Virus record (IMG/VR): IMGVR_UViG_3300037762_000068
Location: 1 to 33,638 of that record
Direction: 5' to 3' (one strand)
Origin: a virus
Lineage: Duplodnaviria; Caudoviricetes
Length of the DNA stretch: 33,638 bases
Below the pieces are notes generated by a model. It was not told the DNA's origin. It was given only the letters and a program-made list of their open reading frames with translations, and made no database searches. Shown here in pieces: positions 1 to 33,638 of this stretch (within the stretch, counting starts at the first letter, position 1; every line of letters starts with the position of its first letter). Both the position numbers and the translations under genes were made by a program.

Positions 1-150
1 CGCACCTGGTCGCGCACCTGGGCGCGCACCTGGGCGCGCACCTGGTCGCGCACCTGGTCGATCACCTGGTCGCCCACCTGGTCGCGCACCTGGTCGCGCA
101 CCTGGTCGCGCACCTGGGCGCGCACCTGGTCGATCACCTGGTCGCCCACC
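1..150. repeat. 12-bp coding tandem repeat (cgcacctggtcg variants)
   Basis: About 12 copies directly visible; encodes VRDQ/VRAQ/VIDQ/VGDQ on the minus strand. Confidence 0.95.
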
Positions 151-380
151 GCGCGCGCTCGCAGGAAGGCGCACGCGACGGCCACCTCGAGCGGGGAGCG
201 CATCCAGAGCCACCACTGCGGCTCCTCACGGCCGCCCTCGACGTAAGCCTCCCGGATCCCGCGCCAGGCGCGCTCCCGGTCCCCGGGACCTGTGCGTAGT
301 CCGATCTCGATCCAGCGGTCCCGAATCGCCGGGAGCTCCGCGGCGCGCTTCGCTGAGAGCTTTGTCAGCCGCTTCTGCAT
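1..380 (-). CDS. Phage protein with V(R/G/I)(D/A)Q tetrapeptide repeats, DUF6745-like, truncated by window edge
   Basis: Not in the ORF track. ATG at 380 with GGAGG upstream; reads MQKRLTKLSAKRAAELPAIRDRWIEIG...SPLEVAVAC...VRDQVRAQ and stays open to position 1. Confidence 0.8.
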   Translation of the reverse strand, partial: MQKRLTKLSAKRAAELPAIRDRWIEIGLRTGPGDRERAWRGIREAYVEGGREEPQWWLWMRSPLEVAVACAFLRARAVGDQVIDQVRAQVRDQVRDQVRDQVGDQVIDQVRDQVRAQVRAQVRDQV

Positions 381-449
381 CACTGCCTCCGCTCAGGTTG
401 GGGGCGGGCGTGGGCGCCCCTCAGAGCGAGGAGCGCCCGGCGACCCGTT

Positions 450-755
450 TCAGTCGAGGACCTGCCGCCACTCCTCCTCGTCGTCGTACTCCCTCTGGAT
501 CACGACCTCGTAGAGGCCAGGGACGACCTCGATCGTCGAGTGCTCCTCGTGGCGGAGCTCCGCGCCACTCGGCACCCGCAGGAATCGCCGCTCCTCGAGC
601 ACCAGCAGCTCGGCGTCGGGCTCCTCGAGCGCGTGCGCGTGACCGGTCACCTCACCGTAGGCGAGCACGACGCGGCCGCGGTCGCGGCGCACCTGCTTCA
701 CGCCCTCCGGGATCTCGTCGACGGGCACTAGAAGGACGTCACCCTGTCGGAACAT
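450..755 (-). CDS. Conserved phage hypothetical protein (RQGDV...GE.TGH.H...HEEH...QREY type, typically next to DUF6745 genes)
   Basis: ATG at 755 with AGGAGG at 762-767. The longer ORF-track version runs through the repeat in a shadow frame. Confidence 0.85.
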   Translation of the reverse strand: MFRQGDVLLVPVDEIPEGVKQVRRDRGRVVLAYGEVTGHAHALEEPDAELLVLEERRFLRVPSGAELRHEEHSTIEVVPGLYEVVIQREYDDEEEWRQVLD

Positions 756-919
756 CGGATACCTCCTGTGTTTGGCTACATGGATCCTGGCCCGCCATGG
801 ATCGGGCCAAGAAAGCGGCGCCGCGCATGACCGCGGACCTGGGAGCCATCGCTCCCGGCGAGACCGCAGGGCACGTCCCCCCGGGCGTGCCGCGCCTCCG
901 CCGCTCACTGCTCTCCGCG

Positions 920-1786
920 TCACGCGGCCACCGCATCCGGCCTCAACTCGGCCATGCGCCGGTACAGGTCGATCGCGGACTCCTGTAGATGCTCGACGGT
1001 CGGACGGAGGACGTCCCTCGCTGCGTCCCCCGCTGCGGCCCCCGCTGCGTCCCACGCTGCGTCCCCCGCTGCGGCCCCCGCGGCGGCCCACGCTGCGGCC
1101 CTCGCTGCGGCCCACGCTGCGGCCCACGCTGCGGCCCACGCTGCGTCCCACGCTGCGGCCCCCGCTGCGGCCCTCGCTGCGTCCCACGCTGCGGCCCACG
1201 CTGCGGCCCACGCTGCGTCCCACGCTGCGGCCCCCGCTGCGGCCCACGCTGCGGCCCACGCTGCGGCCCTCGCTGCGGCCCTCGCTGCGTCCCTCGCTGC
1301 GTCCCACGCTGCGTCCCCCGCTGCGGCCCCCGCTGCGTCCCACGCTGCGGCCCCCGCTGCGGCTGCACTCTTGCGAGCGCGGTTGAGAAATTCGAGCGCA
1401 CCCTTCATCGTCGCGGTGTCCGCGATCTCGGGCAGCGCTTCGAGCGCGGCCGCCTCAGCCTCCAGCTTCGCGAGCCGGAGCCATGTCGGCGTGTACGTGC
1501 GGACGATCCAGTCGGCCGCCATGAGCCCGCGCCGCTCGGACAGGCCATCCCCTGCGGTACCGATCAGCGACGGGATCAGCGGCACGAGCTTTTGGCGTCG
1601 CTCGTCGTCGAGTGCGTCGTTGAGAGATCGGCCCATCTCACCGAGCACCGGGCAGACACACGCAGGGTGGTCGGTATGCTTGGCGCCGCGCACGAAGGCG
1701 ACCGCCTCCAGTAAGCAGAGTCCGTCCCTGGGGTCGTCGTGCTCGCCCTTGCTGAGCACGAGCATCGTAAGGTCGTAGTCAGTCAT
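920..1786 (-). CDS. Phage hypothetical protein with Cys/His-rich N-terminus and AAW(D/A) repeats
   Basis: GGAGG RBS; C..EAVA..G..HTDHP.CV.P motif; Ala-rich 4-aa repeats. Confidence 0.85.
   Translation of the reverse strand: MTDYDLTMLVLSKGEHDDPRDGLCLLEAVAFVRGAKHTDHPACVCPVLGEMGRSLNDALDDERRQKLVPLIPSLIGTAGDGLSERRGLMAADWIVRTYTPTWLRLAKLEAEAAALEALPEIADTATMKGALEFLNRARKSAAAAGAAAWDAAGAAAGDAAWDAARDAARAAARAAAWAAAWAAAGAAAWDAAWAAAWAAAWDAARAAAGAAAWDAAWAAAWAAAWAAARAAAWAAAGAAAGDAAWDAAGAAAGDAARDVLRPTVEHLQESAIDLYRRMAELRPDAVAA
1012..1363. repeat. 12-bp coding tandem repeat gctgcgKcccHc
   Basis: About 29 copies visible; encodes AAWD/AAWA/AAGA/AARA. Confidence 0.95.
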
Positions 1787-1819
1787 GCATCCTCCGTCGG
1801 CGTCAGGTGGTTTGTTTGC

Positions 1820-2038
1820 TCACAGCATCGGCTCCGTCCGCTTGAGCGTCGCGTCTCGAAGCACCCGCCGCTTGAGCTCCATCCGCAGCCGGTGCGCCTC
1901 CCGGATCTCGGCCCACGCGTGCGCGTGCCGTTCGTCCTCGGCGCGCCGGACGAGCGCGTAGCGCATCGTCTCGGCGCAGAGGCCGAGGAAGCCGTGCAGT
2001 GCGAGGCCGGCGAGGAGCCAGGGGCCGAGGGCGGTCAC
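1820..2038 (-). CDS. Small hypothetical protein with hydrophobic N-terminus
   Basis: GTGA overlap with the upstream gene. Confidence 0.6.
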   Translation of the reverse strand: MTALGPWLLAGLALHGFLGLCAETMRYALVRRAEDERHAHAWAEIREAHRLRMELKRRVLRDATLKRTEPML

Positions 2039-2484
2039 TGGTCCGAGAGCCCCGGCCTAAGCGAGTACCGAGCGTGGCGTCCACTCCCGTCCGGCCCATG
2101 CGACTCGCGATCGGTCAGCACGGCATCAGCCCCGAACGCTTCGCGTAGCTCGAAGATCCGGCCAGGCAGATTGTAGCAGGGCGGATCGAGAAGCATCGCG
2201 CCACGCTTGGTCAATGAGCCGTACTCCCTGAGCGCCTCGAGCACCTGGACGGCCTGTGGCCGGAGGCGCTTGCTGGGGCTTGCCGAGCGAGCCTGCGGGG
2301 CGCGGGAGCCGTTACCCGTGTCCGAGGCCGTCAGGAAGCCCTCGACGATTCTCAGGACATCCTCGCGGCTCACGTAGCGAGGCCCGTCAGACTGAATGGC
2401 GGGCTCGCCGTGCCTGATGCGGGCGCGCGGGGTAGCGATGATCCAGCCGGGGCCGCGGGCTTTGCGCACGAAGAGGGCGGTCAT
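2035..2484 (-). CDS. Winged helix-turn-helix protein (HTH_39-like C-terminus)
   Basis: ATG at 2484 overlaps upstream stop (ATGA); motif QVLEALREYGSLTK..A......NLPGRIFELRE. Confidence 0.7.
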   Translation of the reverse strand: MTALFVRKARGPGWIIATPRARIRHGEPAIQSDGPRYVSREDVLRIVEGFLTASDTGNGSRAPQARSASPSKRLRPQAVQVLEALREYGSLTKRGAMLLDPPCYNLPGRIFELREAFGADAVLTDRESHGPDGSGRHARYSLRPGLSDQ

Positions 2485-2912
2485 GATGCCACCTCGCGCC
2501 AGTACCGCGCGGCCAGCGCAGCGAGCGTGCGCCACTCCTGGCCTGCCACCCAATCCCGGAACACGCGCACCGTCGTCTCGCTCCCGTAGCCGTCCACGAG
2601 GTCGTGAGCCGCACCACACGCCGGTACCATTAGCCGACCATCGTCGGCACTCAGGTGGGCCGCGGTGTGCCAGAGGCCCCTGCTGCCTGGTCCGCACTTC
2701 TCATGGCCGGGACCTGAATAAGCGAACGTCACGCAGAAGCACTCAAGGTCGCGGATCGCGTCGAACTCGGGCCCATAGCGTGGGTCGTCCGCGTGGACCT
2801 CGGAGAAGCAACGGGCCTCCAGGGGCGTCCTGCGCTTGAGCCCCTCGCGCGAGCGGTCCTGCCATGCGCGGATCTTCGCGGGGTCAGCGCGGAGCGGGGT
2901 GCGGCGCTTCAT
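2481..2912 (-). CDS. Putative Zn-binding HNH-like/DUF968-like nuclease
   Basis: MKRRTPL start; CFC...C...H..AHL...MVPAC...H pattern; ATGA-coupled at both ends. Confidence 0.55.
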   Translation of the reverse strand: MKRRTPLRADPAKIRAWQDRSREGLKRRTPLEARCFSEVHADDPRYGPEFDAIRDLECFCVTFAYSGPGHEKCGPGSRGLWHTAAHLSADDGRLMVPACGAAHDLVDGYGSETTVRVFRDWVAGQEWRTLAALAARYWREVAS

Positions 2913-3340
2913 CCGTCCATCCGGGTCAAAGCGTTCTGATGCGCGATGGCGGAGCGGTCGAGCTCGATGAGCGTCCTGATGCGCCAGTATTCGTTGTTCG
3001 CCTTCTCGCGGTTCTCGATCGCTACCGCCGTGCCCTTGATGTGGTCGCTGAATCTCTGGTCGGCGCGGGCGAGGCGTTCAAGCTTGGCTTCGCTCAGGCC
3101 CTCCTTCGCGTGCGTCACCGCGTACTCGCTGGCGAGACGGGCGAGCAACGACTTCGTCTCGTTCTCCAGTTGGTAGGCGACGGCTAGGGCTCCGGCGCGA
3201 ACGTTGCCGGCCGTGTCGAGCCGCTCCACTAGGTCGTAGGGATCGTGGCCGATGTGGATGGCCAGCATCTCGCGAGCGCTGTCGGGTGCGTGCGGCTCCC
3301 TTGAGGGGCGCCGTGCCTTGAGCTCTTCGGTGCGCGTCAT
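2909..3340 (-). CDS. Helical/coiled-coil hypothetical protein
   Basis: Likely start MTRTEELK at 3340; ATGA-coupled downstream. Confidence 0.7.
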   Translation of the reverse strand: MTRTEELKARRPSREPHAPDSAREMLAIHIGHDPYDLVERLDTAGNVRAGALAVAYQLENETKSLLARLASEYAVTHAKEGLSEAKLERLARADQRFSDHIKGTAVAIENREKANNEYWRIRTLIELDRSAIAHQNALTRMDG

Positions 3341-3537
3341 CGTTCTATCTGAGGCGCAGGCGACCCCGTCCCCGTCGAGTAGGGCATGGTACCCGCTGGA
3401 AGCTCTGTCATCGCCCATTCTTCCGTGGTGTGCCTCCCCGGTTCGCCAATTACGCCGGGGCCTCCGTGGCCTTGCCTACGGAAACGCCAGCGTGCGTTGC
3501 TCTCGCCAGTCCTGCCTTGGGTACTGCTCTTCGACGG

Positions 3538-3790
3538 ACCCGGACGGGTGTAGGGGTTCCCGGGCTGTTGCGGCCGTGGCGCAGCGAGAGACTTGACCCC
3601 GTCTTTTGGCGACCGGCTCCTCGGTCCACCCTGGGGAGACGGTCGCAGAAACCAGTGATCGCATCGGCAAAAGAGAAGGACCTGTACGCCGCTCCAACAC
3701 CCGCTAGCCGAGGGTGCCCCGGCCGTTAGGCGCGGGGAAGCGTACAGGTCCTTCATCAGTTCGTTCAATGCGGCTAGCATCTCTGAAGCT
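3538..3790 (-). ncRNA. Putative structured RNA, copy 1 (C4/CI antisense-like architecture)
   Basis: Perfect 15-bp stem 3675-3689/3740-3754 enclosing two hairpins; motifs shared with 6699-6960; promoter directly upstream. Confidence 0.65.
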
Positions 3791-3796
3791 ACTCCT

Positions 3797-3826
3797 ATTC
3801 TATGGTGTGAAAGGACGGGCGGTCAA
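3797..3826 (-). promoter_or_regulatory. Sigma70-like promoter TTGACC-18-TAGAAT
   Basis: Near-consensus hexamers in a short AT-richer intergenic stretch. Confidence 0.65.
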
Positions 3827-3830
3827 GCCC

Positions 3831-4346
3831 TCAGAAGATCGGCTCCGTGAGGCGCAGGGGACCGAACGGGAGGTCATCAGCCACGGCCCCACCTCGCGCG
3901 TACTCCTCCTCCTCTTCGTCCGCATCTTCCTCCGGTGCGTCGCGCTCCGTGAGCTCGATGACGCTGAAAACCCGGTAGCGGTTGCCACCCTTCGGCTCCT
4001 CCCAGCCCTCGAACGCGACGTGGAAGTTCTTGCCTTCATCCTCCGCCGTGATCTTGCCGGTGAGCGTCGTGGACTGCGTGCCGACGTTGACCCTCATGCC
4101 AGACTTGATCCCGACGGTGAAGTCGGCACCTTCCTCGTCCCTGCCCTGCGCCTCGAGCGGCGCACCGCCGACGTTGCTGAGATCGATCGTCACGGCGAGG
4201 CCATACTTCGTGCTGAACGAGCCGGCCACGCGGCCCTCGACCCACGCGTAGGAGTCACCCCAGCGCACGAACGGCGCGCCGCCAGCACCACTTCCGCCGC
4301 GCTCCCTGCCCCTGCCCCTGACTTCGTCGGTCCTCGACATGGTCAT
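3831..4346 (-). CDS. Putative single-stranded DNA-binding protein
   Basis: Beta-rich core, very acidic tail with DDLPF, adjacent to exonuclease. Confidence 0.65.
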   Translation of the reverse strand: MTMSRTDEVRGRGRERGGSGAGGAPFVRWGDSYAWVEGRVAGSFSTKYGLAVTIDLSNVGGAPLEAQGRDEEGADFTVGIKSGMRVNVGTQSTTLTGKITAEDEGKNFHVAFEGWEEPKGGNRYRVFSVIELTERDAPEEDADEEEEEYARGGAVADDLPFGPLRLTEPIF

Positions 4347-5227
4347 GCCTCCTGGCTTTCCAGTTCCACAGGAATGGACTCGTCATAAATACGCTCGCGG
4401 GGAGTCCGGCCCGCGAAGTCGTCAGTATCGCTTTGCCACACTCTCATGAACGCGGCGGCGCGAAATACCTTCCACAGCCGGTCCTCGACCTCGGGATTGA
4501 TCGGATGCAGCGTCGCCTTGTTCGGCTCGACGTGGACGATGCCGAGCCGGTCCACGAGGCCCTGCCAGGGGATGACCTTGCCCGTCCACTTCGCATCCGT
4601 GCCCTCAGCCTGGACGATGGCGTACTCGGCGTGCTTGTATGCGACCTGTTGGACCGCGTGCTCAGCGTAGATCCCGGAGCTCGATTTCCAATCGAGAATC
4701 CACGACTCCCCGTCGTGGATGTCCCAGAGATCGAACGTTCCCGCGTAGCCGACGGTGTGATTGAGCACCGTGATCTCGATGCCGAGGATGCGGGAGGCGC
4801 GAGCCTCCAGGAAGTGCGTCGCTGCGCTGGCGCAAGCGGCCTCGTCCTCCGTCATCGCGGGCAACTCGGCCTTGCGAGCGAACGCCTCGATGGCGTCGTG
4901 TATCGCGGTGCCCCGGTCGCCCGCGTCGTCGCGCTTCGTCCACGGCGAGCCCTTGAGCAGCTTGACGGCGTTCGTGCGGTCGAGCTTCTCCCACGACTCG
5001 CGGTTATCGTAGGCGAACTCGGCTACCGTCTTCGCGGCCCAATTGCCCATCCAGTCCTTGGGGATGCCACGAAGCAGCGTGGTGACGCGACGGAGGAAGT
5101 CGCCATTCACTCGGTAGCCATAGCGGTCAAGCGTCACTTCGACGGTGCGTGCGGACTCAAGATCCTTCATGACGCTACGCAGCCTGTCCGCCGTCCCGAC
5201 CTCCGGCGCTTCCTTCGTTGCTGTCAT
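4343..5227 (-). CDS. PD-(D/E)XK exonuclease (RecB/Cas4-like phage family)
   Basis: RGTAIH...E...GYAGTFD...ILDWKSS...QQVAY motifs; start MTATKE at 5227. Confidence 0.85.
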   Translation of the reverse strand: MTATKEAPEVGTADRLRSVMKDLESARTVEVTLDRYGYRVNGDFLRRVTTLLRGIPKDWMGNWAAKTVAEFAYDNRESWEKLDRTNAVKLLKGSPWTKRDDAGDRGTAIHDAIEAFARKAELPAMTEDEAACASAATHFLEARASRILGIEITVLNHTVGYAGTFDLWDIHDGESWILDWKSSSGIYAEHAVQQVAYKHAEYAIVQAEGTDAKWTGKVIPWQGLVDRLGIVHVEPNKATLHPINPEVEDRLWKVFRAAAFMRVWQSDTDDFAGRTPRERIYDESIPVELESQEA

Positions 5228-5433
5228 GGGGTGCCCTCCTCGATTCGTTCGATTTCGCCAGCCCGCCGTAGCGCCCGCTCGGCCATGATGGCGTCGGTCT
5301 CCGAGCCATGGTCCCAGGGTCGCGCACGTAAGGCCTCGGCGGCACGGCGCTTCGCGCGCTCCAGCCTCAGCCGCTCGGCCGCTCGCTCGTTCGCCCACAT
5401 GCCGGGGATCAAGGGTGTCGTGGGGAGGGTCAT
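5224..5433 (-). CDS. Small hypothetical protein
   Basis: ATGA-coupled on both sides. Confidence 0.6.
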   Translation of the reverse strand: MTLPTTPLIPGMWANERAAERLRLERAKRRAAEALRARPWDHGSETDAIMAERALRRAGEIERIEEGTP

Positions 5434-5492
5434 CGGTTGCGCTCCATGTAATTGGGGGGGGCAACCAACTGGAAACTCAGCGGGAGCTTCAT
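5430..5492 (-). CDS. 20-aa micro-ORF MKLPLSFQLVAPPNYMERNR
   Basis: Exact ATGA overlaps at both ends. Confidence 0.5.
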   Translation of the reverse strand: MKLPLSFQLVAPPNYMERNR

Positions 5493-5608
5493 GCTGTCCA
5501 CCACACGCGCACCGGACGCCACCGCTTCGCCCCACCGAGCGTGCCGTTGTACCGATAGAGGACGACGGTCCCGCGCTCGCGGTAGAGGCGCCAGCCGAAG
5601 AGGCTCAT
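5489..5608 (-). CDS. 39-aa Trp/Arg-rich small protein
   Basis: MSLFGWRLY...VWWTA; ATGA overlaps at both ends. Confidence 0.55.
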   Translation of the reverse strand: MSLFGWRLYRERGTVVLYRYNGTLGGAKRWRPVRVWWTA

Positions 5609-5778
5609 GGCTTCACCTGTCGAAACAACTCGTCCAGGGCGCGAGTGAGCGCGATGACCGCATCACGGTACTCGGTCTCGGCCTCCTCCAGTCCGCTTTC
5701 CCGGCGGACGGCACGGCCGAGTTCGGCGCGCGCCTCCTCACGCTCGTCGATGAGGCGGTCGATCTCGTGGCGGGTCAT
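5605..5778 (-). CDS. 57-aa helical small protein
   Basis: MTRHEIDRLIDE...RQVKP; ATGA overlaps at both ends. Confidence 0.65.
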   Translation of the reverse strand: MTRHEIDRLIDEREEARAELGRAVRRESGLEEAETEYRDAVIALTRALDELFRQVKP

Positions 5779-5984
5779 GCGGGCCTCCGTCTGCCCGTCA
5801 GGTAGTCCGAGAGTCGCCGCAACGTGTCGAGCGGTGGATCGGTGACGAGGCCCGCCCGGTAGCGACGGATTGTGTTCACGTGCAGGCCAGTGCGATACGA
5901 CACCTCGCTCTCGTTCAGGCCGACCAGCCGTGTCCTAATTTCGTCGAGTGTCAGCACCGTGGTCCTTCGAGACTTCGGCCTCAC
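5775..5984 (-). CDS. Cro/XRE-like HTH transcriptional regulator
   Basis: NESEVSYRTGLHVNTIRRYRAG...PPLDTLRRLSDYL. Confidence 0.85.
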   Translation of the reverse strand: MRPKSRRTTVLTLDEIRTRLVGLNESEVSYRTGLHVNTIRRYRAGLVTDPPLDTLRRLSDYLTGRRRPA

Positions 5985-6364
5985 GATACTTGTGCATGCG
6001 CGATGGCTGCGTTCACTTGCGCGACCAGCGCCTCACGGCTCGGACGGTTGCGACGCGATTCCGCGATCCACTCGCGGTAGCACGGACCGCACGCCAGCAC
6101 GACGGGCGAGCCGGTACCCGAGTGGCTGATGGCCACGGCGGTCGCGTCGCATGAGTCGCAGACGTGTTCGCCGCGGCGCACGGCTCGCGTGATCGCCTCG
6201 TGCGCGCGCGCCGTCCCGTTCATCCAGCGGCCGCGATCGACCACCGTCATCACGGTCGGGCCGTTCGGTCGCGCGTCCTCGGCCTCTACCATCTCGCGCG
6301 CGTCAACGAGCGGGAGACCGTCGGCCTCGTACTGGTTGATACGCTCCTGCCGCGTCCGGTTCAT
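5981..6364 (-). CDS. Hypothetical protein with CxxC...CxxC zinc finger
   Basis: ATG at 6364 with purine-rich RBS; CDSC and CGPC motifs. Confidence 0.7.
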   Translation of the reverse strand: MNRTRQERINQYEADGLPLVDAREMVEAEDARPNGPTVMTVVDRGRWMNGTARAHEAITRAVRRGEHVCDSCDATAVAISHSGTGSPVVLACGPCYREWIAESRRNRPSREALVAQVNAAIAHAQVS

Positions 6365-6408
6365 CGTGTCCCCTTTCCTTCCGTTGGTTGCCTTGTGCCC
6401 ACCATAGA

Positions 6409-6424
6409 TGCCACGACCGTGGCA
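6409..6424. promoter_or_regulatory. Palindromic putative operator TGCCACG-ac-CGTGGCA
   Basis: Perfect 7-bp arms upstream of the early operon, just 3' of TTGCAT on the minus strand. Confidence 0.5.
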
Positions 6425-6698
6425 CCAATGCAAGCACTTTGTGAGTCCACTTCGGAAGATGTTGGCTAGACGACAATCGCCCGCCAGATAGCGGCGGCCA
6501 TTTGTCGGGGCAAGTGTCACGGACGTGAGCCACCCATTCCTCCCGCTTGTGGGAAGATAAGGCGAGGTGACGGCTATGTACGATACGGTCAGGTGCCGCG
6601 CGCGGTTGGTCAGGCCACGCCCTCCCGCATAGGCTTGGCTGACTCGGGCACGTAGGCCCTGCATCCGACAGTGGCCTGGCACTCAGGCGAGTAGCGGG

Positions 6699-6960
6699 GA
6701 CCCGGTCCCTGGGTCGGTAGCCGGGTACGTTTGGTGGTGGCCCGCATCGGATGGCTGACCCCGTCTTTCGCGGGGCGCCGTCGCGCCCCGCTGGGTGGAC
6801 GGTCGCAGAAACCCATGACGTACTCGCAAAGAAAGACCCCGTACCGTTTGACCCAGCCTAGCGGGACCAACTACGGCTGCCCGGCCGAAGCCGGAGAACG
6901 ATACGGGGTCCTTCAAGTAAAGCCTGGTTCTGCTTGGTCCCACTATTTCGGTCACCGCAA
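6699..6960 (-). ncRNA. Putative structured RNA, copy 2 (C4/CI antisense-like architecture)
   Basis: 18-bp stem 6831-6848/6897-6914 that is complete only with G-U pairs on the minus strand; cUUCGg hairpin; motifs shared with copy 1. Confidence 0.65.
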
Positions 6961-6977
6961 AGCTACTACATGAGCCC

Positions 6978-7670
6978 CTACCGCGCCACCGCGATCGCGA
7001 CCGCAGCCCCACCAGCGCACCCGATCAGCGCCAGGTCCCCGCGCCCGCGCGTCATCTCGGAGCATGCCCACCCAGCGGCGACGGCCGCGGCTGTCCAGGC
7101 GAAGTCCCCGATCGCCAGGCTCCAGAACGTGGGCCGGAGCTGGCGACGCAGCCCGGCCTCCAGGGTCTCGCGCGCGCGGATCTCGGCGAGGGCCGCGTCT
7201 AGCGCATCGTCGACCCGGAGCCGTAGTCGCCGCTCGGCGCCGTGGGCCGTCCACGCGGAGGCTGCCTCCTCCTCGGCGCTCACGCGCAGCGCCCGCTCGG
7301 CGCCGAGCTCTGCCGCGCTCGCGGCGTTGAGCGAGTCCACGAGGATCTGCAGGTCGGGGGGCGCGATCGCGGCGATCTGTCCCCGCAGCCTGGCAGCCTC
7401 TGAGCCGGCCCGGCGTCCGGCCGAGCGGAGCGCCTCCCGCTCCTGGTCCCACCGGGCGGTAGCAAGCTGGAGCGCGAGCGTCGCGGTCTCGGCGGCCTCG
7501 CGTCCTGAGTCGGCCAGCGCCACGGCCGCCCGGCGCTGGGTGCGCGCGACGAGTACGGAGTCCTCCAGTGACGCGACCCGCGCGCCGGCGAAGCTCCCGT
7601 GCGCGAGGGTGGCCACGAGCGCGATGGCGAGGCCGGTGGCGAGGCCGGCGAGGAAGGGCTTGGTGCTCAC
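6978..7670 (-). CDS. Coiled-coil membrane protein, possibly spanin-like
   Basis: Hydrophobic N- and C-termini, Ala-rich coiled coil, at the end of the lysis cassette. Confidence 0.6.
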   Translation of the reverse strand: MSTKPFLAGLATGLAIALVATLAHGSFAGARVASLEDSVLVARTQRRAAVALADSGREAAETATLALQLATARWDQEREALRSAGRRAGSEAARLRGQIAAIAPPDLQILVDSLNAASAAELGAERALRVSAEEEAASAWTAHGAERRLRLRVDDALDAALAEIRARETLEAGLRRQLRPTFWSLAIGDFAWTAAAVAAGWACSEMTRGRGDLALIGCAGGAAVAIAVAR

Positions 7671-7996
7671 GCTGCCGCCCCGTCATGCACGAACCCATGC
7701 CACTGGCATCCACCCATGAGCCCGACGCTGGCCGCCGCGGGGCCGACGAAAGTCAGATCGTCGATCCCGGTCCCCGCCGGCTCCCAGCGTCCTGGGCCCG
7801 GCGTCTGGCTGTCTGGCACGCCCCGGTCCGCGAACCAGCAGATGATGGTGTGGGTCCCGACGGCGCCGCCGTTCCTGGCGTAGCACATGGGGCAAAGGAA
7901 CATGACGCCCTGTGCCTCGGCGAGCGTGGGCACGACGTGCATCCGGCGCTCGTCCACGATGACGAGGAACTTAGCATCAAGGTCCCGGAGGCTCAC
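7667..7996 (-). CDS. DUF6527-like Cys/His small protein
   Basis: FLCPMC...W...G...DDLTF...GC.WHGFV.DG pattern. Confidence 0.65.
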   Translation of the reverse strand: MSLRDLDAKFLVIVDERRMHVVPTLAEAQGVMFLCPMCYARNGGAVGTHTIICWFADRGVPDSQTPGPGRWEPAGTGIDDLTFVGPAAASVGLMGGCQWHGFVHDGAAA

Positions 7997-8042
7997 CGCA
8001 CGGCGAACGACGCGCGCAGGAGCACCACGGCTAGGACGATCC

Positions 8043-8453
8043 TCATCCGTACTTCCCGCGCCGTAGCCAATGGAACAGATTGAGTCCCACGACCGTGAGC
8101 GCAGCGACTGCGCCCGGCACCGGGTGCTCGATCACGTAATAGGCCGTCCACGCGAGGAGCAGGCTGAACCCAGCGGGCACCGCGTTCCACGAGCGGTACC
8201 ACGCGGTCCCCGGCTTCGCGGTCTGCGCGATCGCCTGCATGAGCTGAGAGAGCGTCTTCGCGACTTCCTGGCCCGTGTCGTTCCGCAGGTCGTAGGCGCC
8301 GACGAGCTCGAGCGGGAAGAACACCACGAGCACCCATAGCAGGTAGTCGCGGCGGATCTCGTCCGGCACCAAGGGCGTCCAGCCGACGAGTAGAGCGAGG
8401 CACCATGCGATCCAGCCGATGCCCCAGAGGGTGACGATCTTGATGGTGGTCAC
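8043..8453 (-). CDS. Multi-pass membrane protein, holin-like
   Basis: GTGA overlap with the endolysin stop; about 4 hydrophobic segments; basic C-terminus. Confidence 0.65.
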   Translation of the reverse strand: MTTIKIVTLWGIGWIAWCLALLVGWTPLVPDEIRRDYLLWVLVVFFPLELVGAYDLRNDTGQEVAKTLSQLMQAIAQTAKPGTAWYRSWNAVPAGFSLLLAWTAYYVIEHPVPGAVAALTVVGLNLFHWLRRGKYG

Positions 8454-8971
8454 GGTAGCTGCACCTTTGTCCGTAGGTGGAGGACGCGTAGCACCCACCC
8501 GCGGAAGAACTTACGCCGTGGGTCCTCGGCCTTGGCAGTGATCTCACGGTAGAACTCGAGTCGGCCCCAAAGCAGATCGTTGGCCAACTTCACGGGATCC
8601 GCCGCACGGATCGCGGTCTGCGTCTGCGGTCCTATCGCTCCGTCGTCTCGAACGTGGAGCGCGCGCTGTAAGATCCGCGCGGCATTGTAGGGCCCATGAT
8701 TCACCGCGCCATCGAAGTGGACGAGCGAGGCCGGCCACGCCATCGCGTCTGCCTGCGAGCCTCGCCAGTAATCGCGCAGGTAGGTGTCGCCCACTTCCTC
8801 GCGCGTGATGTACTTCACCGCGGCCCTTGGCTTGCCGATCGACGCCCGGAATGCGTCATAGGTCTTCTGAGTGATCCCGAAGTTGGTGGCACCGCCCGGG
8901 TCGTCCGGGTCGTCCACGTATCCGCCCTCAGCCTCCAGGATGATCGGCAGCGCGCGTGTGAAGTCGCTCAC
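8450..8971 (-). CDS. Endolysin, glycoside hydrolase family 108 with C-terminal peptidoglycan-binding domain
   Basis: EGGYVDDPDDPGGATNFGIT; FDGAVNHG; LQRAL...DG.IGP.T; F.RGW..R. Confidence 0.93.
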   Translation of the reverse strand: MSDFTRALPIILEAEGGYVDDPDDPGGATNFGITQKTYDAFRASIGKPRAAVKYITREEVGDTYLRDYWRGSQADAMAWPASLVHFDGAVNHGPYNAARILQRALHVRDDGAIGPQTQTAIRAADPVKLANDLLWGRLEFYREITAKAEDPRRKFFRGWVLRVLHLRTKVQLP

Positions 8972-9330
8972 GTTGGCGGCCTCGGTCTCGGGTCGGGTTC
9001 GTCCTCGGTCGTCAGCCCCTTCGGTGTCCGCTGCTCCGGCGTCACGTCCGGCAGGAACGGCAGCAGGTTTCGTAGCTCGTGGATCAGGTCCCTCGTCAGC
9101 AGCGGCTCGATCAGGTATGCGCCCGCCGTCGCGAGGCCCGCCGAGCCACCGCCGAGGAAGATCAGCAGCATCCCGACGCTTCTCTCGCCGGCCAGGTAGG
9201 CCGAGGCCGCCGCCCAGAGCACGAGCAAAAGCCCGAAGCAGCCGATCCCTGCAAGCACGTAGCCGAGCACCGTGTACGCCCATCTACGCTCCCGTGCGGT
9301 GTGACCCGCGAGCATCCGCGGCGGCTTCAT
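8968..9330 (-). CDS. Putative holin (2 TM)
   Basis: Two hydrophobic segments; coupled to endolysin. Confidence 0.65.
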   Translation of the reverse strand: MKPPRMLAGHTARERRWAYTVLGYVLAGIGCFGLLLVLWAAASAYLAGERSVGMLLIFLGGGSAGLATAGAYLIEPLLTRDLIHELRNLLPFLPDVTPEQRTPKGLTTEDEPDPRPRPPT

Positions 9331-9599
9331 GGACGTGGCTCCGCCCGACGTTCAGCGGCTTTCTCAAGCCGACCAATCAGCCCGACATGCGACTGCTGGA
9401 TGGTGTCGATGCGGATGATGTCGCCCGTGTTCTTGCCGACCTTGGTCGTCACTTCCGTGAGCTTCGCGTCCAGGCCCTTGCACGTCTGGTCCACGCTCTT
9501 GAGCCGCGCGAACAGCACGGCAAAGCCCGCGCCACCGGGCCCGAGTACCACGAGCCCGAGGGCCACGAGCGCCTGCACCGCACTGAGTTGTCCTTCCAT
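9327..9599 (-). CDS. Single-TM coiled-coil protein (lysis region)
   Basis: N-terminal TM; coupled to the next gene. Confidence 0.7.
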   Translation of the reverse strand: MEGQLSAVQALVALGLVVLGPGGAGFAVLFARLKSVDQTCKGLDAKLTEVTTKVGKNTGDIIRIDTIQQSHVGLIGRLEKAAERRAEPRP

Positions 9600-9633
9600 T
9601 ATGCAGTCTCCTGCGGGGGAGCAGGGGAATGGG

Positions 9634-11199
9634 TCAGATGTTCACGTACTCGGCGAGGTCGGACCGGAGGTCGATGCTGTCGCCCGCGTCCGCGCACTCA
9701 CCCGTGATCGTGATGTCCAGGGCACCAGTCGTGTCTTGCGCGGCTGTCGAGATGTCTATGCGGATCGTGTCGTTGTCAGACGAGATCCGGTAAAGGGCGA
9801 CCTGCGCCGAAGCGCTCGCGTTGTTCGCGATGACGAAGTCCAGCCAGAGGTCACCGGCGTTCGTGTACACCTCGTTGACGAGTGTCGTGGCGCCGAACTT
9901 CACCTTGATCGTCTTGTCGCCGGCTACGCCCGTGCGTCGGAACATGCACGTCAGGCGCACGCCCCCGTCTGTCCCGAGCGCATTCGCCGGCACGGTGATG
10001 GTCTCTAGCAGATCCTCGCCCGTGCCGGACGTGGCGCGCGAGGTGACGTCGAGGTGCAGGGCACTATTGATGGCGATCTCGGGCCGCCCATCCGCGTCCT
10101 CGCCGACAGTTACTCCCGCTCCCGTGAAGATCACTCGGTCACCGAACCGCACAGTGCTAGGACTGCCAGAGTGCGCGACCCTGCCGCCGGTCGAGCCGGT
10201 CTCACCATAGGGCTCGAGGAGGCGCGCGATCGTCGGCCCCGGGTCCCCGGCCCCAGCCTCACCGCCAGTGGCGTCGTAGGGAGTGACGTAGACCGTCGGC
10301 GGGTCGTCGAAGTTGAAGACTACCGCATCGCCCTGCTGGGCACGTAGCAGGTAGATCTCGCCGTCAGCGCTGATGTCGACGTCGTCCTCGGCGACAATGA
10401 TTGGAGGGCCGTCGTCGCGTTCCGCCTCCCAATGGACTGATGCCACGTCGGCGCCAAGCTGTACGTCGAGGTAGAGGTCGTAGGTGGATATCTGGGCGCC
10501 GAGGTGTGTGTGGTCTGATACCGGTACCCACCGCAGGTTCGAGGACTTGATGATGTTCTCGGAGCTCAACTCGACGTGCTCGATGCGCTCCTGGAGCTCG
10601 CCGGAGTCGTCTTCCCATTGCACGCGGAACTTGAGCGACGCGCGCCCGGTCGTGCCGAAGCTCACTGCCTCCGTGCGGACGAGCTCGGCGTCTACGCCCT
10701 CGTCGCCCGTGTCCGTGTCCCATGTCAATAGCCACGTACCTCCGTAGGCCCCGACGCCCGTGCGCGTCTGGAACGCGATATCGGCCGCGGCGCCCTTGAT
10801 GCGCCGGTCGGGGTCGGTGACGGTGACCGTGACGCTGAACGAGGAGCTTCCCACCGTCTCCTCTACGGCGATGCTCGGGTCCCGGAGCTTCGGCACGTTC
10901 GGCAGCACGCTCGGGATGCTCGTCGCCGTCACGGGCCCGACCCAGTGCGTCCAGTCGCCGGTTTCGCCCGAGGCGCTGATGTGGCGGATCCGGTAGTGCT
11001 TGATCCCGCCCGTCAGGTCTACGTAGGTGCGCGTGCCCGGCGCGACCACGTCGATGATCTCGGCCGAACCGGTGTCGGGGGCACCGGCGCCGTCGTCCGG
11101 CGCGCGCTGGATCTCCATGGCGAGTTCGTTGCTCGCCGGGTAGAGCGCGAGCGCGACGCCGAAGCGGCGCAGGCGGACGTCGAACGGGAAGGTTGCCAT
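9634..11199 (-). CDS. Tail-associated/receptor-binding structural protein
   Basis: 521 aa, acidic and beta-rich, at the end of the tail module. Confidence 0.7.
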   Translation of the reverse strand: MATFPFDVRLRRFGVALALYPASNELAMEIQRAPDDGAGAPDTGSAEIIDVVAPGTRTYVDLTGGIKHYRIRHISASGETGDWTHWVGPVTATSIPSVLPNVPKLRDPSIAVEETVGSSSFSVTVTVTDPDRRIKGAAADIAFQTRTGVGAYGGTWLLTWDTDTGDEGVDAELVRTEAVSFGTTGRASLKFRVQWEDDSGELQERIEHVELSSENIIKSSNLRWVPVSDHTHLGAQISTYDLYLDVQLGADVASVHWEAERDDGPPIIVAEDDVDISADGEIYLLRAQQGDAVVFNFDDPPTVYVTPYDATGGEAGAGDPGPTIARLLEPYGETGSTGGRVAHSGSPSTVRFGDRVIFTGAGVTVGEDADGRPEIAINSALHLDVTSRATSGTGEDLLETITVPANALGTDGGVRLTCMFRRTGVAGDKTIKVKFGATTLVNEVYTNAGDLWLDFVIANNASASAQVALYRISSDNDTIRIDISTAAQDTTGALDITITGECADAGDSIDLRSDLAEYVNI

Positions 11200-11226
11200 C
11201 TACCGCCCGCCCCCTGATAGTACGGC

Positions 11227-11622
11227 ATGAGAAGTCACCCGTGGGGTCGCCGCATTGTTATCCTCGTGCTCACCCTCGCCGCCTGTACCGACCCAGTGGC
11301 CCCGGTGCCGGTCGACCTCACCGGGCAGTGGGCTGGCTGGACCGAAGAGCCCGACAGCGTCTTCGTGTCGCTCACGCTCGAGGACGACGCGGGGAACGTG
11401 AGCGGGTCTGGGGTCCTGCTCCTCGATGACATGGCGTTTCAGACAAGCATCGCGGGCACCTACGACGGCAGCGCGGTGGCCCTGCTCATCGCCGCGCCCT
11501 CGTGGCTCCGGGGAAGCCCAGAGTTGTTCGCGGGAACCGTCGCGGCCGATGAAGTGATCGGACGCCTCCGGAATCTGGCGAGCGGTAAGACGCAACCGCT
11601 GAGGCTCGCGCGGTTGGAGTAA
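11227..11622 (+). CDS. Lipoprotein (counter-oriented moron)
   Basis: Signal peptide with LAAC lipobox; beta-rich; fills the gap between two minus-strand genes. Confidence 0.8.
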   Translation: MRSHPWGRRIVILVLTLAACTDPVAPVPVDLTGQWAGWTEEPDSVFVSLTLEDDAGNVSGSGVLLLDDMAFQTSIAGTYDGSAVALLIAAPSWLRGSPELFAGTVAADEVIGRLRNLASGKTQPLRLARLE

Positions 11623-11636
11623 AGTGTAGGCTGCCA

Positions 11637-14600
11637 TCAGGCGCCCACCAGGATGCGCAGGCCCTCGGGCTTCGGGACCGCCTCGGCCGTGCCCGTGGTC
11701 GTGAACCCGTCGGTCGCCCGCGCGGACTCGCCGCCGTAGCCGTCGATGTGCTTCACGCCCGCGGTGTAGGCGGTCGAAAGCGTGAGCCCTCGGAGCTTGT
11801 ACGACGTGGTGCCGTTGGCGAGCCTCACGCGCTCGGTCCCGTCGAGGTCGAGCACGAGATCAAAGTCGGCTTCGCCGTTGGTCCACGAGACCGTGGCCAC
11901 GTCGCCGGCAACGTCCGAATCCGCGACGCCGCTCGGTGCGGTGAGCGCGGTCGTCGCCTGCGAGTCGGCGGCCGACCAGTCGCCAGTGATCCGCCCGACG
12001 CCCGTAGCCCGGACGCGCGCCCACACGGTCGAGCCGGACGGGATGCGCCGGATCGTGACCGTCTCAGCCTGCGTGCCCCGGATCGTGCGGTACTGCCAGA
12101 GCGGCGAACCCTCGGCTGGCTCGCTCGCGTTGACCGCGACATGCAGCTCGTAGCCGTCCGCGCCGGTGGGGAGTGTGCCGACGGTCGCGTCGATGGCTGT
12201 GTGGTCGTCGTTCGCGTTCGCGGCGAGCGTGACCGTGAGCGTCCCGAGCGGCTGGCTGTTCGGGCCCGCCTCGAGGAACTCGAACTCAGGGCCCGCCGGC
12301 GTGTCGACGCGACTCATCACCTGGACGAGCCGCTTGCCGCTCCGGCTCTGGTTCTGGAGCGCCGGGTAGGAATCGAGGTCGAGGATGCACCAGTCGCCCG
12401 CGACGACGCTCTCGGTGGTCGAATTGCCCGGGCCGTCCGAGAGAACTGGCCCGTCGCCGAACCGCTCGAACAGCTCGGACGAGACCTGGCGCGCGAACAT
12501 CGCGCGATCTGCGCTCCGGTGGACGCCGCGCACCTTGACGGTGTGGACCATGCGGCCCGCCGTCGTGACGTTGTCGTGCTCGCGCGTGACCCGGGCGGTC
12601 GCGTCCACGAGCCCATCGAGGCGCTTCAGGTCGCGGGGCTCGTCACTTGCCTGAGCGGCGCGGGTGTAGCGGAACTCCGTCTCGACGACCGTGACCTGCT
12701 CGCGCCCTTGGTTGTGCCAGCCAGGATGCGGGAGCGCGAGATTCGCAGCCGTGAACTCGAACAGCGCATCCGGGTCCGCCACCTGGTCGGTTGCGGGCTG
12801 GCGCGAGTAGCGGGGCGCGATCTCGCCGTCGGCGTTGATGAACGGGGTCACCCCGAGCGGGCCGTAGATGTTCTCGTCGAGCCACTCACCCATGGTCGCC
12901 GGGCCATCCGGATCGAAGTGCATCTTCGGGAAACGCGGGTTGTCGATCAGACCGTCCGGGTTCGTGCTCGGATCGTAGGCCGTGAACGCCGCGGTCTCGT
13001 AGCGCACCGTCTGCGGGTTAGCCGCGTCCTGATAGGTGCCGTCGTAGATCTGCTTGACGAGCGTGAACGGGTCGACGCCGTTCTGCCCGCCGATGTGCAG
13101 CCGCAGCTCCTCGGTCGGGTCGTGCGTCAGCATGTGGAAGTAGACCTCGACTGCGGCGCCCACGCCGCCGGGGTCCTGGTATCCGCTGACGCGGAAGCGC
13201 CTGATGCGGCGAGGATCACCGCCCGTACCGAGGTAGCGGAGCGGGCTCGGGCCGGCGCCGCCATTGAACGCCTCGATCTCGCGGTCCGTGCCGTCGATGC
13301 TCGCCCGCAGGTGCGTGAAGTTGCCCTGGTTCGGGCCGGGATCGTCGACGACATCGGCCTCCATGAGATCGAAGCCGGCCGGGGTGACGCGCGCCGGGTC
13401 GCCGATCACTTCGTTCTCGCGCCGGTCGTCCGACTGCGTGATGTCGTACACGGTCGCGTCGTTGCCAGCGTCGACGGACTGCACCACGTACCGCGCGGGA
13501 GCCGGCGGCTGGAAGTCGAGCCACGCAGCGTTCAGCCCGGCGGGAGCCAGCCTCGTCGTGTTCGAGCCCTCGAAGATCGTGGTCGTGCGCTCGATCAGCC
13601 GCTCGTCCTGGTGCGTCAGCCGGAAGGCCGCGACATCCACCATCTCGACGTCGTCGATGCGCGCGGTCGCGAGCACCGTGTAGAACGATCCGCCGTCGGT
13701 GGATACGCTGATGTCGGCAAGCCGCCGGAGGAGCTGCGCGCGACCGTCCCCGCCCGCGAGGATCGCGGTAACGGCTTCGCCCACGTCCGCGATCTCGATG
13801 GACCAGGGCCGTGAACTCGTGCCGCTGCGCTTCGGGTAGACGCGCTGCCCGCCGACCGGTCCCACGTCCGCAATCTCGGCGTCGAACGTGTACGCGACGC
13901 TGCCCTCTACTGCGCTCGCGCCCGCGTCAGCGATGCGGTAGCGGTAGGTCTTCGGGATGGCGCTCGCGTCCGAGCTGGCCTCGTAGGTGTCGCCGCCCCA
14001 GATGCCAGCAGGCGCGCTCGGCGTGAGGATCGGCGTCAGCGCCACGTCCGCGGAGTCCGTCACCACGACGGCTACGGCGTCGCTCGGCCACACCTCTAGC
14101 AGATCGACGCTGGCCGTCCCCCCCGACTCCGTGGCCTCTGCCAGCACAACGTCATCCGCGTCGAGCACCTTGAGCTTGTTGCCGGCGGCGAGCCCGCTGC
14201 ACGTCACGACCTTGTCCGTCGCCTCGTAGTACTCCCGCGCGCGTACCGACTGACCGGCACTGGTCTGGTTGCCGCCGACGCCGCCGCGTCCCTCGGTTTC
14301 CACCAGGTCCGCGGTCAGCGTGTTTCGTAGATCGTCGTCGAATCCGTAGCCTTCGAGCGTCGTCGCGCCGTCGCGGAATACGGACAGTTTCGTGTACGTC
14401 AGGTTCGCAACGTCCAGGACGCCGTCCTGACTCGCGATCGCCACGACGGAATTGGCAACGCGCTCGACGAGCGTGACAGCTCTCGTCGCAGCGGTAGCGC
14501 CGTTGAATCGCTTGCCGGCGTAGCTGAAGTTCGAGTTATCGACGAGGTGCGCTGCTACGACGCCGTGATTGTTCTCGCTCCCGACGCGCGTGACCAGCGC

Positions 14601-14822
14601 GTGGACCATGATCTTCCCGCGCTCGGCCTGCGCGTCGTGCCGCAGGAAGCCGAACGCGGTCGCCGTGCCGATCGTGCATTGCAGGTCGCCGCTGGAGAGC
14701 GATTCGGTGGCGTTGGTCGGCGTCCAGTCGTCCAGGTCGAACGGATCGGTGGCGTCGTTGGCGACGTAGCGCGTGAGCTTGCCCGTAGTGAGCCGCTCCA
14801 CCTGGGTCGGGGTGAGCGTCAC
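11637..14822 (-). CDS. Large tail tip/central fibre protein with C-terminal FN3-like domains
   Basis: 1061 aa; W..RVRA...G..GDWS and SYKLRGL...TAY..GV FN3 patterns. Confidence 0.8.
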   Translation of the reverse strand: MTLTPTQVERLTTGKLTRYVANDATDPFDLDDWTPTNATESLSSGDLQCTIGTATAFGFLRHDAQAERGKIMVHALVTRVGSENNHGVVAAHLVDNSNFSYAGKRFNGATAATRAVTLVERVANSVVAIASQDGVLDVANLTYTKLSVFRDGATTLEGYGFDDDLRNTLTADLVETEGRGGVGGNQTSAGQSVRAREYYEATDKVVTCSGLAAGNKLKVLDADDVVLAEATESGGTASVDLLEVWPSDAVAVVVTDSADVALTPILTPSAPAGIWGGDTYEASSDASAIPKTYRYRIADAGASAVEGSVAYTFDAEIADVGPVGGQRVYPKRSGTSSRPWSIEIADVGEAVTAILAGGDGRAQLLRRLADISVSTDGGSFYTVLATARIDDVEMVDVAAFRLTHQDERLIERTTTIFEGSNTTRLAPAGLNAAWLDFQPPAPARYVVQSVDAGNDATVYDITQSDDRRENEVIGDPARVTPAGFDLMEADVVDDPGPNQGNFTHLRASIDGTDREIEAFNGGAGPSPLRYLGTGGDPRRIRRFRVSGYQDPGGVGAAVEVYFHMLTHDPTEELRLHIGGQNGVDPFTLVKQIYDGTYQDAANPQTVRYETAAFTAYDPSTNPDGLIDNPRFPKMHFDPDGPATMGEWLDENIYGPLGVTPFINADGEIAPRYSRQPATDQVADPDALFEFTAANLALPHPGWHNQGREQVTVVETEFRYTRAAQASDEPRDLKRLDGLVDATARVTREHDNVTTAGRMVHTVKVRGVHRSADRAMFARQVSSELFERFGDGPVLSDGPGNSTTESVVAGDWCILDLDSYPALQNQSRSGKRLVQVMSRVDTPAGPEFEFLEAGPNSQPLGTLTVTLAANANDDHTAIDATVGTLPTGADGYELHVAVNASEPAEGSPLWQYRTIRGTQAETVTIRRIPSGSTVWARVRATGVGRITGDWSAADSQATTALTAPSGVADSDVAGDVATVSWTNGEADFDLVLDLDGTERVRLANGTTSYKLRGLTLSTAYTAGVKHIDGYGGESARATDGFTTTGTAEAVPKPEGLRILVGA

Positions 14823-15118
14823 CTAGGCTCTTCCTCGACCGGCCCCTCGGCGAGCGTGCGAAGCTCGGCGGCCCGCGCTTCCAGCACTTCGGCCTCGGTG
14901 ATGTAGTCGGCGCCCCACTCGTCGATTACCGCCTCACGTGCGCGTGCGAGTCCGTCCGTGATGGCTGCTTGCACCGTTGCGTCCGCGAACAGATGCGCGA
15001 GCACGTAGGGCACGGCGTCCTGGGGCGTGCGGATCGTGCGCGACTCGGGCGGTTGAAGGCCCTTCACGGACTCGCCCAAGGCGGCGACGAACCAGGCGTT
15101 ATCGGTCGAGACGGTCAT
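14819..15118 (-). CDS. Small tail-region protein
   Basis: Coupled ORF between tail genes. Confidence 0.7.
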   Translation of the reverse strand: MTVSTDNAWFVAALGESVKGLQPPESRTIRTPQDAVPYVLAHLFADATVQAAITDGLARAREAVIDEWGADYITEAEVLEARAAELRTLAEGPVEEEPR

Positions 15119-15130
15119 GGATACGCTCCA

Positions 15131-16855
15131 TCAGTTGTGCGCGAGCCTCGACATCTCGGCCATCGTCTGCACGCCCGGTGCGGCGAGGAACGGGACGATC
15201 ATCTCGGAGAAGCCGGCGTTGGCCCCCGCCGGGTCGGCGCCGACGGTGACGGTATCTGCTGACCAGTCATCGGGGAGGGTGGCGCCGATAGTCCCGGCGC
15301 TCGCGCTCACCTCGGCGGCACCGTTGACCGACGTGTGCAGTTGGACCTTCCAGTCGCTCCCGTCGAGATAGACGACGACGCGGGTGCGGACGTGGTCGGA
15401 CAGCGCGACGGTATCCGCTGCCGCCGTGGACGTGGCCTCGGTGGTGCCGTCATCGAACGCCGCCACCGGCCGGCCGTTGCTGCCACTCGCGCCATAGAGG
15501 AGTAGCCGCGGGTCAGTGCCCGCCGCCGCACCGCCGAGTTGCCAGATCCGCGAGTCCGCGCCAGTGAACAGCGTCCCCCGCTCGATCCACTCCGAGTAGA
15601 ACGTCGCCCCACCCGCTGCCACGATGTCGGCAGGGCTGAAGTTGATGCTGTCTTGCAGGAAGTCGGCGTTACGCGTCGTGGCGTGGTAGCTGCTCGCGAA
15701 GTTGGCGTTGTCCTCCAGCATCGCGAAGCCGGCGAACAGACCGGAGGCGCCGTCGCCGGTGTAGTTCGCGGTTAAGTCGGCGGACGCCATTTGGCACATG
15801 CTAAGGATGCTCGTCGCGGCGTTGCCCACGGAACCCACGAGCACGCAGCGGTATAGGCCGGCGACGACAGCTGTCCAGTCCTCAATGTAGGCGCGCGCGG
15901 ACGTACCAGTGCCACCATCGCGCTCGGATCCTACCGCTCCCGTAGAGAGGTTGAAGAACGCGTCCACAAAGTTGGCTGGGCTGCCCGTGTCCTCTAGCCG
16001 TAGGTGCGCCCACGTCCGCGTACCCGCGATGTAGAAGCACGACAGCGCATAGTTCACATCGGCGGTTAGCGTCTTGGTCTGGCGCACACCGTGATTGGAA
16101 AGCGACGAATTCTCCACCAACTCGTCCAGCGTCGTGCCGCCCTCCGGGTCGCCGGCCTGATTCGCGGTCTGTGCCGACAGCCCCGTCGTCGCCCAGTCAC
16201 CATGCGTCAGGTCTTCGGGCTGCGTGAACTTGTTGACCCTCGCGCCCTCCAGCAGCGTAGACGGCACCAGCAACCCAGCTTCGTTCTCGACCCAATGCCC
16301 ATCACGCAGCGCACCCGATACAGCAGACGTCAGCACGCCGAGGTTGTTCTTGTAGTTCGCCGTCGTCGCGCGCGTGTGCGTCATGTCGGCGCCACGAGCC
16401 ATGCCACCCGAGTACTTGTACCACCAGGGGGAGAACAGGCGCTGGAGGCCCGTGCCCGATGCGGAGGCGTCGCGCCAGCGCACGCGGATCATGTACTCGC
16501 CGCCGCCGCTCGGGTCAGGACCCAAGTCTTGCGGCTCACCGATCAGCCACAGCGAGAACTTCTGCGAGCCCGCGAGGTGCTGGTAGTAGTCGACCACGAT
16601 ACCGTTGGCCGCGTCGTTCAGGAGCCGCATGAGGTTCTCGGCGTCCTTGTCGTAGCGCAGCGTCGCCTCGACTTCCTCGCGGCCTGCGCCGATGCTGATT
16701 ACTTCGCGGACCGACAAGTCGAGCGAGACGCGTTCCCACCGGTTCGTGCGCCGGGTAGCCGCTACCTGTAGCGCCATCGGACGCGCGAGGACGTGCGTCT
16801 TCTCGGTCTCGCCGGTCGGAACCCACCTAAAACCACTATTGCCCTTACGCGGCAT
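15131..16855 (-). CDS. Distal tail protein fused to carbohydrate-binding/fibre-like domains
   Basis: Position after tape measure; TRATTA.Y...G.L...LLEGAR.N...TRNAD fibre-type motifs. Confidence 0.7.
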   Translation of the reverse strand: MPRKGNSGFRWVPTGETEKTHVLARPMALQVAATRRTNRWERVSLDLSVREVISIGAGREEVEATLRYDKDAENLMRLLNDAANGIVVDYYQHLAGSQKFSLWLIGEPQDLGPDPSGGGEYMIRVRWRDASASGTGLQRLFSPWWYKYSGGMARGADMTHTRATTANYKNNLGVLTSAVSGALRDGHWVENEAGLLVPSTLLEGARVNKFTQPEDLTHGDWATTGLSAQTANQAGDPEGGTTLDELVENSSLSNHGVRQTKTLTADVNYALSCFYIAGTRTWAHLRLEDTGSPANFVDAFFNLSTGAVGSERDGGTGTSARAYIEDWTAVVAGLYRCVLVGSVGNAATSILSMCQMASADLTANYTGDGASGLFAGFAMLEDNANFASSYHATTRNADFLQDSINFSPADIVAAGGATFYSEWIERGTLFTGADSRIWQLGGAAAGTDPRLLLYGASGSNGRPVAAFDDGTTEATSTAAADTVALSDHVRTRVVVYLDGSDWKVQLHTSVNGAAEVSASAGTIGATLPDDWSADTVTVGADPAGANAGFSEMIVPFLAAPGVQTMAEMSRLAHN

Positions 16856-17567
16856 CGGTCCACTCCTCCATGGTCCGATTGCCCTTCTTGCTGTTACATA
16901 GGGCGCACAGCAGTTGGATATTGTCGGGCCAGTTGGAGCCGCCGCGACTCAGTGGCATGATGTGATCCACCGTCCAAGTCTCCCGGATGTCGCCCCCACA
17001 CCCATTGCAGGTGCCGCGCTGCTCCACGAGAAGCCGGCTAGTGTCGGCCTCAGTGAACTCACCCTCGGCATTTCTGCGACGCGCGCGAGCTCTGCGCCAA
17101 CTTGCCCTCACCCGTTCTGGGTTTGCCTTCACCCATCGCTTGTTGGTAGCCCGCTGCCGATCTTTGTTCTCCTGATGCCACTTGCGACAAGCCGCCAGGC
17201 GGGCCTCGCGGTTCTTGCTGCGCTTCTCAGCGTTATACGTGCTATCGCATGGGCGACAGTACGCCTCTAGTTGAGCGGTGCCCGGCCTAAACCTGAACGC
17301 GTCGGGCGGCTTTGTCTCCTTGCACCGCGCGCACCTCTTGGGGGTGTTTCGCGAATGCCGGGTGGGTTGCCACGAAATGCCGCGCAGCACCACCCTCTCC
17401 TCGCGGAGCACGCGGTAGATCACATTGTGACTCACGTCGTACAGTCGCGCGATCCGTGTCGGCGAAGCCTCGGCTCCGTAGAGCGCCACGATGTTGCGCC
17501 GATGGAGTGACGGGAACTCGACCCGAAGGCCGGGACGAACGCACGGCCACATAGTCGAAGCGGGCAT
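16845..17567 (-). CDS. HNH (homing-type) endonuclease with N-terminal HTH and zinc finger
   Basis: CARC...CRPC; CNGC...VDHIMPLSRGGSNWPDNIQLLCALCNSKK. Confidence 0.92.
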   Translation of the reverse strand: MPASTMWPCVRPGLRVEFPSLHRRNIVALYGAEASPTRIARLYDVSHNVIYRVLREERVVLRGISWQPTRHSRNTPKRCARCKETKPPDAFRFRPGTAQLEAYCRPCDSTYNAEKRSKNREARLAACRKWHQENKDRQRATNKRWVKANPERVRASWRRARARRRNAEGEFTEADTSRLLVEQRGTCNGCGGDIRETWTVDHIMPLSRGGSNWPDNIQLLCALCNSKKGNRTMEEWTDAA

Positions 17568-17568
17568 C

Positions 17569-19230
17569 TCAGGCGAGCCTCACGGCGCCGTTGTGCTGCG
17601 CCTGCTCGAAGTACTCGACCCACTGCTCGTACAGCGCCCGCTCGACGGCGCTAGAGGGTCGCGGGAAGTGGATGTTGACGACCGGCGCCGTAGCGTTGGA
17701 CAGTTGGTTGTTCGGGACGATCTGGCCCGAGGTCTTCGGCACGAACAGCTCGGGTCCCTTCTCACCGACGACGTAGGGCCGGCCAGCCTGGGCGGGGCCT
17801 CCGTGGGCCAGCCCGGGTATCGGGACGAAGGCGCCCGCGCCTGTGCCGAGGCCAGGGAAAACCGCGAGCAGGGCGCGCACCGCCAGCATGCGGCCGAGCA
17901 TGCGCGACAGGTCGGACAGGATGCCCTTCGCCATCGCCGCGAACGCCTCACCGAACCCCTTGGCCCTGGTCACGAGATCGGAGAAAGCGCTTGCGAAGTT
18001 GCTCGCGAACGACTCCGCAATCTCCTTGCCCCGGACCTCCACGTTCGTCAGTACGTCGTTGGTCTGCTCCAGCGCGGCCACGACAGCGGCGGCGAAATCA
18101 GTCGTTGAGAACGCCTCGCCGGCTGCGACGCGCATGTTGGTAAAGCTCTCGATGATTTCGTCGACTACGGTCCTCATGTCGCCGAAGTTGCCCAACATCC
18201 TGGAAGCGGCGGCGGAGGCGCCGGCGAAGTCTCGTTGTGCCAAAGACATCAGCGCGTTTGCTAGCTCGCCGATGACCTGACCGAGATTGAACGCAATCCG
18301 AAGCGGCGCAGCGAACGCCTGGGCTGCGAACTTCCCTGCAGCGATAGCGAACCCCGCCCACGCCGCGATTTTCCGGCTGTTCTCCGTGATCGTCTCGCCG
18401 AGGCCCTTGAAGCCATCCGAGCCCGCGAGTGTAGTCAGCTCGTCCAAGACCCTGGTCATCGCCGGCAGAAGCGCGTGTGCGACCGTGTCGCGGAACGTCA
18501 GCACATCGGCGACAAGCTCGCGGAAGCGGTTGGCGGGCGAGTCCATGGTCCGGCCGAGGTCGCCCATCGCGACTCCCGCTCGTTCCGCGATCAGCGCGAG
18601 GGTCGCGAGCGCCTTGTCCTGGCGCGTGATCTCGCCCGTGGCCTTGCCGGTCATCTCGGCAGCCTTCGCCATCACGTCGGCCTGGAGGACCACGACCTTG
18701 GCCGACTCCTTCAGCGCTTCCGTTTCGCCGTTGAGCGCGGAGATGATCGCCTGGGTAACCCGCTCAGCGCCGCCCTGCGTGTTGTTGAATGACGCGATAT
18801 CGGCAGCCATGCGAACGACCTGTTCCGACACCCCCGCCGACGCGCGCTGCGTGAACCCGAGCCCCTGCGTGATCGCGCCCGTGGTCGCCAGGAGCTCACG
18901 GCCCCGCGTAGTCGTCAGCCCGGCGGTCGCCGCGAAGTCATCGAGGAACCGCTGGGCATCCTGCGTCGCCGGCCCGAAGACGGTCCGGAACTTCGACGCC
19001 GTTTCCTCTACGGCCGCCCCGAGCTCGAAAACCTTGTGCGCAGCGAACGCGAGCCCCGTTGCCCCCGCCAGAACACTGAGCGCGCCCTGCCACGTCAGCG
19101 TCGAATCGGTGACCGACCCAAACTGCTTCTTGAGCGAGCGGGTACGCTTCTCGAGCGTGTTGAGCCCGGCCGTCACGCCAGTGACGTCGGCCCCAACTTT
19201 CACGACCAAGCTTGCGAGTACGCTGGCCAC
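17569..19230 (-). CDS. Tail tape measure protein
   Basis: Ala-rich helical; N-terminal LASLVVKVGAD; C-terminal AHGGP..AG.PY.VGE.GPELFVP. Confidence 0.92.
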   Translation of the reverse strand: MASVLASLVVKVGADVTGVTAGLNTLEKRTRSLKKQFGSVTDSTLTWQGALSVLAGATGLAFAAHKVFELGAAVEETASKFRTVFGPATQDAQRFLDDFAATAGLTTTRGRELLATTGAITQGLGFTQRASAGVSEQVVRMAADIASFNNTQGGAERVTQAIISALNGETEALKESAKVVVLQADVMAKAAEMTGKATGEITRQDKALATLALIAERAGVAMGDLGRTMDSPANRFRELVADVLTFRDTVAHALLPAMTRVLDELTTLAGSDGFKGLGETITENSRKIAAWAGFAIAAGKFAAQAFAAPLRIAFNLGQVIGELANALMSLAQRDFAGASAAASRMLGNFGDMRTVVDEIIESFTNMRVAAGEAFSTTDFAAAVVAALEQTNDVLTNVEVRGKEIAESFASNFASAFSDLVTRAKGFGEAFAAMAKGILSDLSRMLGRMLAVRALLAVFPGLGTGAGAFVPIPGLAHGGPAQAGRPYVVGEKGPELFVPKTSGQIVPNNQLSNATAPVVNIHFPRPSSAVERALYEQWVEYFEQAQHNGAVRLA

Positions 19231-19466
19231 TAGCCGCCCTTCGCCTTACGGGCCGCAGCCGCCTGGAGCTTCCGTTGCATCGCCTCCTCCGAGTCCCACC
19301 GTGTGACTTCTGGGTCCTGCTCGCTCGCGTCGATCAGGTAAAACGCCACCCAGTCCCGGAAGTCGTCGGGAGTGAGGTGGTGTGCTAGGCTCCGGACGCT
19401 GGGGAATCCGAGATCACGGGCGATCCGGAGGAGGATGTAGCGCTCGGGATCTCGGTGGATTTTCCC
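19230..19466 (-). CDS. Tail assembly chaperone -1 frameshift extension (gpGT-like)
   Basis: Slippery G GGA AAA at 19460-19466; the -1 frame stays open (IHRDPERYILLRIARDLG...FRDWVAFY...) to a TAG overlapping the tape measure start. Confidence 0.85.
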   Translation of the reverse strand, partial: GKIHRDPERYILLRIARDLGFPSVRSLAHHLTPDDFRDWVAFYLIDASEQDPEVTRWDSEEAMQRKLQAAAARKAKGG

Positions 19467-19825
19467 ACGGCCGCCTCCACCTCCTCGTCCGTCAGGCCGT
19501 TGATCGCGATGAACGCCCGCTGCAGCGTCTCGACGGTGCGCTGAGACTTGCGCCTCAGGACCGCCACGGCCTCGTGGATCTCGTCATCGGCGAACATCGG
19601 CGAGCCGTCAGGTACGCACAGCGACGCGGCAACGAGCGCGAGCGAGAGCACTGTGTCTCGTTCGTCGCCCCCCCCCGCGCCGTTGGTCTGGGCCAGCCAC
19701 TTCCGGCGAAAGTCCAGCCGCTCGCCGACCGACATCTCACGCAGGACGACCGTGCCGAAGCCCGGCACGTCTACCGGCTTGCGCTGGAGGTCCGACTCGG
19801 CCAGGAACTGCTCACGTGTCAGCAT
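19385..19825 (-). CDS. Tail assembly chaperone (gpG-like)
   Basis: MLTREQFL...V.VP..G.V.LREMS..ER; upstream of tape measure. Confidence 0.85.
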   Translation of the reverse strand: MLTREQFLAESDLQRKPVDVPGFGTVVLREMSVGERLDFRRKWLAQTNGAGGGDERDTVLSLALVAASLCVPDGSPMFADDEIHEAVAVLRRKSQRTVETLQRAFIAINGLTDEEVEAAVGKSTEIPSATSSSGSPVISDSPASGA

Positions 19826-19834
19826 CTCGTCTCC

Positions 19835-20254
19835 CTATAGGCTCCTGAGGATCCGGCTCCTGAGTTGGTCCCGGATCTCGTCGACCACGTCGTCTTTCGT
19901 CGCATCGAGCGCGGGCCTGAGGAACGGCTGCGCGGACGCGAACTGCGTGCCCGTCTCCTGCAGGCGCCCGTACCAGGCGTCCTTGTGCATCCCTACGTGG
20001 ACCTCGGCCTTGTCCTGCGTGCGCGTGAACTTCACCTCCGCCTCGATGTGCGAGGCGAGGAAGCCGGGCGGGTTGCCGTGCGAGCCGTCAGCGGAGCGCG
20101 GCGCGAGCTGGCTTGCGACCGAGCGCGTGATCTCCGCGCCGGCCGCCGTAGCCTCGCGCAGTACCTCGCCCTGCGTGTCCACGGCGAGCCGCTTGATCGC
20201 AGCCTCCAGGTCGTCCAGACCCTCGAGCCGTGCGACCGCCCGCTTCCTGGCCAT
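19835..20254 (-). CDS. HK97 gp10-family tail completion protein
   Basis: LEGLDDLE; WYGRLQETGT...AQPFLRPALD; start at 20254. Confidence 0.9.
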   Translation of the reverse strand: MARKRAVARLEGLDDLEAAIKRLAVDTQGEVLREATAAGAEITRSVASQLAPRSADGSHGNPPGFLASHIEAEVKFTRTQDKAEVHVGMHKDAWYGRLQETGTQFASAQPFLRPALDATKDDVVDEIRDQLRSRILRSL

Positions 20255-20670
20255 TACGGCGTCACGTCGCGGGTCAGCGTGCCGGCCGACAGGATCTCGA
20301 CTTCCGCGACCTGCTGGTCGCCGACGTGGCCGCCCACCGGCTTGTATGAGCCGATGACTCCGGTCCCGGTCCACTCGGGGTTCGTCGCGCCCTCGCCACC
20401 CGACGCGGGGCTGAAGATGATCGCGACGGTCTTGCCGATTCCGCGGTTGTCCGCGTGCGAGAGCACCGAGTCGGGGCCACCGGAAGCGAACGGCGTCAGG
20501 AACTTGAGGCTCAGGCTCCACACGTCGAGCCCGATTTCGTTCGACCGCGCGATGTCACCCATCGCGGTGTCGTCCTGCATCTCGGCATCGAAGTTCAGCG
20601 TGGCTTCGACGCAGTACGCCGACAGGTCGGTGCCCGCGATCGAGATTACGGCATCGGATAGAATGGCCAT
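20254..20670 (-). CDS. Major tail tube protein (probable)
   Basis: 138 aa; ISIAGTDLS...DDTAMGD...GL..WSLSL...NPEWTG tube-like pattern. Confidence 0.75.
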   Translation of the reverse strand: MAILSDAVISIAGTDLSAYCVEATLNFDAEMQDDTAMGDIARSNEIGLDVWSLSLKFLTPFASGGPDSVLSHADNRGIGKTVAIIFSPASGGEGATNPEWTGTGVIGSYKPVGGHVGDQQVAEVEILSAGTLTRDVTP

Positions 20671-20682
20671 GGTCCCGCTCCT

Positions 20683-21414
20683 CTATTTTACGCCCACGGT
20701 GATTACGACGTCGAAGTTCGGGCTGGCGGTGCCGCCGATCGTGTAGGAGATCCTGTACCACGTGTCACTGATCGCGCCCGCGACGGGCGTGGCCCACTCG
20801 CTCCCGGCGGCGGTGACTTGCGCGAACGTGATCCGGGTCGTCTCCGCCCCAGAGAAGTCGTCCGCCGCGTCTGATTCCAGGATCATGTCGAGCGTCGGGT
20901 TCGTGCCGCCGACAGCGGTCACGTGGAGCCCGGCGTACAGCTTCTCGGTCGCCGCCACCGCGCCAAGCTCGTAGGCCGTGCCGTCGCCTGTGGCCGTGAG
21001 GTTGGCGTTGACCAGGATGGTCCCGTGCACCATCCCCGCGCCGCCGGAGCCCTTGAGGCTCAGGCTGAAGCGGTGCATGGGCCCGACGGCGCCGCCGAGC
21101 TTGTACGCGCCCTGAGACGTCAGGCCGAAGAACGCGACCTCTCCCCCCGCGCCCGTCAGCGGCGCGACCGTGGCCAGCACGTCCTCGAGGCCCGCGTGCG
21201 CGGCGAAGATCGTGTCGGGCAGCGCTGTACCCGCCGACCACAGCCCCTCTTCCTCGACGCTGAACGCGTCCATGCCCACGTAGTTCGAGCGGGTGTCGTC
21301 CCCGAAGACCGTATCGTCTTCGATGACCGGATCGAGGTCGAGCACCAGGCCGTTCAGGTACCCACTGAGCGCGTACTCGGCCACAAAAAGCTTGCGAGAC
21401 TGGACGATCGTCAT
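20683..21414 (-). CDS. Second tail-tube-like protein with C-terminal beta domain
   Basis: LSGY...EDDTVFGDDTRSNYVGM resembles the neighbouring tube protein. Confidence 0.65.
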   Translation of the reverse strand: MTIVQSRKLFVAEYALSGYLNGLVLDLDPVIEDDTVFGDDTRSNYVGMDAFSVEEEGLWSAGTALPDTIFAAHAGLEDVLATVAPLTGAGGEVAFFGLTSQGAYKLGGAVGPMHRFSLSLKGSGGAGMVHGTILVNANLTATGDGTAYELGAVAATEKLYAGLHVTAVGGTNPTLDMILESDAADDFSGAETTRITFAQVTAAGSEWATPVAGAISDTWYRISYTIGGTASPNFDVVITVGVK

Positions 21415-21417
21415 GAG

Positions 21418-21828
21418 CTACGCCTCGTCCTCGAAGAAAACGAGATAGTCCTGCATCACGCGCGGCACGCCGGACGTGCCGTCCTCCAGCACTTCGGGCT
21501 CGAACCTGTCGAGCTCGTTCGCGATGAAGACGTGCTCGACCACGATCCCGCCGGCCGTACCGCCCCACCGAGCGAGCGCGAGCCGTACCTGTTTCGCCAG
21601 CGCCTGCGCGCCCGCGTAGGTCGCCGCGAACGAGTCCACCTGCATCCGTGCCGTCACGTCGCCCGTGTCCGCGCCCATCGCGGACTCGCGGACCGCGCTG
21701 ATTTGCTGGTAGCGGATCGCGGGATACGTCACGTTCTGCGGGAGCCGGAGCGCATAGATCCGCGTGCCCACGAGATTCGAGACTCCCGCGACGGCTGCGA
21801 GTCGGGCATACACAGCCTTCCCGATCAA
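21418..21828 (-). CDS. Tail terminator (DUF3168-like)
   Basis: LVGTRIY...PQ...YPAI.Y..IS...QVDSFA.TY..A..LA..VR.AL. Confidence 0.85.
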   Translation of the reverse strand: MIGKAVYARLAAVAGVSNLVGTRIYALRLPQNVTYPAIRYQQISAVRESAMGADTGDVTARMQVDSFAATYAGAQALAKQVRLALARWGGTAGGIVVEHVFIANELDRFEPEVLEDGTSGVPRVMQDYLVFFEDEA

Positions 21829-22151
21829 TTCGCGCTCCTGCTGGCCAGGAGGATCAGCTCCTCTTTGAGTCCTGTCGGATCCGAGTAGGACTCGATGTCG
21901 TAGTAGATGCTCGCGTGCTTGATGCGCATCTTCGCCGTCACGTCCGAGCGGTGCCGGATGGTGAACTGCGTCGAGACCTTGGCGTTGACCTGCTGGGCCT
22001 GGAACAGTTCACGACCAGACAGATCCAACTTCTCGGCAGATAGCGTTGCCAGGACACCCCACGTCGGGATCGGCTCGCCGAACGCGTCCTGCGCCTCGGT
22101 CGCGGATTCGATGGTCACGCGGTGCCTCAAGCGGCCGGCCCTGAGCGCCAT
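21825..22151 (-). CDS. Head closure/head-tail adaptor (SPP1 gp16-like)
   Basis: AGRLRHRVTI...D.FG....W...SGRE...A.Q...IRHR.DVT..MRI. Confidence 0.9.
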   Translation of the reverse strand: MALRAGRLRHRVTIESATEAQDAFGEPIPTWGVLATLSAEKLDLSGRELFQAQQVNAKVSTQFTIRHRSDVTAKMRIKHASIYYDIESYSDPTGLKEELILLASRSAN

Positions 22152-23083
22152 CAGAACAGCACCGCCTCGGACTCGACGAGCGTGTCGACGAACTCGAGTC
22201 GGGAGGAGAGCGTTCCGACGACCGTGCCTTCCCGGTGCAGATACAAGTCGCCCGCACGGAGGAGCATCCAGGACAGGAAGTTCCCCGGGATGTCGCTCCG
22301 GTCGTCCCCGTACCCGGCCACGAATTCGATCCGGACCGCATTCGGCTCGATCCGATGGATCGGCCACTCACCTTCGTAGGCCAGGTAGACCCGGCCCCGG
22401 ACGCCGCTCGTGTCCACCTCATACTCGGTGGTGGCCAGGGTCTGCTCGACGCCGTCGTCATCGATGTACTTGACGCTCGATACCGACTGGAGCGGCGGCT
22501 TCGGTAGCTCGACCTCGACGACCGGGAACGAGTCGTAGAGCGCTCGCCACGTCTGGGTGATGAGCGCCCGGCCCCTCTTCTCGACCTCACGTCGTGCCGT
22601 CTCAATGGCGCGCACGAGCTCCGGATCCTCGGTCGTGTTGGTCGTCGGGGCCGCAGCGCCGAGCGAGGCGTCCGCGATGTTGTCCGTGTACGTCGTCGTC
22701 GAGTTGTCCGCGATCGTGGCAAGGGCGAGGTAGTCCGTCCCGCCCGCCTCGGTGCGGTAGAGCTCGCGCGACGTGACCGCCGCACCGCCGGTCGGGATGG
22801 CAGTCAGCTCGACCTTGCCGTTCACCGTCTTGTCGGCGACGGTCACCGCGGCGGAGATCGTCCCGCCTTCCGTCTCCCCGTCCGCCGTGACGAACGTGAC
22901 CCGGTAGCGGTGCGCGCCGTCGTCGACGTTGCCGGCGACCGCCGGGGACGCGAGCGCGACGGTCGGAGCCCCAGGCGCGGGCTCGCCGTCCTCGTCGTCG
23001 AGCCGGAGGTGCTTGCGCAGGGACGCGACGGTCAGCGGCTCCAGGGCCGGGGCGGTTACGAGCTCCAGTCGGGGTTCAAGCAT
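22151..23083 (-). CDS. Head-tail connector (gp6/gp15-like) with inserted beta domain
   Basis: P.LEPLT...L.KHLRLD...AR..VE...RALITQTW...LP.PPLQSV.SVKY...AGYG. Confidence 0.85.
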   Translation of the reverse strand: MLEPRLELVTAPALEPLTVASLRKHLRLDDEDGEPAPGAPTVALASPAVAGNVDDGAHRYRVTFVTADGETEGGTISAAVTVADKTVNGKVELTAIPTGGAAVTSRELYRTEAGGTDYLALATIADNSTTTYTDNIADASLGAAAPTTNTTEDPELVRAIETARREVEKRGRALITQTWRALYDSFPVVEVELPKPPLQSVSSVKYIDDDGVEQTLATTEYEVDTSGVRGRVYLAYEGEWPIHRIEPNAVRIEFVAGYGDDRSDIPGNFLSWMLLRAGDLYLHREGTVVGTLSSRLEFVDTLVESEAVLF

Positions 23084-23091
23084 CGCATCCC

Positions 23092-23742
23092 TTACTCGTC
23101 GACCTCTTCGAAGAGGACTGTCACCCGGAACAGCGAGGTGGTCGTCGCGGCCTGCGACACCAGGCTGATTGCCGTGCCTGGCGCGACGAGCAGATCGTCG
23201 TCGTAGTGCTCGTACCACATCCAGGGCGCGACCGCGGTGGCCGCGACGCCCGTGAAGAGCGAGAGCCCGCACGGACGGTAGAACGCGGGAATCGCCGTGA
23301 AGGTGTTGGTCGTAGGACTCCAGATCGCCTTCTGGTCCACCAGGCCGCCCGCCATCGCGCTCTTGGCCGCCACCGCCGTAGCGGTGAGGATGGCCGAGGC
23401 GGTGGCCGCCTGGCTGCCCGCGTTTTCCGTGATGTTCCACGCCAGCGAGGTCGGCGCGTTGTCCCCCGAGACGTAGCCCAGCAGGAGCTTCTTCACCGAC
23501 ACGATCCGCCCGCTGTTGAGCGGGTTGAAGAGCGTCGGATGCCCGCCGGCGGTGGCCGCCGCGATGATCGCGATCCCGCCCGTGGCTGACGTCGCGACCA
23601 ACAGGCGCCCTGCCACGGCGGCCAAGTAGGAGCCGGCCTTGACCAGCAGCCGTCCGTCCGTGCCCAGGGCGAGCGGCGCGTACTGCCCCTCGGGGCTGGT
23701 CTGGGTGCCGGTGCGCCCGAGTACTTGGATCTGCTCGCTCAT
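23092..23742 (-). CDS. Virion structural protein (head decoration region)
   Basis: Ala/Thr/Gly-rich ORF between capsid and neck genes. Confidence 0.7.
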   Translation of the reverse strand: MSEQIQVLGRTGTQTSPEGQYAPLALGTDGRLLVKAGSYLAAVAGRLLVATSATGGIAIIAAATAGGHPTLFNPLNSGRIVSVKKLLLGYVSGDNAPTSLAWNITENAGSQAATASAILTATAVAAKSAMAGGLVDQKAIWSPTTNTFTAIPAFYRPCGLSLFTGVAATAVAPWMWYEHYDDDLLVAPGTAISLVSQAATTTSLFRVTVLFEEVDE

Positions 23743-23758
23743 TGGATCAGCTCCCTGG

Positions 23759-24634
23759 TTAGACCGTCTCGAGGTAGTAGATGCTCACCGTCACGGAGCC
23801 GGCCGAAACCGAAGTGAAGTCGGCGTTGGTCGTGATGGTCAGGGTCGGCGAGTTCGCGACCTGAATCAGCTTGTCACCGGATGGGACGCCCGACTCCACC
23901 CCGGTGGCGTCGGTGCTGAACACGTCGATGGTCCCCGTGTTGTAGCGGTCCACGTCGGACCCGTCGCCGATCGTCAGGGCGGCGGAGACGTCGCCCGCGA
24001 ACCCGGCACCGACGATGACCTTGGAGCCGAGCAGGACCGCACCAGCGGGCACGGTTCCGGCGAAGTCCACCTGCCCGGTGGCGTCGAGGTTGTCCGTGAA
24101 CGCACCGAAGGCGTGTGTCTCGGTGAGCACCGAAACCTTCGGCACGGCGAGGGTGAAGGCACCCGCATTGTCCATCGTCGCGTCGCCGCTCGGTGTGACG
24201 GCCACCGGGCGGTTGGAGGCGTTGCCGACCAGAATCGTCCCGTCCGCCTGGTTCGCGTGCATGGCGAGCGTCACCTTGGTCGCCCCGATCGCCACAGCGC
24301 CCGCGTTGTCGATCGTGACATCACCGGAGACCGCTACCGACGCGAGCGTCGTCCCGTCGCCGACGAGGATCTGCGCGTCCGTCTCGGCCGCGAGTGCTAC
24401 CGCAGCCCCAGCCGCGTCGCCCACGAGGACGCTGCCTTCGATGAGCGCGATGTCAGCGGCCTGGAGCACCTCGTCGCTCAAGTCGACTACGGCGCCAGCT
24501 TGCAGCTCGAGCTCCGCCCTGGCCGGGAACGTGACCTTTCGGTTGGTCATATCGACCGTCACGATCCGGTTCCCGACTGAATCGTAGATGACGAGATTCC
24601 CATCTACCTCGCGGACGGAGCCAGAGAGCGCCAT
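23759..24634 (-). CDS. Head fibre-like protein with internal repeats
   Basis: Repeats of ILVG(D/N)...V..SGD.T.DNAG. Confidence 0.7.
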   Translation of the reverse strand: MALSGSVREVDGNLVIYDSVGNRIVTVDMTNRKVTFPARAELELQAGAVVDLSDEVLQAADIALIEGSVLVGDAAGAAVALAAETDAQILVGDGTTLASVAVSGDVTIDNAGAVAIGATKVTLAMHANQADGTILVGNASNRPVAVTPSGDATMDNAGAFTLAVPKVSVLTETHAFGAFTDNLDATGQVDFAGTVPAGAVLLGSKVIVGAGFAGDVSAALTIGDGSDVDRYNTGTIDVFSTDATGVESGVPSGDKLIQVANSPTLTITTNADFTSVSAGSVTVSIYYLETV

Positions 24635-24637
24635 CTA

Positions 24638-25129
24638 TCAGGCCGCCGCGACCGTCGCGCCGTCGTCCAGCGGGATGTAGTGGATCTGCCACTTGGTCTC
24701 ACCGGCGACGCTCGCGGATGCCTTGAGCTGGATCGCACCAGCCGGTAGCACGATGCCGCGCGCCTGGATGCCGTTCAGGAAGGTCACGTTCGGAACCTCG
24801 GTGCCGCCCACCTTCTGCGCAGACATCACGTCCGCCGCGACCCCGGTGATGCCGTAGAGCGTGCCCACCGCATCCGCGTCACAGGTCGTCGCCGCCGACA
24901 GCGCAACCTCAGAACCTCCCGACTTCGTGGACACGACGTTGAGGTTCGTGGTCCCGATCTGGACCGTCACCTCGCCGACGATCGACGTGAGCAGGATGCG
25001 GCCACCCGTGATCGTGAACAGGTCGCCCGTGGCGCCCTGCGGCAGGGTCTCCGCCGCCCTGTCCACGCGGAACCCGAGGGCAAGCGCCTCGTAGACCTGT
25101 GCGTCCTGGCTTGCGGGATTCACCGGCAT
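24638..25129 (-). CDS. Virion structural protein (head decoration)
   Basis: RBS plus beta-rich ORF after capsid. Confidence 0.7.
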   Translation of the reverse strand: MPVNPASQDAQVYEALALGFRVDRAAETLPQGATGDLFTITGGRILLTSIVGEVTVQIGTTNLNVVSTKSGGSEVALSAATTCDADAVGTLYGITGVAADVMSAQKVGGTEVPNVTFLNGIQARGIVLPAGAIQLKASASVAGETKWQIHYIPLDDGATVAAA

Positions 25130-25189
25130 GTTCGGACTCCTGTAGTTCAGGCGGGGAGACCGGCCCCGAAGGACCGGCCCCCCAGCCGG

Positions 25190-25648
25190 TTACACGATGG
25201 TGTCGGCCGTCAGGTCGGTGTAGGCGAAGGTCGGCTCCGCGCGCTCGAAGTAGACGATGCACTCGTCACCTGCGGTCGCCTGCTCGATCCTGACCCCGAC
25301 GTGGGTCGCGGTCGCGAGCACTTCGAGAACCTGCTCGATGTCGCACTCGAGCCACACGAAATCGCCGACCGCGTCGGCCTCGGTAGCGAATGCGTGCTCG
25401 ACCACGACGGTGGCGCCCGTGCCGGCTGCGTCCGTCGCGGCGATGATCTCGAAGGCGTCGATGTTGCCGGTCCCGACCGAGCGGAACAGCCCCGCCAGGA
25501 ACCGGCGGTAGCCGTCCGTGATGGCGAAGCAGTCGGCGGTCGGCGTGAGCGCCACGACCTGCGGGTCGTCCGCGCTGGCCACGTCGTGCTCGACGATGAC
25601 GCGCGCCGCCCGCGACCGGAGGTGTTGCGCGGTGTATGTTGCAGGCAT
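25190..25648 (-). CDS. Head decoration/cement-like protein
   Basis: Directly follows capsid; AGGAG RBS; followed by a UUCG hairpin at about 25153-25183. Confidence 0.7.
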   Translation of the reverse strand: MPATYTAQHLRSRAARVIVEHDVASADDPQVVALTPTADCFAITDGYRRFLAGLFRSVGTGNIDAFEIIAATDAAGTGATVVVEHAFATEADAVGDFVWLECDIEQVLEVLATATHVGVRIEQATAGDECIVYFERAEPTFAYTDLTADTIV

Positions 25649-25678
25649 GTTCCAGTCTCCTGTTAGTTCAGCGCCGGG

Positions 25679-27100
25679 TCACGCCCGAGCGGCCAAGAGC
25701 ACGATGGGCGACAGGGTGTCGGATGACTTGTTCGGCGTGAGCGCGGCTCTCCACCACGGAGCACCGGCGTTCCTGAGCCAGAACTTGAACGCCCGCTCGT
25801 GCTCAACGAACCGGACGTGGACCGACTCGGCCGACTGAAGCGGCTGGTAGAGAGCCTCCAGGTACTGGCTGAAGTTCACGAGCGCGATGTCACCCGCGTC
25901 CCCCACCTTGTCCATGTACTCGGAGTAGAAGACCGGCCGGCCCCAGAGCATGTCGGGGAACCGCTCCTGCTGCGCCGGCTGGTAGAGCAGCACGCCGCCG
26001 GTCCCGATCGGGATCGAGAGCACCGCGAGCTGCGGGCGCGTGTCGTGGTTCGCGAGCCAGATCGCGTTCCCGAAGCCCCAGCACCGGGCCGCCATCTTGA
26101 TGATGTTGTTCGCGACGATCGTGTCCGCCGCCTGGCCGGTTTCCTTCGCGACCGAAATCGCCGCCGCCGAGTTCTTGAATCCGAGGAACTCGTTCCCGCC
26201 CCCCCCGCGGATCTTCTCGTCCAGCATGTGCGCGGAGAACTGATCCCGGAACCCGGCCGCGATCATGGCCACGAAGGTCAGCGCGGAATCCACCAGGATC
26301 TCCTCGGTCGCGTAGGCCAGCCCGAACAGGCTCGACGCCTTGAGCGTGATCTTCTCGAGCTCCATCCGAGACGATGACGCGGCCACGGTCTCGGGACGCC
26401 TGGTCACCGTGAGCCCACCCGACACGCTCGTGGTGTGGGTCTTGTCCGTCCGGGCCGAGATCTCGACCGAGGGCGTGACCATCGGGACGGCAGTCGTGCG
26501 GCCGGCCGTGGGGTCGCCCTCGAACGGCGTCGAGAGCATCCCGGGGAGGACCGTGGTCGGCACGGCGAACCCGCCGTAGCGGTCGTCGTAGCCACCCTGC
26601 TCGTCCGATCCGGCGGCGGCCAAAAGGCCCCGCGGAGTGAACGCTTCGGGGAGCATGTAGACGAGCCCGCCGGCAGCGGCCTTGTCCTCCCTGTCGAGGA
26701 CCGCCAGCGGACGGAGCCGCTCGTCCTCCACGCTCGCTCGTTCGCGGGCGCCGGCGTTGTTCATCGCCGACATGAGGAAGTCGCGGTGGGAGCGGAATCC
26801 CTTGCGCGGATCGTCCTCGGCCCGGAGCCGCCCGACCCGCGTGTCCGTGCCCGCGACCTGATCGCGGACAGGCCCGGCGCTGCCGAGCTCGGCCAGCCGC
26901 TCGTTCTTCTTGGCCTCGTCGTGATACGCCGTCTTCGCGGCGGTGATCTGCACATCGAAGACGTCCTGGGCCGACCGCTCCTCGGCGCTGAGCTCGCGGC
27001 CCTCCTCTTCGGCCTTGGCCTGGGCGGCGGTGAGGGCGTCGTTCGCCTGCTTCACCAGGCCGTCCCACTTGGCCCTGAGCTCGTGGATTCGTGCGGCCAT
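25679..27100 (-). CDS. Major capsid protein, HK97 fold with N-terminal coiled-coil delta domain
   Basis: Start MAARIHELR at 27100; GGFAVP, TEEIL.DS, L.GRPV..SE, GDI.L.NFSQY motifs. Confidence 0.93.
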   Translation of the reverse strand: MAARIHELRAKWDGLVKQANDALTAAQAKAEEEGRELSAEERSAQDVFDVQITAAKTAYHDEAKKNERLAELGSAGPVRDQVAGTDTRVGRLRAEDDPRKGFRSHRDFLMSAMNNAGARERASVEDERLRPLAVLDREDKAAAGGLVYMLPEAFTPRGLLAAAGSDEQGGYDDRYGGFAVPTTVLPGMLSTPFEGDPTAGRTTAVPMVTPSVEISARTDKTHTTSVSGGLTVTRRPETVAASSSRMELEKITLKASSLFGLAYATEEILVDSALTFVAMIAAGFRDQFSAHMLDEKIRGGGGNEFLGFKNSAAAISVAKETGQAADTIVANNIIKMAARCWGFGNAIWLANHDTRPQLAVLSIPIGTGGVLLYQPAQQERFPDMLWGRPVFYSEYMDKVGDAGDIALVNFSQYLEALYQPLQSAESVHVRFVEHERAFKFWLRNAGAPWWRAALTPNKSSDTLSPIVLLAARA

Positions 27101-27143
27101 TTCGTGTTCTCCCGGTCGGTCGGCGCCGGGGATGGCACACACG

Positions 27144-27208
27144 AAAAAGCGCGGGTGACGGAATCCCGGCGCCCGAAGTGGTTTCGGGTCACCGGCCGTC
27201 ACACGCGC
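27144..27208 (-). terminator. Long stem-loop followed by U5 (terminator/attenuator-like)
   Basis: Arms 27149-27161 and 27196-27208 pair 12/13; TTTTT follows on the minus strand. Confidence 0.5.
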
Positions 27209-27350
27209 GAGCTTGGCGGCGTGGGTCTTCGGCCTTCTCGGGTCAGCTCACCGGCGCTCAGTGGAGGCCGGGGTGTCGCCGCCCGCTATGTTCTACGCCT
27301 GCATTTTGGGGCCTCGCCCGTTTCCCGTCAAGGCCCCTCCCAACCAACAC

Positions 27351-27523
27351 CCTTTGACTTTGCTCGGCTTCGGTTCGCTAGGCTGCGCTCGGCTCAGCAG
27401 GGCTGCGCTCCGCTTCGCAGTGCTTTGGATTCTTTGACTTTGCTAGGCCCTGCTAGGCTTTGCTGGGCTGGGCTTCGCTGCGCTCTGCTCAGCTGTGCTT
27501 CGCTACGCTGCGGATTCTTTGAT
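27351..27523 (-). ncRNA. 5-nt-period array (NN-AGC)n in two units, putative guide RNAs
   Basis: 27 in-register pentamers (14+13), separated by TCAAAGAATCC; starts right after the stop at 27524. Confidence 0.8.
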
Positions 27524-28033
27524 CTACGCCGCCTCGTCGATCGCTGTGAACACCGCCGCCAGCGCCGGAACGGCCTTCACGAGTACCTCGCGGTACACCT
27601 CATACCGGACCTGAAACTCCCGGAGTCGGGCCAGCGCCTCGGACAGGACTTGCTCGGCCAGGGGCTCCGAGTCGCGCACCTGTTGGATCGTCACGTACTG
27701 GCGGCGTATCGCGCCACCCGCCGGGGTCACCGTGGCCACCGTGACCGAATGAAACGCCCTCACGGCTCGCCGCCCGCTCGCGGTCTGGACGTTAACGAGA
27801 ATCGCGCCGGCCATCTGGCGCGCACGGTTACGGTACCACGACTCGGCGACCTCGTCGAGCGGCCGGTCCATCTGCAGGTGCCGCCGTAGGGGTGTCTCGT
27901 TCGCCCTCGCGTACTCCACGATTTCGACAGGCGAGCTTGCTCCCGACTCAGCCAGGGCGGCCAACTCCGGACCGATCTCCTCCGCGTCTTCGTCGCTGAA
28001 CGGCGTTCCGGGTGCTGCAAAGTACTTGGCCAC
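27524..28033 (-). CDS. Helical partner protein of the RAMP-like gene (phage hypothetical)
   Basis: GTG at 28033, 1 nt after the upstream stop, with GAGGAGG RBS; P.EIVE.AR....PL..H.......A..WY...ARQ....I motif. Confidence 0.8.
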   Translation of the reverse strand: MAKYFAAPGTPFSDEDAEEIGPELAALAESGASSPVEIVEYARANETPLRRHLQMDRPLDEVAESWYRNRARQMAGAILVNVQTASGRRAVRAFHSVTVATVTPAGGAIRRQYVTIQQVRDSEPLAEQVLSEALARLREFQVRYEVYREVLVKAVPALAAVFTAIDEAA

Positions 28034-28034
28034 C

Positions 28035-28667
28035 TCACACCTCCTCGATCTCGGCGCCCTCGATCTCGAACCTTCCGTATTGCCCACCGTTCTCGACGCG
28101 GAAGGAGCCGATCCCAACCGTCCGCCCGGCGAGCATCAGTAGGTGCAGGAATGTCTCCTGGCTGAACAGCGAATGCTCGAACTCGACAACGAACTCCATG
28201 GCCCACCTCTCGTATTTGGGACGATGCACGATTGTCCACGTCCCCTTGATCCGACCGGGACGGGTATCTCTGACGGGCCTCGGTCCCTCGATGGGGATGA
28301 GGTCGCTGCCCGGGACCATGACTGTGACGGCGCCCTTGATCGCCGGCCCCTTCTTCGCCCAGCCCTCACCCATGCGATGGCCCGCAGACGCCATCGCTTC
28401 CACAATGGACTCCAGGGGGTGGCCGTAGACGACCTTCCCGTTCTTGCTCACGGTCGCTGCTTCGAGGATCTCCGCCACTTCCGCGTCGGGGTCCCGCGCC
28501 TCCCTCTTGTTCTTGGCCTTCCCCTCCTGCTTGCCACGCATTCCCTCAATCACCGTCGGACGCCACCGGTTCTGCATGAGCGGGGTGAGCCCCCGGATCC
28601 GCACCTTCATCCTGCCCACGTTCGGAGCGGGGAGCGCGATCGTCTTCGTGGCCTTTGTCTTTGCCAT
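28035..28667 (-). CDS. Stand-alone RAMP/Cas7-like RNA-binding protein (210 aa)
   Basis: ATG at 28667 with AGGAGG; N-terminal strand VRIRGLTPLMQN, P.ES...AM helix, C-terminal Gly-rich loop GIGSFRVENGGQYGRFEI. Confidence 0.75.
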   Translation of the reverse strand: MAKTKATKTIALPAPNVGRMKVRIRGLTPLMQNRWRPTVIEGMRGKQEGKAKNKREARDPDAEVAEILEAATVSKNGKVVYGHPLESIVEAMASAGHRMGEGWAKKGPAIKGAVTVMVPGSDLIPIEGPRPVRDTRPGRIKGTWTIVHRPKYERWAMEFVVEFEHSLFSQETFLHLLMLAGRTVGIGSFRVENGGQYGRFEIEGAEIEEV

Positions 28668-28720
28668 GGTGTAGCCTCCTGTCGGTTTGCGGCCGGGGGC
28701 CGATCCCCGCACCGTACACA

Positions 28721-28750
28721 AATCTACCGACAGGCCGCCGAACTAGTCAA
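28721..28750 (-). promoter_or_regulatory. Sigma70-like promoter TTGACT-18-TAGATT for the RAMP operon
   Basis: Hexamers at 28745-28750 and 28721-28726 in the divergent intergenic region. Confidence 0.6.
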
Positions 28751-28792
28751 GCGAACGGTGTACATGTAGATTCGGGGAGGAACAGGAAGTTC

Positions 28793-29029
28793 GTGAACCG
28801 AGAAGCCGTGAGTATGCTCATCCAGCGCGTACTATCCGACGGTCCGTTCTCCATGAACGAGATCGCCCGCGAGACGGGGTTGAGCTACGACGCACTGCGC
28901 TCGTGGGCCACGGGGCGCCGCATGCCACGCCGAGAGAACATGGAAAAGCTCGCCGCCTACCTGGAGAAGCACGGCAAGCGCCTACAGGACTTCGCGGCCG
29001 AAGTGCGCGTGCTGGCGGAGGAACCCTAG
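28793..29029 (+). CDS. XRE-family HTH regulator
   Basis: SMNEIARETGLSYDALRSWATGRRMP...KLA; start GTG 28793 or ATG 28814. Confidence 0.85.
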   Translation: MNREAVSMLIQRVLSDGPFSMNEIARETGLSYDALRSWATGRRMPRRENMEKLAAYLEKHGKRLQDFAAEVRVLAEEP

Positions 29030-29880
29030 CCCCGCGCCCTCGCCCGCTTCCGGGCCCCCGAATCCAGCGCCGCTGCCTTGCCGGCCCGCTCGCGCCCCAT
29101 CTGCGTCGCACGCTTCACCGCGTCCTCGATCGTCCCGACGTGGTCCGCCATCCCGATCGAGACTGCCTCTTCCGCACCGTAGACCCACGCGCCCCACTCC
29201 GAGCGAATGGTCTCGACGCCGACGCTCCGGCCGTTCGCGCTTCGGCCACGCTTCACGGCGCCGACGAACATCCCGTAGTACCGCTCGATGTCGAGGGTCA
29301 TATCCTCCAGGGCCTCATCGGAGAGCGGCCCGAGGGGGCTGCCCTCGACCTTGCCCTCACCGGCGGACACGAGCGTGACCTTGATGCCCATCTGATCGAG
29401 CGCGACGCTCCAGTCCTCGTGTGCTCCGAGGATGCCGATCGAGCCGATCTCGCCGGACGGGGTGACGAAGACCTCGTCCGCTTGGCTCGCGATCCAGTAC
29501 GCAGCCGATGCGGCGAGGGAATCCGCTGCGGCCACGATCGGCTTCCCGCCGCGAGCAGCCCGGATCTCGGCACCTAGCTCCTCGATCCCGTAGACCTCGC
29601 CACCGGGCGAGTCGATCTGAAGCACCACGGCGCGCGAGCCATCGGCCATCGCGTCCCGGAACGTGGCCCGCGTTCTCTCCACGGATGTGCCGAACCAGCC
29701 TCCGCGCTGCGTGAGGAGCCCCATCACAGGGACGATCGTCACGTCGCCCGCTTGCTTGGCCGCACCCCGAGCCGCCCACACATCCGACGACGCCACGAGG
29801 TCGCCCGCCGCGATAGCGCGAAGGTAGGGGAGGGTGACCGCCCAGAGGCGAGAAGTCGCAAGGTCAGCCGTTTCAAGCAT
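29026..29880 (-). CDS. Prohead protease, S49 (SppA/ClpP-like) family
   Basis: IDSPGGEV, AASAAYWIAS, GSIG motifs; follows portal. Confidence 0.92.
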   Translation of the reverse strand: MLETADLATSRLWAVTLPYLRAIAAGDLVASSDVWAARGAAKQAGDVTIVPVMGLLTQRGGWFGTSVERTRATFRDAMADGSRAVVLQIDSPGGEVYGIEELGAEIRAARGGKPIVAAADSLAASAAYWIASQADEVFVTPSGEIGSIGILGAHEDWSVALDQMGIKVTLVSAGEGKVEGSPLGPLSDEALEDMTLDIERYYGMFVGAVKRGRSANGRSVGVETIRSEWGAWVYGAEEAVSIGMADHVGTIEDAVKRATQMGRERAGKAAALDSGARKRARARG

Positions 29881-31468
29881 GGCCGTTCTCCAGGCCGGGG
29901 GTGATCGATGCGAGGGCCCGAACGCTCTCGGCCTCGGCGGAATCCGTCAGGGTGGCGAGGGCGCCGAACCGCTCGCATTGGGCCTCGCAATAGGTCCGCG
30001 CATCGGCGAGCGGGACCGATAGATCCTCGGCGATCTGGACGGCGTGCTCATCGTAGAACTTCGCCAGCCACTTTTCCCAGCCGTCCGCGTCGTCCGCATA
30101 GCGCGCGGCAGCGCCCTTCGTCCGGCCGGGCGCGCCGCAGATGGCGGCGAACTCCTTCCGCACCAGACGCTCGACGCCTCGCCCCGCGATTCGGACAAGC
30201 TGGGCGCGCGCGCCGTCCTCGGGCTCTGGCGACCTCGGTGGCTGGGCAGCCGACGTCTCTCGTTCCGACCCGGCCTCCACCATATTCAGCGGCTCCAGGA
30301 ACTCGTCGAGCTCGTCGGGCCCGCGGTTGTAGTTCTCCTCGACCCTGGCCTCGTTCCGGGTCTTCCAGCCCGACGCGATCGAGATCCGGTGCGCGTCGTA
30401 GCGGGTCTTGATGTCGCCGCGCAGCAAGCCTTCGAGGATGAAGTCAGCGAAGAACTCAGGCGCACCGAGCACGACGCTCATGCCGAGCTCGGCCGCGATG
30501 TTCTCGGTCCACGGCCGGACCGAGTGTGTCACGAACGAGAGAAAGAACTGCTCGGCGCTCGCGTAGGTCGCGGTCTTGTCCGGGTGGCCGACGAGTACGC
30601 CGGGCACGCCGAGATAGCGGAGCAACTCCTCGACCTGGAACTGGCGGGCCTCGAGCCACTGCGAGTCCTTGTTGTTCGCGCTGATCGGCTCGTACTTGAG
30701 GCCGCCCACCAACAGCGGAGTCTTGCCGCTGGAGTTGGGGCCACCGTAGGCCCGCTGCCACGCCTTCTCGTTGTCCTCGCGGACCTCCTTCTGCATCGGC
30801 GAGGGCGTCGAGAGATAGCCGGAGAACCGCGCGCCGTTCCGGAGGAACATCGAGCCGTGACGCTCGGCACTGAGCGCGAGGCCGATTGCGTTGCGTGCGA
30901 GCTTGGTCAGGGGGATGCCGCTCTTGCCGTCGAGGCTGAAGCCGCGGACGTGGAAGACGTTGTCCTGGAGCAGCCGCCGCTCTGGCTCGTACCCGCGCTC
31001 GGATAGGTCGCGCGTCACGTACACGAGCCGGCCGTCGCCGAGTTGGTCGACCACTCTCGTGGTATCGGGATTCAGCGGCACGAGTCCACCGATCCCGCCG
31101 GGGCCCGGCATGATCTCCGAGTGGTGGTTGCCCCAGAGAATCGCCTGGCTCATCACCAGGTGCCGCCACCGGAACGACGTCATCCACGGGTTCGGCCTGT
31201 CGTGCAGGAGGTCGTATGCCGAATGGTCCCGCGCCCGCTCCTTGCCGTCGTCGTCCGTCCTGCGGTAGACCACGAGCGGCACGGACGCCACCGAATGAGC
31301 CAGCACGTTGACCGCGCGGTAGACCACGCTCACGCCGAGCGCGGCCTCGGGTACGATGACTGGGCCGGCGTCGGAACGCATCCCCCCGATCTCGCGGTAC
31401 CAGCGATCGTCGAGGGGCGACCATGTGACCGACGCCTCAACCTTGGGGCGGGCCAACGTCGCTAGCAT
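29873..31468 (-). CDS. Portal protein, HK97 family
   Basis: VYRAV..LA..VAS.PL, PN.WMT, WGN, FHVRG.S.DG..G, T.NEAR..EN motifs. Confidence 0.95.
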   Translation of the reverse strand: MLATLARPKVEASVTWSPLDDRWYREIGGMRSDAGPVIVPEAALGVSVVYRAVNVLAHSVASVPLVVYRRTDDDGKERARDHSAYDLLHDRPNPWMTSFRWRHLVMSQAILWGNHHSEIMPGPGGIGGLVPLNPDTTRVVDQLGDGRLVYVTRDLSERGYEPERRLLQDNVFHVRGFSLDGKSGIPLTKLARNAIGLALSAERHGSMFLRNGARFSGYLSTPSPMQKEVREDNEKAWQRAYGGPNSSGKTPLLVGGLKYEPISANNKDSQWLEARQFQVEELLRYLGVPGVLVGHPDKTATYASAEQFFLSFVTHSVRPWTENIAAELGMSVVLGAPEFFADFILEGLLRGDIKTRYDAHRISIASGWKTRNEARVEENYNRGPDELDEFLEPLNMVEAGSERETSAAQPPRSPEPEDGARAQLVRIAGRGVERLVRKEFAAICGAPGRTKGAAARYADDADGWEKWLAKFYDEHAVQIAEDLSVPLADARTYCEAQCERFGALATLTDSAEAESVRALASITPGLENGHA

Positions 31469-31472
31469 CGCA

Positions 31473-31634
31473 TCACTCCCTCGGTAGGTAGCGCATGACC
31501 TCGATCACCTGGCCCGCGAGATAGAACCCCGCGAACGGCAGCCCGGCAGCGATCACGCCAGCAGGCCACCCGATCCAGGCCCACACTCCTACCACGATCG
31601 CGGCGATTCCCGCGAGGCCAATGGCGTGCTTCAC
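31473..31634 (-). CDS. Small membrane protein between terminase and portal
   Basis: Two hydrophobic segments; GTGA overlap with terminase stop. Confidence 0.65.
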   Translation of the reverse strand: MKHAIGLAGIAAIVVGVWAWIGWPAGVIAAGLPFAGFYLAGQVIEVMRYLPRE

Positions 31635-33214
31635 CACGACACCTCCTCCGGCTCCCACGCCTCCTCCAGATCCGCGCCTGCGCGCACCTTGGCGTCCACC
31701 TCACCGAAGACGAACACCCCAGGCGGCTCCGTGTCATCGAGCTGGGCCTCCGCGCCCGCTCGCATCGCCATCGCAAGCGCCACCATACCGTCGATCCGGC
31801 CCGTGGCGTGCGCTTTATCCAGCTTGCGGTTGCCCGCGCCATCCCGGGCCACGACGGCATTCGCCGCGCACATCGTGAGTACCGGGTTATCACCGTGGCG
31901 CAGGTTCTGGTTCAACAGTTCGGACTCAAGCGCATCGAGCGCCGGCGTCATGTCCTTGAAGCCTTGCCCGCACGGCGACAGCGGCAACTCAACCCCGCAC
32001 TGCTTGAGCGCCGCCTGGAGAACGTCCATGCGCCAGCGGTCGTAGTGGATCCGGGCCACCTCGTGACCTTCCGCGTACTCCACGAGCCATGTCGCCACTT
32101 GCGCGTAGTCGATCGAGGCGCCCGGGGTTAGCTCAATATGCCCGGCATGCGCCCACTGGTCGTAGGGCGCCCGGTCCCGATGTGAGCGATCCACGATTCC
32201 GGCCTGCGGAGCCCAGAACGTCGGGGCCACATGCCACACCCCGTCATCGTCCTTCGCCACTGCCACGGCTGCGGTCAGGTCGTTTCGGGCCGATAGGTCT
32301 AAGCCGAGAAACACGGGCTGTGATTTGAACACCGCCATATCAACCTCACCCCCACAGGACGCCCAGACGTTCCGCGAGACGAACGGATTGTGCGGGTTCA
32401 CGCGCTGATTCAACACGAGGTTGCGGTACGCGGCTTCGCGTGCCGGCATCCGGTTCGCCGCGGCAGCCTGGTCCCGTACCTCTTGCTGGTTCATGAAGAG
32501 ATCGAAGTGCGGGCTTGCCTGCTTGATCGCCTTATCCCCGAACGGGTCGAGCAGTTCATCGGCCGCGTACAGAACGACCTTCGTGCGAGGGTCCTCCCCC
32601 CGCTTCGCGTCGTCGATCAGCACGGAAAGCAGGTCCGCGTCGGTCGGGGCTTGCGTGGAGATCACGATGGATAGCGGGTCCTCCTGCGCGCCCGTAGCGG
32701 TCTCGAGCGCCTCGTAAAGCTCCGAGCGCGGGCCTCGCACCTGCCCCAGCTCGTCATGCACCACGAACACCGGGGAGAGACCGTAGGCTGTCGAGGCATC
32801 GGCCGAAAGCGCGCGATAGAGGGTGCCGAGTTCGGCGCAGTGGAGTTGCTTCGCCGTGTCCCGCACCACGACGTAGGCCGAAAGATCCGGCGAGAGCCGC
32901 ACCATCTTCGCCGCGAGCGAGAAGAGGAGCGCGGCCTGGTCCCTGGACTGCGCCGCTGAGTAGAGTTGGCTGTTCTTCCGCGCCTCAGGGCCGACGAGGT
33001 GGAGGAGTAGGAGGCATGCGGAAAACGCGGTCTTACCCTGCTTCCTCGCCATGCTCAGAATGAACCGGCGGGTGGGGGTATCGTAAATCCGCCGGACCCA
33101 CTCCTTCTGCTGGCGGGAGAGCTTCATCGGCTTCCCGACCATGCGCCCCTCGGGGATCACGCAATGCTCCTCGATCCACCGGACGTTCCGGAGTCCGCGC
33201 GTCACCCCTGCCAC
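31631..33214 (-). CDS. terL: Terminase large subunit
   Basis: Walker A ARKQGKT, Walker B VVHDE, ISTQ, GLDLS..DLTA and RIDG.VA nuclease motifs. Confidence 0.96.
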   Translation of the reverse strand: MAGVTRGLRNVRWIEEHCVIPEGRMVGKPMKLSRQQKEWVRRIYDTPTRRFILSMARKQGKTAFSACLLLLHLVGPEARKNSQLYSAAQSRDQAALLFSLAAKMVRLSPDLSAYVVVRDTAKQLHCAELGTLYRALSADASTAYGLSPVFVVHDELGQVRGPRSELYEALETATGAQEDPLSIVISTQAPTDADLLSVLIDDAKRGEDPRTKVVLYAADELLDPFGDKAIKQASPHFDLFMNQQEVRDQAAAANRMPAREAAYRNLVLNQRVNPHNPFVSRNVWASCGGEVDMAVFKSQPVFLGLDLSARNDLTAAVAVAKDDDGVWHVAPTFWAPQAGIVDRSHRDRAPYDQWAHAGHIELTPGASIDYAQVATWLVEYAEGHEVARIHYDRWRMDVLQAALKQCGVELPLSPCGQGFKDMTPALDALESELLNQNLRHGDNPVLTMCAANAVVARDGAGNRKLDKAHATGRIDGMVALAMAMRAGAEAQLDDTEPPGVFVFGEVDAKVRAGADLEEAWEPEEVSW

Positions 33215-33600
33215 GGCCGCCGCCCGCTCGCGCGCTTGTTTGCTGTGCTCGCAGCCTGCGGCGTGTAGCGGCTCTGCTGGGTAAGGCGCAACTTGGTGGC
33301 GAGGCCAGCTACGCGGCGGGCCTCCTTGTCACGCATGTCGAGCACGAGCCGCACGTCGCCAACGGAACCCCCTTCTTCGGTCGCCTTGATCCGCAGGTCC
33401 AGCCGGTCGCACATGGCCGCCGCTCGCACGTACTCTTTCAGGAGCGGCAGGCTGTCCTCCCCGAACCAGTCGCGCGGCTTCGAGTCCACGACCGCGCGCC
33501 ACAAATCCGCCTCGGATTCCGTCAATTCGCTCGGTGGGGCGACGACGGAAGGCGACGAGGCCGCTACGATCGTGAGCGCCGCCGCGGATTTTCTTGCCAT
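33202..33600 (-). CDS. terS: Terminase small subunit (P27-like)
   Basis: PP..L...E...W...LL..Y...LATKLRLT.QSR; upstream of TerL. Confidence 0.85.
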   Translation of the reverse strand: MARKSAAALTIVAASSPSVVAPPSELTESEADLWRAVVDSKPRDWFGEDSLPLLKEYVRAAAMCDRLDLRIKATEEGGSVGDVRLVLDMRDKEARRVAGLATKLRLTQQSRYTPQAASTANKRASGRRPWQG

Positions 33601-33638
33601 TCAAGGCTGCCGGTTGTTACGGGTTAGCGAAGCGAGAC

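Follow-up and report, generated by a model that had tools for sequence, protein, structure and literature searches.

A likely VIPR module with an AGC guide scaffold in the head operon of a sediment virus

The locus described here belongs to a linear sediment virus genome (IMG/VR record IMGVR_UViG_3300037762_000068) that is about 47% complete, and it is described from the whole 33,638-nt stretch analysed, referred to below as the window. The minus strand of the window encodes terminase, portal, S49 protease, capsid and tail genes. Between the S49 head protease gene (29026..29880, minus strand; Pfam E 3.7e-30) and the major capsid gene (25679..27100, minus strand; E 1.3e-24) a first-pass annotation had placed a cassette composed of a 210-aa ORF, a coupled 169-aa ORF and an array, and this arrangement is borne out, with everything but an XRE-type gene lying on the minus strand. 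The XRE-type HTH gene (28793..29029, plus strand; HTH_3 E 1.6e-6), which probably starts at the GTG at 28793, is divergent from the 210-aa ORF as had been noted and, as a refinement, converges on the protease gene. The cassette had also been credited with a promoter of its own, and a promoter-like TTGACT-18-TAGATT site is present ahead of the 210-aa ORF (28750-28721, minus strand), identified by consensus match only. Elsewhere in the window, two 12-bp tandem arrays (3-182 and 928-1431) fall inside minus-strand reading frames and are translated into four-residue repeats, and an endonuclease VII/HNH gene (16845-17567, minus strand) sits directly behind a tape-measure-like gene.

The 210-aa ORF (28035..28667, minus strand) encodes a protein that matches the solved Vipr protein of Escherichia phage SUSP1 with an E value of 2.5e-12. 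It folds as a Csm3/Cas7-type RAMP protein, comprising an RRM core, a thumb and a G-loop, and carries the motifs VRIRGLTPL and GIGSFR..GQYGRF. The RAMP/Cas7-like identity that had been proposed for it is upheld by both the fold match and the homology to SUSP1 Vipr, and the gene is named vipr in what follows. Like Csm3, Cmr4 and Cas7, the backbone proteins of Class 1 CRISPR systems, it combines the RAMP fold with a thumb and a G-loop, but the identity to them is about 12-16%, and the locus differs from theirs in that its guides are pentamer-coded.

The accessory gene (27524..28033, minus strand) occupies the vap position and is coupled to vipr, starting 1 nt after the vipr stop codon. Its 169-aa product is predicted to consist of a helical N-domain, a long β-hairpin and a long C-helix (pLDDT 92.3), from which a function in DNA or filament binding may be inferred. 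The protein matches phrog_15946 (E 2.4e-6) and has 29 relatives, and no similarity to Vap1 of SUSP1 was detectable (probability 0.3%). A profile of the partner matches 28 ORFs among 204 VIPR loci, and all 24 of those represented in trees sit in the same clade as the window, so that vipr with a phrog_15946-like partner forms a stable type. Within the same Vipr clade, Gordonia phage UmaThurman (gp39/gp41), which is placed in the window's starred clade, and Cyanophage Cy-LDV1 likewise have a phrog_15946-like partner (profile E 2.5e-11 and 9.8e-11), but they differ from the window in using GGC together with a glutamate and in having units staggered by 1 nt.

The array, all of it on the minus strand, begins at the stop codon of the accessory gene. 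It opens with a leader, TCAAAGAATCC (27512..27522), which recurs before the second unit. Candidate guide 1 (27442..27511) is composed of 14 NN-AGC units with the dinucleotides GC GT GA AC TG AG GC GA CC CC AA CT AG CT. It is followed by a constant 15-nt linker, AAAGTCAAAGAATCC (27427..27441), which spans three 5-nt steps and so keeps the register, by candidate guide 2 (27362..27426), with 13 units reading AA AC GA GG GC CC TG CG GC CT GA GA CG, and by a constant 3′ end, AAAGTCAAAG (27352..27361). The position and the 5-nt periodicity given for the array in the first-pass annotation hold, but it is not a single array, being divided into two units of 14 and 13 repeats. Both units confirm that the fixed triplet is AGC instead of GGY: with the linker triplets counted, 13 of 15 triplets in unit 1 and 10 of 14 in unit 2 are exactly AGC, and those that deviate include GGC, TGC and ACC. 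These two are the only period-5 tracts of such a kind in the window, and ten sequences simulated from its dinucleotide frequencies contained at most 3-4 exact units.

Directly behind the array lies a hairpin (27337-27308, minus strand) overlapping a promoter-like TTGACG-17-CAAAAT site (27331-27303, minus strand; 27303..27337 for the two together) that is aimed at the capsid gene. The hairpin and the promoter-like site may possibly be an RNA tail, or mark the end and restart of head-gene transcription, in which case the promoter-like site would restart transcription of the capsid gene. The capsid leader that follows (27100-27240, minus strand) contains long hairpins (z -4.25, with 0 of 200 shuffles as good), has no match in Rfam and differs between related contigs. 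Two contigs from a second sediment study cover the cassette region, and for the one that spans the array none of the differences listed falls inside it. For a 4088-nt contig from run X1 the alignment is confined to 27019-27241, where the capsid gene starts and its leader lies, and does not reach the array, which hints at related phages without the cassette at this site.

VIPR systems have been described from SUSP1 and other sources in recent preprints. According to their texts, the variable NN dinucleotides pair with the target while one base is skipped, and the resulting complex represses (bioRxiv 10.64898/2026.04.26.720920,.720927). The type II VIPR of SUSP1 (PDB 36PP; bioRxiv 10.64898/2026.04.26.720920,.720927), as described there, shares with the window a homologous RAMP protein, the order vipr, coupled accessory gene, array, and 5-nt units built from a fixed triplet and a variable NN. 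It differs in that the partner in the window is not detectably related to Vap1, in that the window has only two guides, joined by a 15-nt linker, and in that each SUSP1 guide is followed by a conserved, structured 3′ tail whereas the window has one hairpin only, after unit 2. The window's units, numbering 14 and 13, lie within the 9-16 expected of a VIPR array, and only the triplet departs from the canonical GGY. Scaffolds other than GGY are already in print. The family definition admits related consensus sequences besides GGY, and the alternative repeats YNNNG, NNNGG and NNNNG appear in the discovery methods (bioRxiv 10.64898/2026.04.26.720920); the text of the Evo-PIN preprint gives the triplets GAC, CAC, WGT and TGH (bioRxiv 10.64898/2026.10.21.760802), and 21 clusters with non-canonical triplets are reported in the available text of the VIPR preprints. 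Like these alternative-repeat VIPRs the window has a non-GGY triplet beside a Vipr fold, and its CNNAG can be placed in the YNNNG class. No mention of a natural AGC scaffold was found in literature searches or in the VIPR preprint text searched, although the figures of the preprints (S17 of the discovery preprint and S10 of Evo-PIN) and data tables may show AGC.

The likeness to VIPR-type systems that the first-pass annotation pointed out is substantiated by the protein homology, the array and the published descriptions. Its statement that cas genes and a CRISPR array are absent from the window also stands, as neither a match to Cas1 nor a CRISPR-like repeat family was found in the record, which is about 47% complete. 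Within this incomplete record the locus has what a minimal VIPR locus has, a vipr gene and an accessory gene with neither cas operon nor CRISPR array, and lacks the combination of CRISPR array and cas genes that marks Class 1 CRISPR-Cas. The RAMP fold by itself could also belong to a Cas7-like protein that acts alone, as an anti-CRISPR or in RNA binding, and happens to lie beside an unrelated microsatellite, and 105 of the 120 AGC-pattern loci listed have no Vipr match in the DNA examined. The chance of this is close to negligible, given that pentamer arrays adjoin the homologues on the gene's own strand in 127 of 138 loci with a called array, a periodicity that the earlier annotation had suggested looking for, that the dinucleotides change from unit to unit around a constant triplet, and that this triplet varies across loci together with a residue that is known to be in contact with it. 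The locus almost certainly belongs to VIPR.

The place of the module among the head genes seems to be of little consequence. Within the fetched DNA around 204 other VIPR loci no homologue of the XRE gene was present, which speaks against the suggestion that this gene is part of the system; a capsid homologue was likewise found at 0 of 204, a protease homologue at one and portal homologues at three. In the relative locus L004 a different gene lies upstream of vipr. Because these neighbours are absent or rare elsewhere, the VIPR module is likely mobile and its position in the head operon incidental.

How Vipr might read AGC can be judged from the SUSP1 protein. In the SUSP1 structures one protomer covers each repeat, and as described in the preprint text G1 is read by H17 and D177, G2 by R138 and W178, and Y3 by R179 (bioRxiv 10.64898/2026.04.26.720927). 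D177 is described as required, and silencing is reportedly lost on perturbation of GGY, with the changes tested including GGY to AGY (bioRxiv 10.64898/2026.04.26.720920,.720927). The residues H17, R138, D177, W178 and R179 correspond to N33, R149, S188, F189 and R190 in the window's Vipr. Those that read letters 2 and 3 (R149, F189 and R190) are retained relative to SUSP1, whereas serine takes the place of the aspartate responsible for reading the first G, and asparagine that of H17. The change in the G-loop would explain the altered scaffold letter. Neither literature searches nor the VIPR preprint text searched yielded a statement of a residue-to-letter rule.

The relationship was examined in IMG/VR loci chosen by DNA pattern alone (at least 120 AGC, 138 GGC and 143 CGC stretches), pooled with 35 protein-selected loci. 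Of the 120 AGC loci listed, 15 have Vipr. The loci listed gave 198 Vipr matches, of which 140 combined a called array with an alignment of sufficient length; 100 were left after thinning to below 90% identity. Some labels were adjusted: L004 was assigned to AGC, as the caller missed its degenerate array, L205 was reset to GGC, and rows with GT-N were counted as G-first. Among these 100 rows, drawn from the loci listed, none of the 11 A-first and none of the 25 C-first rows has an aspartate or glutamate at the D177 site, as against 57 of the 64 G-first rows. A pattern scan of GTDB contigs returned 59 loci, six with Vipr and five of these distinct, all with a small residue at the site. When the 100 rows are joined with the five distinct GTDB loci, SUSP1 and UmaThurman, the resulting 107 non-redundant loci, from the matches listed, have an acidic residue in 0 of 16 A-first against 59 of 66 G-first cases (Fisher p 6e-12, a value that ignores kinship). 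In the window's starred clade the site is D or E in 24 of 24 G-first rows, S, S, C and A in the A-first rows, and N in the C-first row. The association between residue and letter across loci is strong.

Kinship was also considered. On a tree built by a quick method with the D177-site column masked, and having long branches, the A label needs nine changes, of which at least four are forced by starred branches; an independent-pairs test on the starred branches yields only four pairs, three agreeing and none opposing (p 0.25, not significant). The correspondence is furthermore not one-to-one, as threonine accompanies G in five cases, A in three and C in two, and arginine accompanies G in two; these G-first exceptions lie in divergent clades. 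A long-branch Vipr clade (L182, L207, L219, L221, L230) combines GGC with threonine and is an exception to the rule, and the GT-N scaffolds of L018 and L021 adjoin a Vipr with aspartate at the site. A large Vipr clade among the CGC-selected loci (L296-L436) has CGC arrays and arginine at the D177 site, with F, Y or M replacing the thumb arginine R138; among the matches listed arginine occupies the site in 22 of 25 C-first rows. At L307, L357 and L383 a second array, with another triplet or on another strand, occurs near a CGC system and perhaps reflects two systems or solo guides. Several loci (L041, L052, L072, L073, L095, L096, L098) have AGC arrays whose dinucleotides vary but no Vipr match in the DNA examined; these may possibly be solo AGC guides or cut loci.

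Two explanations of the association compete. In the first, letter 1 of the scaffold is determined by a single position in the G-loop, an acid specifying G, a small residue A, and an arginine together with an aromatic thumb residue C; this position has been switched many times, and AGC is orthogonal to GGY. We propose it tentatively and at slightly short of an even chance. In the second, the protein has merely become relaxed at letter 1, accepting A, G or other bases, and AGC is fixed by homogenisation of the repeats with neither an A-specific code nor orthogonality. A small residue offers no clear base-specific contact, five different residues accompany A, the window's own units include exceptions to AGC, and in L004 only about 16 of 28 triplets are exact AGC, all of which would suit a relaxed pocket. 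Yet A is the main first letter in all 16 loci that combine a small residue with an AGC array (88-100% where counted), and if the pocket were simply relaxed, A would not be expected at every one of at least four separate changes. A relaxed pocket is considered rather unlikely.

The guides of the window were searched for targets. None was found within the window at skips of 0-2, the best self matches being 18/30 and 19/28 at skip 1. Scans of IMG/VR with three seeds of eight dinucleotides returned 1, 19 and 5 matches, none of which extends beyond chance; the best extensions (18/28, 22/26 and 19/28) all lie within it, and for the 22/26 match in L444 about 0.55 are expected by chance. Guide 1 had no match in 555 loci at three mismatches. 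The dinucleotides of the window's array differ from those of L004. One guide of L467 had no match in 201 genomes of its family, and 62 AGC guides compared with 2.05 Mb of fetched loci showed no enrichment (7 against 3 at 85%).

The empty searches in the window, the seeded IMG/VR scans and the 555 loci are what would be expected of a decayed or idle VIPR whose guides have no remaining match and whose cassette is carried along by the head operon as a passenger. We regard this as improbable, as both genes are intact and coupled, the invariant residues are kept, the scaffold is well preserved, and contigs of the second study cover the locus. A search for the phage host gave no match, and GTDB yielded no close relative of the partner gene, a further point against decay; the targets may for these reasons simply be unsampled. 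Alternatively, the module might regulate the phage itself, for example through its head genes or the part of the genome that is unsequenced, given that protease and capsid genes flank it, that a promoter-like site follows the array directly, and that about half of the genome is missing from the record. This is very improbable, for the window contains no skip-1 self match, a head-gene position is rare among the other loci, and the discovery preprint did not find self-targeting in the sets it tested (bioRxiv 10.64898/2026.04.26.720920).

A target was recovered for one AGC guide of another phage, L110; this guide was picked since it read like codons. A search with eight of its dinucleotides gave 26 matches, 16 of them distinct, and under a one-base skip all 12 inner dinucleotides (24/24) are matched in seven contigs of the same sequence, with about 3e-4 expected by chance for the 8 unseeded bases; other skips give 16-17. 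Over L110:3096-3163 (minus-strand numbering) the match is 26/28 in L518, L520, L522, L523, L533, L539 and L542, and 25/28 in L526 and L540. It lies in a phage gene with a DUF927 domain, with the skip falling on third codon bases, and sits on the GLPTPTIVSSGYG stretch of that gene, which we take to be a primase motif. The other 23 of 24 guides in the L060/L092/L110 group had no match in the fetched target phages. From the L110 match it follows that at least one AGC guide obeys the published one-base-skip rule.

It is considered highly likely that the locus is a VIPR-family module in which Vipr acts on two AGC guides to silence rivals by skip-1 DNA binding. The direct basis for this is the homology and fold, the array, the residue-letter association and the skip-1 target of the guide from another phage. 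By analogy with SUSP1, the cassette would be transcribed from the upstream promoter and the array RNA cut into guides, Vipr would polymerise on the two AGC-scaffold guide RNAs with one subunit per five bases, and the partner protein would assist. The complex would bind DNA matching the guide at its variable dinucleotides, each third base of the target being skipped, and as in SUSP1 would silence rival phage genes or those of mobile elements through repression without cleavage. On the strength of the association, loss of the G-loop acid (D177 to S188) may let the first pocket take adenine, and R149, F189 and R190 would continue to recognise G2 and C3.

VIPR is a small programmable DNA binder that has been proposed to be older than CRISPR. 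The locus itself adds one more VIPR member without a known target, but a natural AGC system with serine at the D177 site makes scaffold specificity a two-mutant question. According to the available text of a further preprint, satellites hijack Vipr by means of solo guides (bioRxiv 2026.10.15.759431). If the code and its orthogonality are true, AGC systems would be shielded from hijack by the solo GGY guides of satellites, and VIPRs would be mutually insulated, re-codable RNA-guided DNA binders that could serve as orthogonal tools. If the code holds, such hijacking would in turn provide a reason for scaffold switching.

Follow-up and report, generated by a model that had tools for sequence, protein, structure and literature searches.

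How does an array of five-nucleotide steps, in which one triplet is nearly constant and the two bases between its copies vary, come to lie among the head genes of a tailed phage, and what might it specify? This question is raised by IMG/VR virus record IMGVR_UViG_3300037762_000068 (Duplodnaviria; Caudoviricetes), of which we analysed positions 1 to 33,638 (33,638 nt; hereafter the window). The element is an uncultured tailed phage of 67% GC to which contigs of sediment metagenomes align, and its capsid matches in cultured phages are only 29-33% identical. Its terminase, portal, S49 protease and major capsid genes are all on the minus strand, and between the head protease and capsid genes is inserted a cassette comprising a helix-turn-helix (HTH) gene, a promoter-like site, a vipr gene, an accessory gene and the array (Table 1). 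We find that the cassette is, as judged from its sequence, a VIPR system with two predicted guides; both this class of system and non-GGY scaffolds are already in print.

Structure and setting of the array

On the minus strand the array (27352-27522) parses into a unit of 85 nt and one of 80 nt. Both begin with the separator TCAAAGAATCC, which starts at 27522 and again at 27437, and go on for 14 and 13 NN/triplet steps respectively; a third, partial separator begins at 27357. AGC fills 23 of the 27 triplets, the others being GGC (once), TGC (twice) and ACC (once), and the two units share a 13-mer (plus strand, 27352 and 27432). The initial annotation had described exactly this arrangement, including both series of NN dinucleotides, and we recovered it in full. 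The "AAAG-TCA" end further parses as AGC-AA-AGT-CA, which makes AGT an extra AGY unit within the separator; the guides have 13-15 units each. In 12 of 12 consecutive 5-nt steps the same triplet recurs; no other part of the window exceeds 5 such steps, and 20 shuffles reach 5-7. The repeat pattern is not due to chance. The separator, 15 nt long and A-rich, is unpaired in folding, and a structured 3' tail of about 40 nt after each guide is absent. The array region has no match in Rfam.

One contig from sequencing run X1, possibly the source of the window, spans the array. It is also spanned by a contig of a variant strain from run X2 (a different study code from the same year and habitat), which has no listed difference over 27281-27546 and differs in the leader (27197-27280) at 11 listed places plus gaps. 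As the array is unchanged despite this diverged leader, it is real DNA and no assembly artefact. Contigs of related phages from runs X1 and X5 share the capsid leader (window 27161-27314) and diverge before the array, and one of the run X1 contigs rejoins the window near 29877.

The array begins 1 nt past the stop codon of the upstream accessory gene. Beyond its other end lies a second promoter-like site, both hexamers and the spacing of which recur with a different spacer in a relative's contig (run X5), and which is overlapped by a hairpin that may end or cap the array transcript. The divergent HTH gene is likely to be the regulator of the cassette. A homolog of its product (P0184) and a Vipr homolog (P0006) each come from a 5121-nt contig, which hints that the regulator travels with the cassette. 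The cassette itself moves, since in the nearest fetched relative (locus L004) the same two genes and an array stand behind a different upstream gene. At the far end of the window, 12-nt tandem repeats at 1-150 (12.5 copies) and 1015-1363 (29 copies) lie within minus-strand ORFs and encode tetrapeptide repeats of the VRDQ/VRAQ and WAAA/WDAA kinds.

Table 1. Features of the cassette and its flanks, in window coordinates
Feature	Position	Strand	Basis
Major capsid protein, flank	25679..27100	-	annotation by profile
Promoter-like site TTGACG-17-CAAAAT, toward capsid gene	27303..27331	-	promoter-pattern scan
GC-rich hairpin, 20 nt past array, overlapping the promoter-like site above	27308..27337	-	27270-27357 folds at z=-2.7
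Terminal partial separator TCAAAG	27352..27357	-	array parse
Unit 2, predicted guide RNA of 80 nt with separator, 13 NN/triplet steps and A-rich end	27358..27437	-	array parse
Unit 1, predicted guide RNA of 85 nt with separator, 14 NN/triplet steps and A-rich end	27438..27522	-	array parse, vrRNA-like grammar
Accessory gene, vap-like, 169 aa	27524..28033	-	co-occurrence of family with vipr; PHROG 15946
vipr gene, 210 aa, minimal RAMP/Cas7-like	28035..28667	-	PDB 36pp, E=2.5e-12; Cas7/Csm3 folds; PHROG 4652
Codon of Ser188, aligned to SUSP1 Asp177 (G1 reader, G-loop)	28104..28106	-	profile alignment
Codon of Arg149, aligned to SUSP1 Arg138 (G2 reader), retained	28221..28223	-	profile alignment
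Promoter-like site TTGACT-18-TAGATT, 54 nt ahead of vipr	28721..28750	-	2 sites found, 0.2 expected
XRE-type HTH gene, divergent	28814..29029	+	Pfam HTH_3, E=2.5e-6
S49 head maturation protease, flank	29026..29880	-	annotation by profile

Affinities with VIPR systems

VIPR, published in 2026, is a CRISPR-like RNA-guided DNA silencer composed of a vipr and an accessory gene together with vrRNAs that consist of 9-16 GGY/NN pentamers, the NN of which pair with DNA such that every third base is skipped (10.64898/2026.04.26.720920). When the 210-aa protein of the window and eight homologs were combined into a profile, its sole PDB match was the Vipr of phage SUSP1 (36pp; E=2.5e-12), and a predicted model of the protein (pLDDT 75.5) matches Cas7/Csm3 chains. 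These comparisons identify the product as a predicted minimal stand-alone RAMP homologous to Vipr. The locus also has these sequence features of VIPR: a tandem array of pentamers, and a vipr and an accessory gene in a phage, with no CRISPR repeat-spacer array or other cas gene among the annotated neighbours. The vipr-vap-array layout and the 13-15 pentamers per unit likewise agree with the published description. The Methods of that report list NNNGG, YNNNG and NNNNG as alternative consensuses (10.64898/2026.04.26.720920); AGC/NN fits YNNNG and is therefore of a kind already known. No relative of this Vipr was retrieved from GTDB genomes.

The proposal in the initial annotation that the NN positions store information is supported by the match to the published vrRNA grammar and by the adjoining Vipr gene. 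It also withstood the check for invariant NN in homologous arrays: L004, whose Vipr is 71% identical, has an array in which the AGC triplet is kept and the NN differ, and the near-identical strain has the same NN as the window. AGC and vipr are on one strand in every one of the 14 long loci from the AGC scan that have a Vipr, so the RNA would read AGC and not GCT.

The accessory gene belongs to a family with 32 of its 40 HMM matches in loci that have a Vipr hit. Its protein matched no Pfam or PDB fold, only hypothetical Atlas clusters and one unnamed viral model (E=2.4e-5), and against the gene that phage Moogle has in the vap1 position the hhalign probability was 0.3%, with no detectable relation to the SUSP1-type vap1.

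The clade that contains the window's Vipr is supported and has 25 representatives, of which 23 have G-type arrays; the accessory-gene family marks the same clade. Staggered spacing of 5n-1, as illustrated in fig. S18 of 10.64898/2026.04.26.720920, occurs in at least 10 of the 14 listed loci that share this accessory gene; the units of the window are 5n without the 1-nt overlap. The separator sequence is absent from all 323 fetched loci. Given that L004 has 69-nt units with other A-rich linkers, the separator is a local feature and the cross-unit register is not conserved. The meaning earlier attached to a 5-nt register running across units accordingly finds no support, as most relatives with the accessory gene show 5n-1 spacing and the L004 units are 69 nt. 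A different junction is seen in locus L064, where a long staggered AGC array (2495-3074, vipr strand) has GGC at every junction (AGCA|GGC); this suggests that the junction letter is constrained separately from the scaffold.

Residues of the guide-binding pocket

In SUSP1 Vipr, according to the available passages of its description (10.64898/2026.04.26.720927), G1 is held by H17 and D177, G2 by R138 and W178, and Y3 by R179 and its neighbours, and the D177A mutation abolishes silencing. A comparison of the equivalent columns in the window's Vipr showed that: 1) both G1 readers are changed, H17 to N33 and D177 to S188. 2) The readers of G2 and Y3 are kept as R149, F189 and R190, with Phe189 and Arg190 aligned to SUSP1 Trp178 and Arg179. 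3) The Asp177 column holds Ser in eight of nine listed close homologs of at least 40% identity, the window's own protein included, and Ala in the ninth. The changed readers are those of position 1, the same letter that differs in the array (AGC versus GGY). What the locus adds to the published record is, at the level of aligned residues, this pairing of an AGC scaffold with Ser in place of the G1 reader Asp177. The literature searched held no account of AGC scaffolds tied to pocket residues, although subscription journals, figures and bioRxiv supplements may bear on the point.

Co-variation of the triplet and the acidic residue

To compare loci, Viprs were gathered by homology, by a scan for AGC arrays (22 of 125 loci with a Vipr) and by a matched-control scan for GGC arrays (84 of 139). 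The 147 Vipr hits included 11 without the G-loop column and four without an array; the other 132 were used and were dereplicated at <70% identity to 87 representatives, of which 66 G-type and 15 A-type make up 81 loci. An acidic residue (D/E) at column 177 is found in 55 of the 66 G-type and none of the 15 A-type representatives (Fisher p=9.5e-10, without kinship correction; the A-type loci were mostly found via the AGC motif search). The remaining representatives are five with mixed arrays (5/87), all with Asp, and one with a CGC array and Asn. The AGC scan itself, which was set at eight perfect AGC/NN steps, also returned 103 loci (among L036-L160) with no Vipr hit nearby, including 66 of the 80 with long flanks; some of these may be solo AGC guides and others simple repeats.

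Before dereplication 17 G-type Viprs were exceptions to the rule. Ten have Thr at the 177 column and Asp at the H17 column, three are fragments that lack the H17 column, and four form one clade with Arg at 177 and Phe at the R138 column. From the aligned residues, the G-reading acid seems to have moved in one clade. Among Viprs with GGC arrays, those of L192, L197, L214, L217, L223, L225 and L234 combine Thr at the Asp177 column with Asp at the His17 column, so that the acid appears to have moved from the G-loop to the beta-sheet; in those of L172, L174, L175 and L258, where Arg occupies the Asp177 column and Phe the Arg138 column, an arginine has possibly changed place. A two-column rule (acid at 177 or 17), framed after these exceptions to the prior rule of D/E at 177 alone had been seen, holds for 56 of 58 G-type and for none of nine A-type full-length representatives.

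We then asked how often the change had occurred, using a tree of 67 full-length representatives from which the three trait columns had been dropped. The A-type state needs eight changes on this tree, six of them forced by well supported branches, and A-type as a single clade appears in none of 200 bootstrap trees and is rejected (AU p=0.00014). Hence the paired change, to an AGC triplet with loss of the acid, is likely to have arisen at least six separate times, to judge from the phylogeny. The six independent pairs agree, with p about 0.03 under the two-column rule and p=0.0625 under D/E at 177 alone. Twelve further loci from two lineages, fetched via the accessory gene, all have D or E at the column, and GGY arrays occur in all 11 in which an array was detected.

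Other columns were less informative. The H17 column alone does not separate the classes, Asn being present in both. A basic residue two positions before the thumb arginine is found in 54 of 58 G-type and none of nine A-type representatives, but reaches only p=0.0625 in independent pairs and is missing in SUSP1 and L312; we keep it as a lead only. A counter-example outside the 67-tip tree is L005, with Asp at column 17, Asn at column 177 and yet a CGC array. This locus carries CGC/NN arrays (3458-3523 and 4680-4930) with repeated hairpin-like separators, together with the window's accessory gene family. Asp-bearing Viprs also accompany arrays of mixed first letter, as in phage Moogle, whose units include AGT and TGT.

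These data bear on whether the acid selects the first letter or its loss merely relaxes position 1, such that NGY is accepted and the bias toward A comes from array homogenisation or constraints at the RNA level. Relaxation would fit the GGC, TGC (twice), ACC and AGT tolerated in the window's array, the GGC at each junction of L064, and the variety of residues at 177 in A-type Viprs (N, C, G, T, S, A), which looks more like loss than a new contact. Against it, the 14 A-type representatives in which the residue is non-acidic have A at position 1 in 77-100% of their units, and the arrays that are in fact relaxed and mixed accompany Asp (12 of 13). We therefore regard relaxation as rather unlikely, and retain the view that Ser in place of Asp probably retunes the pocket.

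Searches for targets

A scan of the window against itself at skips of 0-3 gave best non-self matches of 17-19 of 28-30 positions. Exact gapped scans of viral contigs with unit 1 gave no hits, and one in a second scan (18/30 overall); with unit 2 they gave two hits (19-20/28) and five in a second scan (18-21/28). Unit 1 had no hit in an exact gapped scan of GTDB genomes. The hits of the five scans (0, 2, 0, 1 and 5) have flanks that match no better than chance. As an exact match over 16-20 bases was required, in collections from which close relatives are nearly absent, this outcome weighs little in either direction. The best hit, in locus L164 (21/26 without the terminal AA), was rejected as a target, because the search pattern itself fixed 16 of its bases and a score of 21 was also reached by one of ten shuffles. 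Guides compared as codon prefixes with 174 proteins matched at best 6-7 of 13-14, and none matched as anti-vipr or anti-vap. For 65 AGC guides against 2 Mb of fetched DNA there was no excess over shuffles at skip 0, 1 or 2, this database being too small for a test of the skip rule. The gapped search suggested by the initial annotation corresponds, in its one-skip form, to the published VIPR rule, and yielded no target above chance.

The lack of one-skip targets could mean that this VIPR decodes differently from SUSP1, by another skip length or by acting on RNA. The exact-match demand and the scarcity of relatives in the collections could themselves account for such a result, and the thumb arginine and G-loop are conserved, which makes altered decoding improbable. 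A decaying relic, the triplet and Asp of which drifted after function was lost, would equally leave no target; this we consider more improbable still, as both genes are intact behind a promoter-like site, Ser recurs in the close homologs, the array is unchanged in a variant strain with a diverged leader, and L004 keeps AGC with new NN. The long plus-strand ORF (26435-27889) that covers the array might finally point to a microsatellite or coding repeat without an RNA role. This reading we consider virtually untenable: the ORF runs antisense to both the capsid and the accessory gene in DNA of 67% GC, the period is 5, variation is confined to NN, and vipr lies next to the array. The window's ORF list shows no minus-strand ORF of at least 50 aa over the array.

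Functional implications

The array is, in our judgement, probably the guide-RNA locus of a phage VIPR. What we observed is the array, the relationship of the adjacent gene to vipr, how the operon is arranged, which residue occupies the column of the G1 reader and how this residue co-varies with the triplet across loci. That the RNA is expressed, that filaments form, that every third base is skipped and that the target is repressed is carried over from the SUSP1 and P. fulva papers, by analogy with which it would apply to this locus. The operon would be transcribed from the site at 28750, and the A-rich separators would stay unbound and mark cut points that release two guides. Each AGC triplet would be gripped by one Vipr subunit, leaving the NN exposed for a predicted pairing with two of every three bases in the DNA of a rival element, which would thereby be silenced. 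Ser at the position of the Asp that reads G1 likely shifts the preference of the pocket from G to A, and the target would be a competing phage or satellite of the phage's host.

A wider proposal, which we offer tentatively and with less conviction, is that the first scaffold letter is a switchable protein-RNA code, in which an acid at 177 (in one clade, at 17) selects G and its loss selects A, and between the states of which phages have switched at least six times. Solo GGY guides of satellites divert the SUSP1 Vipr, according to the available part of a further report (10.64898/2026.10.15.759431), and a changed scaffold code would block this diversion. A switch of scaffold would thus shield a phage from solo-GGY hijack by satellites or rival phages, and may explain the repeated origins; systems that ignore GGY guides would also form a natural orthogonal pair with those that read them, for multiplexed DNA targeting. 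So far the mechanism of VIPR is known in detail from just two systems, both GGY, and a scaffold change linked to a residue offers a one-residue test of guide reading. The repeated occurrence of this change points to Vipr-guide pairs that are orthogonal to one another and offers a reason for scaffold diversity.

Comparison with known systems

With the Cas7/Csm3 backbones of class 1 CRISPR systems the window's Vipr shares the RAMP fold with thumb and G-loop; it differs in that its annotated neighbours include neither a repeat-spacer array nor other cas genes, and its specificity would be non-contiguous. Scaffolds other than GGY are known from 21 clusters of non-canonical triplets beside Vipr-like folds (GAC/NN, CAC/NN, WGT/NN and TGH/NN) in the accessible passages of 10.64898/2026.10.21.760802; AGC is absent from the text of that report and these passages name no link to pocket residues, though its fig. 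S10 may list AGC. The substitutions listed for fig. S12B of 10.64898/2026.04.26.720920 include GGY>AGY, and the available text of the latter states that perturbing GGY abolished silencing.

The type II VIPRs of Escherichia phage SUSP1 and a Pseudomonas fulva prophage (10.64898/2026.04.26.720920 and 10.64898/2026.04.26.720927; PDB 36pp) have a homologous Vipr and share with the window the R138/aromatic 178/R179 set, a phage-borne two-gene operon and an array downstream of it. Unlike them, the window has N33 and S188 for H17 and D177, has no 40-nt pseudoknot tail between units, and carries an accessory gene with no relation to the one that Moogle has in the vap1 position.

The staggered-array VIPRs of the YNNNG type (10.64898/2026.04.26.720920) resemble the locus in having a vipr, one accessory gene and short tail-less pentamer units, and the window's Vipr and accessory gene group with 1-nt-staggered loci such as those of Gordonia phage UmaThurman, Mycobacterium phage Saal and cyanophage Cy-LDV1. 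From these the window is set apart by AGC instead of GGY, by units of 5n, by Ser at the Asp177 column, and by an A-rich separator in place of the GCA|GGC overlap.
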